From IMG/VR virus record IMGVR_UViG_3300025435_001056, positions 32,001 through 96,000 of that record: a stretch of DNA of 64,000 nucleotides. One strand, written 5' to 3'. The position numbers and the translations under genes are program-made. This document shows, one piece after another, positions 1 to 64,000 of the stretch. Below the pieces are notes generated by a model, which worked only from the letters and a program-made list of their open reading frames with translations, was not told the DNA's origin and ran no database searches. Each line of letters starts with the position of its first letter. The first letter of the stretch is position 1. The DNA is from a virus.

Positions 1-1
1 A

Positions 2-124
2 GCAATTACTGTGGGTAGTGGACCTACTGCGCAAGTATATGTCCACAACGGACGCAATTATGTAGATCAATCAACTGGCAACCTTATGCCACCTACTGTG
101 GCCAAGTCTATGGGCTTAAAATGA
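2..124 (+). CDS. 3' end of an upstream hypothetical protein (partial)
   Basis: Open frame from the window edge ending at TGA 122-124, with an ATGA overlap onto the next gene. Confidence 0.6.
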   Translation, partial: AITVGSGPTAQVYVHNGRNYVDQSTGNLMPPTVAKSMGLK

Positions 125-2052
125 AACTCCTAGAAGGTGGTAATGTATTCAAGAACGGCGACGGCCAATCCTTAACACAACGTATCAATCAGACTGATGT
201 TAAATCGACACTTGCTTGGCTTGAAGAAATGTTGCCAGATCTTGATTTACAAAATAATACTCTTGGTAGTACTGGTATTAAAGACACCAGTGGAGACTTG
301 GATATCGCCGTAGATGCCAATCGAGTTAGCAAAGAACAACTGGTAGCACAATTGTCACAGTGGGCCGTGAGTCAGGGATTTAAGCCTGAAGACTATGTTC
401 GTAAATCTGGCACCGCTGTACATTTTAAAACTCCAATTGATGGCCGCCCGGATCGCGGTTATGTGCAAACGGACTTTATGTTTATGAAAGATGTTCCGTG
501 GTCAAAGTTTGTGCTAGGGGCGATGCCGGCAGATTCAAAGCACAAAGGCCGCGAGCGTAATGTGCTTATAAACAGTATAGCTAAGAGTATGGGTTACAAG
601 TTAAATCAGAATTCTGGAATACAACGCAGAGACGATCCTAGTAATACATTAATTACAAATAATCCCGACGAAGTTGCTAAGTTACTGTTAAACAAGACAT
701 CTACACGACAAGACTTAGCAAGCGTAGAATCTATATTACAAGCACTAAGCACCGATCCTAAACGCGAAAAAAAATTAGCAGATTTTAAACAACATATGGA
801 AAGAGAAGGATTGCCGTTTCTGGAAACTACAAATGAAAATACAGACTTGTACCAAGATTACAATGAAGTAAATTTTTTGGCTCGTTTACGAGACCGTATT
901 GTTAATCAAGGCATGCAGGTTATTATTGAAGCAGAAGTTCAAGGCGGCCGTGCCAAAGGTATTGAACACTTGGAAGATCTAGTGTTTCGTTTAGGCAGTG
1001 TTGGCATCAAACAAGCCATGAACATTGTGAAACACACCACACAAGACACACCAGGAACTACCACGGTCAAGTGGGACGGCAAACCTGCCCTAGTATTTGG
1101 ACGCGATACCGACGGTACATTTATCTTGACCGATGTGTCAGGATTCACCGCCCGCGGTTACAACGGCTTGTTTACCAGTCCTAGACAGGTGCGTCAACAT
1201 TTGGCCGCTAGAGATCGCGAAGCCGAAGCACAGGGCCGTCCGGCTACTCGTGTGCAGGATCTTGCTCCTATCTATGACAAGTTATGGGGCATGTTAGACG
1301 CCGCGGTACCTAAGAACTATCAAGGCTTCTTTCAAGGCGATCTGTTGTACACTGATACTCCGCCTGTAGAAGCTGGGAACTATGTATTTCGACCCAACGA
1401 AATAGAATACAAGATACCAGCCGCCAGTGATATTGGTCAGCGTATTGGTGCCAGTGAAGTTGGCATAGCCATGCACACTCGCTATGCTGAACCCGGGGCT
1501 GTCAAAGAACCCATTGGCACGTTCGAATTTAATTTGGTACCAGGATTGTTACTGTTGGAACCCGTGACGGCCAAGCAAAATATCAAGCCAGAAGCACAGG
1601 CCGTCAAGCAACTGCGTACCATCTACAACACCCAAGGTGCCGCTATAGATCAACTGTTCAATCCGGCCGATCTTCGGGCTCAGCAAATTACCGACCTGCC
1701 CAAGCTGTGTGTGGATTACATCAACAGTTGTGTAGGTGCAAATTTTGATAACCTCTTGTCGGATTTTGGTCCATGGCTGTTGCAACATGCTGGCCCACGC
1801 AAGTTTGGCAACATAGTAGAATATCTGAAAAGTCCACAGAGCAATCTTGGTGCCATGGCGGCCGCATTTGATACTTGGGAACTACTACACGCTATCAAAA
1901 TGGACTTATTAGGACAACTTGATCTACAGCACCCGGGGCAGGAAGGTTGGGTCATGGCTACACCTGCTGGTATGGCCAAGGCGGTAAATCGTCTAGCCGG
2001 TGGATTTACTGCGGCAAATCGGGCTCTAAATAATCCTAAACAACAGGCCTAA
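121..2052 (+). CDS. Two-domain protein: Pol-beta-type nucleotidyltransferase plus RNA-ligase-like (DUF6267-like) domain
   Basis: N-terminal LGSTG..SGDLDI and VQTD motifs; C-terminal HLED, TVKWDG, FQGDLL, EGWV and AKAVNR resemble ligase motifs I, III, IV and V. Confidence 0.65.
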   Translation: MKLLEGGNVFKNGDGQSLTQRINQTDVKSTLAWLEEMLPDLDLQNNTLGSTGIKDTSGDLDIAVDANRVSKEQLVAQLSQWAVSQGFKPEDYVRKSGTAVHFKTPIDGRPDRGYVQTDFMFMKDVPWSKFVLGAMPADSKHKGRERNVLINSIAKSMGYKLNQNSGIQRRDDPSNTLITNNPDEVAKLLLNKTSTRQDLASVESILQALSTDPKREKKLADFKQHMEREGLPFLETTNENTDLYQDYNEVNFLARLRDRIVNQGMQVIIEAEVQGGRAKGIEHLEDLVFRLGSVGIKQAMNIVKHTTQDTPGTTTVKWDGKPALVFGRDTDGTFILTDVSGFTARGYNGLFTSPRQVRQHLAARDREAEAQGRPATRVQDLAPIYDKLWGMLDAAVPKNYQGFFQGDLLYTDTPPVEAGNYVFRPNEIEYKIPAASDIGQRIGASEVGIAMHTRYAEPGAVKEPIGTFEFNLVPGLLLLEPVTAKQNIKPEAQAVKQLRTIYNTQGAAIDQLFNPADLRAQQITDLPKLCVDYINSCVGANFDNLLSDFGPWLLQHAGPRKFGNIVEYLKSPQSNLGAMAAAFDTWELLHAIKMDLLGQLDLQHPGQEGWVMATPAGMAKAVNRLAGGFTAANRALNNPKQQA

Positions 2053-2121
2053 TCTTCCTTTTTTACCCAAAATGGTAAATACTTGCAGGTCCTCCGTGAC
2101 CATATATTAAGGAGATTTAAA

Positions 2122-2532
2122 ATGGCTTATATTACCGTAGTTTCTGGTGGCGCACAACCAGTATTTGCAACCGACGTATTAAACGGTTCCGTTGCACAAG
2201 GCGCAAACTTAGCAAACGCTTCAGTAACCAACTTCCAAGGTCCTAAATTAGACTTTTTCTCAATTGTAGCTAACAGCTCATTGGGTGTAACTGGTGCTGG
2301 TAACGCAGCTGGTTTTGTGTCCAACACATTACAAGCATTACAGCAAACAACAACAGTTGCTATGTACCAAGTAAACCCAACTTCACCAACAATTTTAAAC
2401 GTTGCTGTTTACCCAACTGCTGCTGCTAACAGCGCAACAATTCTTTCTTCTGCTCAAGGTGCCAATGCAACTGGCGGTTTGAACATTGGTTGGACTAGTG
2501 CTGCTGCCAATGCAGTATTTGTAACACAATAA
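2122..2532 (+). CDS. Abundant virion structural protein (possible head decoration)
   Basis: TAAATA promoter near 2076, strong AAGGAG SD, highly biased codons, A/G/T/N-rich, own terminator; start reassigned to ATG 2122. Confidence 0.55.
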   Translation: MAYITVVSGGAQPVFATDVLNGSVAQGANLANASVTNFQGPKLDFFSIVANSSLGVTGAGNAAGFVSNTLQALQQTTTVAMYQVNPTSPTILNVAVYPTAAANSATILSSAQGANATGGLNIGWTSAAANAVFVTQ

Positions 2533-2552
2533 TAGTTAGATCTATTAGCGAC

Positions 2553-2581
2553 AAACCCTGGAATAAAACCCAGGGTTTTTT
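2553..2581 (+). terminator. Rho-independent terminator
   Basis: AAACCCTGG-N8-CCAGGGTTT followed by a T run. Confidence 0.85.
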
Positions 2582-2601
2582 GTTGACTAAGTATTTGTAT
2601 C

Positions 2602-2850
2602 ATGCAAGCCAGCAAAATCACCGAAGTGACCATATATGAAAGTCCTGACGGGGGGCATACAGTGTACGCCCGCCGTCCCGGAAGTACACACAGAGAATTA
2701 TATAGTCGCAGTGAGGAAAAGCAGTTGGAACTGGCCGAACTAGAACAGCAAAAACGTTGGGTTGATATTTTTCAACAGAGAAAAAATAATGCTGAACTAG
2801 ATCGCCTGTGTGAGCAGGTGGAAATCATGTATGAATTGAGTCGACCATGA
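2602..2850 (+). CDS. Conserved phage hypothetical protein
   Basis: IYESPDGGxTVYAR motif typical of large phages; TAAGTA upstream. Confidence 0.7.
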   Translation: MQASKITEVTIYESPDGGHTVYARRPGSTHRELYSRSEEKQLELAELEQQKRWVDIFQQRKNNAELDRLCEQVEIMYELSRP

Positions 2851-3269
2851 GATATGCCTGTCAGACCTATTTTGACATCACTGCCACCGGTGTAACTGGA
2901 CATTTTAAACCGGCCGCAGTGCCATTCCAAGATCGTGCTGGCCAAAACATAACCAATTTGGAATCGTGGAATCGAGCCAGAAATCAACAACGCAATTGGG
3001 AAACCTTAACACAACTGATATCCATGCGGGCCCAGATATTTGAACTGCTGGAACCTTTGGATTATCTAGATACTTGGACCTTTGAATTTGAAGTAGAAAC
3101 TGCCGATGCTTTTGGACCTGCAGACAATCCAGTATCTGTCCTGTTGGCCGACGCCGAAGGAGTGCCTATGATCAATAATCTCAACAATACTCGAGAATTG
3201 TCCCCGGTTCTGCGTACTCGAATGCCCAATCAAAACATTTGGTTTATACCAATATCCATAAATACTTGA
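2847..3269 (+). CDS. Hypothetical protein (late/structural cluster)
   Basis: ATGA coupling; TxFDITATG motif. Confidence 0.7.
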   Translation: MRYACQTYFDITATGVTGHFKPAAVPFQDRAGQNITNLESWNRARNQQRNWETLTQLISMRAQIFELLEPLDYLDTWTFEFEVETADAFGPADNPVSVLLADAEGVPMINNLNNTRELSPVLRTRMPNQNIWFIPISINT

Positions 3270-3312
3270 AGAGTTTTTGTCCTGAGACAAAACAAAAATA
3301 AAGAAAACAATT

Positions 3313-3576
3313 ATGGTTGAAGCCACTGACATTGAAAAGAAAAGTTTAGAAGCACATGTGGAACTATGTGCCGAACGCTACAATGCACTTGAAGACAAAA
3401 TGAGTGTTATGAGTGAAAACATTTCGCATCTATGCGAAATGGTCAAGGAAGTCAAGGACAATATCAGCAAATTGAGTGAAAAAAATACCGATAGACTCAT
3501 TAACTGGGGTATTGGAATTATTGGATTTTTGTCAGCATCGACAATTTATCTAATATCGCACTATGTAATTAAATGA
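3313..3576 (+). CDS. Coiled-coil protein with C-terminal transmembrane helix (XhlA/holin-like architecture)
   Basis: Heptad pattern followed by WGIGIIGFLSASTIYLI; TAAATA near 3259. Confidence 0.55.
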   Translation: MVEATDIEKKSLEAHVELCAERYNALEDKMSVMSENISHLCEMVKEVKDNISKLSEKNTDRLINWGIGIIGFLSASTIYLISHYVIK

Positions 3577-4070
3577 ATCCAGATCAAGAGTTTGAACGCC
3601 TGTTTAGGCAAGAATTTCGTGATATTGCACCCAACACAATTTGGCGCAACAATCTAGGTGAATACGAAGCATTTGAAAAATACAAAATTGTGCCACATCG
3701 ACCCGGGTATCGGGTATTTTGCAGCGCCACAGAAGTGGGTGTATTTGGTACCACTCGATCAGCATTAAGTTGGTGTATAGCCGACAAATTTAAGGCTTAT
3801 AACACTGCACGAGATATATTGGTGTTGGATCAGCACCTAACTGCATTAACTCGAGATATTGCTACTAGAACTGCTATTGGCGAGCGTAGTAAAAACTGGG
3901 AATTTAGGGACGGCATCGGAACCAAATTAGAAACCAAGATCATACGTAAAAAACAGGTAGAAAACGATTTGGCCAAATGTGTAAACTGGGCTAAATATAT
4001 TCAACAACAAGGATTTGAAAATGAAACTGCAAGAACTGGCCGCAATCAGCCCAACAAAGCAAGCCGCTAA
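3573..4070 (+). CDS. Hypothetical protein
   Basis: ATGA-coupled ORF in an operon. Confidence 0.7.
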   Translation: MNPDQEFERLFRQEFRDIAPNTIWRNNLGEYEAFEKYKIVPHRPGYRVFCSATEVGVFGTTRSALSWCIADKFKAYNTARDILVLDQHLTALTRDIATRTAIGERSKNWEFRDGIGTKLETKIIRKKQVENDLAKCVNWAKYIQQQGFENETARTGRNQPNKASR

Positions 4071-4932
4071 GGTATTTGAAAGTTATTTTGGCGGTCGTGT
4101 CGACATCAACGCAATTAGCCGCACACAGGCTCGTCGATTATTAAACCGTGTTCGTAACCTAGTTAACGAGCATCGCCGCACACCTAAATTCCATTGCAGT
4201 GAACAGAATCCCAGTTATCTTAAACTGGTCATGATGGAGCAGTTTTTATCTGCTCGTGTTAAAGAAGATGCCATGGGCGGAGCAACTGTTGGAATGGCAC
4301 AGCCATCAGGTGGCACAGCGGCCAATACAACCAATACACCCACTCAAGGTACTCAAGCCATGCAGGCTGTAACCATACAGCAGGCTAAAAAAGCAAAACA
4401 AGATGAACTCCAGGCACTAAAGCAACAACAAGCCGATCTTCAAAAGAAGATGAGCCAGGTTCAACAAGAAATAAACAATCCTACCATGGCCGAAAGCCGC
4501 CGCCATCGCCGTTTGCGTGAAGCATCGGAGATCCAACAGGCCCAGGTGGTGCTGGCCAGCCAAGACATGGTAGACCAAGTACAAAAAATGAGCGAACAGA
4601 TCAGTTCCATGCAGTTCAAAGATTTACCGGCTCTGGTGGATCAAATCAAAAATGAAGTTGGAGTTGACCAAGCTGGTCAGTTCAATGGTGATGCCAGTGC
4701 TGCACTCAGTGGATTATTACAAAATCTTCAAGGTGCCAAACAACAGTTAGAGGCCGCACTTGGTGTGGTTACAGGGCAGGCTCCACAAATTCCTGGTCAA
4801 GACATGGGTGCCGAAATGCCATCAGTTGAAGAACCACCTGCTGAACTACCAGCACCAGAGGGCGATGTGGATGCCGAATTGGATGCCAATTTAGAAACTC
4901 CTAAAACCGCACTAGGTCGCGGCCGCAGATAA
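4021..4932 (+). CDS. Putative prohead core/scaffolding-like protein
   Basis: MKLQE N-terminus, Q-rich coiled coils, acidic Pro-rich linker, basic C-terminus LGRGRR. Confidence 0.45.
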   Translation: MKLQELAAISPTKQAAKVFESYFGGRVDINAISRTQARRLLNRVRNLVNEHRRTPKFHCSEQNPSYLKLVMMEQFLSARVKEDAMGGATVGMAQPSGGTAANTTNTPTQGTQAMQAVTIQQAKKAKQDELQALKQQQADLQKKMSQVQQEINNPTMAESRRHRRLREASEIQQAQVVLASQDMVDQVQKMSEQISSMQFKDLPALVDQIKNEVGVDQAGQFNGDASAALSGLLQNLQGAKQQLEAALGVVTGQAPQIPGQDMGAEMPSVEEPPAELPAPEGDVDAELDANLETPKTALGRGRR

Positions 4933-5267
4933 TGCGCATCGGTGAAGTAGCAGATTTAGGTTCACAGAAATTGATGGCACTTGCCCAGTTCCTGAGTGGC
5001 CGGAGTGATGATGAATCTGCACAAAAACAAATCAGTCAACAGGCCTTTGTTGATTTGGCTAAAAGTTTAGGCGTCAATGTTACCATTGAAAACCTAGGCG
5101 ATTTAATTAGCCAACCACCACTTAGCAATTTATTAGAACCTCTTGATCCTAATTCGGGTGTGGTACGATTCAAAGGCAATACCGAAGCTGAAACTGGAAT
5201 GAGCGTAGACCAAGCACAAGCAGTTGTTAACTCCAATGCCAAAGCGGCCTTAAAACGTCGTAGTTAA
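4932..5267 (+). CDS. Hypothetical virion protein
   Basis: TAATG coupling; MRIGE N-terminus. Confidence 0.6.
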   Translation: MRIGEVADLGSQKLMALAQFLSGRSDDESAQKQISQQAFVDLAKSLGVNVTIENLGDLISQPPLSNLLEPLDPNSGVVRFKGNTEAETGMSVDQAQAVVNSNAKAALKRRS

Positions 5268-5302
5268 AAATCCTCATAATATTTTAGTAGTAAATACAAG
5301 TC

Positions 5303-6181
5303 ATGGACAATCGCATTACGATCGACAAGCTCGAATTCTACATCACCAATGTGTGCAATCTAACCTGCACCGGTTGCAATAGATACAACAACTACAAATT
5401 TGCCGGTTGGCAAGACTACAACGATTATCACGATATCATACAAGAATGGACTAAAAAGATTCGTGTGACCAAAGCCATAATTCTGGGTGGAGAACCCTTG
5501 CTGAACCCCACAATCAATCAGTGGATCGATGGCATCAAAGCCGCTTGGCCTGATGCCTATTCGCCTGAGATTATCAGCAACGGTACTCGACTTGATTTGG
5601 TGGATGGTCTGTACGAAACTTGCCATCGCAACGGTTCCTGGATAGCTGTCAGCGTACACAGAGATTCTGACATTGAGCTGTTGTCTGTGCGTGTGAGGAA
5701 TTTTTTAACTCACCCAATCCGAGAAGGAGTTGCACTCCGTGCCGACATGAACAGCGATTATCAATTTATTGATGCCAATGGCGTACAGGTTCATGTGTGG
5801 AAAAATTATAATTTTTTGCAAAACAACATAATTGAACGCAGTGACGGTTCACGCACTTTATGGCAAAGTGATCCAATAGCAGCTCATGCGATTTGTCCTC
5901 AGGTTCTGCATAAAAATTATCATTTTCTTAATGGAAAGATTTACAAATGTGGTATGGCACCCTTGATGGCCGAGTTTGATCGCCAATATCCGTTTGATAT
6001 ATCCAAAGAGGATCGTGCCATAATACACACAGATTCTGGACTTGGCATTGATGAATTTGACCTGCGTGGAGAGGAATTTTTTCGTAATATAGACAATCCA
6101 ATTGCACACTGTAAATTTTGTCCAGACACATTTGAGTGGCACCAAATTGAATTTACCAATCTCAAGCCCAACAAGATTTGA
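5303..6181 (+). CDS. Radical SAM protein
   Basis: CNLTCTGC (CxxxCxxC), LGGEPLL, ISNG, C-terminal CxxC of a SPASM/twitch-like domain. Confidence 0.9.
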   Translation: MDNRITIDKLEFYITNVCNLTCTGCNRYNNYKFAGWQDYNDYHDIIQEWTKKIRVTKAIILGGEPLLNPTINQWIDGIKAAWPDAYSPEIISNGTRLDLVDGLYETCHRNGSWIAVSVHRDSDIELLSVRVRNFLTHPIREGVALRADMNSDYQFIDANGVQVHVWKNYNFLQNNIIERSDGSRTLWQSDPIAAHAICPQVLHKNYHFLNGKIYKCGMAPLMAEFDRQYPFDISKEDRAIIHTDSGLGIDEFDLRGEEFFRNIDNPIAHCKFCPDTFEWHQIEFTNLKPNKI

Positions 6182-6206
6182 CTTTTGGAGTTAAATACAG
6201 TACAAT
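6178..6206 (+). promoter_or_regulatory. Overlapping sigma70-type (TTGACT-N17-TACAAT) and late (TAAATA 6192-6197) promoters
   Basis: Consensus match with 17-bp spacing. Confidence 0.6.
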
Positions 6207-6227
6207 GAAGTCGTGGAGGTCTTAACT

Positions 6228-6533
6228 ATGAAAAAAATTCTATTTGTGGCATTGCTGACTGTTGTTAGCATGGCTCATGCTGATCGTTGGCACTACGGCG
6301 GCGGTCGTTATTACTATCATCCAGGATATGGGTGGGCAGTACCGGCAGTGGTTGGTGGAGTCATTGTGTATGAAGCTACTCGGCCTCCTGTAGTCATTCA
6401 ACAAAGTCCGGTTTATATACAACAGACTTATCCTCCGGCTCAGCCGGTCTATCCTGCTCCGGCCGGTTATCATTGGGAAGCCTTGGTAGATGCCAGTTGT
6501 AATTGCTACAGAACAGTATTGGTGCCAAATTAA
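6228..6533 (+). CDS. Secreted Pro/Tyr-rich protein
   Basis: Signal peptide MKKILFVALL...AHA; GGAGG SD. Confidence 0.7.
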   Translation: MKKILFVALLTVVSMAHADRWHYGGGRYYYHPGYGWAVPAVVGGVIVYEATRPPVVIQQSPVYIQQTYPPAQPVYPAPAGYHWEALVDASCNCYRTVLVPN

Positions 6534-6709
6534 TGAGACAAATCTGTTTCGTCCTTATGATGTCGATTGCCGGTATTGCCATGGCAGCCGGGCTAGGAAA
6601 CCTGTTCAACGAATTAAGTAAAAAGCCTGTAACAGTACCGCAGTCACCACCAAAGCTACCGGTAGCTCCACAGCCACCTAAATCACCAACACAAACAGTT
6701 AAGAAATAA
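6533..6709 (+). CDS. Small secreted Pro-rich protein
   Basis: TAATG coupling; hydrophobic N-terminus. Confidence 0.55.
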   Translation: MRQICFVLMMSIAGIAMAAGLGNLFNELSKKPVTVPQSPPKLPVAPQPPKSPTQTVKK

Positions 6710-6710
6710 T

Positions 6711-7091
6711 ATGGCATACAGCGATAAAGTAATTGATCATTATGAAAATCCACGCAATGTGGGTAGTTTTGCTAAAGACGAAGCAGGCATCGGTACTGGC
6801 ATGGTCGGCGCCCCGGCCTGCGGTGATGTCATGAAACTACAAATCAAAGTGGAAGATGGAATCATAACAGATGCAAAATTCAAAACGTATGGCTGTGGGT
6901 CGGCGATCGCTTCATCGTCACTTGTCACCGAATGGGTCAAAGGTAAAACTCTGGACCAGGCTGGCACAATTAAGAACTCTGCAATTGCAGAGGAACTTGC
7001 GCTCCCGCCGGTTAAGATACATTGTAGTATCCTTGCGGAAGACGCTATTAAGGCTGCAATAGATGATTACCGTAACAAGCACAGCAGTTAA
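6711..7091 (+). CDS. iscU: Fe-S cluster scaffold IscU
   Basis: MAYSDKVIDHYENPRNVG, GAPACGDVM, GCGSAIASSS, LPPVKIHC. Confidence 0.97.
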   Translation: MAYSDKVIDHYENPRNVGSFAKDEAGIGTGMVGAPACGDVMKLQIKVEDGIITDAKFKTYGCGSAIASSSLVTEWVKGKTLDQAGTIKNSAIAEELALPPVKIHCSILAEDAIKAAIDDYRNKHSS

Positions 7092-7383
7092 AAAGATACA
7101 AAATAATTTAGCCCGTCGTAGCCAGGGCTTGGGCATTAGACTAGGTGTAAGAACCACAGGATGTTCGGGACTAGCCTACGTACTAGAATATGTGGACGAG
7201 AAATTGCCAGAAGATTCAGTTAGCGAGCAAGACGGATTTGTTATTGTGATGGATCCCAAGAGTCATGCATATCTTGATGGCTTAGAAATAGACTATGTAC
7301 GCCAAGGCCTTAACGAAGGTTTTGAATTCCGCAATCCCAATGAAAAAGACCGCTGTGGATGCGGAGAAAGTTTTCGTGTATAA
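7063..7383 (+). CDS. iscA: A-type Fe-S carrier IscA
   Basis: TTGCSGLAY and NPN..CGCGESF motifs. Confidence 0.95.
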   Translation: MITVTSTAVKKIQNNLARRSQGLGIRLGVRTTGCSGLAYVLEYVDEKLPEDSVSEQDGFVIVMDPKSHAYLDGLEIDYVRQGLNEGFEFRNPNEKDRCGCGESFRV

Positions 7384-8089
7384 CCCAAAATTTGATTATC
7401 AACCCTTGAGTCGTGTTAGTATAGATGGCAAGCGTCTGTATGCTACCCCAGATGGTAAAAAGTTGCCCAGTGTCACAACTGTATTAGAAAAAACCAAGCC
7501 CGAAGAAAAGAAAGCGGCCTTACAGCAATGGAGAGATCGTGTGGGTCATGCGAAGGCACAGGCTATCACCACCGAAGCGGCCAATCGTGGTACCAGAATG
7601 CACACCCATCTTGAGCACTACGTCAAAACTGGCGAGCTCAAAGACCGCGGATCAAATCCGTTTGGTTGGGCCAGTCATGCCATGGCGCAAACTGTAATTG
7701 AAGATGGCTTACAAAATGTCTCAGAGTTCTGGGGTGTAGAAATTCCCCTGTATTTTCCCAGCCTGTATGCTGGCACCACTGACGGCTGTGGCATACACCT
7801 GGGCGATGAGTCAATCCTAGACTACAAACAAACCAACAAGCCCAAGAAGCAGGAGTGGATTGAAGATTACTACCTACAGCTGACAGCCTATGCTCTGGCT
7901 CACAACGAAGTTTATGGCACTAACATACGCAAGGGTGTGGTGTTAATGTGTGTTAAACCACCGGTAGATGACATGGGCAATCCACTTGCACGCCCGGTTT
8001 ACCAAGAATTCATTCTTAAATCTGAAGATTTCGACTACTGGTCAGATCAGTGGTGGCGTCGCTTAGAACTGTATTATTTGATGGCCTAA
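7376..8089 (+). CDS. PD-(D/E)XK exonuclease (Cas4/MGME1-like phage exonuclease)
   Basis: PSVTTVL, RGTRMH, YAGTTD, ILDYK and QLTAYA motifs; probable GTG start at 7376 with GGAG upstream. Confidence 0.85.
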   Translation: MYNPKFDYQPLSRVSIDGKRLYATPDGKKLPSVTTVLEKTKPEEKKAALQQWRDRVGHAKAQAITTEAANRGTRMHTHLEHYVKTGELKDRGSNPFGWASHAMAQTVIEDGLQNVSEFWGVEIPLYFPSLYAGTTDGCGIHLGDESILDYKQTNKPKKQEWIEDYYLQLTAYALAHNEVYGTNIRKGVVLMCVKPPVDDMGNPLARPVYQEFILKSEDFDYWSDQWWRRLELYYLMA

Positions 8090-8286
8090 GAGTTGTTAGG
8101 CAACTGACCTAATACTTCGTTACCATCCGCGTCGATGTCACTAGAAATATCTACAGAATTACTACCGCGAGTGGCAATAATTCCAGCACCACACAACTGT
8201 TGCATTAAAAAATGTACTTTTTTTTCCAAATCACGCATAGCAGAATCTGGGTCAATACGATCGTCTCTAGCCCATAAATTTGACAT
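8086..8286 (-). CDS. Small hypothetical protein
   Basis: AGGAG SD and TAAATA (8310-8315, minus strand) upstream of ATG 8286. Confidence 0.65.
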   Translation of the reverse strand: MSNLWARDDRIDPDSAMRDLEKKVHFLMQQLCGAGIIATRGSNSVDISSDIDADGNEVLGQLPNNS

Positions 8287-8373
8287 GTAAATCTCCTGGT
8301 TTGTAGCAATATTTAGTTGATACTGTGGCAAACAATCCAGCTAAATACTGAATAGAATTCAAGGAAAATTAAA

Positions 8374-9957
8374 TTGGCCATAGTACAGATATCGCAAATC
8401 ACCAACCGCAAAGGATTGGCAATAGATTTACCACAGTTGGCTGGTGCCGAGTTTGGCTGGTCAACAGACACTCGACAGTTGTGGATCGGTAACGGTACCA
8501 TAGCTGATGGTGCTCCGGTTATTGGTAATACTGAAATTTTAACAGAATTTAGTGACATTCTGGCCTTTACCAATACCTACACTTACCAAGGTCGAGCTGC
8601 CGGATACGCTGTACAAACTGGCGCTACCCCAGGAACACCGGTTACCTTAAGCCTGCAACAATGGATGGATCAATTTGCTAGTGTTCTGGATTTTGGAGCA
8701 GTAGGCGACGGAGTAACTGATGATACAGCCGCAATTAATCGGGCCTTATATCAATTATATTGTAGAGAAGTCAATCCGCAAGTGCGTCGTGGTTTATTTT
8801 TTCCAGCCGGCATTTATAAAGTTTCGGGCACCATTGATATTCCTCCGTATGCCATGATAATGGGCGAAGGTATTGACAGCTCAATAATTAGTTTAGTCAA
8901 TGAAAGTGGATCCGTGCCATATGTGGCACAGACTGCCGACAGTTTACAACAGACCGGAGTTAACATTGCAACCAATGGTGCTATACCCCCACAGTATATC
9001 AACATCAGCAATATAGGATTCCAGTCAGTTGATCCTGTTGCAAACGTATTTCTTGTGGGTCAAGCTACCAACTGTCGTTTCCAGAATGTAGGCTTTAATG
9101 GTCCTCTGACCACTGCTGATTTGTATGCACCTCACTTGACAGTTGCAGTGGATTTTTACAGTACCACCACCTTGACCTGCAATCAAATTGTGTTTGATGG
9201 ATGTGTTTTTGACGGCACAGGTTATGCGGTCAACACAACCCAGTCTCTACAAGGAATCACTTTTACCAATTCAAAATTTACAACCTTTTATCAAGGTATT
9301 GTGTTGGGCAACGGAACACCTATTGCACCGGCCACAACATTTGACATAACTGGAGTTAGAATCACCGGTAATTTATTTGACAGCATCTATAGAGAAGGTG
9401 TTGTGTTTGGACAAATCACCATGAATGCGACCGGCCACAACATGTTCTACGATGTAGGAAACCATTTTACTGGAGCCACCGGCACACCTGAAACGGCTAT
9501 TATTGATTTACAATACAACAACAATATCAGCATCAGTGACCTATTCCAGCGAGTCTTGGTGTATGCATCCACTTATCCTTGTGTACAACTAAACAACCTA
9601 CAAAACATTGCCACTACTAATGGTGGACAGTTGCAGTTGGGTACTCAGATTATGGAATCAGGCACAAAGGCAACTTTGATCAACAACAACACGGGTACTA
9701 TTTTTAGCATACAAATTGATCGTATATCAGCTCTGACTGTGAGCTATACCATAAGTCGCCTACCCACAGGTATCCGTACTGGTGCCATTTCGGTAGTGAC
9801 CAATCCCTTATTTTACAGTGACGACTACATTGACAACTCCGATACCGGAGTGACTTTGAGTTTTGTACAGGTTAGCGATTTGATTAGTTTAAATTATCTG
9901 ACCACCGACACTGGATTTGATGGAACCATCAGCTATTCCGTATCTTATCATTATTGA
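8374..9957 (+). CDS. Tailspike/fibre with Mtd_N-like N-terminus and pectate-lyase-like beta-helix
   Basis: LPQLAGAEFGWSTDTRQLWIGNG; SVLDFGAVGDGVTDDTAAINRA and FPAGIY motifs; TAAATA near 8343. Confidence 0.8.
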   Translation: MAIVQISQITNRKGLAIDLPQLAGAEFGWSTDTRQLWIGNGTIADGAPVIGNTEILTEFSDILAFTNTYTYQGRAAGYAVQTGATPGTPVTLSLQQWMDQFASVLDFGAVGDGVTDDTAAINRALYQLYCREVNPQVRRGLFFPAGIYKVSGTIDIPPYAMIMGEGIDSSIISLVNESGSVPYVAQTADSLQQTGVNIATNGAIPPQYINISNIGFQSVDPVANVFLVGQATNCRFQNVGFNGPLTTADLYAPHLTVAVDFYSTTTLTCNQIVFDGCVFDGTGYAVNTTQSLQGITFTNSKFTTFYQGIVLGNGTPIAPATTFDITGVRITGNLFDSIYREGVVFGQITMNATGHNMFYDVGNHFTGATGTPETAIIDLQYNNNISISDLFQRVLVYASTYPCVQLNNLQNIATTNGGQLQLGTQIMESGTKATLINNNTGTIFSIQIDRISALTVSYTISRLPTGIRTGAISVVTNPLFYSDDYIDNSDTGVTLSFVQVSDLISLNYLTTDTGFDGTISYSVSYHY

Positions 9958-10370
9958 TGTGGCCTTTAACTTTTAGTGCCCGACTGGAGAGTTGGAGTCT
10001 CCTGCGTGATCGTTGTCAAAATATTTCTTTAGAATCTGCACTTGACGCCATTAATGAGTGGTGGTTTTTGGCACCGTGGCGTCCTTACTATCTACATTGG
10101 GATGACCAGGCCACATGGCCTGACCCTTGGCAACTTTTGAGCGACGATGTCTACTGTGATCTTGCTCGTGGGCTGGGAATCCTGTATACTGTAATTTTGC
10201 TGGACCGTGCGGATATGGCGGATGCAGAACTGATTTTAACCGAAACAGGTGATAATTTAGTCCAAGTAGCAAAAGAAAAATATATACTTAATTGGAGCAG
10301 AGAATCAGTCGTAAATACCTTCCAAGAGATTAAAATCAAACGGCGGTACCAGCAACACCCTATAAAATAA
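9957..10370 (+). CDS. Transglutaminase-like (BTLCP-like) fold protein
   Basis: WPDPWQLL...YCD...GILYT pattern. Confidence 0.4.
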   Translation: MWPLTFSARLESWSLLRDRCQNISLESALDAINEWWFLAPWRPYYLHWDDQATWPDPWQLLSDDVYCDLARGLGILYTVILLDRADMADAELILTETGDNLVQVAKEKYILNWSRESVVNTFQEIKIKRRYQQHPIK

Positions 10371-10398
10371 TAGTACATTAAAACAGAACGAGAGTTAG

Positions 10399-12723
10399 AT
10401 GACGCAGATTACAGTTGTAAAAAGAAGCGGCGCAAAAGAGCCACTACAGATTGATAAGTGGCAGGCACAAGTTGCTAAGGTATGTCAAGGAATTGCCGAT
10501 GTCAGTCAGTCCATGATAGAAATCAAAGCCCAGTTGCACTTCTATGATGGCATTACCACACAGGAGATCGACGGCATCACCCTGCGAGCCATTGTGGACT
10601 TGATTGATGTAGAATCAAATCCAGATGTAGGACATACCAACTATCAGTATGTGGCCGGCAAGCAACGTCTCAGCATGTTGCGCAAGGATGTTTACGGATC
10701 ATACGCTGTGCCGCATCTCTACAACATTGTGAAGAAGAATGTAGAAGTGGGTCTGTATACTCCAGAACTGTTGGATTGGTACACCAAGGATGATTGGAAT
10801 CGCATGAACGACATGCTGGACCATGACAAGGATGAACTATACTCATACGCGGCCATTGAACAGCTGATCGAAAAATATCTGGTGCGCAACAGAGCCACAA
10901 AGGAAATCTATGAAACCCCCCAAATTCGTTATATTATTGCGGCCGCTACTGTGTTCCATGCAGAAGAGCCCAATGCGACTAGAATGCGTTACATCAAAGA
11001 GTATTACAATGCTGCTAGTGATGGCCTGTTTACTCTTGCGACTCCTGTTCTGGCTGGACTGGGAACACCAACAAAACAATTTAGCTCTTGTGTGCTTATA
11101 CGTAGCGACGATGATCTGGATAGTATTTTTGCCTCAGGAGAAATGATGGCCAAGTATGCGGCCAAGCGAGCCGGCATCGGCTTGGAAGTTGGTCGTCTGC
11201 GTCCACTCGGTTCCGCCATTCGCGGTGGCGAAGTCATGCACACCGGTATGATTCCATTCCTTAAAAAATGGTTTGGCGATTTACGTAGTTGTAGTCAAGG
11301 AGGTATTAGAAATGCAAGTGCTACCGTATTTTATCCTATTTGGCATTATCAGTTCGATGATCTTATTGTGCTTAAGAATAATCAAGGAACAGAAGAAACA
11401 CGAGTAAGGTTCATGGACTATGGAGTTGTGCTTAATAGCTTTTTCTGGCGCAGATTCAAAAACAAAGAAATGATTACATTTTTTGATCCCAACGAAGTGC
11501 CGGACCTGTATGAAGCATTTTATCAAAACACTGAAAGATTTGAACAGCTCTATGTCAAGTACGAACGTCGTAAAGATTTAAGAACCAAGGTTATGGCCGC
11601 CGAAGATGTATTCAAAGGTGGCATACTTAAAGAACGCACAGATACCGGTCGTATCTATCTGGTGTTTATCGACAATGTTCAGAATCAAGGTCCGTTTGAT
11701 CCTGAATTCCATACCATTTACCAGAGTAACCTGTGCTGTGAAATCCTTTTACCTACTCGGCCATTCCGTCGTCTTGATGATGATGCTGGGCGTATTGCTC
11801 TTTGCACTCTTGGAAGTATTAACTGGGGTGCGTTCCGTAATCCTGAGGACATGCGCCGTGCTTGTCGTATCCTTCAGCGCAGCCTTTGCAATATTCTCGA
11901 TTATCAAGATTTTTTAAGTATTCAAAGCCAGCTGAGCAACGAAGAGATACAACCCTTGGGCATTGGTATCACCAACCTGGCCTACTGGCATGCCAAGCGC
12001 GGCCTTGAATATGGCGAAGCCGATGCCCTGCAAGAAGTCAAGACCTGGATGGAACATCAGGCCTACTACCTGACCGAAGCCACAGTGGAACTGGCTCGTG
12101 AGCGTGGCGCCTGCAAAGATTCAGCTCGCACACGCTATGGCCAAGGTGTATTTCCCTGGGAACTGCGTGCCAAGGCAGTCAACGAGTTGGTCAATTTTGA
12201 ACCCGAGTTAGACTGGGAAACCCTGCGCATGAACATGCAGGCCTATGGTGTTCGCAATGCCACCTTGATGGCAGTGGCCCCGGTTGAAAGCAGTTCGGTG
12301 GTAATCAATTCGACCAATGGTATTGAAATGCCCATGAGCCTGATCACAGTAAAAGAAAGCAAAGCCGGTAGTTTAATTCAGGTAGCACCTGAATACAACA
12401 AGCTCAAAAATAAATATCAACTCATGTGGGATCAGAAAGACTGCGAGGGTTATCTAAAAACGGCCGCTGTTATTGCGGCCTATGTTGACCAAAGCATAAG
12501 TACTAATACATTCTATTCGCCGAGACATTTTGCTGATCGTAAAGTACCATCAACACTTATTGCTAAGAATTTAATGTTAGCTCATATGTGGGGTCTTAAA
12601 ACGATGTATTACTCATTAATCGATAAACAAGGCAGTAAATCTGATAAATCAGATGATGCTGTAGCATTAGAAGTAATCGATTTTGACGAAGGCGAAGATG
12701 ATTGTTTGGCTTGTAAACTTTAA
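10399..12723 (+). CDS. nrdA: Ribonucleotide reductase class Ia alpha subunit with ATP cone
   Basis: VVKRSG cone, SSCVL, SNLCCEI, TMYY and C-terminal CLAC. Confidence 0.97.
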   Translation: MTQITVVKRSGAKEPLQIDKWQAQVAKVCQGIADVSQSMIEIKAQLHFYDGITTQEIDGITLRAIVDLIDVESNPDVGHTNYQYVAGKQRLSMLRKDVYGSYAVPHLYNIVKKNVEVGLYTPELLDWYTKDDWNRMNDMLDHDKDELYSYAAIEQLIEKYLVRNRATKEIYETPQIRYIIAAATVFHAEEPNATRMRYIKEYYNAASDGLFTLATPVLAGLGTPTKQFSSCVLIRSDDDLDSIFASGEMMAKYAAKRAGIGLEVGRLRPLGSAIRGGEVMHTGMIPFLKKWFGDLRSCSQGGIRNASATVFYPIWHYQFDDLIVLKNNQGTEETRVRFMDYGVVLNSFFWRRFKNKEMITFFDPNEVPDLYEAFYQNTERFEQLYVKYERRKDLRTKVMAAEDVFKGGILKERTDTGRIYLVFIDNVQNQGPFDPEFHTIYQSNLCCEILLPTRPFRRLDDDAGRIALCTLGSINWGAFRNPEDMRRACRILQRSLCNILDYQDFLSIQSQLSNEEIQPLGIGITNLAYWHAKRGLEYGEADALQEVKTWMEHQAYYLTEATVELARERGACKDSARTRYGQGVFPWELRAKAVNELVNFEPELDWETLRMNMQAYGVRNATLMAVAPVESSSVVINSTNGIEMPMSLITVKESKAGSLIQVAPEYNKLKNKYQLMWDQKDCEGYLKTAAVIAAYVDQSISTNTFYSPRHFADRKVPSTLIAKNLMLAHMWGLKTMYYSLIDKQGSKSDKSDDAVALEVIDFDEGEDDCLACKL

Positions 12724-12744
12724 GAAAGTATGTTACAATAGAGT

Positions 12745-13461
12745 ATGGATTATCAAAAGATTTACAATAACTTGATAGATCGTGCTACACACAGGATCAG
12801 CGAAGGCTATGTTGAAAAACATCACATAGTCCCTCGATGTCTCGGCGGTGACGATAGTAAAGAAAATATTGTAAGTCTTTATCCTGAAGAACATTATCTT
12901 GCTCACTTGCTGTTATGTAAAATAAACGAAGGTAACCAAAAGTTATTGTATGCCGCAATGAATATGACTACTGGTTCTATGATTAATAACGGTAAGCGAA
13001 ATAATAAAGCATACGGATGGCTTCGCAGACAATACGCACAATCTATGTCAGGTGATAATAATCCTAATAGACGCAATCCCGAAATACAAAAGAAAGCGGC
13101 ATTAAAGAGAGTAGGACAAACACGCTCAGAAGAAACAAAAGCAAGAATGTCGGCGGCACAAAAAGGTAGAACATTTACAGAAGAAACAAAACAGAAAATG
13201 TCTATAGCCGCAAAAAATAAACCCCCAGTTAGTCTTGAAACTCGAGAAAAACTATCAGTAAAATCTAAAGGACGAGTCGGGCCGTGGGCAGGCAAAACTG
13301 TACCTCCAGAACTTGTAGCAAAAAGAGCCGAAGCAAGACGCGGTAAAACAGATACAGAAGAAGTTAAGCTAAAGAAATCTCTTGCCGCTAAAGCGAGAGA
13401 AGCAAAGAAAAGAGAATTAAGAAATATTTTAGGAACGGATGGGTTCCTACAGAAGATTTAG
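12745..13461 (+). mobile_element. Free-standing HNH homing endonuclease with NUMOD3 repeats between nrdA and nrdB
   Basis: EKHHIVPRCLGG..N...EEHYLAH; repeated SEETKxKMS motifs. Confidence 0.88.
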
Positions 13462-13462
13462 A

Positions 13463-13753
13463 ATGGAAAAAATTGAAAGAAAAAGAATGAACGATAAAAT
13501 TAAAGAACTGACTAAACAAGCCGGTATCACGGACAATAATTTAAGTGATGGCAATATGTCCTACAACGATTTAGAAAAATTTGTTGAACTGCTTGTTAAA
13601 GAATGTGTGGGATTTAAAGCGTTAGTGACAGAAGTTCCTACTGAAGAATATATCGATGGCGTTAAAACTAATCCAGATGTGGTTCGTGGCATGAATCTTG
13701 GCATATTACTAGCGTATCGCTACATTGAAGCGGTAACTGGAGTTAAATCATGA
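13463..13753 (+). CDS. Hypothetical protein
   Basis: MNxxIKELxxQAG...LEKFxELxxxEC phage family pattern; start may be 13487. Confidence 0.65.
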   Translation: MEKIERKRMNDKIKELTKQAGITDNNLSDGNMSYNDLEKFVELLVKECVGFKALVTEVPTEEYIDGVKTNPDVVRGMNLGILLAYRYIEAVTGVKS

Positions 13754-14850
13754 GTCAAGCACAATATAACTTATCAACAAAAACAGATTACTTACATCGT
13801 AAAATGTTCCTTGACCCTGCGGGTCCTGTAACCATACAGAGATTTGAAGAGGTAAAATATTCGAAGTTAACAAAGTTTGAACAGGAAGCTCGCGGCTTTT
13901 TCTGGGTGCCCGAAGAGATTAGCTTGACTAAAGATGCCAACGATTTCAAAGAAGCCACCGACACCGTGCGTCATATCTTTACTTCAAACCTGTTACGTCA
14001 GACTGCCTTGGATAGTTTGCAAGGTCGTGGGCCCACACAGGTGTTTACACCAGTGGTATCCATTCCCGAGTTAGAAGCACTCATGTACAACTGGGGCTTC
14101 TTTGAGACCAATATTCACAGTCGTAGCTACAGTCACATCATTCGCAACATCTACAATGTGCCCAAAGAAGAATTCAACAAGATTCACGACACTGCGGAAA
14201 TTGTTGAAATGGCTAGCACCATTGGGCTCTACTATGATCGCTTACACATGATCAACTGCCGTAAAGAACTACTAGAAAAGTTTGATGAGCAACATCACAT
14301 CAAGGCCATCTGGTTGGCACTCAACGCTTCATATGGTCTTGAAGCCTTCCGCTTCATGGTTAGTTTTGCTACAAGTCTTGCCATGGTTGAGAATCGCATC
14401 TTTATCGGCAACGGCAATATTATCAGCCTGATCCTACAAGATGAAATTCTACACCGGGACTGGACAGCTTGGATTATCAATCAGGTGGTCAAAGAAGATC
14501 CACGCTTTGCCCGTGCCAAGCGAGAATGTGAAGCCGAGGTGTATGCCATGTACCTGGATGTGATCCGTGAAGAAAAACAGTGGGCTGACTACCTGTTCCA
14601 AAAAGGACCGGTAATTGGATTGAATGCACAGATTCTGAAAGATTTTGTGGACTATACCGCAGTAGGCGCTCTCAAAGAGATCGGAGTCAAATATCAGGCT
14701 CCTGTGCCAAAAACTACACCTATTCCTTGGTTCAACAAACATACAAATCTGTCTAACAAACAGTCAGCACTACAGGAAACTGAAAGTACTAACTATGTAA
14801 TTGGTGTGATGAGCGATACACTTGATTACGACGCATTACCAACATTATAA
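13750..14850 (+). CDS. nrdB: Ribonucleotide reductase class Ia beta subunit
   Basis: FFWVPEEI, ETNIHSRSY, EAFRF, DEILH, QETESTNY. Confidence 0.97.
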   Translation: MSQAQYNLSTKTDYLHRKMFLDPAGPVTIQRFEEVKYSKLTKFEQEARGFFWVPEEISLTKDANDFKEATDTVRHIFTSNLLRQTALDSLQGRGPTQVFTPVVSIPELEALMYNWGFFETNIHSRSYSHIIRNIYNVPKEEFNKIHDTAEIVEMASTIGLYYDRLHMINCRKELLEKFDEQHHIKAIWLALNASYGLEAFRFMVSFATSLAMVENRIFIGNGNIISLILQDEILHRDWTAWIINQVVKEDPRFARAKRECEAEVYAMYLDVIREEKQWADYLFQKGPVIGLNAQILKDFVDYTAVGALKEIGVKYQAPVPKTTPIPWFNKHTNLSNKQSALQETESTNYVIGVMSDTLDYDALPTL

Positions 14851-14870
14851 TAACAACAAGGAGAATTACA

Positions 14871-15095
14871 ATGAAAGCAATAGTATGGAGCAAAAACGCC
14901 TGCCCATTTTGCGTACAAGCCAAAGCACTGTTAGAATCACAGGGCATTGATTACGAAGAACGCAATGTACAAACAGATTGGACACGAGAACAGTTATTAG
15001 AGGCAGTACCTACAGCAAGAACATTACCACAGATCTTCTTGGACGATAATTACATTGGCGGATTCACAGAACTGCGAAAACATTTACAAGGATAA
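14871..15095 (+). CDS. Glutaredoxin
   Basis: CPFC, RTLPQIF, IGGF. Confidence 0.95.
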   Translation: MKAIVWSKNACPFCVQAKALLESQGIDYEERNVQTDWTREQLLEAVPTARTLPQIFLDDNYIGGFTELRKHLQG

Positions 15096-15096
15096 C

Positions 15097-15399
15097 ATGA
15101 ACATAGAAAAAAACCAGGTTTACACATTTAAATTGACCAATGCTGACGAAATTGTTGGTAAAGTAGTAGATATTACCGATGCAACCTATATTGTTGCACA
15201 GCCACTTAGTGCTGTACCTACTGAAAAAGGTCTACAGTTAATCTATACTGTGTTTACTGGAGATCCCAATGAAAATGCCACTATAAATAAAACAGCAGTA
15301 GCAATGATTTGCCAGACTCGTGCGGAAGTCGGCGATCATTACCTAGAAGCAACCACTGGTTTAAAACCAGTACGCAAGACATCAATTATAATGGGATAA
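15097..15399 (+). CDS. Sm-like-fold phage protein
   Basis: FKLxNxDEIVGK pattern. Confidence 0.5.
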   Translation: MNIEKNQVYTFKLTNADEIVGKVVDITDATYIVAQPLSAVPTEKGLQLIYTVFTGDPNENATINKTAVAMICQTRAEVGDHYLEATTGLKPVRKTSIIMG

Positions 15400-15400
15400 C

Positions 15401-15691
15401 ATGGGTCAAGCAGTACAACGAGTTGGAGATCAAAATACAGCCGGCGGCATAATACAGCAAGGTGATTCGTCGGTGTTGATCAACGGCCGTGCTGTGGCCG
15501 TCCGTGGATCGTCAGTAAGCCCGCATCCCTGTTGCGGTCATCGTGGATGCCCGCCTACACATTGTAATGCAAAAACTCAGACGGAAAATTCCACAATTTT
15601 GGTCAACGGTATACCTGTAATTGTAACCAACGACAAAGACACTTGCAGTCATCCTCGTGCCGGTGGTAGTCCTGATGTGATAATAGGCTAA
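15401..15691 (+). CDS. PAAR-domain spike tip protein (T4 gp5.4-like)
   Basis: QRVGD, VLING.AVA, VNGIPV..D..TCSH..GGSPDV; TATAAATA at 15282-15289. Confidence 0.9.
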   Translation: MGQAVQRVGDQNTAGGIIQQGDSSVLINGRAVAVRGSSVSPHPCCGHRGCPPTHCNAKTQTENSTILVNGIPVIVTNDKDTCSHPRAGGSPDVIIG

Positions 15692-15693
15692 TC

Positions 15694-17709
15694 ATGGCCA
15701 CAACTATTAGTGTATTAACTCCTTTACAACTGGATGCTGCAGCCGGCCTGTTGCAAAATCAAGGTATTGGAATCAATGCCAATTTGACCGTAGCCGTTGC
15801 ATCATATGCCAATACTAGCCTAATCTCGCCGTTTTTAAACACAATCGCTGTAGGTAGTACAGGCAATATATTATCAGCCAACACTCTGGTCAGTCTTGAA
15901 ACCTTGGCTGCCAACGCCTGTCCGGCTCTAAGCGATAGTTTACCAACTGCCTATAGCAATCTTGGCACGCAAATGATTAAAGTGATCGATGCTCAGGCTG
16001 TTCGCGACATCTGCGGCAATAATACTAGCAAGTTGGCACAGGCTGTTAATCAAGCCGATGCCTATACTAGCCAGACCAGTATTTTTATTTCTAGCGCAGT
16101 AAACAGTCAGACCTATCTTGGTAATACATTTACCACTATGAACAACATGATCACTGGTGGCATCACTGAAATTAATTTGAATACTACAGCGTTTGGTTCT
16201 GATCTTGCTAATCTTGGTCGATTGATAAATTTAAACAATCTCAACAATCTTGGTAGCCCCTTGGCCCTAGTACGACAACTGTATTCGATCAGCAGTACCA
16301 TCCCGGTTGTATCATTTGCATTCATTGCAGGTGGAGTGCCGCAACAAGTGGTGTTAACTTTGACCAATCCAACAGCCACCGTAGCTGATTCAGCACAAGC
16401 CCTCATGTATCGTGCCATGACAAAAATTGTTGGCACTGATCTACAACAAATTCTGTCGGTGTTTGGAGTGACCACAACTGGAATTGCAAACATGGCTGAC
16501 CTGTTAAATCCGGTGCGCCTGTTTCCTAACAGTTTTCAAACCTTGACTGTGCCAGCAGCACAAAAAAAACAACCTGTGGCTATCTATATCAATAGTAGTG
16601 GATCAGTTAATACGGCCTTGACAACCTTGTTGCCGCCCTATGTCATGAGTTCTACAATATCCACAGTAAACAATCAAATTGCTTACGACCGACTCAGTCA
16701 GATTATACCAGCAGACCAGGCCCTAGCTAACAAGGCCTTAGCTACCAGTTTGCAACAGGTCACCAACATTACTAATATGTCTTTGCCAACTTTAGCTAAC
16801 ACAGTATCAAATTTGCAAACTACTAGCAATCTTGATCAAGTGACTGCATTAGCTCAGGCGGTGCCTTCTGCAATAGCCAATACTATTTCCAACATAGCTG
16901 GTACTAATGGCAACACAATTGCAGTTTGTGATGTATTGGGCATTGCCGCCGGATATCAAGTGACCGATTATTTTAACAACACCGTGTCAACTTTGGCCAA
17001 TATTAATGTAGCCTACTTAACCACTATATATCAGACTATGAATAGTGTAGTTGGCAATGTGTACGGAGATCCTATAATGGGACCGGTGACAATTCCCAAT
17101 GGAAAACCAGCCGCTGGCGTTTACTATGCCGATTTACAAACCAGCAATACAGGAAATACAGGAAATACATCAAATGTAACATTATTTACAGCTGCTGACA
17201 TAGCATTTAGCGGATATAACGATCCTGACAGTGAAAACCCACCACCCACAGGTCCTGGATTATTTCCGGTGGCCACTGCTGAAATTGGAAACATAATAGT
17301 GGCCAATGCTGATCAAGTAGCTAATCTTAATAGTTATTTTAATTCTATGGCCAATCAGGTAGCAACCGAACAATTTTTACAATCCAAAGCTCAGATTGAT
17401 TTTGCAAATCTCATTGCCAACAACAGTCCCACTGTTTACAGTTTGATTTATAGTTTACCTACATATGGTCAACAACAGGAACAAGGTGGTCAAGCTCAGT
17501 TTTGGCAAGGTGTGGCCAACTTGTCGACCTTTACCGGTCAGTCCGTTGTAGCTGCCATGCGAGAAGGTATTAATAAAACAGTTTTATCCAACGCTGGAAT
17601 ACAAACAAATTCTACCATACCGGCAAATCCAAACCCACCACCCCCGCAGGCCAACCTGATACCTGCTACCTATACCAATCAACAAGCGGCCAACGCTATC
17701 ATCACCTAA
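15694..17709 (+). CDS. Putative baseplate/tail structural protein
   Basis: Follows PAAR in a late operon; A/N/T/Q-rich. Confidence 0.5.
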   Translation: MATTISVLTPLQLDAAAGLLQNQGIGINANLTVAVASYANTSLISPFLNTIAVGSTGNILSANTLVSLETLAANACPALSDSLPTAYSNLGTQMIKVIDAQAVRDICGNNTSKLAQAVNQADAYTSQTSIFISSAVNSQTYLGNTFTTMNNMITGGITEINLNTTAFGSDLANLGRLINLNNLNNLGSPLALVRQLYSISSTIPVVSFAFIAGGVPQQVVLTLTNPTATVADSAQALMYRAMTKIVGTDLQQILSVFGVTTTGIANMADLLNPVRLFPNSFQTLTVPAAQKKQPVAIYINSSGSVNTALTTLLPPYVMSSTISTVNNQIAYDRLSQIIPADQALANKALATSLQQVTNITNMSLPTLANTVSNLQTTSNLDQVTALAQAVPSAIANTISNIAGTNGNTIAVCDVLGIAAGYQVTDYFNNTVSTLANINVAYLTTIYQTMNSVVGNVYGDPIMGPVTIPNGKPAAGVYYADLQTSNTGNTGNTSNVTLFTAADIAFSGYNDPDSENPPPTGPGLFPVATAEIGNIIVANADQVANLNSYFNSMANQVATEQFLQSKAQIDFANLIANNSPTVYSLIYSLPTYGQQQEQGGQAQFWQGVANLSTFTGQSVVAAMREGINKTVLSNAGIQTNSTIPANPNPPPPQANLIPATYTNQQAANAIIT

Positions 17710-17735
17710 TCTGTTGTAAAAACACCACATCCAGT

Positions 17736-17764
17736 TTGACTCAAAAAGCCCGATAGCTTATACT
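17736..17764 (+). promoter_or_regulatory. sigma70-type promoter TTGACT-N17-TATACT
   Basis: Consensus match and spacing. Confidence 0.65.
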
Positions 17765-17793
17765 AATAACTTAGTAAACTATCAGGAACTGCC

Positions 17794-18333
17794 GTGATTT
17801 CAACTCGCGTAACAAACATAATTGGGTTGATACTTCTGTTGCTCTTGTTGGTACGCCAGGAAGTACGCATGGATCAAATAGAACAAAAGTTAGATCAGAT
17901 AGATTCGGTGATACAAACCACCGAAAGACTTCGTTACACACGATCTGAGTTAGATTGCCTGACCCGCAACATCTACTATGAAGCCGGAGTCGAAGCGGAA
18001 AAAGGCAAATATGCTGTGGCCCAGGTCACAGTCAACCGACTCAAAACCGGCTATTGGGGTCGCACAATCTGTGACGTGGTCTATGCACCCAAACAGTTTT
18101 CATGGACCATGGCCAAGATCTTGACCAAACCCAACACAGAATTGTGGTCTCAGAGCGAACAGATAGCACGCCAGGTCCTGGAAGGGCACCGTATTCCACG
18201 TCTGGCTCGTAGCTTATATTACCATGCGACTTACATACCCAACCCGAAATGGGCAGATCCTGCCGCAGAAGCTGGGCAAATAGGAAATCATGTGTTTTAC
18301 GACCGTGCTAAAGGGTCAAATTTGGCAATTTAA
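17794..18333 (+). CDS. Cell wall hydrolase (SleB/Hydrolase_2) with N-terminal membrane anchor
   Basis: CLTRNIYYEAG, VAQVTVNR, ICDVVY..QFSW, YYHA, IGNHVFY. Confidence 0.92.
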   Translation: MISTRVTNIIGLILLLLLLVRQEVRMDQIEQKLDQIDSVIQTTERLRYTRSELDCLTRNIYYEAGVEAEKGKYAVAQVTVNRLKTGYWGRTICDVVYAPKQFSWTMAKILTKPNTELWSQSEQIARQVLEGHRIPRLARSLYYHATYIPNPKWADPAAEAGQIGNHVFYDRAKGSNLAI

Positions 18334-18337
18334 GTTT

Positions 18338-18398
18338 GGTTGACCAAAAATACCCAATTTGTTATAATATTATTATAGTAAATTAAAGGAGCAGGCAA
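18338..18398 (+). promoter_or_regulatory. Early promoter/RBS cassette copy 1 (TTGACC-N17-TATAAT...AAGGAG)
   Basis: Near-identical to 44856-44915 and 46662-46722. Confidence 0.85.
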
Positions 18399-18710
18399 AT
18401 GGCATACGAATACTTGGACAAATACAGCGTCGAAGAATTACAAGGTTATTTCTCAGATTTCCACAAGGACTTTTACGGTAGCCGTCCTCGTTGGGGAACT
18501 CCTGACGAGTGGCGCAATCGCGCTTGGTTGGTTGTCAACATCGATGCCATCCATACTGCCATGGATCGGATGAAAGAGACCTACTCGGGTCGCGAACAGC
18601 TTCGTATTCAAGGGTGGGTCGTCGACGAAGCCGAGTTCAACGACATCATTGACCCAGAAGAGTATGCCAACTGGTCTGCTGATCAAGATGCTGTCTACTA
18701 TGGAGCATGA
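18399..18710 (+). CDS. Early hypothetical protein
   Basis: SDFHKDFYGxRPR motif, widespread in phages. Confidence 0.75.
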   Translation: MAYEYLDKYSVEELQGYFSDFHKDFYGSRPRWGTPDEWRNRAWLVVNIDAIHTAMDRMKETYSGREQLRIQGWVVDEAEFNDIIDPEEYANWSADQDAVYYGA

Positions 18711-18714
18711 TGTG

Positions 18715-18876
18715 ATGACTACAGATGCTCACAAGTGTACGGTATGTTCATGTGACTATACCGACGACGAAGGTGGCATACAAGGTTACTTTGGTATCCT
18801 GCCTGTAAGTTTTTGTCCAACCTGTTTCGGTTGCATGTGCGACATGGCCAGTCAGTTCATTACCGAGGAAGAATAA
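18715..18876 (+). CDS. Small Zn-finger-like protein
   Basis: CxxC...FCPTC. Confidence 0.6.
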   Translation: MTTDAHKCTVCSCDYTDDEGGIQGYFGILPVSFCPTCFGCMCDMASQFITEEE

Positions 18877-19055
18877 TGGATTATAAAAAACTGTACAACA
18901 TCAAAATGACTATGAGTCCCAAAGACATTATGACTTTTGTATCAGGCTTACATGATGTACAGATGGACATGATCGAAACTGTGGTCATGCGCAAAGAGCG
19001 TGAAGGCTTTCCAGAAGCTTCGGCAGTGATTCAGCACATCATGGAGCTAAAATGA
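18876..19055 (+). CDS. Hypothetical protein
   Basis: TAATG coupling; GAGG SD. Confidence 0.6.
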   Translation: MDYKKLYNIKMTMSPKDIMTFVSGLHDVQMDMIETVVMRKEREGFPEASAVIQHIMELK

Positions 19056-19213
19056 TTAAAAAATCTTTCCGGCATTGGTGCCAAGAAAAATGGTTTGATC
19101 ACAAAGACGAGCTAGAGTCGTATCATCAACCATTGGACCACACTGCACAACAATATTTTGAACGATACAAATATTGGTTAAAACGCGAATATCGTCATCA
19201 ACAAAATGATTAA
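19052..19213 (+). CDS. 53-aa hypothetical protein absent from the ORF track (MIKKSFRHWCQEKW...YKYWLKREY)
   Basis: ATGA coupling and GGAG SD; fills the gap between neighbours. Confidence 0.7.
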   Translation: MIKKSFRHWCQEKWFDHKDELESYHQPLDHTAQQYFERYKYWLKREYRHQQND

Positions 19214-19469
19214 ACAGTCGGTCTTGCTTGTTGTAATTTTATTAGTTGGCTGTGCAACTCACACAGCCTATCAACCTGTTGACATGACAACCTTTGTAGC
19301 AAGTTGTCCAGATGCTAAACGTCAAATTGATTTTTTAACTATAAAAATTGACGAGTATAATCAGTATCATCAAACTAATCCTCCTACATTGGAAGATCGT
19401 AGATACTACAGTAAGTTAAAAAATAACCTTTGGTCGCTTAGATCAACATGCTCCGCAAAATACCTTTAA
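19206..19469 (+). CDS. Lipoprotein
   Basis: Lipobox LVGC. Confidence 0.7.
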   Translation: MIKQSVLLVVILLVGCATHTAYQPVDMTTFVASCPDAKRQIDFLTIKIDEYNQYHQTNPPTLEDRRYYSKLKNNLWSLRSTCSAKYL

Positions 19470-20011
19470 TACTTTTGTTTGCGTCAACCGCAACACATGG
19501 TGAATGTTATGTGCGGTCGGCTGTGACCAATCAAACAGCCATGTCCATAGAGGCCGTTGCTGATGTAGATCCATTTGTAATTCCTATCAGCCCAACGCAA
19601 AATAAGTGTATAGTAAACTTTAGAGCACAAGTTAATGGCAAATGGATCACAGCCGAAGGTGAGCGGATTGGTCCAAGAAGCATGCCCGAAAAAGAGCTGT
19701 GCGATGGTGCCATTGATAGTGGACGCATACAAATACTAAGCCGCGCCAATGGTGGGCGCATGACTGTAGAACAAAACATGGTCTGTAATGACCAACCCGA
19801 AATAAAGGTCCGGTCAGTAAGACGTGGTGAAATGGTTCGTGAAAGCGAAGTTCGTCCACATCCAAACTTTCCTCGACCTTTTACATATCGAACCAGCCAA
19901 TGTCGTTGGTTTATTGAGCCCGAAGTGCATCCTGGTCGTGATTTACTACAACGCCAGGGTATTATTTGTCAAGTAAATGGTAACGAATGGCAGGTAGTTG
20001 ACAAATGGTAA
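19448..20011 (+). CDS. Secreted Cys-containing protein
   Basis: Signal peptide and six Cys. Confidence 0.7.
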   Translation: MLRKIPLILLFASTATHGECYVRSAVTNQTAMSIEAVADVDPFVIPISPTQNKCIVNFRAQVNGKWITAEGERIGPRSMPEKELCDGAIDSGRIQILSRANGGRMTVEQNMVCNDQPEIKVRSVRRGEMVRESEVRPHPNFPRPFTYRTSQCRWFIEPEVHPGRDLLQRQGIICQVNGNEWQVVDKW

Positions 20012-20026
20012 GGATTGTAGTATAAT
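19998..20026 (+). promoter_or_regulatory. Perfect sigma70 promoter TTGACA-N17-TATAAT
   Basis: Exact consensus. Confidence 0.85.
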
Positions 20027-20060
20027 GTTATTATTGAAACTAAACCCTAAGGGGAACAAG

Positions 20061-20792
20061 ATGAAAAAAGTATTGATTGCAACAGTTGTAACTGGTATGT
20101 TGACCGCATGTGGCACCAGTGGGACCAATTATAGTGCTATGTATTCTGGACAAGATAGTTTGAAAACAGCACAAATGAACTCGGCTATCGAGCAGGCACC
20201 TGGCTGGATGAGCAAGTTGCCCAAGGCACCCGGGTACATCTTTGAAAACGGTACGGCCACTTCAAGCGATTTTGGATTTGCTGACATGAAAGCCAAGGCC
20301 ATGGCCTATGCCAAGATTTGTACAGCCGCAGGCGGCAAGATCCGTCAACAGACCAAGATTTTTAAATCTGATTCGGGTGATGTCAGTGTAGATCACAGCG
20401 AACTGGCAATCCGTAGCATGTGCGCCGATGTAGACATTACAGGTGTAGAAACTGTAGAAATGAAACATGTGAGTGAAGGCAATCGCATTCGTACCTATGT
20501 GCTGGTAACACTACCCCTTGGTGACAAAAATGTGTTAAAGGCCACCAAAGACGCACAGGCTCGTGCACCAGAAGCATTTAAAGAGCTAGACGAAGTTACC
20601 TCTGGTAAAAAGGCCACTGAAGTTACACCAGTGACTCCACAAAAAAGTGATACCGTCAGTGTAGCACAACCAGATGGCACTACCAGTACGCTCAACTTGA
20701 TGCCGGTGGAAAATGCTGAATACCGAGCTCGTCGTGAAGAAGCACTGAAAAAGCCCGGAGCCGTAATCGGACAAGTTTCAGTAGCTAACTGA
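20061..20792 (+). CDS. Lipoprotein (LPP20-like)
   Basis: Lipobox LTAC; APGWM...GTATS..A..KA pattern. Confidence 0.7.
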   Translation: MKKVLIATVVTGMLTACGTSGTNYSAMYSGQDSLKTAQMNSAIEQAPGWMSKLPKAPGYIFENGTATSSDFGFADMKAKAMAYAKICTAAGGKIRQQTKIFKSDSGDVSVDHSELAIRSMCADVDITGVETVEMKHVSEGNRIRTYVLVTLPLGDKNVLKATKDAQARAPEAFKELDEVTSGKKATEVTPVTPQKSDTVSVAQPDGTTSTLNLMPVENAEYRARREEALKKPGAVIGQVSVAN

Positions 20793-20804
20793 TCGAGTAA
20801 ATAA

Positions 20805-22181
20805 ATGAACACCATAGACTTCAACGGTGATCAATTTAATGAGATCAAAGTGGCCGCAGACTGGATACGTGACTTAGAGAGTAGCGACAGTCGGTTACAC
20901 AAAGAATCAGTGATTGAGAAGGCCCTGATGGCAAGTAAGTTAGGGTCAGCTAATGCTCAATGTTTCTTGTTTAACTGTTATCAAGCCTACAACCCCTATT
21001 ATGTGTTCGGTGTCAAGAAAGTGCCCGAGACCGCAGGCTTAGAAAATCGACCCAATCCTTGGCCCAAGTTCTGGGCCATGCTAGAAGGCTTACGTACTCG
21101 TAGCCTTACCGGACACAATGCCAAGACCGCCATTGAGTTTATGAGCGAACAGTTTGATAGCGTAGAGTGGAACGGTCTAGCTCGCAGAGTCATCATCAAA
21201 GACCTACGCTGTGGTATCAGTGAAAAAACACTCAACAAAGTTCTTGGTAATACCGAATGGAAGATTCCGGTATTTACTTGCCAGCTGGCACAGGATTCTG
21301 GAGACCATCCTAGCAAGATGAAGGGTACTAAACGTCTAGAAGGCAAGTTGGATGGTGTACGGGTCATTGCGGTGGTATCTAAAAATACGGTAAATTTATA
21401 CAGCCGTAACGGCAAGCCATTTGAAAACTTTCCACAGATCGAACAGGCCTTAGATAGCATCGGTCAAGATCTAAGACGGCAATTGAATGTCAAAGGTATC
21501 CTTGTGTTGGATGGCGAAGTAGTGGGCAAGAGCTTTCAAGACTTAATGAAACAAGCACAACGCAAGACGGATGTCAGCACTGATGAAATGGTGTATCATA
21601 TTTTTGATTGGATGCCATTTGAAAACTTTAGTGAAGGTTTTTGGAACGCCCAACAGCGTAAACGCACACAAGCGTTAGAGTCAGTTCGCGAAACCGTTGA
21701 ACAATACGATTGCTTGACAGTGACCTCTGGTATCCTGGTAGACTTAGACCTAGCCGAAGGCCAGGATCAGTTGCGACGCTATGCCGATGATGCTATAGCC
21801 CAGGGGTTAGAAGGCATAATGATCAAAGAATGGGAAGCACCATATGAATGTCGTCGTAGTGCATTCTGGATGAAGTGGAAACCCACCATTACTGTGGATC
21901 TCAATATTGTGGGTTTTGAAGAAGGCACTGGTCGCAATACGGGCCGCCTGGGTGCTATAATATGTGAAGGAGTTGACAATGAAAGAACTATTAGTGTCAA
22001 TGTTGGCAGTGGCCTTAGTGACAGCAATCGTGATAGTTATTGGCTTGCCCGCAATCAGCTGGTTGGTCAAGTGGTCGAAGTCGAAGCTGATGCGGTAACT
22101 CAAAACCAAGACGGTACTTACAGTTTACGTTTCCCCCGTTTTATTCGTTTTCGTGGATTTGAACCTGGAGAAAAATTATGA
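20805..22181 (+). CDS. ATP-dependent DNA ligase
   Basis: EGKLDGVR, LDGEVV, EGIMIK, WMKWK, SLRFPRF. Confidence 0.96.
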   Translation: MNTIDFNGDQFNEIKVAADWIRDLESSDSRLHKESVIEKALMASKLGSANAQCFLFNCYQAYNPYYVFGVKKVPETAGLENRPNPWPKFWAMLEGLRTRSLTGHNAKTAIEFMSEQFDSVEWNGLARRVIIKDLRCGISEKTLNKVLGNTEWKIPVFTCQLAQDSGDHPSKMKGTKRLEGKLDGVRVIAVVSKNTVNLYSRNGKPFENFPQIEQALDSIGQDLRRQLNVKGILVLDGEVVGKSFQDLMKQAQRKTDVSTDEMVYHIFDWMPFENFSEGFWNAQQRKRTQALESVRETVEQYDCLTVTSGILVDLDLAEGQDQLRRYADDAIAQGLEGIMIKEWEAPYECRRSAFWMKWKPTITVDLNIVGFEEGTGRNTGRLGAIICEGVDNERTISVNVGSGLSDSNRDSYWLARNQLVGQVVEVEADAVTQNQDGTYSLRFPRFIRFRGFEPGEKL

Positions 22182-22294
22182 CAGCATGGATGATGGAACA
22201 CTGGTTTGTTGAAGCAGTATTGTGTATTGTAGCAGGATTTATCTTGGCTCGGATACTTTGCGTAGTGGCAGAACTCATGGATCGCAATGACTGA
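22178..22294 (+). CDS. 38-aa single-TM protein absent from the ORF track
   Basis: ATGA coupling, GGAG SD, hydrophobic stretch. Confidence 0.55.
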   Translation: MTAWMMEHWFVEAVLCIVAGFILARILCVVAELMDRND

Positions 22295-22487
22295 TGTAAA
22301 GTTTAAAGTCGGCGGAGAGGAAACACCCAACACCACTACATTTTTTTGTGGCGGGGTCGAAATGTTGCGGTTTAGTGACAAGGGCTTCTGGGTCCGCGGA
22401 AAGAAGATCCGCCAGAGTGACAAAGAAGCACAAGTAGTGTATAATAGCTTCAAAGAGTGGTTAACTTGGCAACACATTAGCAGATAA
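22287..22487 (+). CDS. Hypothetical protein
   Basis: EMLRF..xGFWVRG..A..VY..FKEWL phage family pattern. Confidence 0.65.
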   Translation: MTDVKFKVGGEETPNTTTFFCGGVEMLRFSDKGFWVRGKKIRQSDKEAQVVYNSFKEWLTWQHISR

Positions 22488-22495
22488 AGGACGAC

Positions 22496-23689
22496 ATGGC
22501 AACACCAGAACAAAAACAACAGTTAATTGACACACTCAAGTTTACACCCAGAACCTATCGTATCTCCATGTGGGGCTACGGTGGTGAAAAGGTTATGGGT
22601 ACGGTGGATCCCAAGGTTTGGGACTACTGTATGGAACACCAGGTTGATCTTAGTGATCTGGCCTGGGACTCAGATGCCGCTGAGAACATAGGGCTTGATC
22701 CAGATCAGTTACCGTTCTACCCCGGCTCGTGGTACGAGTGCGACAGCATGGGACATGTTCACGGTGTAAATCGCGACGCTGGTACCTTACAGATTGAAGA
22801 TGAAAACGGTGAAACTGTTCTTGAGAAAGAACTGGGCGAATTTGATGGTTGCGACGATAGCGCACAGCTCAACACCGACGATGAAGTTTGGATTGGAAGT
22901 CGTAAAAAAGGTGAAGTTGTATTTGTTGGAAGTTCAAACGAAAAGGGAACTTTCTTTGAAGCTGACTTAGAACTGACAGCACCATTTGATATTGAAAAGT
23001 TAGAGCTACACATTTCGGACTTTGACGGTGAGGAAATTGTGCATGGCATCAGTTACGATGGTGAAGACATCGACAACTGGGGCGGTTCAACAGATGGTAA
23101 GAGTTCAGACTTTGTCATGGTGCGTATGATCGACGACGAAGGCAACTTTGAGCGATATGAACCCGGGGAGAAGGACTGGGGTCACCCCGAATACGGAACC
23201 AGCCCCGATAGTTGGGAAAAAACTGTGGAGTTTAAGTTTGCCAAACACAAACCGGTACACCCGGGCTATTACAATGCTGTCTACAGTAACTTTGGCACTA
23301 CCTATGGTAGCTTATATTGGGATGGCAAAAACTTTGGTGAGTGGGAGTTTGGCAAGTTCAAACCCATTGCTGGCGTAGATCGTTGGTCCGGTTATAACTG
23401 GGACACCAGCTCATGGTCTAATCGTCCGCCCGAGCCACCGAACCTTACATGTGATAACAAAGAGTGCAGTTGGGTAGGTATGAGTGAAGAACGCAATACT
23501 GACGACGATTACACGGATCATTGTCCTGAATGTGACGGTACTGAGTTTAGCTGGATTGATTATGATCCCAACACCAAAGAAGGCCGCGCCAACCGTAACA
23601 AATATTGCTATACCGGTGATGTAGCGGACTTGGAAAAGGCATTGAAAGAACTCAAAGCAGAATTTGAAGCACTGTGTGAAGAAGACTGA
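22496..23689 (+). CDS. Acidic multi-domain hypothetical protein with C-terminal Zn ribbon
   Basis: D/E/W-rich; CDNKEC...CPEC. Confidence 0.75.
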   Translation: MATPEQKQQLIDTLKFTPRTYRISMWGYGGEKVMGTVDPKVWDYCMEHQVDLSDLAWDSDAAENIGLDPDQLPFYPGSWYECDSMGHVHGVNRDAGTLQIEDENGETVLEKELGEFDGCDDSAQLNTDDEVWIGSRKKGEVVFVGSSNEKGTFFEADLELTAPFDIEKLELHISDFDGEEIVHGISYDGEDIDNWGGSTDGKSSDFVMVRMIDDEGNFERYEPGEKDWGHPEYGTSPDSWEKTVEFKFAKHKPVHPGYYNAVYSNFGTTYGSLYWDGKNFGEWEFGKFKPIAGVDRWSGYNWDTSSWSNRPPEPPNLTCDNKECSWVGMSEERNTDDDYTDHCPECDGTEFSWIDYDPNTKEGRANRNKYCYTGDVADLEKALKELKAEFEALCEED

Positions 23690-23849
23690 TTGGTATTTGG
23701 CCAGCATTAAACCTGTCCGGGTGGGTTGGTATGAAGTACGATTACGCACTTGGCCTTGGCCTGTTATGATCAAGTGGACTCGTCGGGGTTGGAAGCACAG
23801 TATCATACACGTCAAACAATGGCGAGGACTGAAAGAGAAAATTAAATGA
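23664..23849 (+). CDS. Trp-rich small hypothetical protein
   Basis: KPVRVGWYEV...WRGL; start uncertain (GTG 23676 possible). Confidence 0.6.
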   Translation: MKHCVKKTDWYLASIKPVRVGWYEVRLRTWPWPVMIKWTRRGWKHSIIHVKQWRGLKEKIK

Positions 23850-24049
23850 GCATTATATTATTCATGGCCGCAATGTTTTGCGGTTTTATAGCCGGTCGAG
23901 TCAGTGCAAAGAATGAGCCACTGCTGCCTACGGACAACGAATTACAACTCACAGAAAAACTTACTGTGGCTCAAAATTTAAACAACAGTCTTTTGGTAGA
24001 TTTACAAGAGGCAAAACAAACTATTTGGAAATTAAAAAATGCAAGTTAG
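23846..24049 (+). CDS. Small TM plus coiled-coil protein
   Basis: Hydrophobic N-terminus followed by heptads. Confidence 0.6.
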   Translation: MSIILFMAAMFCGFIAGRVSAKNEPLLPTDNELQLTEKLTVAQNLNNSLLVDLQEAKQTIWKLKNAS

Positions 24050-24245
24050 AAAAACAGCGGACGGCAAAGTGTTTGCCTTGTGTGGGTGTGGTCGTAGCCC
24101 GACAGGCGATTGTATTGGATGGCACTCGCTTACAGAAGAAGCTTATCAGGCCAAACGGGCCGAACATGAACTAAATGAATATCGAAAACAAGCCGAGAGT
24201 CTTTGGTTTGAAGGTGGCTCGTGTACCGGAGGTCGATCTGAATGA
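24039..24245 (+). CDS. CDGSH-type (NEET-like) Fe-S binding protein, variant motif
   Basis: ALCGCGRSPTGDCIGWH matches C-x-C-x2-S-x4-C-x-G-x-H. Confidence 0.7.
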   Translation: MQVRKTADGKVFALCGCGRSPTGDCIGWHSLTEEAYQAKRAEHELNEYRKQAESLWFEGGSCTGGRSE

Positions 24246-24466
24246 ATACTATTAAAATCCTAGCCGAAACCATTGATAACCTTTGGTTTTGGACTTATGG
24301 TATTGTAGCCGGTTGGGGTCTTACTGTTACTGTAGTCATTGTGGCCTTGGTAATCCTAACTGTTCGCACTATTAACTTACAGCGACGTATTGATGCGTTA
24401 GAATCAAGACTCATACACGCCGAACGTGATTACAACCTTACTGTTAACAACTGGAAACACCGATAA
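24242..24466 (+). CDS. Small membrane protein
   Basis: One long TM segment plus coiled coil. Confidence 0.65.
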   Translation: MNTIKILAETIDNLWFWTYGIVAGWGLTVTVVIVALVILTVRTINLQRRIDALESRLIHAERDYNLTVNNWKHR

Positions 24467-24476
24467 ATATTCTATT

Positions 24477-26399
24477 ATGCTATTTGCTTATTTTATCCTG
24501 GCTGTTGCGCTACTGATCGAAACAGTTGGTGCTTACTACAGTATCACTGGTCTGGCCGCAATTTTTTCGGGTGCGGTTATCCCAATCATGATCATGGGCG
24601 GTAGTTTAGAGTTAGGTAAGATTACCGCCGCAGTCTGGTTAAAGAACAACTGGAATCGTGCCGGTGCTACCTACAAGATGTATCTCCTGCCCGCAGTGGC
24701 CATGCTGATGTTGATCACCTCAATGGGTATTTTTGGCTACTTGAGCAAAGCTCACAATGATCAGAACTTAGTAAGTGGCGACATTCAATCAAAAATATTG
24801 ATTTATGATGAAAAAATTAAAACTTCTCGCGATAACATTGAAGCTGATCGTAAACAACTGCGCCAGATGGATGAAGCAGTAGACCAGATTATGTCACGCT
24901 CGACTACCGAAGGTGGCGCCGACAAGGCCAATGCTGTGCGCAAGAGCCAGTCAAAAGACCGTAGCGCACTGGCCCGAGACATTGAATACAACCAGAAACA
25001 GATTGCCACTCTTAACGATCAAGCCGCACCCATCCGTGCCGAGAATCGCAAGGTTGAAGCCGAAGTAGGTCCAATTAAATATATTGCCAAACTGATTTAC
25101 AGTGACAATCCTGATGCCAACATATTAGAAAAAGCAGTGACCTGGGTGATCATGATCATTGTGGCTGTATTTGATCCTTTGGCACTTGTCTTGATTTTAG
25201 CGGCACAGCAGAGCATACGTTGGGCACGAGGAAAAGATCAGGATAAACCAGAAGAGTCAGTAGAATCATGGTTCGAGCGTATTCAAAAACGTGCTCGTTT
25301 TTGGAATCAACAAAAAAAACTCGATACTAAAGAAGAGATAGATGAAACTCAATACTACATTGGCAATTTAGAGGATGCAGAACCAGTGGTAGATCAACTT
25401 GTCGACATATCCCCGGAAGATTATTATTGTGCCATGGGTCTGTTTGATCGACACTACTATCAAGATCCTGGAATTAATGATTCTCTTACTAAAAATGTTG
25501 CTGACCATGCGCCCGATGATGGTCTGCTAACCAAAGATCAAATTGCTCAAATTCGTAAAATATCCAATAATGATTTACCGACAGGTCAAATTATTGCCAA
25601 GGAATTGATATTTACAGACCTTAGAGAACAGAATTCAGAACTGCCTACTTTTACCACTATTTTGGATAACAATACGGTACAACTATCAAAGGAAGATCCA
25701 CGGACGCTTGCAGAGTCTACTCTGGAAGAAGACGAAGCCTTTGATGAATTGACTAAAAAACAAGAAATCAATACTCAGTCACAACCTTCTGGTTGGATGT
25801 TTACCGAAATGCCACATCCTACATCCATAGTTGAATCAACAACAGATCCCTTAGCACATATTGAAATACCTGAAATACATCCTGACGATCATCTACAGCG
25901 ATTGGCTAAAAATTTATTCATGTCGGGCAATGCCGATCAGGATGAACGAGTATTTCATGCACAACATCAAGCTGGTGAAATTGATCAACTGCCATGGCTC
26001 ACTGAAGAACATATCAACAACATGCCAATCAGTGATGGAGAGCGCAAGCATTTAACCGATAGATTTGTCAAAACTGCAATACCCGTACCTGAATTGGGTC
26101 TGGAACCTGACAACGTAATGGCTCGACTTGCTGGCGAAGTGCGTGGGTTTGGCATACAGTTTCCAACCAACGTCAAAAAGGGCGATATGTTTTTACGAGT
26201 GGATCGCTTACCCAGCATATTATACAAATACAACGGCGTCAACTGGATCGAAGTGGACAAATCTCTTACCGACAACCACGCCTACGACGAGGCCTATATT
26301 GACCATTTGATTGCCAAAATTGATTCAGGGGAGTATGATCCTGAGCTATTAAGCGACGCCGAGCGTGACAGCATTGAACGACGATTACAACAACTATGA
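24477..26399 (+). CDS. Multi-pass membrane protein with periplasmic coiled coil and long acidic tail
   Basis: Three N-terminal TM segments, coiled coil, fourth TM (IVAVFDPLA); start reassigned to ATG 24477. Confidence 0.75.
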   Translation: MLFAYFILAVALLIETVGAYYSITGLAAIFSGAVIPIMIMGGSLELGKITAAVWLKNNWNRAGATYKMYLLPAVAMLMLITSMGIFGYLSKAHNDQNLVSGDIQSKILIYDEKIKTSRDNIEADRKQLRQMDEAVDQIMSRSTTEGGADKANAVRKSQSKDRSALARDIEYNQKQIATLNDQAAPIRAENRKVEAEVGPIKYIAKLIYSDNPDANILEKAVTWVIMIIVAVFDPLALVLILAAQQSIRWARGKDQDKPEESVESWFERIQKRARFWNQQKKLDTKEEIDETQYYIGNLEDAEPVVDQLVDISPEDYYCAMGLFDRHYYQDPGINDSLTKNVADHAPDDGLLTKDQIAQIRKISNNDLPTGQIIAKELIFTDLREQNSELPTFTTILDNNTVQLSKEDPRTLAESTLEEDEAFDELTKKQEINTQSQPSGWMFTEMPHPTSIVESTTDPLAHIEIPEIHPDDHLQRLAKNLFMSGNADQDERVFHAQHQAGEIDQLPWLTEEHINNMPISDGERKHLTDRFVKTAIPVPELGLEPDNVMARLAGEVRGFGIQFPTNVKKGDMFLRVDRLPSILYKYNGVNWIEVDKSLTDNHAYDEAYIDHLIAKIDSGEYDPELLSDAERDSIERRLQQL

Positions 26400-27598
26400 C
26401 CAATACTTTAGTTCATTGTAGTTTTTGTGTCAAACACAAAGACCAGGTGGGTAAATTAATTGTAAGCCAGGACGTAGCTATCTGTAGCGAATGTGTCGAA
26501 CTTTGCAACAATCTACTCAAAGACAATCGCAAGCCCGTACTTAAATCTAGATCTGATCCATCTGTTCCGGATCCCTTGGCAATAAAACAATATCTTGATC
26601 AATATGTGGTAGGTCAAGATCAGGCCAAAATAGTGCTTAGTGTTGCAGTAACCAATCATTTTAAACGCATTATTCGTGGCGGCACTGACCTACAAAAAAG
26701 TAATGTACTCATGATTGGGCCAACTGGTACCGGAAAAACACTCATGGCTAGCACTGTGGCTCGTTACTTAGATGTGCCATTTGTGATCGCTGATGCTACC
26801 ACATTAACCGAAGCTGGCTATGTAGGCGATGACGTGGAAAGTTTAATTACTAGATTGTACACTGCTGCTGATAGTAACATTGAACGATGTCAACGCGGTA
26901 TTGTGTTTCTGGATGAAATTGACAAGATATCCAGAAAAAGCGAAAGTGCCACAGTAACCAAGGATGTATCGGGCGAAGGAGTACAACAGGCTCTGCTCAA
27001 ATTAGTAGAAGGTACACGATGCCGCATTTCAACACAGGGATCAAAAAAAACCAGCTCAGCTGACACTGTGGAAATTGACACTACCAATATCTTGTTTGTA
27101 GCCAGCGGCGCATTTGTAGGCTTGGACCAAATTGTACAAAAAAGAAAACAAGGTACATCTATTGGATTTAATTCTGGCATAGCCAATAACAAAAATGACA
27201 ATCTTACCGAAGTAGTACCGGATGACCTGGTCAGTTACGGTATGATTCCTGAATTTGTAGGACGCTTTGGCGGATATGTAAGCCTACATGGGCTGGACAA
27301 AATGCAACTGATTAGTATTTTGACTCAGGTTAAAAACAATTTTGTAGCCCAGTATCAATGGTTGTTTGATCAAGATGGTGTAAGTTTAGAATTTGATGCA
27401 GAAAGCTTGGATCTTATAGCCGAGCGTACACTTGAGACTCGTACTGGTGCACGAGGTTTGCACAGCGAATTAGAACGCATCCTGTTACCACACATGTTTG
27501 ATCTGCCACGATATAATCGGCAAAATATACTGAAAATTATAATCAACAAGACCCAGGTAAATACTCCTATGACACTACTATTACAGGAAAATTTGTGA
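26396..27598 (+). CDS. clpX: Clp protease ATPase ClpX
   Basis: CSFC..CSEC zinc domain, [20 protein letters not shown] loop, GARGL. Confidence 0.95.
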
Positions 27599-27816
27599 AG
27601 CACTACGGCAAAAAGGTACTGGTCACTGACGGCAATGTAGAAAAAGCTCTGCGCAAATTCAAGAAAAAAGTCTTGGAATCTGGCCTGTTGGATGATCTCC
27701 GCGCCAGAGAAACCTACGAAAAACCCACCACCGAACGCAAACGCAAAAAAGGTGCTGCTCGTGCCCGTTGGCGCAAACAACTCCGTAGTCAACAGCTTCC
27801 AAAAAAACTTTACTAA
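27595..27816 (+). CDS. rpsU: 30S ribosomal protein bS21
   Basis: [13 protein letters not shown]...[14 protein letters not shown]; late promoter TAAATA at 27558-27563. Confidence 0.92.
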
Positions 27817-28040
27817 TGTATCTTGAGTTTCAACTGCCAACCGATGGCGGGTATGATGCCACTCTGGCAGCATATAAAATAGCCATATCTCGCTGGGCAA
27901 CAACACAAGGGATTAATTACGTAGATAAAAATATCAAATACAAGTATCGTATTACTTTTAATCAAGATCAACACTATACTATTTTTACTTTAACCTGGAA
28001 TGGTCAATTTGAATATAAAATAATTGACAACAAGTGGTAA
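27816..28040 (+). CDS. Hypothetical protein
   Basis: TAATG coupling. Confidence 0.6.
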   Translation: MYLEFQLPTDGGYDATLAAYKIAISRWATTQGINYVDKNIKYKYRITFNQDQHYTIFTLTWNGQFEYKIIDNKW

Positions 28041-28118
28041 AAGTGTTATAAATATACAAGTAGATGCCCAGGTGGGGTCTACTTTATTACTTGCTTATTT
28101 TTAAGGAGAAATTACATG
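28024..28118 (+). promoter_or_regulatory. Dual promoter plus ROSE-like structured leader, copy 1
   Basis: TTGACA-N17-TATAAA overlapping TATAAATA; hairpin AAGTAGA..TCTACTT; CTTGCTTA pairs with TAAGGAG. Confidence 0.65.
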
Positions 28119-28183
28119 TCAAAGCAAATCTATCTGACCTAGCGTCACACTCCCAAAAATTTATTCAATTAACAACATAGTTG

Positions 28184-28212
28184 TTGACACATTCCTCTGT
28201 TTGTGTTATACT
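28184..28212 (+). promoter_or_regulatory. sigma70-type promoter for groES-groEL (TTGACA-N17-TATACT)
   Basis: Consensus match and spacing. Confidence 0.75.
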
Positions 28213-28255
28213 CTATTGTTGTAGCATTATCATTTTACATTTAAAAGGAGTTGTA

Positions 28256-30191
<1,936 letters not shown>

Positions 30192-30213
30192 TTGATAGAT
30201 TAAACAAATCTAT

Positions 30214-30289
30214 TATAAATAATAGTGTGGATGCCGATGGTCGGGTCCACACTATGTCACTTCGTTTATTTTAAAGGAGAAAAACTATG
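30214..30289 (+). promoter_or_regulatory. Late promoter plus ROSE-like RNA thermometer leader, copy 2
   Basis: TATAAATA; hairpin ATAGTGTGGA..TCCACACTAT; CTTCGTTTA pairs with TAAAGGAG. Confidence 0.7.
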
Positions 30290-30727
30290 ACAAGACTTAC
30301 AACTATGGATCTCAATCCATTCTATCGCAATTCTGTTGGCATAGATCGATTATTTGATCGTTTGATGCACCAAGTAGACACTGCCAGCTCAACTAACTAT
30401 CCGCCTTATAACATCTTAAAAACTGGAGACAACAGTTATAAGATTGAAATTGCTGTGGCTGGATTTACACAAGGTGAAGTTACCGTCAGTGTAAACGAAG
30501 GCAACTTAGTGGTCACTGGAGAAAAAGCCGACACTGCATTACCTCAAAGTGTTACCTACGAACATCAAGGTATTAGTGCCCGTCGTTTCCTGCGCTCATT
30601 TACCTTGGCCGACTATGTGGAAGTAACCGATGCTGTCAGCCGAGATGGTATTTTAACTATCACTCTTGAGCGCCAGCTTCCTGAAGCAATGAAGCCTAAA
30701 ACCATTGCGATCTCATATGAATCGTAA
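30287..30727 (+). CDS. Small heat-shock protein (Hsp20/IbpA-like)
   Basis: NYPPYNI, IEIAVAGF, HQGISARRF.RSF.L, DGILTI.L. Confidence 0.95.
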   Translation: MTRLTTMDLNPFYRNSVGIDRLFDRLMHQVDTASSTNYPPYNILKTGDNSYKIEIAVAGFTQGEVTVSVNEGNLVVTGEKADTALPQSVTYEHQGISARRFLRSFTLADYVEVTDAVSRDGILTITLERQLPEAMKPKTIAISYES

Positions 30728-30783
30728 TACAATAGTGTAAATACAGTGGAGGGCATACAGCTCTCCACTATAATAAAGGATAA

Positions 30784-31095
30784 ATGATGCCGAACGCCGG
30801 AACAGTTGCACAAGTAAAAATCAATCACGAGCTCAAAGAGCCTCCTATGTTCAAGATCATCTATTTAAATGACAACCAAACTACCATGGAATTTGTAATT
30901 GAAACCTTGTTGAGCTTTTTTGATTACACCGCAGACACCGCTTTAAAAATTACTCAAGACATACACGAAGCCGGTTCGGCTGTGGTAGCGGTACTACCTT
31001 ATGAAGTTGCTGAGCAAAAAGGTATCGAAGTTACAGTACATGCTAGATCAAATAATTATCCGTTACAGATCAAATTAGAACCTGAGACAGTCTAA
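30784..31095 (+). CDS. clpS: N-degron adaptor ClpS
   Basis: PPMFKIIYLNDNQTTMEFV, IHEAG.AVV, EVAEQK, YPLQ. Confidence 0.92.
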   Translation: MMPNAGTVAQVKINHELKEPPMFKIIYLNDNQTTMEFVIETLLSFFDYTADTALKITQDIHEAGSAVVAVLPYEVAEQKGIEVTVHARSNNYPLQIKLEPETV

Positions 31096-31883
31096 AACTT
31101 AATCTCTATTCGTTTAGGGTAGTAGGCAGATTGACAATATTCGGTGTCGCCGCGACCACGACAGTTGTTAACATATCGAACGCCAGCGAAATTTCTGTCA
31201 ACTGATCGATGATAGTGTCCAAAACACCAGACTTTGATTTTACATTCGGTATCTTCTTTTAAAGCCTGTTCGAGGTGACGATTACCCATGCAGTTAAATC
31301 TCCAGGTTCCAATTAAATCTATGTCATGGTCAATGATCCATGGTGCTGGTACTGTGTGACTGATTACCACAATAGCTCGAACTTCGGCATGTGTCTGTAA
31401 TTGGTATACACTATTGATCATGTAAGCAGCATCATGGTAGGCCACACCGTTTATCCCCATAGCTTCATTATGTGTGATACCGTAACGATTTCGATACCAC
31501 TCGATTGATTGCTCCAGATCTAATGAGGAATCAAAATCATAGCACCACCAACCATTGGTGGCCAAAAAAGCCACGCCGTTTACAATAACTACATGGTCCT
31601 GCAGGTAAATCACATTAGGAATATTAGAAATTTCTTGAGTTAACTCTTGATAACTAGCACCTAGATCGGTAAGAAAACAACGGTGTTCGTCATTACCATC
31701 AATGTAAAATACGCCACCAGGATAGCACGTACCTAAATGTGTTAAGGTATCGATCAATTGAGACCGATCCTGAGCTATATCACCGGCTATCACACAATAT
31801 GGGCTGGTAGCCTGGTCGGTCCAGTCAAAGGTGTCCCAGGTATCGACGTGTAGATCGGAAATTAAATCAAAGGCAAAAGTCAT
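31092..31883 (-). CDS. Calcineurin-like metallophosphoesterase
   Basis: SDLH, AGD, GNDE, SHTVP, FGHYH. Confidence 0.88.
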   Translation of the reverse strand: MTFAFDLISDLHVDTWDTFDWTDQATSPYCVIAGDIAQDRSQLIDTLTHLGTCYPGGVFYIDGNDEHRCFLTDLGASYQELTQEISNIPNVIYLQDHVVIVNGVAFLATNGWWCYDFDSSLDLEQSIEWYRNRYGITHNEAMGINGVAYHDAAYMINSVYQLQTHAEVRAIVVISHTVPAPWIIDHDIDLIGTWRFNCMGNRHLEQALKEDTECKIKVWCFGHYHRSVDRNFAGVRYVNNCRGRGDTEYCQSAYYPKRIEIKF

Positions 31884-31909
31884 GATAACTATTTACAGGA
31901 GGCAACACA

Positions 31910-32260
31910 ATGCATATTATTTTTGGTAAACTACCCGAGCTGGAAGAAAAATATACTGTATTAGAATTAGATACTATTAGAATTGGACCAGAAGGGCCCA
32001 AACGTACAGCCTATTGCGTGATTGAAAATATTCCCTTAGAAGAAATGCCCGCAGTCAACACTCTTAGAGATTTACATGCTGGACTAATGCTGGCATACCA
32101 AAATCAAGATTGGGCACAATGCGAAACAATAATTGGGCAACTCAAAGGCAAATGGGGCGGGGAAATGGATAGCTTTTACATAGAACTAGCCAGTCGTATT
32201 GGGGTATTAAAAACTCAAATACTTGGTGCTGATTGGACTGGGGTTATTGAAAAATCTTAA
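31910..32260 (+). CDS. Protein resembling the C-terminal (TPR-like) tail of class III adenylate cyclases, without the catalytic core
   Basis: ELDTI...Y..QDW..C...Y..R...DWTGV pattern. Confidence 0.45.
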   Translation: MHIIFGKLPELEEKYTVLELDTIRIGPEGPKRTAYCVIENIPLEEMPAVNTLRDLHAGLMLAYQNQDWAQCETIIGQLKGKWGGEMDSFYIELASRIGVLKTQILGADWTGVIEKS

Positions 32261-32266
32261 AAATTA

Positions 32267-33583
32267 TTAAAGATTTTTAATTGTTTTTAAAACCCAGTCG
32301 ACTTCAGATTTTGTAACCAATCCTACAGATTCTGGATTTGCAATAGACTCTAAATCTGCCTGTTCGATACAATCTCTAACTTCTTTAAAAGTCAATAAAT
32401 ACTCCAAACGATTAACGAACTTATCAGCATGTGATTGAGATTTTGATTGACTAATACCTATTATTAAATTGTCAGTCAGCTCTTTTGTGATTGAATCAAA
32501 AAATTCCTGGCTAAAAAACCATTGCCGATTGTAATCCGCAATTTCCTGTGCCTGTGACATTTTGATTTTTCGTTCATCTAGACTCCAATTAGCAATGTGT
32601 GACATAAGATCTGTAACGGCATGTAATCGTTTTTGAGGATCTTCTATAGAATCGTAATTTTCATCCCAAATATTGCCAAAAGTTTTAAATCCGTAACTGT
32701 GTAAATATTTAAGACTACCGTGTGTTCCAGCTAGTATAAACGGTTGCCCACAAGCAATAGGTCTTAGACTTTTTTCAGTTAAATGTAGTCGATCGTCATC
32801 AAACAAGGTTTCTAGTACTACCTCTATATCAGTGGATTCGTAATCTTTTATATCAAAATCGGCACTGTAGTTACTTGACGCTGTGCTAGTATTAAAATAA
32901 TTTTCTAGTATGGATTGAGGTGTCCAGATTGGATTATCAAATTTATGTTGGGCGTAATGAGTATTTGTTTCGGCATCAATTGGATTGACCCAAGTCTGAC
33001 ATAAATCTTGCAAATTTAATTTTAACAATAATTCAGAAAAATATAAACGATATTCGCGAGTACCAGTCCACGCCCGATTATAAATTAAAAATATTTTTTT
33101 AACCTGTTTGAGTTGTTGAATATGTTGAGCAAAACGAAACCAATCCAGTGCTATTATTGCGTGACTCCAGTAGTAAACCAATACACATTGGTCATTTTGA
33201 TATTTAACTAGATTTTTTGATCTTTTTTCGCTATGTACTATACAACTTTCGTATATACCATAATTTCTTTGAAGATTATTTGTATAGGGATTTCCTATTA
33301 AAGAATCTGTCAATTTTGCTAGACGATAATTTTTCATTTTGTCAAAGCGATTTTTTGATTCTTTTTCACCCTGATACAGATTGTAATTTAAAGGTTCCTG
33401 ATCGTGGCAATAAATTCCCACTCTCAGTACTGCATTAGACCAATTTATTGGGCCGTTTATTGGTCCTAAATTTTCTATTTTTTTTGAACCATGTGGCCAA
33501 AAACGATAAATTACTATATCCTTATCAATTTTTTTGGCAATACTTTCAATATAATGATATAACCGATCTAATGGAATAGTCAT
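32267..33583 (-). CDS. Glycosyltransferase-like protein (GT10-related C-terminus)
   Basis: ETLF...LTEKSLRPI..GQPFIL.G...GFKTF...DENYD; AT-rich. Confidence 0.5.
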   Translation of the reverse strand: MTIPLDRLYHYIESIAKKIDKDIVIYRFWPHGSKKIENLGPINGPINWSNAVLRVGIYCHDQEPLNYNLYQGEKESKNRFDKMKNYRLAKLTDSLIGNPYTNNLQRNYGIYESCIVHSEKRSKNLVKYQNDQCVLVYYWSHAIIALDWFRFAQHIQQLKQVKKIFLIYNRAWTGTREYRLYFSELLLKLNLQDLCQTWVNPIDAETNTHYAQHKFDNPIWTPQSILENYFNTSTASSNYSADFDIKDYESTDIEVVLETLFDDDRLHLTEKSLRPIACGQPFILAGTHGSLKYLHSYGFKTFGNIWDENYDSIEDPQKRLHAVTDLMSHIANWSLDERKIKMSQAQEIADYNRQWFFSQEFFDSITKELTDNLIIGISQSKSQSHADKFVNRLEYLLTFKEVRDCIEQADLESIANPESVGLVTKSEVDWVLKTIKNL

Positions 33584-33622
33584 AGGAAACTATTTAGTTT
33601 ACAGATCAATTTGCAATAAAAT

Positions 33623-34141
33623 ATGACAAAAAATACTATAATTAAATACAATCTAGCAGTATTTTGGGACAACGAGTATAAACATCTCAACTACATAAAC
33701 GAACCCTTTAATGATATAATTAGCACAGAACGGTGGATACAACAAGGATATTCGGGCAACTTTACCGGCGATATGTGTGACATGCGCAGTCAACAACCTA
33801 GATGGAATAATCAATTTATTAAACATTTTGAATTGCTGGGATGGAAAAATGTCGGCACTAGTTACTACAGAATGGGTACTGGAACAATATTACCAACTCA
33901 TGGAGATTTATATCTAAAATATATAGATTTATTTAATCTTAAAGGTCGGGAACATGCAATCCGTAGAGCTATTGTGTTTCTTGAAGACTGGAAATCGGGT
34001 CATTATTTTGAAGTCAACGAGGTTCCTATAGTTGATTGGTCTGCCGGTACAGTAGTAGAATGGACTTATAATACACTACACATGGCAGCCAATATTGGTT
34101 TAGAGCCCAGATATACCTTACAAATAACAGGACATGTATGA
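33623..34141 (+). CDS. 2OG-Fe(II)/cupin-fold oxygenase-like protein
   Basis: PTHGD...LHMAAN...RYTLQITG (HxD...H...R). Confidence 0.65.
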   Translation: MTKNTIIKYNLAVFWDNEYKHLNYINEPFNDIISTERWIQQGYSGNFTGDMCDMRSQQPRWNNQFIKHFELLGWKNVGTSYYRMGTGTILPTHGDLYLKYIDLFNLKGREHAIRRAIVFLEDWKSGHYFEVNEVPIVDWSAGTVVEWTYNTLHMAANIGLEPRYTLQITGHV

Positions 34142-35064
34142 TTAACAGTTGTAACGAGTGGGATCCTTTAGAAGTTGTTATTGTAGGAGATGCTACCTCA
34201 GCTAATTGGCCCACGACCGATCCGGTGTTTGCTAAAGAAGCACATAACAGCTTATGGAAAGAGACTCCGGCGCCCTGTGGTCCGGTTCCGCAACCAATTG
34301 TTGATCAGTCAAATTGGGAATTAGATATTTTATCTGAAACTTTGATTCGGTATGGTGCTACAGTTTATAGACCCAAACCAATGGACTTTTCTAAACGACA
34401 GGGCATGTACAATTACTGTCCGAGAGATCGGTTGTTGGTCGCTGGAGATGTTGTGGTAGATGTTAACATGATGTATCCGTGTCGAGACCAAGAGATAGAA
34501 AATTATGGCCGTATTTTAGATCAAGCTAAAACTGTTTTAACCATGCCCAAAGATCAGGGAATGACCTTGGATGCAGCCAATATTTGCAGACTAGGCAGTA
34601 CCTGGTTGTTTTTAGAATCAGCCTCGGGCAACAGAGCCGCATATGAATGGTTGTGTGCGCAGTTTCCCAAGATTACAATTGAGTTGGTAAATTTTTATGC
34701 AGGTGTGCATATTGATTCAACCATAACTCCTTTGCGTGAAGGACTGGTCATGCTGAATGCTAGTCGAGTTACGGAATCAAATTGTCCCCAGGCATTTAAA
34801 GATTGGGAAAAAATTTGGGTCACAGAGGATCAGATTGTGCCACAGGATTTTTATCAATATCCTTATGCATCAAAATGGATTGCCATGAACATGCTGGTAT
34901 TAGATCCAGAAACAGTAATTATCGATGCTGCACAAACTGAACTGATCAACATATTAAACTGTCATGGCATTGATTCAATCCCGCTTACTTTAAGTCACAG
35001 CCGGACCTTGGGTGGAGGATTTCATTGTGTAACATTAGATACTCGGAGACGGCATGAATATTAA
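34138..35064 (+). CDS. Amidinotransferase (StrB1/glycine amidinotransferase family)
   Basis: NEWDPL, YCPRD, DAAN, HIDST and GGGFHCVT catalytic motifs. Confidence 0.92.
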   Translation: MINSCNEWDPLEVVIVGDATSANWPTTDPVFAKEAHNSLWKETPAPCGPVPQPIVDQSNWELDILSETLIRYGATVYRPKPMDFSKRQGMYNYCPRDRLLVAGDVVVDVNMMYPCRDQEIENYGRILDQAKTVLTMPKDQGMTLDAANICRLGSTWLFLESASGNRAAYEWLCAQFPKITIELVNFYAGVHIDSTITPLREGLVMLNASRVTESNCPQAFKDWEKIWVTEDQIVPQDFYQYPYASKWIAMNMLVLDPETVIIDAAQTELINILNCHGIDSIPLTLSHSRTLGGGFHCVTLDTRRRHEY

Positions 35065-35611
35065 TTGGGTATTGTCGGATTCCGTGTCTATTGGCCCTGA
35101 AATAGCAGTCGAACAGCTTAAACGCCTCGGAAGTTTTTGGGGCAGTTGGCGAACCTGGAGGAGTTGTGGAACTGACAATGTGGTCTGTAACGATCTAACA
35201 CGTGCAAGCGAACTAGTAAAACGAAATTTTCAATCAGAATGCAACCTTTATCTACCGACCAACAATTATCAAACTCTAGGTCGACCAGTCGGTGTACGCC
35301 TGTATGAAGGTGAATTTGTGCATGATGTTGACCACCAAGAAGAAATAGTGGCCATGCATCTAGTTGCTGGTTTCAGCGACATAGTGCTATTGTTCGGATT
35401 TGATTTATCAGAGCCCGCAATTAACACAGACAAGATATCAGAAATCCGTGCCAGAAATTGGCGTGGACTGGTGCGGCAGGCCATTGTAGACAACAGCCAT
35501 GTACAATGGGTATTGGTAAATCATGACAAACCGGTTATGAAGGCCATGAGCGATTTAGAAAATCTTACAGTCGATACCATGTCGGCGGTGTTGGCTCTAA
35601 ACGAAGAATAA
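35054..35611 (+). CDS. Hypothetical protein, possible Rossmann-like sugar-transferase fold
   Basis: IVLLFGFDL motif similar to DUF115/Cst-like proteins. Confidence 0.4.
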   Translation: MNINWVLSDSVSIGPEIAVEQLKRLGSFWGSWRTWRSCGTDNVVCNDLTRASELVKRNFQSECNLYLPTNNYQTLGRPVGVRLYEGEFVHDVDHQEEIVAMHLVAGFSDIVLLFGFDLSEPAINTDKISEIRARNWRGLVRQAIVDNSHVQWVLVNHDKPVMKAMSDLENLTVDTMSAVLALNEE

Positions 35612-35629
35612 TTTTAATAAAGGAAATCA

Positions 35630-36727
35630 ATGACATATTTTTTTACCAGTGAAAGTGTAAGTGAAGGACACCCGGATAAAGTAGCAGATGCTATCAGTGA
35701 TGCTGTTTTGGATTTGGTTATGCAAGAAAAAAATACAGCACTGCGGTGTGCATGTGAAACATTGGTTACAACCAATCGCGTGGTAGTAGCCGGCGAGTAC
35801 AAGGGTGTATTAGATCAAGAAGAAGTTGATGGTGTTATCCGTAAAGTTATTAAAGACATCGGGTACGAACAATCAGGTTTTGATTGGCGTACAGTGGAAA
35901 TTACTAATCTGCTACATGGACAAAGTGCAGATATTGCCTTGGGTACAGACTCTTTTGGTGCCGGCGACCAAGGACTCATGTTTGGATATGCTTGTAACGA
36001 AACTAACGATTACATGCCCAGTGCTATCTACTGGAGTCATAGAATTGTAGAAGGACTTACACAAGTAAGAAAACAAGGCATACTTAATTATCTTGGCCCG
36101 GATGCCAAGAGTCAAGTCACATTCGAATACAGCGACGATGATAAACCAGTTCGTATTGCCAAAGTGGTTTGTAGCACCCAACATGCGGCTGATGTTGACA
36201 TCGAAACTGTAAGGAAAGATGTGGGAAATATTATTCGTAACATATTGCCAACAGAATATATTGACAATGCAACAGAATTTTATATTAACCCTACTGGCAG
36301 ATTTGTAATTGGGGGGCCAGATGGGGACACCGGCTTGACAGGTCGCAAGATCATTGTAGACACCTATGGTGGTTATAGTCCACATGGTGGCGGTGCGTTC
36401 TCTGGCAAGGACCCTACCAAAGTAGATCGTAGTGCTGCTTACTTAACACGCTATTTGGCCAAAAATATTGTAGCAAGTGGGCAAGCTACCTGGGCCACGG
36501 TACAGATCAGCTATGCCATTGGCGTTGCCGAACCAATGAGTTTTTATGTAGAGAGTAACGGCGATAGTTGTGGTTTGACCAAATGGATACAGTCCAATGT
36601 TGATCTGACTCCAAAAGGCATTATTGAGCGTTTTGATTTATTCCGCCCGATCTATACAAACACAACCAATTATGGACATTTTGGTAAAGCTAATTTGCCG
36701 TGGGAAAAGATTAATTTGTTTGATTGA
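35630..36727 (+). CDS. metK: S-adenosylmethionine synthetase
   Basis: FTSESVSEGHPDK, GAGDQG, GGGAFSGKDPTKVDRS, YGHFG. Confidence 0.97.
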   Translation: MTYFFTSESVSEGHPDKVADAISDAVLDLVMQEKNTALRCACETLVTTNRVVVAGEYKGVLDQEEVDGVIRKVIKDIGYEQSGFDWRTVEITNLLHGQSADIALGTDSFGAGDQGLMFGYACNETNDYMPSAIYWSHRIVEGLTQVRKQGILNYLGPDAKSQVTFEYSDDDKPVRIAKVVCSTQHAADVDIETVRKDVGNIIRNILPTEYIDNATEFYINPTGRFVIGGPDGDTGLTGRKIIVDTYGGYSPHGGGAFSGKDPTKVDRSAAYLTRYLAKNIVASGQATWATVQISYAIGVAEPMSFYVESNGDSCGLTKWIQSNVDLTPKGIIERFDLFRPIYTNTTNYGHFGKANLPWEKINLFD

Positions 36728-36752
36728 CACAAAAAGCCTTTAGTTGTATAAT
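36724..36752 (+). promoter_or_regulatory. Perfect sigma70 promoter TTGACA-N17-TATAAT, 6 nt before ATG 36759
   Basis: Exact consensus. Confidence 0.8.
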
Positions 36753-36758
36753 AGCTGT

Positions 36759-37790
36759 ATGACTACACTAAAGCGTATTGGTTTCTGTTGCAAGTGGCTC
36801 AATGATCCGTCTGAATGTGGCGGCATGAAGGTCAATGCAATGGATCGTGATCTCAACGGCCGTAGCACTACCATGCGTTGGTTGCGAGAACATCCTGATC
36901 AAGCTGAACAGCGTCAGTGGGATATCATGAATCACAATACGGCGGCCGCTGTGCGCTTGATTGAACGTGTGGCCACCTTGCCGCCTGAACGGCGTATGGT
37001 GCGACTAGGTAGTGAAATGCTACAAGGCTATACCGAGAAGGACTGGAAAGCCTGGTGGCAACAAGCAGATGTGCAGAATCACCTGGAGCAAATCTTTGCA
37101 CCCATCGGTGAAACAGCTCGTAGGCTTGATGTGCGTCTCAGTTTTCACCCTGGACAGTTTTGTGTCCTAGCGTCAGAGAATCCTGGTATTGTAGAACGAA
37201 GCTTAGAGGAGTTTGAATATCATGCGGATATGGCCAGGTGGATGGGTTATGGTAAATCATTTCAAGACTTCAAGATCAATGTTCATATTTCAGGCAAGCG
37301 TGGTCCCGAAGGTATTAGAGAAGCCTACAAGAAGCTGTCGCCTGAAGCTCGTAACTGCATCACTATCGAAAACGAAGAAAACTCATGGGGGTTGAATGAT
37401 TGTCTTACCATTTCTGATCTTGTACCTATTGTGCTCGACGTTCATCATTATTGGATCCGCGAAGGAGCCTATCTCCAGCCAGACGACGAGCGTGTTAAAC
37501 GAGTTGTTGATAGCTGGCGTGGTGTTCGCCCTGCTATGCATTATAGTATCAGCCGGGAAGACATACTTGTGGGACATGATGCACATCAAGCCCCCGACTA
37601 TGCGGCGCTTTTGGTAGAAGGCCACAAGAAGCAAAAGTTACGAGCACACTCAGACTTCTACTGGAATCAACCGGTCACTGACTGGGCACTCAGCTTCTGG
37701 AACCAGTTTGACATACAGTGCGAATCAAAATCTAAGAACCTGGCCAGTGAACAGGTTTACAATCGTGCAGTAGAACTAGGTTTGGTATAA
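36759..37790 (+). CDS. uvdE: UV damage endonuclease
   Basis: RIGFCC, RLSFHPGQF, NVHISG, IENEE, LDVHH, HSDF, CESK.K. Confidence 0.9.
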   Translation: MTTLKRIGFCCKWLNDPSECGGMKVNAMDRDLNGRSTTMRWLREHPDQAEQRQWDIMNHNTAAAVRLIERVATLPPERRMVRLGSEMLQGYTEKDWKAWWQQADVQNHLEQIFAPIGETARRLDVRLSFHPGQFCVLASENPGIVERSLEEFEYHADMARWMGYGKSFQDFKINVHISGKRGPEGIREAYKKLSPEARNCITIENEENSWGLNDCLTISDLVPIVLDVHHYWIREGAYLQPDDERVKRVVDSWRGVRPAMHYSISREDILVGHDAHQAPDYAALLVEGHKKQKLRAHSDFYWNQPVTDWALSFWNQFDIQCESKSKNLASEQVYNRAVELGLV

Positions 37791-38089
37791 TGGATTTTAT
37801 TTTTGTAGGTGCAACCAATGCTTGGCAATACATTAGAAACGATTGGCAAAGCAACCGTGTACGTTTTTGTGCCGAAGTGTTTGCCTGGGCCTGTAGTGTT
37901 ACAAGTGCCGTGATATTTGCGGTCACGGTGCCCAATATTCCGGTGGCGCCACTTTATACCATTTTCATCTCGGGCTGTTGTGCCAGTTGCTGGGCTTGTT
38001 GGACTCGACGCAGTTTTGGCTTGATGGCCAATTCTGCGTTTTTGGTCACAATTGATGGAATCGGTTTGATCCGATTCTTATTGCATTAG
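37790..38089 (+). CDS. Small three-TM membrane protein
   Basis: Hydrophobic segments; TAATG coupling. Confidence 0.7.
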   Translation: MDFIFVGATNAWQYIRNDWQSNRVRFCAEVFAWACSVTSAVIFAVTVPNIPVAPLYTIFISGCCASCWACWTRRSFGLMANSAFLVTIDGIGLIRFLLH

Positions 38090-38307
38090 GCCTTGGGAGC
38101 CTTGGGAGTTCTAGGCTTGCGTGTCGCTTTTGGCTTGTCTGCAACTACTGATTTTGCCTTGGTAGCAGGCTTTTTAGTTGGTTTAGGCGCTGGAAATGGC
38201 AGAGCTGGTTCGCTAACTGCTGTTTCCACAGGTGTTTCTACCTTGTAAGGTGCCGTAGCCAGTGGCTCTTGTCCAATTCCTAATAATCTTTTAATATGCT
38301 TTAGCAT
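38086..38307 (-). CDS. Small basic Lys/Ala/Pro-rich protein with amphipathic N-terminus
   Basis: AAGGAG SD; TAAATA at 38327-38332 (minus strand). Confidence 0.75.
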   Translation of the reverse strand: MLKHIKRLLGIGQEPLATAPYKVETPVETAVSEPALPFPAPKPTKKPATKAKSVVADKPKATRKPRTPKAPKA

Positions 38308-38437
38308 GGTATATCTCCTTGTATATTATTTACCGAATTGACACAGGTGTCATTAAACTTTAATATTATTGCGGCGTCGCAATGATAAATATCTCAGTAG
38401 AAACCATGAGATTCTACACAATCAAAGGAGACACAAA

Positions 38438-38602
38438 ATGTCAACAGTATTCAAACGTATCAAAGAGTTTTTTAGTCTAACGGGTAGCGTAAGCCGCGAC
38501 CTAGAATCTTACATTGCCAGTAAGAATCCACAATCAATCAATGATGTAGAGCGTCTAACTAAACTCTACATGACCGGTGGTGTATGCAGGAGAATTGTAT
38601 AA
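38438..38602 (+). CDS. DUF3563-like small protein
   Basis: LESYIASKNPQSINDVERL motif; AAGGAG SD. Confidence 0.55.
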   Translation: MSTVFKRIKEFFSLTGSVSRDLESYIASKNPQSINDVERLTKLYMTGGVCRRIV

Positions 38603-38691
38603 TGTTATTGTTAATTTCAAAAGTTGCAGAATTTTTAAGTAAGTATGCGGCCAAAACCAGCCGTCACGAATCATACCTAGGAGGCCTATAA
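38602..38691 (+). CDS. 29-aa micropeptide absent from the ORF track
   Basis: TAATG coupling and AGGAG SD; MLLLISKVAEFLSKYAAKTSRHESYLGGL. Confidence 0.55.
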   Translation: MLLLISKVAEFLSKYAAKTSRHESYLGGL

Positions 38692-38783
38692 TGCGCGAAT
38701 TTATCAAAGAAATTATCGAGGCTTGGCAAGAAGCACGACAGGCTTATGTAAAAGCACACATGGTAGATGGCCACTGGCTCTAA
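38691..38783 (+). CDS. 30-aa micropeptide absent from the ORF track
   Basis: TAATG coupling and AGGAGG SD; MREFIKEIIEAWQEARQAYVKAHMVDGHWL. Confidence 0.6.
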   Translation: MREFIKEIIEAWQEARQAYVKAHMVDGHWL

Positions 38784-38784
38784 C

Positions 38785-39339
38785 ATGATTACTACTCAAT
38801 TCCTCCCAGTTCAGGACTATTACAAGTTCCAAGGCTGGCTGGAACAGCAGGATGAAGAGACCCGCCAGTTATACTTTGGTATAGCTGGCAGTCAGCATCT
38901 AATTCAGTCCTTGGTAGAACGCATAGTAGAAACGCCTTGTGGGCACCACTTCCTGGTGGCCAAATCTGGCGAAAATTGGGTAGGCACCATACACATTGCC
39001 GCACATGCTGACTCTGTTGAGTTTGGCGTGATTGTGGGTGCTAAACATCGTGGACAGGGCATAGCTGGTCGCATGATGGACGAGGCCTTGATCTGGGCTC
39101 GAAACCGCGGTTACAAAAAACTGTACATGCATTGCCTGGGGTGGAACAAGCCCATACAGCACCTGTGTCAAAAACACGGGTTACAAACCACCAACATGCT
39201 GGGCGATACTGAAGCTGAACTGGCTTTACCACCGGCTACCTGGTACACAGTCAACCATGAATATATGACTAAGATAAAGTCTTTTTATCAAGCCTGGTGG
39301 AAAAATACTAGTATGTTATACCAAGAAATCTACAGCTAA
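38785..39339 (+). CDS. GNAT acetyltransferase
   Basis: V...HRGQGIAG.MM..A..WARNRG; N..IQHL..KHG. Confidence 0.88.
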   Translation: MITTQFLPVQDYYKFQGWLEQQDEETRQLYFGIAGSQHLIQSLVERIVETPCGHHFLVAKSGENWVGTIHIAAHADSVEFGVIVGAKHRGQGIAGRMMDEALIWARNRGYKKLYMHCLGWNKPIQHLCQKHGLQTTNMLGDTEAELALPPATWYTVNHEYMTKIKSFYQAWWKNTSMLYQEIYS

Positions 39340-39347
39340 GTAACTGT

Positions 39348-40058
39348 ATGAACATAATCGTCGCCACCATGGTGATGACACACATCACCATAATGTGCGT
39401 CACCCTATACTTGCATCGCAGTCAAGCACATAGAGGGGTTACTTTTAACCCCGTCATAGCACACGCCATGCGTTTTTGGCTTTGGCTTACAACTGGCATG
39501 GTTACCCAAGAATGGGTAGCCACGCATCGTAAACATCACAGATACACCGAAGAATCCGGAGACCCACATAGTCCACATGTGTCGGGTTTTTGGACGGTAA
39601 TGATCAAAGGTGCCCTGCTATATAAACGGGCTGCCAAAGACCGTGCTATGATCCAGGCCTACGGCACCGGAACGCCCATGGACTGGATTGAGCGTAATTT
39701 ATATTCCAAATACACAGTCTTGGGCATACATTTCATGCTGATCATAGACCTGTACCTGTTCCAGCTATGGGGTCTGGTGGTCTGGGGCATACAGATGTTG
39801 TGGATTCCGTTTTGGGCAGCGGGAGTTGTTAATGGTTTGGGTCATTGGTGGGGATATCGCAATACCGATACCGCCGATCAAAGCCGTAACATATCACCCG
39901 TTGGCATCATAATTGGCGGTGAAGAACTGCACAACAATCATCATGCCGAGCCTGGCAATCCAAGACTCAGCAGAAAATGGTGGGAATTTGATATTGGGTG
40001 GATGTATATTACCATCTTGCGCTGGTTGGGGTTGGCCACCATACGAGCAGAAATTTAG
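39348..40058 (+). CDS. Membrane fatty-acid (acyl-CoA delta-9-type) desaturase
   Basis: His boxes HRSQAH, HRKHH and HNNHH; DPHSP; WEFDIGW. Confidence 0.93.
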   Translation: MNIIVATMVMTHITIMCVTLYLHRSQAHRGVTFNPVIAHAMRFWLWLTTGMVTQEWVATHRKHHRYTEESGDPHSPHVSGFWTVMIKGALLYKRAAKDRAMIQAYGTGTPMDWIERNLYSKYTVLGIHFMLIIDLYLFQLWGLVVWGIQMLWIPFWAAGVVNGLGHWWGYRNTDTADQSRNISPVGIIIGGEELHNNHHAEPGNPRLSRKWWEFDIGWMYITILRWLGLATIRAEI

Positions 40059-40145
40059 CCAAAATCCGTAGGAAAATGTGCGGTCGCACAATATAATACT
40101 AAATAATATTGTTGCAGTACAGCAATTTAACCCAAGGAGAAAACC

Positions 40146-40385
40146 ATGTTTCAATTTAAATCTGTAGTAGACCAAGTAGCACAAGTTTCCAAAATGCCTT
40201 TGACCTTTGTTGAAGACAAGACCTTACGCGGCAGCTTAGAAGCTGTAGTTGACGCTCAAACCAAATTTGTAAAAAGTTTTTACGATACCAATTTGGATTT
40301 GGCCAAACAAGCTGTTGAAAAAGCCAAAGAATACGATTATTCCAAGCCATTTGCTGAATTAGCGTCTGAATTTTTGGTCAAATAA
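40146..40385 (+). CDS. Phasin-like amphipathic helical protein
   Basis: All-helical, VDAQTKFVK pattern, strong SD, own promoter and terminator. Confidence 0.5.
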   Translation: MFQFKSVVDQVAQVSKMPLTFVEDKTLRGSLEAVVDAQTKFVKSFYDTNLDLAKQAVEKAKEYDYSKPFAELASEFLVK

Positions 40386-40438
40386 TAGTAACATATCCTG
40401 TATGCCTCTCTAAAGAAGCACACTTTATAGGATCTTCG

Positions 40439-40460
40439 AGCCCGGGCAACCGGGCTTTTT
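40439..40460 (+). terminator. Rho-independent terminator
   Basis: AGCCCGG-GCAA-CCGGGCT followed by TTTT. Confidence 0.9.
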
Positions 40461-40546
40461 CTTGCTCAAAACTATGTAGCCATAAATAGTTGTAGAAAAT
40501 TATAGTTCTTGCTATAATATATGTAGTTAATAACACTGTTGAGATT

Positions 40547-41125
40547 ATGGCCCTACTTCCCGAAACAGATACCTCTGAAAAAGATCACTCCAAGCTCTTG
40601 CAAGATGCTGGCATGTATGTTTTCATGGACGAAGTTACGGATGAAACCATCAAGCCTATTATTGAATGGATCCTGGTTGAGAACCATGTGACCAAGAAAA
40701 AGAAAAAAGAATTGTTGTTAATGATTTGCAGTGAAGGTGGAAGTGTAGAAGATGCCTTTGCCTTGATCGATGTGATGAAGAGCAGTGCCATTCCAATCAA
40801 GACTGTGGGATTGGGTTGTATCGCTTCGTCGGGTCTTATGATATTCTTATCTGGCACAAAAGGTCGACGCTACTTGACCCCCAACACATCAATCATGAGT
40901 CATCAGTACAGTCACTATGCTGATGGCAAGCATCACGAATTGTTTGCCATGCAAAAAGAACACAACTTGATTCAAAAACGCATGTTGCTACACTATCGTG
41001 AATCAACCGGCCTGGACGAGGCCACTATCATGACCAAGTTGTTGCCAGCATCAGACCAGTATCTGTCGGCAGAAGAGGCTCTTGAGCTACACATCTGCGA
41101 TGCCATTTCAGATTTGAAACGATAA
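40547..41125 (+). CDS. Divergent ClpP-family protease
   Basis: SEGGSV, IASSG (Ser), MSHQ (His), DQYLSAEEA (Asp). Confidence 0.85.
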   Translation: MALLPETDTSEKDHSKLLQDAGMYVFMDEVTDETIKPIIEWILVENHVTKKKKKELLLMICSEGGSVEDAFALIDVMKSSAIPIKTVGLGCIASSGLMIFLSGTKGRRYLTPNTSIMSHQYSHYADGKHHELFAMQKEHNLIQKRMLLHYRESTGLDEATIMTKLLPASDQYLSAEEALELHICDAISDLKR

Positions 41126-42721
41126 TTAACCGCGACGCCGACGGCCCAGGCTCTTGTCAGTGCCTAGCCGTTCGGGTTCTGATCCGGCCTTGACACCGCT
41201 GCGTTGACCCGACACCTGATCTAACTGGGTGGCAGATAGCTCGGCTTCGGGTTCATCTGCCTGATTGTCCACTGGATCTAGATCCGAATCTGTAGCACCA
41301 TTCTTTAAGATCTTGAATGTAAAGTTGCCCTTCCCTTGGGTACTCATGTAGGCCTTGCTTGCATCTAACAAGACACCAGTAACAGTGGCACTGGGATACA
41401 CAGCACGGAAGCCGGTAATGCTAATCGTATCTGCAGATTCTGTAGCTTCGGTATACATTTGAACCAGTGCTGAGTGATTTAAAATTTCAGAAGCCGCTTG
41501 TCCAAAGTTTGTATTTTCATTGACATAGTCAGCAACCTTATATGCTACAACGCTGAGCATGTGTTCAAACGGAACAATTTTAGCCCAGTCCTTTGGTGTG
41601 CGACTTTGATATAATGTGTTTAAGTTTTTATTCTTAAAGTTAATTTTATCTTGTGGACCTTTGTTAGTCAAGCTCATTATATCGCGGGCTTCTTCTGTGG
41701 TAATAATCTTATACTTTACACCTAACTCTAATGCGGCACCAGCGTGACCACCGTTACTGATTGTTTTTAAAATTTCAATAACATCTTTATGTTTTTCTAA
41801 CAGCTTCTTGCCCTTAGGAGCCACAGATAATTCTTGAATACTCTTTAACAAATTAACTACACTTGCATTAGCACCGCTCTTGCCTTTACTTGACAATTTA
41901 ATCTGCTTACCGCCAGGGCTGACCAACAAGCTATCGTATAAGCCGCCAGTGACATTATTGTTAAAACTGATAGTAGCATCACCGTAGCCCGAATCAGGAC
42001 CAAAGAAAATAGTAGCCGCTTCTTGAGCATTGCCTTTAATAGGTTTACCCATTACTAAGGCCACTGGTTGTAGCATTTCGCAGAAATAGTCACGGAACGC
42101 AGTAAAGTTAATCGAGCCTTTAGGAAAAGTAACAGGGAACTTGGCGGCCTGCATAAACGTAGCAGCCGCAACTACTTCGTCACTGCCTTCACCAAACTTG
42201 GCCACAATTTGTTCCATGATTGTTTCGGGGGTATTATTTTGGAATTGAGTTAGGACTTCACTGGGCTTGTAACCTGTATTTTCTTTTGCGCCCACTTTAC
42301 TTGCAAATTTGAATCCGCCTGGAATATATTCGTGGGCAAAATTGTTCTTTACTCGATTGGGACTAATGTTTTTAAACCAGCGACCCAAATAGTAGTTTTG
42401 GTTGGTAGCTTGATCGGTAAATCGAGCAATACCAAAGCCGGCATAACCACCGCCTTCGTCGGCTAGCTGTCTACGTGCAGGGGGCTGATTGGTCCAGGCT
42501 ATTTGTTCTGGTGCAATACCAAGGCCCGTACACACTTTTGCAACTGCCGCGTTGGCATCTGTTAAATCCTTGTAAGAACCTGAATCTGGATAAAAATCCA
42601 AACTTTGAAACGCAATAACATCGCCTTCGGGATTTTTAAATAGATCACCTGGCTTGCGATTGGCAAGCCCAACACCTTCGGTTATAACAACAGAGTCAAG
42701 TAAGTTTAGAATATCACGCAT
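41126..42721 (-). CDS. Putative head-packaged protein with PD-(D/E)XK-like motif
   Basis: MRDILNLLD...ITE N-terminus; FCEM...GLYDS...IKLSSK; C-terminus LGRRRRG. Confidence 0.45.
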   Translation of the reverse strand: MRDILNLLDSVVITEGVGLANRKPGDLFKNPEGDVIAFQSLDFYPDSGSYKDLTDANAAVAKVCTGLGIAPEQIAWTNQPPARRQLADEGGGYAGFGIARFTDQATNQNYYLGRWFKNISPNRVKNNFAHEYIPGGFKFASKVGAKENTGYKPSEVLTQFQNNTPETIMEQIVAKFGEGSDEVVAAATFMQAAKFPVTFPKGSINFTAFRDYFCEMLQPVALVMGKPIKGNAQEAATIFFGPDSGYGDATISFNNNVTGGLYDSLLVSPGGKQIKLSSKGKSGANASVVNLLKSIQELSVAPKGKKLLEKHKDVIEILKTISNGGHAGAALELGVKYKIITTEEARDIMSLTNKGPQDKINFKNKNLNTLYQSRTPKDWAKIVPFEHMLSVVAYKVADYVNENTNFGQAASEILNHSALVQMYTEATESADTISITGFRAVYPSATVTGVLLDASKAYMSTQGKGNFTFKILKNGATDSDLDPVDNQADEPEAELSATQLDQVSGQRSGVKAGSEPERLGTDKSLGRRRRG

Positions 42722-42726
42722 ATTGT

Positions 42727-43596
42727 TTACTTATCATTACTAGAAGATAAAACTATTGCTTTCCAGCCCTTGTATGTTTTGTTATTTTTTGCAGTGGTTA
42801 TTAAATTAGCATACTGTAAATTGTGTTCTCTGCAAAATATTTTTAATTCACGACTGTAAATTTCAGTCTGATTTCCTATTGGATCAATGATGTTATACAA
42901 TACTCTTTGTGCTAGATAAAATTTTTCCTTAGCTTCGGCTGATCTAGTTTTATTTTTTTGTTGAGCTAGCTTCATATTTGCCCGAGCTTTTTCTGTTTGT
43001 TTTTTGCCTTTGCGTTGTGCAATATGTTTTTCAACTCGTGCTTTGTTATCTTTCCAAGTTTTGCCGGTCATCTTTGCTGATATCTTGGCTGCTACTTCGG
43101 GACGCTTGGCCGGATTTTTATCCCCTTTCATTCTTTCGCTAGCATATTGGAAATATTCTGGGCCGCGCTTCTTAGTCCAATCTTTTGATAAGTTTGCACG
43201 ATGTTCTGGGGTTTTAGAAACACCGGTCATTGTTTTGCTTTGTTTTTGTCTTGATTCTATAGTCCTTTTGATGCCAGCATTTGAATTAGCAATCTTACGA
43301 ACATTAAATCCGCGACCTTCATCGGCGAACGGGCGGATTTTATTCAGCCATGATTGTTCTTTTTCTAGCAATAATTCTGGATCGCACTGTTCCAGTATTA
43401 TCCAATCAAAATTGTCAGGGCCATATTTTGCCAGGGCTCGAGCTATAACTTGTTTAGGGCCAGAAGAAACAGAGGCCTTACGATGATTATACCACCGTTC
43501 TTTTATACTCAATGCGCTACCAATATAGGATCGCCCATCCTCTTTTAATATAATTTGGTAGATACCAGAATCTATAGACCTTTGTGTAGTTTTCAT
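42727..43596 (-). mobile_element. Free-standing GIY-YIG homing endonuclease with NUMOD3-like repeats
   Basis: SGIYQI...SYIGSA...RW..H, E, GFN motifs. Confidence 0.9.
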
Positions 43597-43645
43597 ATAT
43601 ACTATTTATTACGCAGACAACACACTCTTTCAGAAGGCAAATAGC

Positions 43646-44236
43646 ATGAATTTAGTTCCGATGGTAATTGAAAAAACCGCCAATGGCGAACGGGCAATGG
43701 ATATCCAGTCCAGACTGCTTAGAGACAGGATCATTATGTTAATGGATGATGTTAACGAACACTCGGCCAGTTTGATTGTAGCGCAGATGTTGTTTTTAGA
43801 GTCAGAAGACCCTGATCGCGATATCTTGTTTTATATCAACAGCCCAGGCGGCGTAGTCACAGCCGGAATGGCTATCTATGATACCATGAACTTTATCAAG
43901 CCCGATGTTTCAACAGTGGTCATGGGTCAGGCCTGCTCTATGGGATCGTTATTGGCTCAGGCTGGAGCTGCAGGCAAGCGTTTGATTTTGCCCAACGCAC
44001 GACACATGATTCATCAACCGTCAGGCGGTGCAAGAGGTCAAGCAACAGATATTCAGATTCAAGCACAAGAGATCTTAAAGATGAAAAAGTACCTGACTGA
44101 GATCTATGTCAAACACAACACAGCTGGCAAGATCTTCGACGAGCTTACAGCTGATATGGAACGCGATTTTTTTATGAGTGCGGAAGAATCTGTGGCCTAT
44201 GGCTTAGCTGATCGGGTTATTGCCAAGCGAGTGTAG
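43646..44236 (+). CDS. clpP: Clp protease proteolytic subunit (canonical)
   Basis: [30 protein letters not shown]. Confidence 0.96.
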
Positions 44237-44253
44237 TACTGCTAAATATTGTC

Positions 44254-44823
44254 ATGTCAACTATTGAAGTAATTTCCCCTGTGTCCATGCGCATCAACCA
44301 GGATTGGTCCAAGATTATATCGATTGCTGAAGATTTGATTAGCAAAAGTCGAACCAGATATTCAGAAATTGTACCCTATGGTAATGCAACATTTTATCAT
44401 ATAGGGCTGTTGGGTAGTGTAAGTCACCATCATATCAGTGAAAATTGGCACAATGTTTCGGGTATTTGGATAAACAAATATATTCCTTGGATCAAACAAA
44501 TGGAAAAAGACATGGTCGAATTAGAACCTACTTACCAGATGAGTATCATGAATGGCAACGGTGCCGAGCACGTTGATTTTCCTAATCTTCCAACGGCACT
44601 TAACTATCCTATTGAAACCACAGATGCTATATCATACGTGCTAGTTGATGGTATGGAACACACTTACCCAAGTATTGCCGATCAGCCGTGGTTACTCAAC
44701 ACCCAATATCCGCATGGTGTTCGAAATACACAATATCGACTGGTGTTTAACATGCATTTTGGACGGCCTTATGACGTGGTCAAATCATGGTTTAATGCTC
44801 ATCCCGCCTTGGTTTACGGCTAA
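44254..44823 (+). CDS. Cupin/2OG-Fe(II)-like protein
   Basis: EHVD...PWLLNT..PHGV.N...R. Confidence 0.5.
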   Translation: MSTIEVISPVSMRINQDWSKIISIAEDLISKSRTRYSEIVPYGNATFYHIGLLGSVSHHHISENWHNVSGIWINKYIPWIKQMEKDMVELEPTYQMSIMNGNGAEHVDFPNLPTALNYPIETTDAISYVLVDGMEHTYPSIADQPWLLNTQYPHGVRNTQYRLVFNMHFGRPYDVVKSWFNAHPALVYG

Positions 44824-44855
44824 GTTAGTACATACTAACCTACACAACTGAAATC

Positions 44856-44915
44856 GGTTGACCCAAAATGCCCAATTTGCTATAATACTTGTATAGTAAC
44901 TAAAAAGGAGTAGCA
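44856..44915 (+). promoter_or_regulatory. Early promoter/RBS cassette copy 2
   Basis: TTGACC-N17-TATAAT...AAGGAG. Confidence 0.85.
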
Positions 44916-45314
44916 ATGAAAGACCCAATCATTTACGCAGGTTATAGCCGGTTGGCAGATGGAACCATAAAGTTTCGTACTGCTACCAACGAAGCACGAG
45001 TTAATCAGCTAGTCTCATTTGGTGAAGAAGTTTACGTGATTCTGATCAGTCCGGTTTACTCAAAGTCAGCAGCGGCCAAAGAACTGCTTCGCTTGGATCA
45101 TGCCAACGGTGCCAAAGAGTTGGAACAGTTTTACAGCCGTCAGGTTCGTGATGAGAACCCGTTCCGCGTGGTCAAACTAAAAGTGCCGTCAGTGGCTATG
45201 CAGGAGTTGACCGGCGCCAAAATTGAAGAAGAGCCCATGACTTGCAAAGAAGCCGCTCGCCTACGTGCTGAGTGGAATCGTAAACACGCTCATTTATCTT
45301 ATGATGGAGAATAA
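44916..45314 (+). CDS. Early hypothetical protein
   Basis: Directly behind a promoter cassette. Confidence 0.75.
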   Translation: MKDPIIYAGYSRLADGTIKFRTATNEARVNQLVSFGEEVYVILISPVYSKSAAAKELLRLDHANGAKELEQFYSRQVRDENPFRVVKLKVPSVAMQELTGAKIEEEPMTCKEAARLRAEWNRKHAHLSYDGE

Positions 45315-45315
45315 C

Positions 45316-45501
45316 ATGTCCAAGTATCGTAAAACCGATTATCAATCCATCGTTCGCAACATGCCTATCCAAGAAATTGAAGGCCTGTTCGAAACTTTCC
45401 AAAACAGTACTACTCGTACCGCTTTAGAAACCGAAATCATGAACATTCTCGAAGCCGAAATTGAGCGCAGAATCGCCAACTGGGAAGTTGCGTATGTCTA
45501 A
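45316..45501 (+). CDS. Early hypothetical protein
   Basis: GGAG SD before ATG 45316. Confidence 0.65.
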   Translation: MSKYRKTDYQSIVRNMPIQEIEGLFETFQNSTTRTALETEIMNILEAEIERRIANWEVAYV

Positions 45502-45522
45502 CAAACCGACTTAAATAACCGT

Positions 45523-46599
45523 ATGAAAATACGGTTGATTGGTCAAAGAAACGACTCTGGTATAGGTAACCACTATGCCAGTTTTTGTGATGCCTTGCGG
45601 CAGGTACGGGTGATCGGTAGCATGGTAGAAGAGGTCGATGCTGAAGATCAAACTTCTTTAATGCAGGCTGTGGCTCAAAGTGAGTCAGGCGACATAAACA
45701 TTTCGTTTGTGGCCATGAACATACACGAACATTTTCGCGGACACAACATACAGTGGATTGTGTTTGAAAGCACTAAAACACCCAGCCATATCTTGCCAGT
45801 ATTGCAGGGCGCCGACCAGGTCTGGGTTCCCAGTCACTGGGGCCGTGATATCCTAATCAACAACGGTGTCAACAGTGACCGTATTTGGATTGTGCCCGAA
45901 GGCATAGATGGCAAACAGTTCCATCCCTACGGTCGTGAACTGTACAATCAAAATCGCCCATTTCGTTTTCTCAGCGTGGGCAAATATGAACTTCGCAAGA
46001 GTTTTGACGAAACCCTGCAGGCCTTTGCGCAGGTATATGGCAACACACCTGGAGTTGAATTGGTCATCAAAAGCAATTATTTTGTTGACCAAGACATAAA
46101 AAGTCAGACCTTGCAACGCAAAATTGATGATCTGGGCTTGACCAATGTTACAGTAATATGGGGCACTGTAGAACATGACCGAGTGGCTGATCTTTACCGT
46201 AGCTGTGATGTATTTGTATTTCCGACCAAGGGAGAGGGCTGGGGATTCCCCTTGATTGAAGCTGCTGCCAGTGGCATGCCCATCATCACGGTTCCTTATA
46301 GTGGACACACTGAATTCCTAAACACCATTCCGGATTCGGTGCTGAATGTGGACTATGTACTGACACCCATCACCTGTCCTGAATATCAGGTCTATTATCC
46401 TGATGCCAACAACCAATTTGGTCTCTGGGCCAGACCCGATGTCTACAGCATAGCCGAAGCTATGCGCCAGGCCCGTACCAACCATGCAGTATTGGCCGAA
46501 CGAGCCTTGAAAAACAGCGCACAAATACGCAATCAGTTCAGTTGGACTCAAAGTGTGGACCAAGCTCTAGTGGCCATGGAAGCTCTGGTCAGCTTTTAA
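45523..46599 (+). CDS. Glycosyltransferase family 4 (GT-B)
   Basis: VPSHW, RKSF, PTKGEGWGFPLIEAAASG. Confidence 0.9.
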   Translation: MKIRLIGQRNDSGIGNHYASFCDALRQVRVIGSMVEEVDAEDQTSLMQAVAQSESGDINISFVAMNIHEHFRGHNIQWIVFESTKTPSHILPVLQGADQVWVPSHWGRDILINNGVNSDRIWIVPEGIDGKQFHPYGRELYNQNRPFRFLSVGKYELRKSFDETLQAFAQVYGNTPGVELVIKSNYFVDQDIKSQTLQRKIDDLGLTNVTVIWGTVEHDRVADLYRSCDVFVFPTKGEGWGFPLIEAAASGMPIITVPYSGHTEFLNTIPDSVLNVDYVLTPITCPEYQVYYPDANNQFGLWARPDVYSIAEAMRQARTNHAVLAERALKNSAQIRNQFSWTQSVDQALVAMEALVSF

Positions 46600-46621
46600 T
46601 GTGGCATAAAAACAACGGTTT

Positions 46622-46646
46622 AAACCCCCGTAACTGGGGGTTTTTT
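46622..46646 (+). terminator. Rho-independent terminator
   Basis: AAACCCCC-N6-GGGGGTTT followed by a T run. Confidence 0.85.
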
Positions 46647-46661
46647 CTGGCCTGTCCAAAC

Positions 46662-46722
46662 GGTTGACCCAAAATGGCAGACCGCTTATAATCTATGTAT
46701 AGTGATAATAAAGGAGCAAAAA
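46662..46722 (+). promoter_or_regulatory. Early promoter/RBS cassette copy 3
   Basis: TTGACC-N17-TATAAT...AAGGAG. Confidence 0.85.
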
Positions 46723-46983
46723 ATGAATTTTACAGTTATCAAAGGCGACGTAATTCGTGCATATGACTTCAAGCCAATGGCAGGCCGTGAAGACTGTTTT
46801 ATTGAAGGCGAAGTGGTTGATGCCCACAATACTGAGCAAGGTTACCAAGCATACAAGATTGTGGTTACTAAAGATTCATGGTCCGATGCCACTGACAAGG
46901 GTCGTGTTGGTATTGAAATGTTTGTTCCCTGGAGGGTATCGTTTAACGAGTTCCGAGGCCGTATCATGAATCTGAGCAGATAA
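46723..46983 (+). CDS. Early hypothetical protein (SH3-like)
   Basis: GDVIRAYDF...CFIEG.V phage family pattern. Confidence 0.75.
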   Translation: MNFTVIKGDVIRAYDFKPMAGREDCFIEGEVVDAHNTEQGYQAYKIVVTKDSWSDATDKGRVGIEMFVPWRVSFNEFRGRIMNLSR

Positions 46984-46992
46984 GGAGTGGGA

Positions 46993-47202
46993 ATGAAAAG
47001 TATGTATAGCTACCTAGGCTATGAATATTGTCCTTGGGACGATGTCGAGGAAGACAATATCAAGATATTCCACGAGTGTTACAAAGATGGTGTTCGTGTC
47101 AAGATGCCTGAAGCATTTTACTGTCACAGTCCTTATGATCTTGTGCCGTTTGAAAAATTTGTCAAGTATGTTCAATCCATAGAAGTGTTTATTCAGGGAT
47201 GA
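46993..47202 (+). CDS. Hypothetical protein
   Basis: AAGGAG SD; DDVEEDNIKIFH. Confidence 0.7.
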   Translation: MKSMYSYLGYEYCPWDDVEEDNIKIFHECYKDGVRVKMPEAFYCHSPYDLVPFEKFVKYVQSIEVFIQG

Positions 47203-47477
47203 AAGCACCAATTGAACATTTTGACTTTTTAGGCCAGCCTATCCGGGTTGGTGATTATGTTTCGTTTACCTGGGCACATTGTCGTGGGATTCGTGTTGGG
47301 GTTGTAACCAAATTGACCAAGCAACGAATAAAAATGACTTGGTCTAATTCTTATGCTCATGATGGGGTTAAGACTTATTATACAGGTAACCATATTGCTC
47401 GTCCTGCTGATTGTTTGGTATTGGGCGATACGCTACAGCAACACCTAACCATGGCCGCACTACAGAAAAAGATATGA
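47199..47477 (+). CDS. Hypothetical KOW/SH3-like protein
   Basis: DFLGQPIRVGDYV. Confidence 0.7.
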   Translation: MKAPIEHFDFLGQPIRVGDYVSFTWAHCRGIRVGVVTKLTKQRIKMTWSNSYAHDGVKTYYTGNHIARPADCLVLGDTLQQHLTMAALQKKI

Positions 47478-48109
47478 TAGAAAATAAAGCACCCTGGTAT
47501 TATCAATACCTTGATTTGCCCAAGGTTCCAGACCAATTTGTGCAAGAGGCCCTGGCGCTTGCACACAATAGTGAAAAAAATAAATTAGAAAACAGCAACG
47601 ATTTAGACGTGTTGCCGGTCTACAATAGAACCATTTATATAGATGGAAAGCCAGCCAAAAGCCGAATGACACCACGTTGGGATTTAAGTCAAGAGTTTGT
47701 AAACTGGGTGCGTGATAATATCTGTGAAGAATTTATAGATGTTGCGGTTAGCATCAGTAAGGGTGATCCTGATGCAGTCAACACAGGAGTGCATACCGAT
47801 AATGTGCGTCATTACACCTTGATATATCTATTAGAAACCAGCAATGACGATCAAATTACAGCATGGTGGCAAGAACCAGGTTTTCCTATACAGCGATCCG
47901 AAAGAGGTTATTATAAAGAAAGTTGGGATTCGCTTGTTCCCTTGGAAAAAGTAGTATTTCCCAAATTTACTTGGTTGGTTTTCAATGCAGGTATTTTACA
48001 CAGTATTCACAACATTTACGGACATCGTATTGCAATACATGTAAGTTTGCCTTATGATCCATTTACCAAAGACAACTACTTTAAAACTAAACAAAGAATT
48101 GATGAATGA
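47474..48109 (+). CDS. Cupin/2OG-Fe(II)-like protein
   Basis: VHTD...LHSIHN...RIA. Confidence 0.55.
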   Translation: MIENKAPWYYQYLDLPKVPDQFVQEALALAHNSEKNKLENSNDLDVLPVYNRTIYIDGKPAKSRMTPRWDLSQEFVNWVRDNICEEFIDVAVSISKGDPDAVNTGVHTDNVRHYTLIYLLETSNDDQITAWWQEPGFPIQRSERGYYKESWDSLVPLEKVVFPKFTWLVFNAGILHSIHNIYGHRIAIHVSLPYDPFTKDNYFKTKQRIDE

Positions 48110-48112
48110 TTT

Positions 48113-48478
48113 ATGAAAGCATTTCAAGAAATTACCAAATGGGCAACAGAGTTTGACATGCCCAACCATGTTTACTTTCTAAGTGACAGCAAAGATAAAA
48201 TGTATGGCTATGTTAAAAGTAGCACTGGTGAGATTCAAGAAATGACGACTCCATATAAGTTCAAAGCTGGTGGTCGCAAGTTCAAAGAAGTCAATAACAT
48301 CTGGGGATTCTTCCCCAAGGAGGAATTGATCCTAGTTGGTGAAACTTTTAAAGTGCCTGGTAGTAAAGGTGCTGTTTATACTGTGACTAATGATCGCGGA
48401 TCATGGACTTGCACTTGCCCGGCCTCAAAATGGCAAAAGGGCGAGTGCAAGCATATTAAAAATCTACAGACTTCTTAA
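48113..48478 (+). CDS. SWIM zinc-finger protein
   Basis: GSKG..YTV...WTCTCP...CKHI. Confidence 0.85.
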   Translation: MKAFQEITKWATEFDMPNHVYFLSDSKDKMYGYVKSSTGEIQEMTTPYKFKAGGRKFKEVNNIWGFFPKEELILVGETFKVPGSKGAVYTVTNDRGSWTCTCPASKWQKGECKHIKNLQTS

Positions 48479-48522
48479 ATTTATATCCAGCTCGTTGATC
48501 CAACAAATATCAGGAAATACAA

Positions 48523-48822
48523 TTAGGTAGTTGGGAAAACTGTGGCTTTGAACAGATAGATATAGCCAGGCTCAAAAGAACCAGTGTCAACAGAAACAGT
48601 ACCGGCCGCATTGTCAATGGCAGTGACCACAGAATTGAATGCGCCTGGGCCCCATACATACCAACCGACCTGCACATCATTCCAGCCTGGTGTAGTAGTG
48701 CTGTTGGCAGCTGCATCTGAAAATAAACCGTCGCCGCTTTCAGTGGCATAGTTGTTGAAACTTTGCGTAGAACCAGCCTGTTCACTTTCAACTGTGGTAC
48801 TACCGTCAATAATAAAGCTCAT
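48523..48822 (-). CDS. Small beta-rich, probably structural protein
   Basis: AAGGAG SD. Confidence 0.65.
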   Translation of the reverse strand: MSFIIDGSTTVESEQAGSTQSFNNYATESGDGLFSDAAANSTTTPGWNDVQVGWYVWGPGAFNSVVTAIDNAAGTVSVDTGSFEPGYIYLFKATVFPTT

Positions 48823-48847
48823 GGTGTTGCTCCTTTTTGTTGATATA

Positions 48848-49555
48848 TTATTTATTGCTGAAAGACTGGAATATGCGGATCACAGGGTCTAAATCCATGG
48901 TTACGGTCTGGAACACCAAGTTATCCATGGTGCTCTGTTTAATCTCTAAGCCCATGGCCGCATAATGATCTTCAAATTTTACATCATCACCGGCCAAACG
49001 GTCGCCAAACCGTACCCAGGCCGCTGGTATGCCGTAGGCATTGGCACAGATCAGGCCGTGTAGACTACTGCTGATCACTGAGCGACACTTGGTTATTTCC
49101 TGTGCCACTTTCAAAGGATTCTCATTTAGTAGATCCACTACAAAATAGTCCGGATACTGAGCCCGAACTTCTTTGTAATCAATGTAGTGTGGCACTATGC
49201 CCACATCATATTCCTTGGCACTTTCTTCAATCAACAAGGGCAGGAGCATGCCAGGGTCACCGTAGATTTCAGGACATGAACCGCCCATGGCCAGGATGCG
49301 TTCTCTAGTTTTAGGACCACGCACAAAACGCCAGTCAGCCTCAGGGTTGGGTCGATCGGTTCGGCTCATGATGCCGGCACCCAGCACTGTAACACCGGGT
49401 CGAGCATGATCGGCTATACTGCCAATACAGATCATGTTCCAGTCTTCATACACCTGTTGATAAGCAATACCAAAATGGTCTAAGATCTTGGGAGTTAACA
49501 CATCTCCAAAGTTGCCTGGATGCGGCGCATAGGGCCAATATACTCGGCGGGTCAT
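48848..49555 (-). CDS. Polysaccharide pyruvyl transferase (ExoV-like)
   Basis: NFGD, VRGP.T, GDPG.L, GIVPH, SSSLHG...AYGIP. Confidence 0.9.
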   Translation of the reverse strand: MTRRVYWPYAPHPGNFGDVLTPKILDHFGIAYQQVYEDWNMICIGSIADHARPGVTVLGAGIMSRTDRPNPEADWRFVRGPKTRERILAMGGSCPEIYGDPGMLLPLLIEESAKEYDVGIVPHYIDYKEVRAQYPDYFVVDLLNENPLKVAQEITKCRSVISSSLHGLICANAYGIPAAWVRFGDRLAGDDVKFEDHYAAMGLEIKQSTMDNLVFQTVTMDLDPVIRIFQSFSNK

Positions 49556-50454
49556 TCTATCACCTCTAACCAGGCGTCAATTACTTTACTCCAATCGTAG
49601 TTGTCTCTGGCATACTGCTGTATGCTTTCACACTTGAGTCTATACTGGACCGGATTGTCTCGGTAGTAGGACAAGTGTTCTTGGGTCTTGGCCACAAAGG
49701 CCTCGGGTTCAACAGGAACCGTGATGCCACCGCCCTGATCACCGTTGTGTTCAAAATAGCCCACCGGTGTGCCGATCACTAGTCGTCCGGCCGCAGCCGC
49801 TTCCATAGCCGGGAGTCCGCCGGCTTCTTCACTGGAGCTGACCACCAGGCCGTCTATGTGTTTGTAGTAGGCCGGCATGCATAAATGATTGTAGAAGCCG
49901 TGTGTTTGTAAGGTCAGGCCGGCCACACCCGACACAGCAGTTTCTACCAGGTGTCCACGCTTGATGTCTTCACCGGCAAAGTTGGCACCGGTAGGTGCGC
50001 CAGCATAGCCCACAGTTCTCAAGGCCGGAGCGATGTCGGCACTGAACATGTCAGTGTGTATGCCCAAGGGAGTGATCTTAGGTTGTCTGACTATGCCTAT
50101 TTCGGCGGATTTGCGGGCCAACACATCACTGATGACCGCATAGTTTCTGACTTCACTTAGGAACTCGGTGCCACCTTCGGCCTGGGCCTTCAGTAGATCC
50201 CATTGGGCATGTGCTATGACCACAATCTTCTTGCGATCGAATCCCCACTTGGCCAAGTATAGTTCTACCGCCTCAGGGTTGGTCACTATGATGTCATAGG
50301 TGCGATCTATTAAGGCCAGTTCTTCCATAGAATAGTGTTGCATCCAGTCTAAGAGATTGGCATAGATGCCGTGCTGATAAAGTTCTTTGCAAAGGGCATG
50401 ATGGATAGAACCAAAGGCCCAACGGTTCTGTGTGTAGAACAAGACTCGCTTCAT
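49552..50454 (-). CDS. Glycosyltransferase (GT4-like)
   Basis: [25 protein letters not shown]. Confidence 0.85.
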
Positions 50455-51575
50455 GGCATACGAGGGTAGGTTCGGGACAACCAGTTGAGGTTTTCTCTTT
50501 CAGGATGACGCTGATACCAGCCCTCACCGCCATGCACATCTAATACGGCTTGGAAATATTCTTCATACATGGGTGCTACTCGTTCTAGGCTAAAGTTTTC
50601 ACCCCAGGTCCTGCAGGCTTGCGGATCGATATTTGAAATATTTTCGGTGGCCCACACAAACTGATCAAAGGTTCTGCAACGATAGCCGGTTACACCTTGT
50701 ATGTTGTTTTCAGGGAAACTTCCCCAATCGGTGGTGATGGTGGGTGTGCCGGATAGTAGCATTTCAATCTGCACCCCACCAAATGGTTCCACATACTGTG
50801 ATGCTACAAAAGCACCCTTGGCGCCCGACATCAGCTTCTTACGCTTGGTCACATCGGCATAGCCCACAAACTCCACATGGTCGGGGAAGGTTCGGTTCTC
50901 GGGATTTTGTCCGGCAATGATCAAGCGTTCGCCGGCGGCTTCGGTGGCCTGTATGGCAATGTCGATACCCTTGCCCACATACACACGACCCAGGAACAGG
51001 AAGTAGTCTTCTTTCTTGACCTGGAACTCAAAGTCATCCAGATCAAAATAGTTGGGTATGACCGCATCATACCAGTCTTGTTTGCAGGTGCCTACGGCTT
51101 CGAGTCCGCAGTAGGCATGATAGATTGCATAGCTCTCAAAGATCTTCCAACGGGCCCAGTGGCCGCCAGCATAGCCAATGCCGGGCTCTACTGTGATTAA
51201 GTCTGGATGTGCGTCACAAATGGGTCTGACACCTGATCCCCAGAACGGCAGGATAAAGTCGTTTTTCTGTTTGCGTAGACCAATTTCACGGATAGCGTTG
51301 GCGTAGAAAGTTTGATAGGCATGATCGGCCACATCATACTTGAAAAAGTTGTTGCGCCAGTCATAGTCACCGTAGGCCTTCTTCCAGTCCGCGTTAGTGA
51401 TCACTGTCACATGTTCATCACACACCAGGTCTGAATCTTCGTGTCCGTAGTGTATGATGGTGTGTCCGCGGTCTCGCATCATGCGGCCGAATTTGACAAC
51501 TTTTTGGGTGTAAGCACAGGCATTGAATTCCTTGCTTGTTACTGTGTGGGGGAGTCCTAGGATATGAAAGCGCAT
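50451..51575 (-). CDS. Glycosyltransferase family 4
   Basis: FLGR...[17 protein letters not shown]. Confidence 0.9.
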
Positions 51576-51587
51576 CAACTACTTATT

Positions 51588-52259
51588 TTAGCGCAGATCG
51601 AACAGGATAATTTCTAATTCAGTAGGGCGGGTGATTTCTAAAAATGTTTCGGATTCTATAGCTAGTCCATCACCTTCTGTGACTGCGGTTCCATTTATGT
51701 CTGCAGATCCCAACACCACATAGGCATAGTAGTGTCTGGCCGGATCCAAGTAATAGCCAAAGTAATCGGTAAAGATACCGGCTAAGAGGCGGGCATCTTG
51801 ACGGATGGGTAAGCGTTCAGTGATATTGCAAAAACGGTTTAGTTTATCCTCTCTGCTAAACTGATGCCACGCATAACCAGGTTCTGTATCAGTTACACTA
51901 GGACGGATCCATAACTGTAGGTAACGATTTGGAACATTGCTGGTATTGCCTTCGGTGTGACTGATGCCCGAACCACAGGTCATTCTTTGCACAGCACCGG
52001 CAGGAACTTCTACATTGTTACCAAGACTATCCACATGATGGCTAGATCCAGAAACCACATAGCCAAAGATTTCCATGTTTTTATGTTCGTGCCAGGGCAC
52101 TTGCCAAGCATATTGCACACGGTCATCATTGATGGTTTGCAAATCGCTGTAGTTTGTATAGCGAGGATCGTGATAGCCAGGAAAGCTGAAGGTTCTGCGA
52201 CTGTCTATAAAGTCGGCTCTAGGATTACCGCGTGTGTCGGCAGGCCTTAGGCAGATCAC
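51588..52259 (-). CDS. Pirin-family protein (YhhW-like)
   Basis: TFSF..YHDP, INDD, HEHKNMEI, HVDSLGN, GSGISHTE, LQLWI. Confidence 0.9.
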   Translation of the reverse strand: MICLRPADTRGNPRADFIDSRRTFSFPGYHDPRYTNYSDLQTINDDRVQYAWQVPWHEHKNMEIFGYVVSGSSHHVDSLGNNVEVPAGAVQRMTCGSGISHTEGNTSNVPNRYLQLWIRPSVTDTEPGYAWHQFSREDKLNRFCNITERLPIRQDARLLAGIFTDYFGYYLDPARHYYAYVVLGSADINGTAVTEGDGLAIESETFLEITRPTELEIILFDLR

Positions 52260-52841
52260 TTAGCACCATTGGGTAGGATCGCCGATAGTTGGGCTGATCA
52301 GTCTAAAGGTAGCTGGGAAGTTCCAGGTGCCAGGCAAGGTATAGATTGGCCCATACTGGTAAGTGTTGGAGCCCGGAGTCTGCCACGCCGTGGTGTAGGT
52401 ATTGACCACGCCCATGTTAAAATATACATAATCGGCATTTTCATACCACATGCCAACCAAGGCCACACCACCGGTCAAGGTGCTACCCGAGCCCCAGGTC
52501 ACATTGAACATATAGACCGTGTTGTTGGTAGTGTCCAGACCGTGCGTGTCAAAATAAGCCTTGATTTCGGCCAGTTTGGCTGGATTACCACCTTGTGCTG
52601 CGCCCAGTAACGGAGTGTAAAATTCTCTACCAGGTCCGTATGTGGGTTCTCCGGCGGTGGCAAATCCCAAGTTGCTGTTGGGGGTAACGCCGCCACCATT
52701 GTTCCAGGCAGTAAAATCCGAGGACGACAGCACAAATCCTCTGGTGCCGGCTGTGATGTTGGCCGGACCATTGGACTTGAGTGTGACGCCGCGGGTAGGG
52801 TCTTGTTGTGCTAGACTGATTCCTTGATTGTTTACGCTCAT
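52260..52841 (-). CDS. Putative virion appendage protein
   Basis: G/T/N-rich; inside the fibre operon; GTWNFPATF. Confidence 0.6.
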   Translation of the reverse strand: MSVNNQGISLAQQDPTRGVTLKSNGPANITAGTRGFVLSSSDFTAWNNGGGVTPNSNLGFATAGEPTYGPGREFYTPLLGAAQGGNPAKLAEIKAYFDTHGLDTTNNTVYMFNVTWGSGSTLTGGVALVGMWYENADYVYFNMGVVNTYTTAWQTPGSNTYQYGPIYTLPGTWNFPATFRLISPTIGDPTQWC

Positions 52842-52850
52842 TGTTTATCC

Positions 52851-53660
52851 TTATACTCCAAAGAATCCGCCAAACTCCACCGCACGATAGCGATAGTAGG
52901 CCGTGGATGCTGTGGCATCTGTTGTGGCATATACCTGTAGTAATCCACTGCCGTTGACATTGGCAGTGTAGGTTGCATGTGGTATAGATCCACTTGTAGT
53001 AGATACTGTGCCCACGGCCACATTGGCAGTGCCGCCTTGATTTTTAGTAACATAAATCGCGGCCAGTTCTGTGTCGCTGTCACTGGTAGTGCCGTATTGG
53101 TAGTTGATTCGTAACTCCAAGGCTATAATGGTAGGGTCACTCACAGTATAGACCAAGGTCGGCGTGTTGACGCCAATGGTAGGATCTACACTCTTGCCCG
53201 GAATAATGTCGGCCACACCGGCGTTGCCATTGCGGATAATGGTTCTGCTGATATAGATATTGCCAGTGTCGCTGGGTGATCCCAGGCTGAAATCCACAGC
53301 AGTATTAGCTGTGGTAATACCCGGAATAGGCAAGTCATTGGGTTGATCACTAACAGTTAATCTACCCACAAATACATTCTTGTCCGCGGTGATTTCACCG
53401 CCTGTGGCATATAGATTGTCAAACACCGCATGTATGGTGCCATCCACTGTCAGGGACTGTGTAAAATCGCCACCCACGCCCACAGTCACATTGCTGGTAG
53501 TGCTCAAGGTGCTGACATTGCTGATGTTGTAGCCGTTGCCATCCAGGTTAGCAGTGAGTGTGCCGCCAAATGTGCCGGTTGGACCGGTGGCACCTTGTGC
53601 GCCAACTATGGCCAGTTGCCACGATGATGTTCCTGAGTCCCAATATTTTAATACTGACAT
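52851..53660 (-). CDS. Short fibre protein with mini collagen segment
   Basis: GAQGATGPTG followed by LTANLDG motif; C-terminal domain resembles that of the 1603-aa fibre. Confidence 0.7.
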   Translation of the reverse strand: MSVLKYWDSGTSSWQLAIVGAQGATGPTGTFGGTLTANLDGNGYNISNVSTLSTTSNVTVGVGGDFTQSLTVDGTIHAVFDNLYATGGEITADKNVFVGRLTVSDQPNDLPIPGITTANTAVDFSLGSPSDTGNIYISRTIIRNGNAGVADIIPGKSVDPTIGVNTPTLVYTVSDPTIIALELRINYQYGTTSDSDTELAAIYVTKNQGGTANVAVGTVSTTSGSIPHATYTANVNGSGLLQVYATTDATASTAYYRYRAVEFGGFFGV

Positions 53661-53676
53661 TTTGTTTTCCTATTCA

Positions 53677-56667
53677 TTAACTGTTTGATATGTAGGTTAT
53701 GGTTCCACCTATGCTGAGATTGGCACCCAGATCCGCAGCCGTAGCCCGTTTCAACTGCAAACTACTGCCTGTTACATAGTAGGCATACAGGGCAATGGTT
53801 GAGCTGTTGCTTGCAATAGTGCCGGTATAAACTTCAAGTTGCCCGGCACCAGCATAGTCCACACTCTGTAACGATCCTTGATAGCCGGGTTGATTGGCTG
53901 ATGTAAATGGCAGTCCAGTGATGGTGGCATTGCCCACGCCTGTATTGACACTGGTAACAATATCAAAGTTCAACACAACCAAGTTACCGGTCTTGATATA
54001 GTTACCAATCTGTGTGACATAGGTCTGGCTTCCTTGTGTGTTTGCAAACTGTAAGGTTGGTGTCCACGAACCTTGACTTTGTGTGGTAGCCGCGGTATAT
54101 TGTGTGGTAGCATCGCTAAATGTAATAGAGTTAGCTGTGACAGAATTGATGTTGCTGATACTGTAGCCTTGGCCATCTATGTTGGCAGTCAATATACCAT
54201 TAAATGCGCCGGTTGCTCCTGTGGCACCGGGTTCACCTGGATTACCTTGGACGCCAGTAGCACCAGTTGCGCCATTAGTTCCGGGTGTTCCTGTGGCTCC
54301 AGTAGCACCTGTAGTTCCTTGACCACCTGGCAAGCCCGAAGGTCCTGTGGCACCTGTGGCACCTGGGTTACCAGCCACGCCAGTGGCACCTGTAGTGCCC
54401 ATTACGCCTGTAGCACCTTGTGGGCCAGTAGCACCAAATCCACCTGCGGTCCAGCTCAATACGCCTGTGCCATCTGTGGTCAAGACCTCCCCGTTGCTAC
54501 CTGTATCAACCGGCAGGGTCAATGTGTAGCCAGCTGTGCCCGCGTTAGGCTGTAGCACAACATTGTTAGATCCTAGGCCAGTGCCAATGCTTGATACATT
54601 GGCTATGGAGAAGCTTTCACCATCCATGTTCTGTGTCAAAGTGCCGGCAAATACTCCAGTGGCACCTGTTGCGCCTTGAACACCTGTAGCGCCTTGAACA
54701 CCTGTTGCGCCAATAAAGCCCTGTATGCCAGTGGCTCCATTAAAGCCCTGTATACCAGTAGCACCAACAAATCCTTGAACTCCAGTGGCTCCATTAAAGC
54801 CCTGTATGCCGGTAGCACCCTGAATACCCTGTATGCCAGTGGCACCAACAAATCCTTGTATGCCTGTAGCTCCATTAAAGCCCTGTATACCAGTGGCGCC
54901 CTGAATACCTTGAACTCCAGTTGCTCCAGTAGTTCCTTGAATTCCGGTCGCTCCAACAAAACCTTGTATGCCAGTAGCTCCCTGAATACCTTGTATGCCA
55001 GTGGCACCAACAAATCCTTGAACTCCAGTAGCACCCTGGAAGCCCATTACACCAGTAGCACCATCGAGTCCTGGCAAGCCATCATTACCAGCATTGCCCA
55101 TAACACCAGTGGCTCCCTGGAAGCCCATGATGCCTGTAGCACCTGTTGTGCCCATTACACCTGTTGCACCTGTGGCACCAATTCCGGTAGCACCAGTGGC
55201 GCCTACTGCGCCCACTGCGCCATCCAAGTTCACTGTCCAGGTTGTGGATGGTGTGGCTGTGGCATGTGACGCATCAGTTATTATAGCACTCAAAGCGCCA
55301 GTGCCTGAATCGTAACTGCTGATCGTGCCTACTGTGTAATCGGTGTAGTCATATAGATATGCAATCACGATGCTCTGTGCTGGTGTATAAGCAAGTCCAG
55401 TTTCAACAGTCAAAGTAATGGTGGCTCCATTTACATAATCGCTCAAACTCAAAAGTGAGCTTGAAGTGGTTGAATACTTGTCACCATTGGTTCCAGCTAC
55501 ACCTGTTGCACCAGTGGTTCCTTGGACTCCGGTAGCTCCCTGAACTCCGGTGGCTCCAACGAAGCCCTGTATGCCAGTGGCACCTGTAAAGCCTTGTATG
55601 CCGGTTGCGCCAACCAAGCCTTGAACACCAGTTGCCCCTTGGAATCCTTGAACTCCAGTTGCCCCAATAAAGCCCTGTATACCAGTTGCGCCAACCAAGC
55701 CCTGTATACCAGTTGCGCCTATAAAGCCTTGGATACCGGTTGCTCCTTGGATACCGGTTGCTCCTGTAGTTCCGTTTATGCCTGTAGCACCTGTTGTGCC
55801 CTGAATACCCGTTGCACCAGAGAATCCCATTACTCCAGTGGCACCAGTTGTGCCTGAGATACCAGTGGCACCAGTTGTTCCATGTATGCCAGTAGCACCC
55901 TGGAAGCCCATTACTCCTGTTGCTCCAGTAGCACCAGCACCGGTAGCACCTGTGGCTCCTACTACACCTGTTGCTCCTGTAGCGCCAACACCTTCGATGC
56001 CAGAAATACTAGTATCAAGCCATAATATATTGTGGTCAGCAGGTGCTGTTGATTGAGCAACAATACCCTGATCTCCAGTGGCACCCGTGGCTCCTGTAGT
56101 GCCTATGCCAGTCGCGCCAATCGATCCCATAACACCAGTAGCACCAGGGAATCCCATTACACCGGTAGCACCTGGGAAGCCCATAACACCTGTTGCACCT
56201 GTAGTGCCAGCGATACCTGTCGCGCCAGGGAATCCCATGACGCCAGTAGCACCAGTAGTTCCTGCTACGCCAGTGGCGCCTGTTGAACCTATGCCAGTTG
56301 CACCAACAAATCCTTGAACACCAGTTGCTCCATTAAATCCTTGAATGCCTGTAGCACCTGAGTTTCCTTGTATGCCGGTAGCACCTGTTGTGCCCATTAC
56401 ACCGGTAGCACCTGGCAAGCCCATCACTCCAGTGGCACCCGTTGTTCCTTGTGGTCCTGTGGCACCTGAGAATCCCATCACTCCCGTGGCACCTGAGTTT
56501 CCTTGTATGCCGGTAGCACCTGTGGCCCCTACTGATCCCCCAATACCGGTGATGTTTGAACCGTCACCATAAAGATAACTTCCTGCGGTACCTATTACAT
56601 TGCCTACAATGTTACCGGTAGTGCTAAACCCGCCGTCCGAGTTGAATGGTGTTATGTTTGCTGACAT
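53677..56667 (-). CDS. Collagen-like (Gly-Ala-Thr) tail fibre, 996 aa
   Basis: Long G-X-Y tracts; C-terminal WTP...[10 protein letters not shown] receptor-binding-type domain. Confidence 0.85.
54208..56530 (-). repeat. Degenerate coding tandem repeats (G-X-Y, unit GAT-GIQ-GFx), interrupted by globular inserts
   Basis: Visible 9/27-nt periodicity; boundaries approximate. Confidence 0.9.
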
Positions 56668-56677
56668 TTATTTGTCC

Positions 56678-59600
56678 TTAGTCGTATGTCTGGTTAAATT
56701 CTACAACATCAAATGTAAAGTAGTATGATCCATTGCTGGCTGTTCCGTTACCAGTAGCAGTGGCATTGATGAACATGGTGCCGTAGATGGGATCATAGGC
56801 AGGAACAATCACCACATCATCTTCGGTTGGATCTGTTTTGAGTCGATTGGTTATGCTGTAAGTTATGTCGCCAGAATCATTTCTGGCGGCAAAAATATCG
56901 GCCATCTGCATGTTTTGTGGTGTGCCGGCTCCGTGTTGGATACGCATGGTCATCCGAAATGCCCAGACCTTTGCGTTGTATGCGGTGTAGACCACCTGTG
57001 GAGAGCCAAAATCAGCACTCTGTATGAGGGTAGAAATTGTAACTTGATTGGTGCTGCCCGAGTTAGGTGATATGATTCTGCGTGTGCCGTATAGGCCCAG
57101 CTGCTCACCTTCGTAAGGGTTACCTGGATCGTAACTATTTTCTGTGCCAATCTTGACTGCGGGCAATATTACCTGACCGGATTCGTTGAACACGGTGGCT
57201 TTTGAGTTGACAGTTAGAGTTATATTTCCCCAGTCACCGTCGCCTTGCCCGGCATTGATTAGCACACTACCACCTACGGTCGCACAGCCAGTTGCGGTGC
57301 CACCATTCAATACCAAGGCTCCACCGGCCGAAGGAAGTCCACCTATACCGTTGGTTGTGCTGCCGCCACTCAAGACCAATGCACCAGCTATACGGTCAGT
57401 ATTGGCAGTTGCCCCAGTGATATACATTGTATTACCAAAATTGTTGCTGGTGATATTACCACCAACATTTAAGGTGCCGGTATTATCAAACTGCCAATAA
57501 CCTTGTGATCCAGTGCCATCACCATAGGTTGTGATATCAATATTACCATCTGGATAGGCTGTGAGACAACCAGCATAGTTTCCGTTGGCATAGAAACTGG
57601 TAAAGCTGGTTGGATTACCATTGCCACCATCCAGGCCTGTCCAGCCCTTGCCAGCAAAGCCTAGGCGGCCGCCACTTGGTAGGTATATCTCGCCATCTGC
57701 ACCAAAAGTCCAAAATCTGGTTGTGGTATTGGCAGTGTCATAAGTTTCAATGACAACATTGCTCAGGGTATTGACTGTGCTGATTGTGGTATCACTAAAG
57801 GTAATATTGCCAGTGTTGGCTGTGCCACTGCCCAGACTGACCTGAATGCCGTTGGCATAGTTTACAGCAAAAGTGTTGCCCGGTAATGTTAGGTTACCGG
57901 TTGGGTCAAAGGCCCAGGTCTTAGGGCTGGTGCTGTTGCCGGTAAGGACCAAGATGTTGCCATCGGCATATGAGTTGAAATCTATGGTGGCTATGTTGCC
58001 GGGACTGAAGGCATTGGTTACCCAGCCTACAGTGGCTGAAGCATTGGCACCTGCACCATATATTGCTAATACATTTCCATTATTGATCAACACTGATCCT
58101 GGTGCAATACCTATATCTCCAAGGTAGAGATTACCGTTGGTTTGGAATGAGTTGGCTGTGATATTGCCAGTGGTGCTGACGGAGTTGCTACCAAATGCAC
58201 CCAGCAAGGAAACCACATTTGAATCACCGTAGTTGCCGGTAACTCCATTCAAAATACTAACACCATTGGCATAGTTGATATTGCTGGTATTCAATGGTAG
58301 GGTTAGGTTGCCGGTGGTATCAAATGTCCATGTGTTGGCTGTACCGGCTTTGTTGCTTTGGATGCGCACATTGGTGGCGGCCATGAAGTCGGAGTTAGTA
58401 TCAGTGACAGCGATTCTATCCTGACCAGCTCGTTTCACATAGAAGTTGGCCGCGGAATTGATCGTCATGTTGGTTCCGCCATCTACTTTGATGTAACCGT
58501 TGTTGGTTGTACCGCCATCACTGCTGAATACGATCTGATCAAAAGCATCGGTATTCAGTAAGGTGATTGCGTTGGAGAATACATTGCCCACAACACTCAT
58601 GACAGCTGGGCCACCAGTAGAGGCCACAATAAACTGTCCATTGTAGGGTGATAAAGTTACAACACCAGCTTCAGATTCAAAAATCGTGCTGCCACCGCCA
58701 TCCCAGACAATAGCACCACTGGTAGCACCGGTGTTTTGACCGATATGCACATTACCGGCACCGTCAAAGGCCAAGTAGTTGATATAACCGTCGTTATCTA
58801 CACCGTTGACAAATCCTACCACATTGCCTACGCCTGACAGACCGCCTAAGCTCACATTGCTGGCCACCAACTGAGCACCTGTTAAGTTGAAGTTAATGTT
58901 ACCGGTGGTATCAAAAGTCCAAGAATAATCTGTGCCTGCATTGGTATTGATTGTGACATTGCCGTTGGCCATAGGAATGGACACATTGCTGAGACCATTA
59001 TAAATTGTGTTGGCTGTGCCGCCGCCTGCTGGTCCATAAGTTAATTCGTTGGTCGTGCTGTTGAAGTAAACAGCATTGGCAGTGTTGCTGGTATCATTGC
59101 GAACAGGATTAACATAGAATCCTGAGTTAGTTGGGTTTTGTGCCATAACAGCACCAGAGCCGTTTAATACAATGCTGTTTGCTGGTTGATTTGTGTAGCC
59201 AGCATAATATCCAATGGCTATAGCATTATCGCCTTGAGTTTCACCGCCAGCATAGTTACCAATGGCTATGGCATTGTTGCCTTGCTGGTCATAGGCTGCT
59301 GAGTAGCCAATGGCCACAGCAAAATCATGTTGGTTAGTTTGACCGGCGTAAGGACCAACAGCTACTGAATATTGTCCTTGTCCTTCGCTACCAGCACTAT
59401 CACCGACAGCAACACTGCTAGCACCTTGATTATTACCAGTCAAATAGCCAATGGAAATATTGTTTGGACCATACAAATTGTTGATATTGCCAATATTGGC
59501 CCAGGCTACTGAAATTCCTGTGAGGTTTGAACCGTCGCCGTGTAAGTAAGCACCAACAATGTTGCCAGTGGTTTCTATGTTAGCACTTCCTGTTAATGCA

Positions 59601-61489
59601 ACATTGCCGGTATTGATCACCCATGGTCCAGGACCACTACTGTTTACATCGAATTCGATATTGCCACCGCTGCTACTGATGTAAAGAGTTGGAGTGGCAT
59701 CAAAACCAATATAACCTAGATTGTTACCATTTTGAACAAAATACAAATCAGCATATGGGTCAACATACACACTGGCTGAAAAACCAGTTATGCTGTTAGA
59801 CAAAGTAGAGGTATTGCCCCAGCTTAGTATGCCTGTGCCATCTGTAGTTAATACCTGTGTGTTGCTACCAGTATCAACTGGAAGTGTAAGTGTGTAGCCT
59901 GCTGTGCTAGCATTGGGTTGTAGCACTACATTGTTGGTGCCAAGGCCTGTGCCAATACTGCTGACATTGGCGATTGAGAAACCTTCACCATCCATGTTTT
60001 GAGTAAGTTGGCCACTGAATACTCCAGTGGCGCCTGTAGCACCTATTCCAGTGGCTCCAGTTATGCCTGTAGCACCTGTAGTTCCTGCTACGCCTGTGGC
60101 ACCTGTAGTGCCTTGAATACCTGTAGCACCAGTTGTGCCCATGATACCTGTCGCGCCCTGGAAGCCCATGACGCCAGTAGCTCCCTGGAAGCCCATAATA
60201 CCAGTTGCACCAATCACACCTTGTATGCCAGTGGCTCCCGCAAATCCTTGTATACCAGTTGCACCTTGGAAGCCCATGATACCAGTGGCACCAGTAGTTC
60301 CTTGAACACCAGTTGCACCAGCAAAGCCCATGATACCTGTAGCACCAATCAAGCCCTGTATGCCGGTGGCTCCCTGAATGCCCTGAACTCCAGTTGCACC
60401 TGAAAAGCCCTGTATGCCAGTAGCTCCCGTAAATCCTTGAATACCTGTAGCACCGGTTGAACCTATGCCAGTAGCACCAGTAGTTCCTTGAACACCAGTA
60501 GCACCTGTTGAACCAGTTGGCCCTTTGATTGTGCCCACATCAGTCCAGGTTCCGCCAGCATATACCCATAGGTCGCCGGTAGTTTGATCTATAACGCCAT
60601 CACCATTGACTGCACCTGGGAAAGCGGCGTTTAATGTTGCCTGCGGATCACCGCCCACAGTGGGCACCGATCCAATAATTGTTACACTGGTTCCTGTAGC
60701 ACCTACAGGGCCAGTGGCTCCACGCACACCTGTAGCACCAGTAGGTCCTGTAGCACCCGAAGCACCAATGCCTGTGGCTCCAATAAGGCCGGTAGCACCT
60801 GTAGCACCTGTGGTGCCTTGTGGTCCTGTAGCACCTGTTGTGCCAACTCCAGTGCTGCCTGTTGCACCACGAATGCCTGTGGCACCAATAAAGCCCTGTA
60901 TACCAGTGGCACCCGAAGCACCTCTAACGCCTGTGGCACCAATAAAGCCCATGATGCCCGTAGCACCCGGTGTTCCTTGTGGGCCAGTTGCTCCAGTAGT
61001 TCCTTGAACACCTGTTGCACCCGAAAATCCCTGAATACCAGTGGCTCCCTGGAAGCCCATAACGCCAGTGGCACCTGTAGTGCCAACTCCGGTAGCACCT
61101 GTGGTTCCACGAATGCCTGTTGCTCCTGGTGTGCCTTGTGGGCCAGTGGCTCCAGTAGCACCAACTCCAGTTGCTCCTGTAGTTCCCGGTGATCCAGTAG
61201 CGCCAGTGGCACCTGTTGTTCCCTGTGATCCTGTAGCTCCCGTGGCACCTGTGGTTCCACGAATGCCTGTTGCGCCTGTAGCACCTGTATATGAGGGTCC
61301 AGAAGCACCTGCTGCACCTGTAGCGCCTGTAGCGCCGGCTGAACCTGTGGCACCTGTGGCACCTGTGGCACCATTGACACCACCTGTGGCCACCCATTTG
61401 GTGCCGTCATAAGTGTAGGCCACACCATTCGAGGCAGTATACATGTCGCCTGGGTTGGCTGGGTAGGGAAAAACGATGTTTGTAGTCAT
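56678..61489 (-). CDS. Collagen-like fibre/adhesin, 1603 aa, with YadA-head-like repeats
   Basis: GAT repeats; (A/S)(V/I)AIG repeats; six W(T/A)FDxxGxLxLP-type repeats; TAAATA at 61511-61516. Confidence 0.85.
60028..61373 (-). repeat. Degenerate coding tandem repeats (G-X-Y)
   Basis: Same unit as in the 996-aa gene; boundaries approximate. Confidence 0.9.
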
Positions 61490-61528
61490 GGGACCAATCC
61501 TGTTATCTTGTATTTAGTTTGATTCGTA

Positions 61529-62914
61529 TTACACACCGTATCTACTCCTTACAGCGGTATAATTTTGTTGTATTTCTGCTGTGGTCAAGGCACGATTATA
61601 GATCAAGGCCTGGCCAATTTTGGCATTCAAGTATTCTGAATTGTTGGTAACGCCAATGCCTAGGGCACTGGTAGTAACATTGTGACTGCCGCCCGGAGTG
61701 TCAGACGAGATCTGTGTGCCGTTTACCCAAAGGCTACGAGTAGTGCCGTCAAATTTGGCCACCACATTGAACCATTGTGTTACTGGGCTGAGACTACTGC
61801 TACCCACTAAATCATTGCCCCACCAATAGTTGTATAAACTATTATTTCCATTGTTTCTGAGTGCGTTTACCAAGTTGGTGTTGCCCCAGGCACTACCAAT
61901 ACCAATGATACCGCCATTACCCCAACTGCCGCCCATTTGAATCCAGGCACTCAAAGTATATGAGCTATTACCAGTGGGAATTCCAGTGGTAGTGGCTTTA
62001 TTAAAGTAGCCGTTACTGGTTAGAGTAAAGTAGCCGCCGCCCGAAGCGGTATATGTGATATTACTGGAATTCTGCATGACCACATTGTTGTTTTGACCAC
62101 TGAGATCATACCAAGTGGTGCCAGATCCTGGGTAACTTGCGGTGCTGTTGGCGTCAAGATACAACTGTAATCCACTGCTAACCGTGCCAAAATACTGGTT
62201 GTAAACAGCGTTGTAGTTTTGCTGTATTTCACTGGAGTTCAAGGCTCTCCCATAAATGGCCACAACGCCAATGTCACCATACCAATAGTTATCAGACAGT
62301 GCCACAGCTTCCCCACCGTTGGTGGCCCACTGACTCAGTGTCTGTCCTGGAGTAGTTCCCACAGCTTGTCCATTCAGGTAATAAGTCACCAGTCCAGCTC
62401 CAGTTTCAGTTACAGCTACCACGAACCATTGATTGGCTGTAATTGAAATATTGTTAGATAATCCTCCACCGCCAACTGCACTGAAATGTATTTGATAATT
62501 GTTTGATGTGTCGTGGTGTATATAGGTATTGAAGTTCCTGTTACCGCTGACCGAGCCAAATAAACAACGATACTGATCAACACCTGCGGTCCAGGCACTG
62601 GCGTTCATCCTGGCCACAATAAATGTGGTCTTGCCTGTATAGGTTTGATTGTATTTGGCAGTAGGGGTGCTGGCATACTGTGAGCTAGTGCCATTGAAAG
62701 AGAAGTAACTGGCTGTGCCAACATTGGTAAATGCAGGACTTCCGACCAGGGTGGCATTGTTGGTGTTGGTTGACAGATCAGTCCAGGTAGTGCCTGATCC
62801 GGCGTAACTGGCTGTATTGCCAGCGTTTAGGTATAACAGAGCACCGGCGGAATTAAACGATGAGTCATACACATTAAAGCCTTGTATGTTTATACCTTGA
62901 ATTATTGTTGTCAT
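61529..62914 (-). CDS. Tandem LamG/concanavalin-A-like lectin domain virion protein
   Basis: Two L.LYL(N/D)A...SY.GSGTTW.DLS...IY.RAL...EIQQNY units. Confidence 0.85.
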   Translation of the reverse strand: MTTIIQGINIQGFNVYDSSFNSAGALLYLNAGNTASYAGSGTTWTDLSTNTNNATLVGSPAFTNVGTASYFSFNGTSSQYASTPTAKYNQTYTGKTTFIVARMNASAWTAGVDQYRCLFGSVSGNRNFNTYIHHDTSNNYQIHFSAVGGGGLSNNISITANQWFVVAVTETGAGLVTYYLNGQAVGTTPGQTLSQWATNGGEAVALSDNYWYGDIGVVAIYGRALNSSEIQQNYNAVYNQYFGTVSSGLQLYLDANSTASYPGSGTTWYDLSGQNNNVVMQNSSNITYTASGGGYFTLTSNGYFNKATTTGIPTGNSSYTLSAWIQMGGSWGNGGIIGIGSAWGNTNLVNALRNNGNNSLYNYWWGNDLVGSSSLSPVTQWFNVVAKFDGTTRSLWVNGTQISSDTPGGSHNVTTSALGIGVTNNSEYLNAKIGQALIYNRALTTAEIQQNYTAVRSRYGV

Positions 62915-63615
62915 ACGCCAAATCTACCTTTCAACCCATAGTAGTTTTGTTGTATCTGTTCTACTGTGAGTTTGGTGTTATACAGTTCTAAATTGGCCAC
63001 ATAGCCCCAGGGCTGATCATTGGCCGTTTGTATATTACCCCAGGCATAGTGATACTGCCCAGCCACTGATTTGGCCACACTGGATCCAACCTGTTGGCCG
63101 TTGATATAGAATGTCTGACCTGAGGCATCGCCTACTGTGGCAAATTGGGCCCAGACATCACCATAGGCCGCCATGTTGTAGCCCGAACTGTTGAATCCAG
63201 TGTTAGCAGGAAGATTATCCCACATGCCCAACAGATTAGTCCCTGAATTAACAATGATGGCGTGACCGCCTGTTCCATAACATCTTAGCAGGGTTCTAAA
63301 AGGTGTTGTAGTGGATCTTACCCGCACCCAGCTGATGTAGGTAAAGTTTGTGGGTATCTGTATTGTAGTTGAGTTGGCTAGGATAACCTGCCCAGTGGCA
63401 CTACAGTTAAAACATTTTACGCCACTCAGCGTAGTATAAAGATTACTATTGCTCAAGGTATGTGTGTAACCATTTCCTGACAGGTCGTTTACAGTAGTTC
63501 CTGTGCCTGAATAGCTGGCAGCATTGTTGGCATCGAGATACAGAACCAGCCCAGTGGGCATGACGCCACCATCCACAACTCTTATTCCACGGAGTGCGAC
63601 ACCTTGTACGATCAT
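62911..63615 (-). CDS. LamG-like lectin domain virion protein
   Basis: GLVLYLDA...SYSGTG..V.DLSGN...IQQNY...RFG; start reassigned to 63615. Confidence 0.85.
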   Translation of the reverse strand: MIVQGVALRGIRVVDGGVMPTGLVLYLDANNAASYSGTGTTVNDLSGNGYTHTLSNSNLYTTLSGVKCFNCSATGQVILANSTTIQIPTNFTYISWVRVRSTTTPFRTLLRCYGTGGHAIIVNSGTNLLGMWDNLPANTGFNSSGYNMAAYGDVWAQFATVGDASGQTFYINGQQVGSSVAKSVAGQYHYAWGNIQTANDQPWGYVANLELYNTKLTVEQIQQNYYGLKGRFGV

Positions 63616-64000
63616 AGATACTCTAGGGCAACATGACAACACAACTGGCTGGAAGTACTACCGCCAGTTGAAGCACCTACAGCAATCCAGGTTCCTGCTG
63701 GAGTCCAACTAGTAATATCAATAGCATTGTCACATACTCCGGTGTCGCCAGTATACACATAGGCATATCGCTGTGCGCCTACTTTTCTAACCATGATACG
63801 GCTGGTTTGCCAGACGCCTTGATACACTACACCTGCTCTAAAGCTGACAGCGTTGCCGGTGGTAGCACCATTGCTATACCACTGTGTTCTAAGGTTAGTA
63901 TAAGTCAAGTATCTCAAGCCAACGGCACCGTTGGTTACACCTAATGGTTGCGAGGCACCGCCGTTGGTGTTGCCACCAAATGTGGCCCAGACACCATCTG
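63612..64000 (-). CDS. L-type (legume) lectin-like protein, 5'-partial
   Basis: Frame open to the window edge; DGVW..FG and VGASTGG motifs. Confidence 0.6.
   Translation of the reverse strand, partial: DGVWATFGGNTNGGASQPLGVTNGAVGLRYLTYTNLRTQWYSNGATTGNAVSFRAGVVYQGVWQTSRIMVRKVGAQRYAYVYTGDTGVCDNAIDITSWTPAGTWIAVGASTGGSTSSQLCCHVALEYL

Follow-up and report, generated by a model that had tools for sequence, protein, structure and literature searches.

The gene near the beginning of the investigated window, a stretch of 64,000 nucleotides from the genome of an uncultured giant phage whose record is 51% complete, encodes a protein of 643 residues (121..2052, + strand) that unites two modules for nucleotide transfer in a single chain. 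In the predicted structures, the N-terminal half resembles a minimal family X DNA polymerase (PolX) and the C-terminal half, a member of DUF6267, a covalent nucleotidyltransferase of the ligase type, and we consider the chances slightly better than even that the fusion acts as a bifunctional enzyme which fills and seals gapped or nicked DNA. The open reading frame called in the earlier note, and the proposed linkage of a nucleotidyltransferase of the Pol-beta superfamily to a KxDG covalent nucleotidyltransferase, are both supported, the latter by folds and motifs. All motifs listed there were located, namely GDLD (aa 58-61, nt 292-303), VQTD (aa 115-118), KWDG (aa 317-320, nt 1069-1080), FQGD (aa 404-407), EGWV (aa 608-611, from nt 1942) and a final lysine corresponding to K620 within AKAVNR, all on the + strand. 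They are not due to chance but conserved in alignments of homologues, where the catalytic residues, whose possible lack of conservation the note had raised, are either invariant or conserved at at least 90%. The phage family is very large, with more than 3,900 matches and 1,341 representatives at 50% identity, and the motifs are conserved across it.

With sequence profiles from Pfam or the PDB, neither half scores above threshold for a PolX or ligase family, and the assignments of both rest on predicted structures and motifs. Searches of the whole protein against Pfam, PHROGs and NCBIfam found nothing beyond DUF6267 and PHROG 455, phmmer and profile searches of PDB sequences with either half returned chance matches alone (NLRP9 PYD, DesK, GldL; E >0.03), and no description of the family was found in the literature searched for DUF6267, 'cytitidyltransferase' and phage PolX.

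The N-terminal half and family X polymerases

The N-terminal domain (aa 1-235, 121..825, + strand; AF2 model with a pLDDT of 90) is predicted to comprise a family X palm at about residues 19-122 and a thumb at about residues 123-203, followed by a short helical extension. In a structure comparison with the PDB, each cluster being represented by a single entry, the domain finds its nine best matches exclusively among family X polymerases (Z 9.9-7.5), in alignments of 150-180 residues that span palm and thumb. Pol beta superimposes with a Z of 9.9-10.2 and an rmsd of 3.4 over 165 residues, its positions 139-335 corresponding to residues 11-203 of the model, and Pol X of ASFV with a Z of 8.7 and an rmsd of 3.2 over 150 of its 176 residues, while the best 50 Foldseek matches are PolX enzymes throughout. 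With nucleotidyltransferases outside this family, including TUTases, PAP, CD-NTases and CCA enzymes, the alignment is confined to 80-95 core residues (model residues 23-130), which rules out an identity as CCA-adding enzyme, CD-NTase, MNT or TUTase. The comparison with CCA, CD-NTase and MNT structures that the earlier note had proposed thus points away from these types and towards PolX, to which the similarity extends through the thumb, and the assignment as a generic Pol-beta nucleotidyltransferase holds at the level of the superfamily and is narrowed to a minimal family X polymerase with palm and thumb.

The putative active site is contained in the stretch LGSTG...SGDLDIAV (262..312, + strand), a Pol-beta-type hG[GS]-x9-DxD nucleotide and metal site with G49, S50, D59 and D61, and in VQTDF (463..477, + strand), which provides the invariant third catalytic aspartate D118, so that the signature hG[GS]-x(9-13)-DxD with its third carboxylate is present. 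In an alignment of 25 sequences sharing 38-78% identity, G52, G58, D59, D61 and D118 are invariant. Nothing precedes the palm, as the domain starts at residue 1, and there is neither an 8-kDa dRP-lyase domain nor helix-hairpin-helix fingers. Their absence does not bar membership in family X, since ASFV Pol X is likewise devoid of the 8-kDa 5'-phosphate-binding/dRP-lyase domain and the fingers (PMC5537341). The viral enzyme (174 aa) is in this respect a minimal PolX like the N-terminal domain, which differs by an additional N-terminal segment of strong conservation (EGGNVFK..TxRI) and its C-terminal helical extension, at an identity of about 16%. At the sequence level, the protein does not match the Pfam models DNA_pol_B_palm and DNA_pol_B_thumb at E-values up to 10, one family member each reaches E 0.081 (palm) and E 0.22 (thumb), and a search of the genome with the PF14792 profile gave no match. 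In its predicted structure, the N-terminal half is a minimal family X DNA polymerase fold of the ASFV Pol X type, consisting of palm and thumb.

The C-terminal half and the ligase fold of DUF6267

The DUF6267 domain (aa 281-643, 961..2049, + strand; Pfam PF19782, E 1.7e-26; AF2 pLDDT 90.7) is predicted to adopt the fold of covalent nucleotidyltransferases. Its motif I, KWDG (1069..1080, + strand), contains with K317 the predicted AMP-accepting lysine and in the model sits, as it does in ligases, at the end of one strand and ahead of a second; in one homologue (P0131), an intein is inserted directly after KWDG. The stretches GFFQGDLLY and FRPNEIEY (1324..1410, + strand), which form beta-strands in the model, resemble motif III with D407 and motif IIIa with F423, N426 and Y430, whereas EGWV and AKAVNR (1942..1992, + strand), which form a beta-hairpin, resemble motif IV with E608 and G609 and motif V with K620 and R624. 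The resulting succession of GD407LLY, F423xPNxxxY430, E608-G-W-V and K620-x-V-x-R624, all residing on strands, follows the order of motifs III, IIIa, IV and V, a mapping that is based on order and secondary structure and not on residue-to-residue structural equivalence. In an alignment of 30 DUF6267 sequences with identities of 30-57%, D407, E608, G609 and R624 are invariant, as are F423 and Y430 of the motif IIIa-like stretch, and K317, D319, G320 and K620 are conserved at at least 90%. Between motifs IIIa and IV lies an insert of about 113 residues, entirely helical (aa 492-604, 1594..1932, + strand, assigned from the secondary structure of the model), which has no counterpart at this place in other ligases.

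When compared to 48,161 chains with VIA, the C-terminal domain matches an RNA or DNA ligase in each of the 26 highest-ranking cases (Z 7.3-5.1), with capping enzymes ranking next. The alignments skip the helical insert and cover 160-200 of 379 residues, or 141-200 residues across the whole set of 26. The predicted similarity to ligases is thus middling in its Z-scores (5-7.3), yet exclusive in its match list, and the weak Foldseek matches are likewise ligases throughout. NgrRnl (Z 7.3), TbREL1 (7.0), Trl1 (6.9), T4 Rnl2 (6.5) and Rnl1 (6.4) are tied within 1 Z unit with DNA ligases (6.2), while the adenylation domains of LigA reach 4.2-4.3 at most. The characterisation of this half as RNA-ligase-like in the earlier note therefore stands with respect to the ligase fold, whereas the RNA type is not established, because both kinds of ligases score alike. 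The best matches to the core, NgrRnl/Rnl5 of Naegleria, REL1 of T. brucei and T4 Rnl2 (Z 7.3-6.3, 170-183 residues), are nick-sealing RNA ligases which, like the C-terminal domain, carry no OB domain; in our model, apart from a short tail, no strands follow motif V, and no OB domain was found. These enzymes show no detectable sequence similarity to DUF6267, which differs by its helical insert, by an aspartate instead of the glutamate of motif III and, in motif V, by K-x-V-x-R where they have K-x-K. None of the Pfam RNA-ligase families matches any of 30 members, and the comparison of the C-terminal profile with T4 Rnl2 by hhalign yielded a probability of 0.04, so that the likeness to RNA ligases of the T4 Rnl2/Rnl5 type, as judged from the model, is confined to the level of the fold. 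The DNA ligase profile PF01068 (DNA_ligase_A_M) does not match the fusion and finds its only match in the genome at 20805-22181, hhalign detected nothing between the C-terminal profile and this ligase of the phage, and PF01653 (LigA adenylation) has no match in the genome, while controls score.

Linkage of the modules and their putative processing

The two domains are connected by a linker with low pLDDT on both models (826..960, + strand), which contains a conserved helix FLARLRDRIVNQGM (874-915, + strand). The N-terminal domain precedes the C-terminal domain in 80 of 80 IMG/VR loci, reversed fusions of both modules occur in other family members, and in one locus (L003) the modules are encoded by adjacent overlapping genes. 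Members of the family are also recurrently fused, in all orders, to an NMNAT-like domain, a cytidylyltransferase with HIGH motif, and some to a phosphatase-type HAD/NT5C domain, and in an archaeal cluster the N-terminal domain is joined to PDDEXK_1. The cytidylyltransferase gene is adjacent to the DUF6267 gene in S-CAM4 and about 120 kb away from the fusion gene in the window phage. Two candidate relatives of the N-terminal domain were rejected as not homologous: gp099 of S-CAM4 and, despite its GS..DVD motif, the product of a gene upstream of a stand-alone DUF6267 gene (L004). The combination of nucleotide addition, end cleaning and sealing in one polypeptide is reminiscent of bacterial LigD, all the more as some members add HAD/NT5C, although LigD contains a polymerase of the archaeo-eukaryotic primase fold and a canonical ligase, and works with Ku, which was not found in the record.

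Both domains are preceded by sequences that the earlier note had compared to cleavage sites of the T4 prohead protease. MKLLE/GG and IIE/AE are indeed present, and [LIV]-x-E is kept at both positions in 121 close homologues. The first is part of LLEGGNVFK (127..153, + strand), a copy of the family-wide motif [LIV]-x-E-GGN[VI]FK found at the N-terminus in 55 copies and internally in 32, which, from its sequence, may either belong to the domain core or constitute a T4-type L/I-x-E site. The second, VIIE/AE in the linker (919-936, + strand), is conserved as [IL]-[IV]-E-[ASNT] in the same homologues. We regard it as possible, though doubtful, that the protein is packaged into the prohead, that a T4-type prohead protease cleaves it after [LIV]-x-E, both ahead of GGN and ahead of the C-terminal domain, and that it is then injected along with the DNA and repairs the incoming genome, a scenario compatible with either DNA or RNA as substrate. 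It would account for the presence of [LIV]-x-E-[GAS] before both domains in nearly every member, with flanks that vary among the close homologues, for the location of the linker site in a low-confidence and probably disordered stretch, and for the similar M-[KR]-h-x-E-h leaders of stand-alone modules. The position of the fusion gene as the last of a coupled unit of three genes, with a late-promoter-like box AATAAATA 22 nt before the first, would also fit; the box recurs in 17 of 38 related loci. Moreover, the partner cytidylyltransferase has been reported in cyanophage virion proteomes (PMC10665884). In the one proteome checked, that of the S-CREM2 virion, the cytidylyltransferase is listed but the DUF6267-like ORF87 is not. 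Since L-x-E is also retained in the 32 internal copies and adjoins the invariant core motifs GGN[VI]FK and RIxHxED, its conservation may instead be structural. In addition, the genes directly upstream are concerned with replication and not with the head, no exact TATAAATA precedes the fusion gene, and homologues of gp20, gp21 and gp23 were not found in the 51%-complete record (tblastn; PF03420 without positive control).

Genomic context and probable function

The start codon of the fusion gene overlaps the stop of an upstream gene for a product of 194 aa (ATGA), with a median overlap of 4 nt across 66 related loci; ESM Atlas gave no lead on the product of this coupled gene. In its phage clade, the fusion gene follows a cluster encoding primase, DnaB and helicase. 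A candidate upstream partner is the UV-damage endonuclease UvdE (36744..37790, + strand; Pfam PF03851, E 1.5e-31), which also accounts for a weak AP_endonuc_2 match. Of 12 larger related contigs, 8 encode UvdE; its gene in the window is located 35 kb from the fusion gene, and the two are linked by co-occurrence only, without a baseline frequency. The window further contains a PD-(D/E)XK exonuclease gene at 7295-8089 and a separate canonical ATP-dependent DNA ligase (20805..22181, + strand; phrog_114, E 2.3e-89; PF01068), which is found in 11 of 12 related contigs. The fusion is hence not the sole ligase of the phage and probably does not serve as its replicative ligase. S-CAM4 and S-CREM2 contain DUF6267 and no canonical ligase domain, in a search where T4 and the window phage score. 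Neither an Xth-type AP endonuclease nor, by tblastn, T4-type PNK, Rnl1 or Rnl2 were found in the record, and the window contains no tRNA genes. The metallophosphoesterase at 31092-31883, proposed in the earlier note as a partner for end healing, is a generic calcineurin-like protein (phrog_1649; Pfam E 0.0011, below the cut-off) that is encoded on the opposite strand at a distance of 29 kb, and with nothing linking both genes this role finds no support.

The mechanism that we infer from the folds, the conserved motifs, the linkage of the modules and their genomic context, which concerns both activities, the choice of DNA rather than RNA as substrate, the cofactor and the pathway, would begin with the addition of one or a few nucleotides to the 3'-OH at a gap by the minimal PolX with its residues D59, D61 and D118. 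K317 of the divergent polynucleotide ligase DUF6267 would become adenylylated and the AMP passed on to the 5'-phosphate, upon which the nick would be closed, with the helical insert probably clamping the nucleic acid in lieu of the OB domain, which is missing. Most likely, the enzyme would finish excision-type repair in this phage, for example by completing a reaction where the phage UvdE nicks and the phage exonuclease trims. A precedent is PgVPolX of Phaeocystis globosa virus 16T, where PolX and an NAD+ ligase reside in one polypeptide, for which gap filling and nick sealing in base excision repair were demonstrated (PMC5537341). As in the fusion, the polymerase is N-terminal and the ligase C-terminal. 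PgVPolX is larger (1,093 aa), contains a full Pol-beta core with the 8-kDa dRP-lyase domain in place of palm and thumb only, and originates from a giant virus of eukaryotes and not from a phage; its ligase is of the NAD+-dependent LigA type, whereas that of the fusion belongs to the unrelated, uncharacterised DUF6267 clade without match to PF01653. ASFV Pol X and the ASFV DNA ligase form a comparable viral repair pair, although as separate proteins and with a canonical ATP-dependent ligase that contains an OB domain. In weighing the fill-and-seal reading, we counted in its favour this PgVPolX precedent and the occurrence of DUF6267 in the two cyanophages without canonical ligase domain, and against it the middling ligase Z-scores, the nominal top matches to RNA ligases and the missing OB domain, together with the phage's own canonical DNA ligase and the fact that neither an Xth-type AP endonuclease nor Ku was found in the record.

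The earlier note had mainly envisaged RNA repair, where the N-terminal domain would extend RNA 3' ends and the C-terminal domain would reseal broken tRNA or mRNA, for example after the action of host anticodon nucleases. TUTase and REL ligase are a known pairing in trypanosome RNA editing and thus combine the same two folds, and this idea also draws on the nominal ranking of RNA ligases from NgrRnl to Rnl1, on the OB domain missing as in RNA ligases, on the BFVD matches outside the DUF6267 family, which are mostly RNA ligases, and on the HAD-phosphatase fusions, which are compatible with RNA end healing. We nevertheless judge it unlikely, as DNA ligases tie with these RNA ligases, RNA-specific nucleotidyltransferases match the N-terminal domain in the core only whereas PolX matches it through the thumb, and neither repair enzymes of the T4 type in the record nor tRNA genes in the window were found. 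The neighbourhood of DNA replication and repair genes and the lack of any match to T4-type PNK, Rnl1 and Rnl2 make DNA fill-and-seal the better fit than tRNA repair, and the same applies to the protein nucleotidylation and decoy synthesis that had been suggested besides. More improbable still appears a non-canonical nucleotide-transfer pathway unrelated to break repair, in which three transferases including the NMNAT-like partner would modify DNA ends or proteins or produce a signalling or decoy nucleotide. The recurrent fusion with this partner, its adjacent gene in S-CAM4 and a sequence that has diverged very far from every characterised ligase and PolX enzyme could be understood in this way, but the PolX thumb and the complete set of ligase motifs indicate polynucleotide substrates, the NMNAT-like domain would more simply supply or recycle NAD+ as a cofactor for the ligase, and its gene is distant in the window phage.

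On a broader and more speculative reading, which we consider rather unlikely as a whole, DUF6267 would be a new class of polynucleotide ligases in which a helical insert replaces the OB domain, and part of a widespread, undescribed repair kit of aquatic phages, comprising in many of them DUF6267, a phage-specific minimal PolX and the NMNAT-like cofactor enzyme, which would provide the ligase of cyanophages and might be delivered in the capsid. A review of phage-encoded DNA polymerases from 2022 names no viral family X enzyme other than the ASFV polymerase (PMC8775771). If the fill-and-seal reading holds, thousands of uncultured aquatic phages would possess a repair polymerase of the smallest type known, joined to a novel branch within the ligase superfamily. 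Repair by PolX and ligase in a single polypeptide, for which the only experimental case to date is, to our knowledge, a giant algal virus, would then have arisen independently in phages, in the form of a compact gap-fill-and-seal enzyme that is also a possible reagent. It would also be explained how T4-like cyanophages do without a recognisable DNA ligase. On the broader reading, DUF6267 would be the missing DNA ligase of T4-like cyanophages, which contain no canonical ligase domain, and the jumbo-phage clade may deliver the fusion in its capsid, thereby mending UV-damaged or nicked DNA on entry.

A viral family of two-module proteins

The fusion gene (window 121-2052, + strand) encodes a protein of 643 residues, which an earlier note had described as a Pol-beta-type nucleotidyltransferase joined to an RNA-ligase-like domain. 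Direct inspection found each of the assigned motifs in place, all on the + strand, namely GDLD (nt 292-303, aa 58-61) and the third Asp in VQTD (aa 115-118) in the N-terminal half, and KWDG as ligase-like motif I (nt 1069-1080, aa 317-320), FQGD (aa 404-407), EGWV (from nt 1942, aa 608-611) and a final Lys (K620) in the C-terminal half. The sole curated family matching the protein is DUF6267 (PF19782, E 1.7e-26), which covers its C-terminal part; PHROG 455, which has no assigned function, matches as well. The family is very large, with >3,900 matching sequences in 90% clusters and 1,341 representatives in a 50% library, and its members with known taxa are nearly all viral. Since the source record of 176.6 kb, of which the window covers bases 32001-96000, is estimated to be 51% complete (IMG/VR), it belongs to a jumbo phage.

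The architectures of homologues delineate residues 1-~240 and ~275-640 as independent modules, each of which is also found alone. Their order is either N-C, as in the window protein, or C-N, and both are also joined to a cytidylyltransferase-like domain placed on either side and, in one homologue (P0159), to an NT5C/HAD phosphatase-type domain. Locus L003 has the two modules on separate genes downstream of DnaB, of which the N-module gene (251 aa) extends into the start of the DUF6267 gene (468 aa). Together with the N-C fusion in 80 of the 80 IMG/VR relatives retrieved (617-658 aa where complete), these adjacent genes and the recurrent fusions in both orders point to a functional pair. On a metagenome contig (L004), a 232-aa gene containing a GS..DVD motif (5306-6004) lies before a stand-alone DUF6267 gene and overlaps it by 4 nt. 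The former is not homologous to the N-module; it may encode another small nucleotidyltransferase that takes the place of the N-module as partner.

A minimal PolX and a divergent ligase fold

Within an alignment of 25 N-modules of 38-78% identity, G52, G58, D59, D61 and D118 are invariant, and E5, G6, G7, T19, R21, H101, S139, S152 and A154 nearly so. An AlphaFold2 model built on this alignment (mean pLDDT 90.1) finds exclusively family X polymerases among its best 50 Foldseek matches in the PDB, and comparison by VIA-align yields Z 10.2-9.8 and an rmsd of 3.2-3.6 Å over 160-180 residues, with residues 11-203 superposing on Pol beta 139-335, which comprises palm and thumb to the C-terminus. An unbiased search with one chain per PDB cluster sets PolX apart from other members of the Pol-beta superfamily, the top nine representatives all being family X: Pol beta (Z 9.9), Leishmania Pol beta (9.5), the Pol beta palm-thumb or catalytic domain in two entries of XRCC1 complexes (9.4, 9.3), TdT (9.2), Pol lambda (9.1), Thermus PolX (8.9), ASFV Pol X (8.7, 150/176 residues aligned) and Pol mu (7.5). 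TUTases, poly(A) polymerases, CD-NTases, OAS and CCA-adding enzymes rank below PolX with only 80-95 residues aligned (model 23-130), and TUTase, CD-NTase and CCA-adding identities were rejected on this ground. Because the match to family X extends over palm and thumb, whereas other nucleotidyltransferases cover this shorter stretch, the model identifies the N-module as a predicted minimal PolX of the ASFV type, devoid of the 8-kDa and fingers subdomains. Previously, this palm-thumb-only architecture had been attributed to ASFV Pol X alone (PMC5537341). The proposed superfamily and motifs are thus borne out, with the assignment narrowed to family X and away from CCA/CD-NTase enzymes. Pfam PolX models do not match the window protein; elsewhere in the family, the palm model scores E 0.081 and the thumb model 0.22, each in a single member.

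In the C-module (30 sequences, 30-57% identity, full-length numbering), D338, R364, G402, D407, F423, Y430, G439, H452, K593, E608, G609, V611, V622 and R624 are invariant, and H283, D286, K317, D319, G320, R328 and K620 are at least 90% conserved. Sequence-profile searches link it to no ligase family. Its model (mean pLDDT 90.7) retrieves only weak Foldseek matches (E >=0.012), nearly all of them ligases, and in an independent search of 48,161 chains the top 26 are all ligases, followed by capping enzymes. The ligases include NgrRnl (Z 7.3), TbREL1 (7.0), Trl1 (6.9), T4 Rnl2 (6.5), T4 Rnl1 (6.4) and the DNA ligases III, IV, T4, ASFV, Chlorella virus and T7 (6.2-5.5). The motifs are placed as expected of ligases, with KWDG at a strand end, GDLLY and FxPNxxxY on strands, and EGWV and KxVxR on the closing hairpin; a helical insert of ~113 residues between motifs IIIa and IV, the absence of an OB domain and the missing profile link to ligase families are the distinguishing traits of the domain. 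Inteins mostly insert in conserved active-site motifs, and the one directly following KWDG in the homologue P0131 (a 424-aa fragment; Intein_splicing, Pfam E 3.4e-8) thus fits a catalytic role of this motif. With RNA and DNA ligases less than one Z unit apart, the fold leaves the choice of substrate undecided, so that the ligase fold of the proposed RNA-ligase-like half is supported, but not a specificity for RNA.

Genomic neighbourhood and head packaging

The fusion gene closes a translationally coupled unit of three genes (82 aa, 194 aa, fusion; locus L002 13305-14124 and window 121-2052) that overlap by 14 and 4 nt, and this unit is kept in relatives. Further upstream are a helicase, DNA-polymerase pieces, a primase, a radical SAM gene, a DnaB-type helicase and a second radical SAM gene. 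For the Q/T/P-rich 194-aa protein, which has the N-terminus MQIHEITE/A, relatives of known function were not detected. At 22 nt ahead of the unit's first ATG stands AATAAATA, which differs from the T4 late box by a single mismatch. Among 38 related loci, 17 have a [TA]ATAAATA box before the first gene; no box of this type was found before the fusion gene itself. Directly 3' (window 2083-2532, + strand), a gene of ~136 aa is present in 73 of 76 related loci, 26 of these 73 carrying an exact TATAAATA box that is not found in the window copy. Its small, Ala/Gly/Thr/Asn-rich product has no family match; it is possibly a late or virion protein made in large amounts. Three radical SAM genes (window 5303-6181, + strand; L002 9748-10857 and 12270-13280) are interspersed with the primase and helicase genes and the block 3' of the fusion gene. 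The window also encodes ribonucleotide reductase, tail-fibre genes and GroEL (28554-30191, + strand; phrog_5725, E 2e-180), and an AAA+/ClpX-like ATPase (26396-27598, + strand).

Packaging of the fusion protein in the head, with T4 gp21-type cleavage at [LIV]-x-E sites, had been considered probable and appears rather doubtful. The conservation of this motif lends the idea some support at the level of the family: [LIV]-x-E-G-G-N is found in 55 N-terminal copies, [LIV]-x-E-[GAS] stands nearly everywhere before the RIxHxED with which the C-domain begins, both sites are retained in 121 close homologues despite variable neighbouring residues, and the linker site falls within a low-confidence stretch of the model. 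However, [LIV]-x-E-G-G-N is likewise present in 32 internal copies and runs into invariant core residues, replication genes lie directly upstream, and no head protease, portal or capsid genes were detected in the source record, which is about half complete. Moreover, the virion proteome of the cyanophage S-CREM2 has no entry for the DUF6267-like ORF87, although it includes the cytidylyltransferase with 3 peptides (PMC10665884).

A predicted fill-and-seal enzyme

The most economical reading, which we consider somewhat probable, is that of a DNA fill-and-seal enzyme, where the mini-PolX would insert the missing nucleotide(s) at a gap and the DUF6267 domain, adenylylated on K317, would then close the nick. 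Such an enzyme could finish excision repair begun by the phage UvdE UV-damage endonuclease (window 36744-37790, + strand; PF03851, E 1.5e-31) and a PD-(D/E)XK exonuclease (7295-8089). A SAM synthetase gene (MetK, 35630-36727) adjoins that of UvdE. Since the phage has its own canonical ATP-dependent DNA ligase (20805-22181, + strand; phrog_114, E 2.3e-89; PF01068), the fusion probably serves in repair. Among 12 larger related contigs (records 6-58% complete), UvdE is found in 8 and the canonical ligase in 11, and the clade thus carries two ligase-superfamily genes. A function in RNA repair, with which the ligase fold would be equally compatible, is in our view improbable, and participation in some other nucleotide-transfer pathway still more so. 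Searches of the source record for an Xth-type AP endonuclease, Ku, T4-type PNK, Rnl1 and Rnl2 were negative.

The T4-like cyanophages S-CAM4 and S-CREM2 (OR473000; gp87, 58890-59777) both contain a DUF6267 gene, which in S-CAM4 (gp098) resides in the replication module behind gp41 helicase and MazG and shares an overlap with an annotated cytidyltransferase gene that precedes RNR. Neither complete genome matches the ligase domains PF01068 or PF01653, while PF01068 does match T4 and the source phage, and DUF6267 may be the only ligase-type enzyme of these two cyanophages. The cytidylyltransferase-like partner, in the source phage encoded ~120 kb from the fusion gene, resembles NMN adenylyltransferases most, with scores far under their cut-offs, and suggests that the ligase might use NAD+ that would be regenerated locally.

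Among analogues with demonstrated activity, the closest is PgVPolX, whose PolX and fused NAD+-dependent ligase carry out the final stages of base excision repair (PMC5537341); the ASFV Pol X and ligase pair and bacterial LigD offer parallels in function. DUF6267 is not mentioned in the searchable literature, and phage PolX enzymes are absent from a review of phage polymerases (PMC8775771). PolX-ligase fusions and minimal PolX are each already known, and what is new in this protein is its occurrence in a virus of a bacterial host, with a polymerase cut down to palm and thumb and a ligase from an uncharacterised clade.

Follow-up and report, generated by a model that had tools for sequence, protein, structure and literature searches.

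An uncultured T4-like lake phage of giant size has two neighbouring promoter regions, P1 and P2, which may constitute a regulon wired to host PhaR, the repressor that senses PHB granules; judged from sequence comparison, the chances of this reading appeared to us evenly balanced. P1 precedes an operon of a 54-aa protein, micropeptides, a GNAT acetyltransferase and a DesA desaturase, and P2 precedes the gene of a 79-aa protein. Since PhaR-like sites are present at both promoters, expression of a small helical protein and of an operon with a lipid desaturase is probably coupled by the phage to the carbon reserve of its host. The assignment of these sites to the TGC-N3-GCA operator class of real phasin genes is partly supported by the sequence data given here. 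The phage record comprises 176,632 bp, and the window, i.e. the whole stretch of DNA that was analysed, covers 64 kb of it. Relatives of the phage are T4-like (Gp23 match, E 5e-99), and a search of GenBank phages with DNA and protein returned zero matches. The gene order and the terminator claimed in the original prediction were confirmed, and its three palindromes and both TAAATA boxes were all found in place. The features of the locus are as follows.

38086..38307, minus strand: 73-aa protein with a Lys/Pro/Ala-rich tail, divergent from P1 (ORF).
38338..38366, plus strand: P1, sigma70-type promoter TTGACA-17-TAATAT (consensus scan).
38339-38352: palindrome TGACAC-AG-GTGTCA, which also gives a minus-strand -35-like box (read from the sequence).
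38368..38383, no strand: operator-like palindrome of P1, ATTGCG-GCGT-CGCAAT, perfect (read from the sequence).
38385..38391, plus strand: ATAAATA box (TAAATA at 38386-38391), resembling the T4 late promoter TATAAATA (read from the sequence).
38397..38417, plus strand: leader hairpin GUAGAA..UUCUAC, its sequence kept in relatives (fold).
38438..38602, plus strand: 54-aa protein (ORF).
38602..38691, plus strand: 29-aa micropeptide, its start overlapping the preceding stop (TAATG; ORF).
38691..38783, plus strand: 30-aa micropeptide, its start overlapping the preceding stop (TAATG; ORF).
38785..39339, plus strand: GNAT acetyltransferase, 184 aa (PF00583, phrog_1249).
39348..40058, plus strand: membrane fatty-acid desaturase of the DesA family, short form of 236 aa (PF00487, NF049918).
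40069..40097, plus strand: P2, sigma70-like promoter TAGGAA-17-TATAAT (read from the sequence).
40077..40090, no strand: perfect palindrome TGTGCG-GT-CGCACA (TGC-N4-GCA) in the 17-bp promoter spacer (read from the sequence).
40100..40105, plus strand: TAAATA box (read from the sequence).
40108..40126, no strand: near-canonical operator ATTGTTG-CAGTA-CAGCAAT with one T/C arm mismatch (read from the sequence).
40146..40385, plus strand: 79-aa three-helix protein (ORF, AlphaFold2 model).
40438..40457, plus strand: intrinsic terminator, an 8-bp stem (6 G-C pairs) followed by a T run (terminator scan).

Each of the two regions would combine a sigma70-type core promoter, an ATAAATA-type box and operator-like TGC..GCA sites lying over the spacer or the start site. 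The -35 box of P2 matches the consensus at only 3 of 6 positions, so this promoter was missing from the consensus-scan list; in other relatives the box reads TTGCAA or TTGCAT. For the TAAATA and ATAAATA boxes, we infer a late-promoter function from their position and from the kinship with T4 and not from counts, ATAAATA being found 11 times in the whole window against 13.8 expected, i.e. without over-representation. Two other elements were considered and rejected: a sigma54 promoter (TGGCAC-N5-TTGC), as its GG element is absent, and a T4 MotA box (TGCTT at about -30), as TGCTT occurs in one relative only (L014) and with the wrong spacing to the -10 box.

Operators of this kind have been footprinted in bacteria. 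In H. seropedicae, PhbF protects TG[N]TGC[N]3GCAA in footprints and acts as a repressor of phaP1 (PMC3206438). The site class of B. diazoefficiens PhaR is TGCRNYGCASMA, with footprints on TGCGTCGCACAA and TGCGACGCACAA at phaP1 and on TGCGCTGCACAA at phaP4, and the DNA binding of this protein in vitro is abolished by PHB (PMC6201568). The sites used to build a weight matrix all came from the upstream regions of 37 true Phasin_2 genes of Burkholderiales. In the ~270 nt upstream of these genes, TGC-N3-GCA reached a density of 6.7 per kb, compared with 0.76 elsewhere in the same loci, and T[GA]NTGC-N3-GCA was present no more than 260 nt upstream in all 37 loci except L128. The N4 spacing was not enriched, with 0.20 per kb upstream and 0.73 per kb elsewhere.

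When all 176,614 positions of the phage were scored with this matrix, the site at 40108-40126 obtained rank 1 with 14.2 bits. It lies ~10 nt after TATAAT, over or just past the expected transcription start, and its core TGCAGTACAGCA (40113-40124; TGC-AGT-ACA-GCA) differs from TGCRNYGCASMA by one mismatch in the middle triplet and likewise by one mismatch from the B. diazoefficiens phaZ3 site TGCAGTGCAGCA. The palindrome of P1, which begins 2 nt past the -10 box TAATAT, scored 6.1 bits (rank 13); on the minus strand it reads TGCGACGCCGCA, again with one mismatch to TGCRNYGCASMA, and the mismatch falls in the middle triplet of TGC-GAC-GCC-GCA (38370-38381). The original prediction of PhaR-type operators was partly supported for these two sites but not for its lead palindrome at 40077-40090, which has N4 spacing and reached only rank 531 (-4.1 bits). 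This palindrome occupies the place where most relatives carry the canonical N3 operator, and adding one G to the footprinted phaP1 site of B. diazoefficiens, TGCGTCGCACAA (PMC6201568), gives its sequence. The best-scoring site of the window, 40108-40126, had been listed second in the original prediction.

The window contains no exact consensus operator, neither TG[N]TGC[N]3GCAA nor TGCRNYGCASMA. With up to one mismatch, TGCRNYGCASMA occurs 9 times in the 64 kb against 20.9 expected, and 2 of the 9 lie in P1 and P2. Promoter-adjoining palindromes of the TGCG..CGCA or TTGC..GCAA type were found in the whole record at 38369, 40079 and 40112 only, so the claim that such sites are absent from other promoters holds over all 176 kb. 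As the region had been picked for its TGC..GCA palindromes, a high score in the window alone with a TGC..GCA matrix is partly circular, and the independent weight for the operator reading comes from the relatives.

In related phages, operator sites were found to be kept at both orthologous promoters, in agreement with the predicted co-conservation of the palindromes. It is clear from the complete 357-kb relative G126, in which the orthologous P2 and P1 took rank 1 (21.0 bits) and rank 2 (17.2 bits) of 356,847 positions. Exact TG[N]TGC[N]3GCAA sites precede the 79-aa gene as TGTTGCGTTGCAA in L005-L008, as TGTTGCAATGCAA in L009 and L010, as TGTTGCTTTGCAA in L014, the protein of which is 94% identical to that of the window, and as TGTTGCAGTGCAA in L016; L168, L170 and L173 are also among the relatives with exact N3 sites. 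In L002 and L003 the last base alone departs from this consensus (GCAC). The operator was furthermore the best match of the locus in four of the five distant members of the 79-aa family (23-38% identity), with 13-24 bits and 61-95 nt before the start codon; the fifth, L172, has no operator and a plain sigma70 promoter. Among the relatives the operator is retained even though its position relative to the promoter varies, being either in the spacer or overlapping the -35 box.

These comparisons bear on the idea that the sites are relics or chance matches with no present regulatory role, for example after a promoter was once captured from a host phasin gene. All sites in the window are off-consensus and L172 lacks the operator, as this idea would expect; however, the operator persists at two promoters and across proteins of only 23-38% identity embedded in unrelated flanking DNA, and promoter architecture has been rebuilt around the retained site. 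We therefore regard the relic or chance explanation as improbable.

The spacing of the sites raises a different matter. N4 variants recur in L004, L012, L017 and L020 and at P1 of L009, so that they are either compatible with PhaR or recognised by another factor. A different dimeric regulator, i.e. a phage protein or some other host factor, might read the palindromes, in which case their likeness to PhaR sites would be convergent or ancestral only. Such a regulator would suit the two perfect palindromes of the window, which have the core TGCGG..TCGCA in common, a central CG setting them apart, and the spacers of which are N4 and N6 and not N3; it would also suit the recurrence of N4 at P1 and/or P2 of the five relatives named, a spacing unenriched at bacterial phasin genes. 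On the other hand, most relatives carry, at the same positions, exact N3 sites with the very sequence of operators of bacterial phasin genes, the N6 sites can be written as TGC-N3-(A/G)C(A/C)-GCA with one mismatch to the common bacterial form TGCAGTGCAGCA, and no candidate phage regulator was identified. Taken together, a regulator other than PhaR seems to us unlikely. As regards PhaR itself, a search of five phage records (the present one and four related ones, including one of 100% completeness) did not find its DNA-binding domain PF07879, so a PhaR acting here would have to come from the host.

The palindromes were also considered as RNA or DNA hairpins, acting as 5' stabilisers or terminators and not as protein-binding sites. 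The element at 40108-40126 lies at or just past the expected transcript start, where its arm mismatch would become a G-U pair, and, compared with shuffled sequence, the short palindromes are more stable when folded (40075-40092, z -2.9; 38366-38385, z -2.6). However, the leader fold of 40108-40126 is weak (-5.2 kcal/mol, z -1.0), 32 of 200 shuffles folding at least as well, and relatives keep the left half-site T(A/G)TTGC while its partner becomes ACAACAA, which breaks the stem. The palindromes at 40077 and 38368 lie upstream of or inside promoter elements, and an Rfam search of 38000-40600 returned no family. A role as hairpins is therefore very improbable. The separate leader hairpin at 38397..38417 is weak as well (-4.5 kcal/mol, z -0.2).

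The product of the P2 gene had been called phasin-like, a call that the profile comparisons did not support. In the AlphaFold2 model (mean pLDDT 86.9), helices span residues 2-21, 25-62 and 66-78, and the protein is amphipathic and all-helical. The window protein gave no match to the Phasin_2 HMM (PF09361, gathering threshold 24.9 bits), and the best relative, P0021, stayed below this threshold with 21.7 bits (E 2.4e-4). PF09361 was matched by 6 of 54 family members at E<=0.05 and was the sole family to recur in more than two members. An exhaustive profile search retrieved 52 proteins at E<=1e-3, none of them a typical phasin; 50 were 63-108 aa long, and the remaining two, of 161 and 409 aa, matched in repeated short stretches. 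When the family was aligned by hhalign with 37 true phasins, the score of 19.6 (P 0.013) equalled those of reversed controls (19.5 and 18.6), so likeness to phasins is unproven. Searches of structure databases were uninformative: the family profile found nothing below E 1 in the PDB sequences, and Foldseek against PDB and an Atlas shape search gave no informative match for the model. The family consists of small proteins of phage and metagenome contigs, forming 52 clusters at 50% identity. As a lead only, the language-model neighbours of the protein include clusters of Phasin_2, PHB_acc and PHA_synth_III_E at 0.81-0.86.

For the P1 operon, both predicted enzymes were recovered by profile search. 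The GNAT matched PF00583 with E 1.7e-13 (51.3 bits, cut-off 20.7), and the desaturase matched PF00487 with E 3.8e-16 (60.1 bits, cut-off 29.7) and NF049918 with E 1.8e-118 (396 bits, just under the cut-off of 400, over profile positions 9-240 of 385). The latter carries the histidine boxes HRSQAH, HRKHH and HNNHH; its nearest bacterial relatives, which share 55-63% identity with it, belong variously to Burkholderiales, other Gammaproteobacteria and Gemmatimonadota, and its three best matches are short MAG contigs which are probably phage themselves. Like the Pseudomonas-type DesA aerobic phospholipid desaturase (NF049918) it has three histidine boxes, whereas at 236 aa it is without the last ~145 profile positions. 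No link to PHA itself was seen for the GNAT or for the DesA-type desaturase. The 54-aa protein, predicted to be DUF3563-like, gave neither a Pfam match at E<=1 nor a PF12086 match at E<=10 in five phage records, and this identity was rejected; it has only close relatives, from metagenome contigs and none with a Pfam domain. Both micropeptides are kept in relatives with synonymous changes, the 30-aa one differing from that of L014 by 8 synonymous and 4 non-synonymous codons. The divergent 73-aa gene keeps its position in relatives, and its protein found no match in Pfam, PHROG or NCBIfam.

If PhaR of the host does control the two promoters, free PhaR in a PHB-poor host would occupy the sites and block host RNA polymerase, and in a PHB-rich host the granules would draw PhaR off and the genes would be transcribed. 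The proteins then made would comprise, besides a small amphipathic helical one and three tiny ones, an acetyltransferase and a phospholipid desaturase; they may act at granule or membrane lipid surfaces. Here we infer binding by host PhaR, repression as the direction of control, and protein functions beyond the family assignments. As the sites of this phage are off-consensus (N4, or N3 with one mismatch), control may be weaker or retuned.

The arrangement resembles the PhaR/PhbF-phaP circuit of bacteria (H. seropedicae PhbF, PMC3206438; B. diazoefficiens PhaR, PMC6201568; R. eutropha PhaR via PMC3206438) in its sites close to the TGC-N3-GCA type with T-rich or TG flanks, which overlap the -35 box, the -10 box or the start and often number two per promoter, and in the small amphipathic helical protein encoded downstream. 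It differs in that the promoters belong to a T4-like jumbo phage of lytic type, where the search for a phaR domain found none, that the second promoter drives the non-phasin genes of micropeptides, GNAT and DesA-type desaturase, that the paired sites are ~33 bp apart at P2 and ~57 bp apart in bacteria, and that the sites of the window are N4 or carry one mismatch. The phage product, moreover, has 79 aa and is not a provable phasin, whereas bacterial phasins have ~170-200 aa. Phage contigs of PHA-producing cultures were reported to carry auxiliary metabolic genes of PHA synthesis such as phaC and phbB (PMC12013262). These likewise tie phage to host PHA metabolism, but they are annotated enzyme genes, while here a putative operator for a host sensor is found and no PHA enzyme. 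We found no publication of phage promoters with PhaR-type operators.

With rather less than an even chance in its favour, we put forward tentatively that the PHB reserve of the host is sensed, through host PhaR, by a whole lineage of T4-like freshwater jumbo phages. This signal would switch on a dedicated regulon, consisting of a phage-specific granule- or lipid-surface protein, the micropeptides, the acetyltransferase and the desaturase, which would remodel storage or membrane lipids for replication, and as tuned operators the N4 and one-mismatch variants would shift the threshold of the switch. That phages carry metabolic genes is known; control of lytic-phage genes by a host sensor of stored carbon would, if true, be a different kind of link, by which the virus would gauge the feeding state of the cell before committing certain functions. 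Host range could then be narrowed as well, as the host must be a PhaR-bearing, PHB-storing proteobacterium, and the small proteins that form a widespread family on phage and metagenome contigs would gain a candidate function.

A compact unit had been predicted between 38086 and 40460 of the window, with PhaR-type operators at its promoters; PhaR (or PhbF) is the bacterial repressor that senses PHB granules and has phasin genes among its targets. The unit was found to be arranged as follows.

38086-38307, minus strand, divergent: 73-aa gene, Lys/Pro/Ala-rich
38338-38366: promoter P1 (sigma70-type, TTGACA-17-TAATAT)
after P1: operon of a 54-aa protein, two micropeptides, a GNAT and a 236-aa desaturase, in that order
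40069-40097: promoter P2 (TAGGAA-17-TATAAT)
40146-40385: 79-aa gene with its own promoter
40438-40457: clean intrinsic terminator

Both micropeptide starts overlap the preceding stops (TAATG), and the two can be taken as genuine genes: they were also called in other assemblies, and most of their differences from relatives are synonymous. The predicted GNAT (PF00583, E 1.7e-13), desaturase (PF00487 and the DesA family NF049918, E 1.8e-118; 396 bits against a cut-off of 400 bits, covering profile positions 9-240 of 385) and terminator were likewise recovered. The 54-aa protein had been called DUF3563-like, an identity that was rejected after database comparison. The C-terminal tail of the divergent 73-aa protein is Lys/Pro/Ala-rich (..PKPTKKPATKAK..KPKATRKPRTPKAPKA) and resembles those of PhaF and PhaM, granule proteins whose DNA-binding tails are histone-H1-like; a family match was looked for with this protein and none was found. 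Relatives also have a small gene at this position. In the interval separating the 73-aa gene from the operon, a perfect palindrome (TGACAC-AG-GTGTCA, 38339-38352) gives a -35-like box both ways, TTGACA on the plus and ATGACA on the minus strand, serving divergent promoters.

The module appeared mosaic when window positions 38438-40385 were compared with the related loci L014, L018 and L020. The 79-aa proteins of L014 and the window share 94% identity, yet the 54-aa gene has the same residue in only 25 of 55 codons, and L018 has an additional nucleotidyltransferase/cupin gene after the desaturase. Among other relatives, L012 is without the desaturase and L013 without the GNAT. The closest 'bacterial' desaturase matches (63-73% identity) came from short MAG contigs labelled Bacteroidetes, Haliscomenobacter and Bacteriovoracaceae (L022, L023, L039), which are probably mis-binned phage contigs.

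The 79-aa family comprised 52 clusters at 50% identity, nearly all of 63-108 residues, and the model of the window's protein showed three helices (mean pLDDT 86.9) with no fold match in structure searches. Phasin_2, the only Pfam family recurring in more than two members, was seen below threshold in 6 of 54, with a best score of 21.7 bits against the 24.9-bit cut-off. A profile-profile alignment with 37 true phasins scored 19.6, the reversed controls 19.5 and 18.6. Language-model neighbours included Phasin_2, PHB_acc and PhaE clusters (0.81-0.86), a mere lead. The evidence for phasin kinship being thin, the predicted phasin identity was dropped; the protein is best described as a small amphipathic helical protein.

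The three predicted palindromes (38368-38383, 40077-40090, 40108-40126) were all found in place. That such sites are absent at other promoters also held, since a scan of the whole 176,632-bp record gave promoter-adjoining TGCG..CGCA or TTGC..GCAA palindromes only at 38369, 40079 and 40112. The P1 palindrome begins 2 nt past the -10 box, with ATAAATA after it; at P2, the 40077 palindrome lies within the 17-bp spacer and the 40108 element about 10 nt past the -10 box, just after TAAATA. It is highly improbable that these palindromes act as RNA hairpins, as the predicted folds were weak. The common early promoter of the phage, GGTTGACC-N17-TATAAT, is of another kind and highly repeated. At least five near-identical copies, GGTTGACC(A/C)AAAAT(A/G)CC..-TATAAT with similar leaders and AAGGAG downstream, were seen at 19014, 50363, 76881, 78687 and 115691 of the record (window 18363, 44881 and 46687 among them). 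Within window 30190-30290, an ATAAATA box follows an AT-rich palindrome of another sequence (ATAGATT-AAACA-AATCTAT) and comes before a leader hairpin whose core, GCCGATGGTCGGG, recurs in the 79-aa-gene leaders of L009, L012, L013 and L016 and is absent from the window's P2.

In H. seropedicae, the MEME-derived PhbF site TG[N]TGC[N]3GCAA was confirmed by DNase I footprint, and phaP1 is repressed (PMC3206438). The B. diazoefficiens PhaR consensus is TGCRNYGCASMA; the protein footprints on TGCGTCGCACAA and TGCGACGCACAA at phaP1 and on TGCGCTGCACAA at phaP4, a site TGCAGTGCAGCA is listed for phaZ3, and PHB abolishes DNA binding (PMC6201568). As an independent control, upstream regions of 37 true Phasin_2 genes of Burkholderiales were compared with the rest of the same loci (a phasin match was found in 72 of 121 genomes, a tally including the unpublished genome G031, on which no locus or operator statistic rests). 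TGC-N3-GCA occurred at 6.7 per kb upstream versus 0.76 elsewhere. The N6 spacing was also enriched (2.75 versus 0.52), apparently owing to many sites reading TGC-NNN-GCA-GCA, and N4 was not (0.20 versus 0.73). T[GA]NTGC-N3-GCA was present within 260 nt upstream of every phasin gene but one (L128), frequently as two operator copies about 57 bp apart.

None of the three window sites is a perfect N3 operator. The sequence at 40113-40124, TGCAGTACAGCA, is one base off the phaZ3 site; 38370-38381, minus strand, reads TGCGACGCCGCA, one mismatch from the consensus; and 40079-40091, TGCGGTCGCACAA, matches a footprinted phaP1 site except for one added G, giving N4 spacing. A symmetrised weight matrix built only from bacterial phasin-gene sites ranked 40108-40126 first (14.2 bits) and the 38368 site 13th (6.1 bits) of 176,614 positions in the record; the 40077 palindrome came at rank 531 (-4.1 bits). 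N4 variants also occur in L004, L009 (P1), L012, L017 and L020 and are therefore not an assembly error, although bacterial phasin genes show no equivalent. That some other regulator reads the N4 and N6 palindromes is unlikely. Matches to TGCRNYGCASMA with at most one mismatch numbered 9 in the 64-kb window, two of them in P1 and P2, against 20.9 +/- 4.8 in shuffles (100 of 100 had at least 9); the shortage could reflect avoidance of PhaR-like sites outside P1/P2, or codon usage.

Among relatives, exact PhbF-consensus sites were found upstream of the 79-aa gene in L005-L008, L009/L010, L014 and L016, and L002/L003 differ at the last base only. These sites occupy one of two places: the 17-bp spacer in promoters of the form TTGCAA/TAGGAA-17-TATAAT, or the -35 box, which they overlap, in those of the form TTGCnn-17-TATACT. 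The P1-type site is kept in L002, L008, L009, L013, L020 and G126, a complete 357-kb related phage in which the same matrix ranked the 79-aa-gene promoter first (21.0 bits) and that of the micropeptide-GNAT operon second (17.2 bits). It is very unlikely that the sites are functionless relics. Five distant 79-aa family members (23-38% identity) with different neighbours were fetched; four had the best matrix match of their locus (13-24 bits) 61-95 nt upstream of the start codon, and one had a plain promoter without operator. Such operators before distant relatives' genes argue that the gene-operator link is old and maintained.

The relatives came from ENA, JGI and IMG/VR metagenome assemblies. 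Those of up to 357 kb encode Gp23, a major capsid protein of T4 type (E 5e-99), which makes this a T4-like jumbo phage; the 176.6-kb IMG/VR virus record, of which the window covers positions 32001-96000, has a G+C of about 44% and an estimated completeness of 51%. A search for PF07879, the PhaR DNA-binding domain, gave no match in this record and four related phage records, of which one is complete, and a literature search returned no publication of phage promoters under host PhaR control. Judged from sequence, the best reading, with about an even chance of being right for this window, is that host PhaR controls P1 and P2, our confidence being moderate mainly because PhaR may or may not tolerate N4. 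The case for PhaR control is stronger across the phage family than for the window alone.
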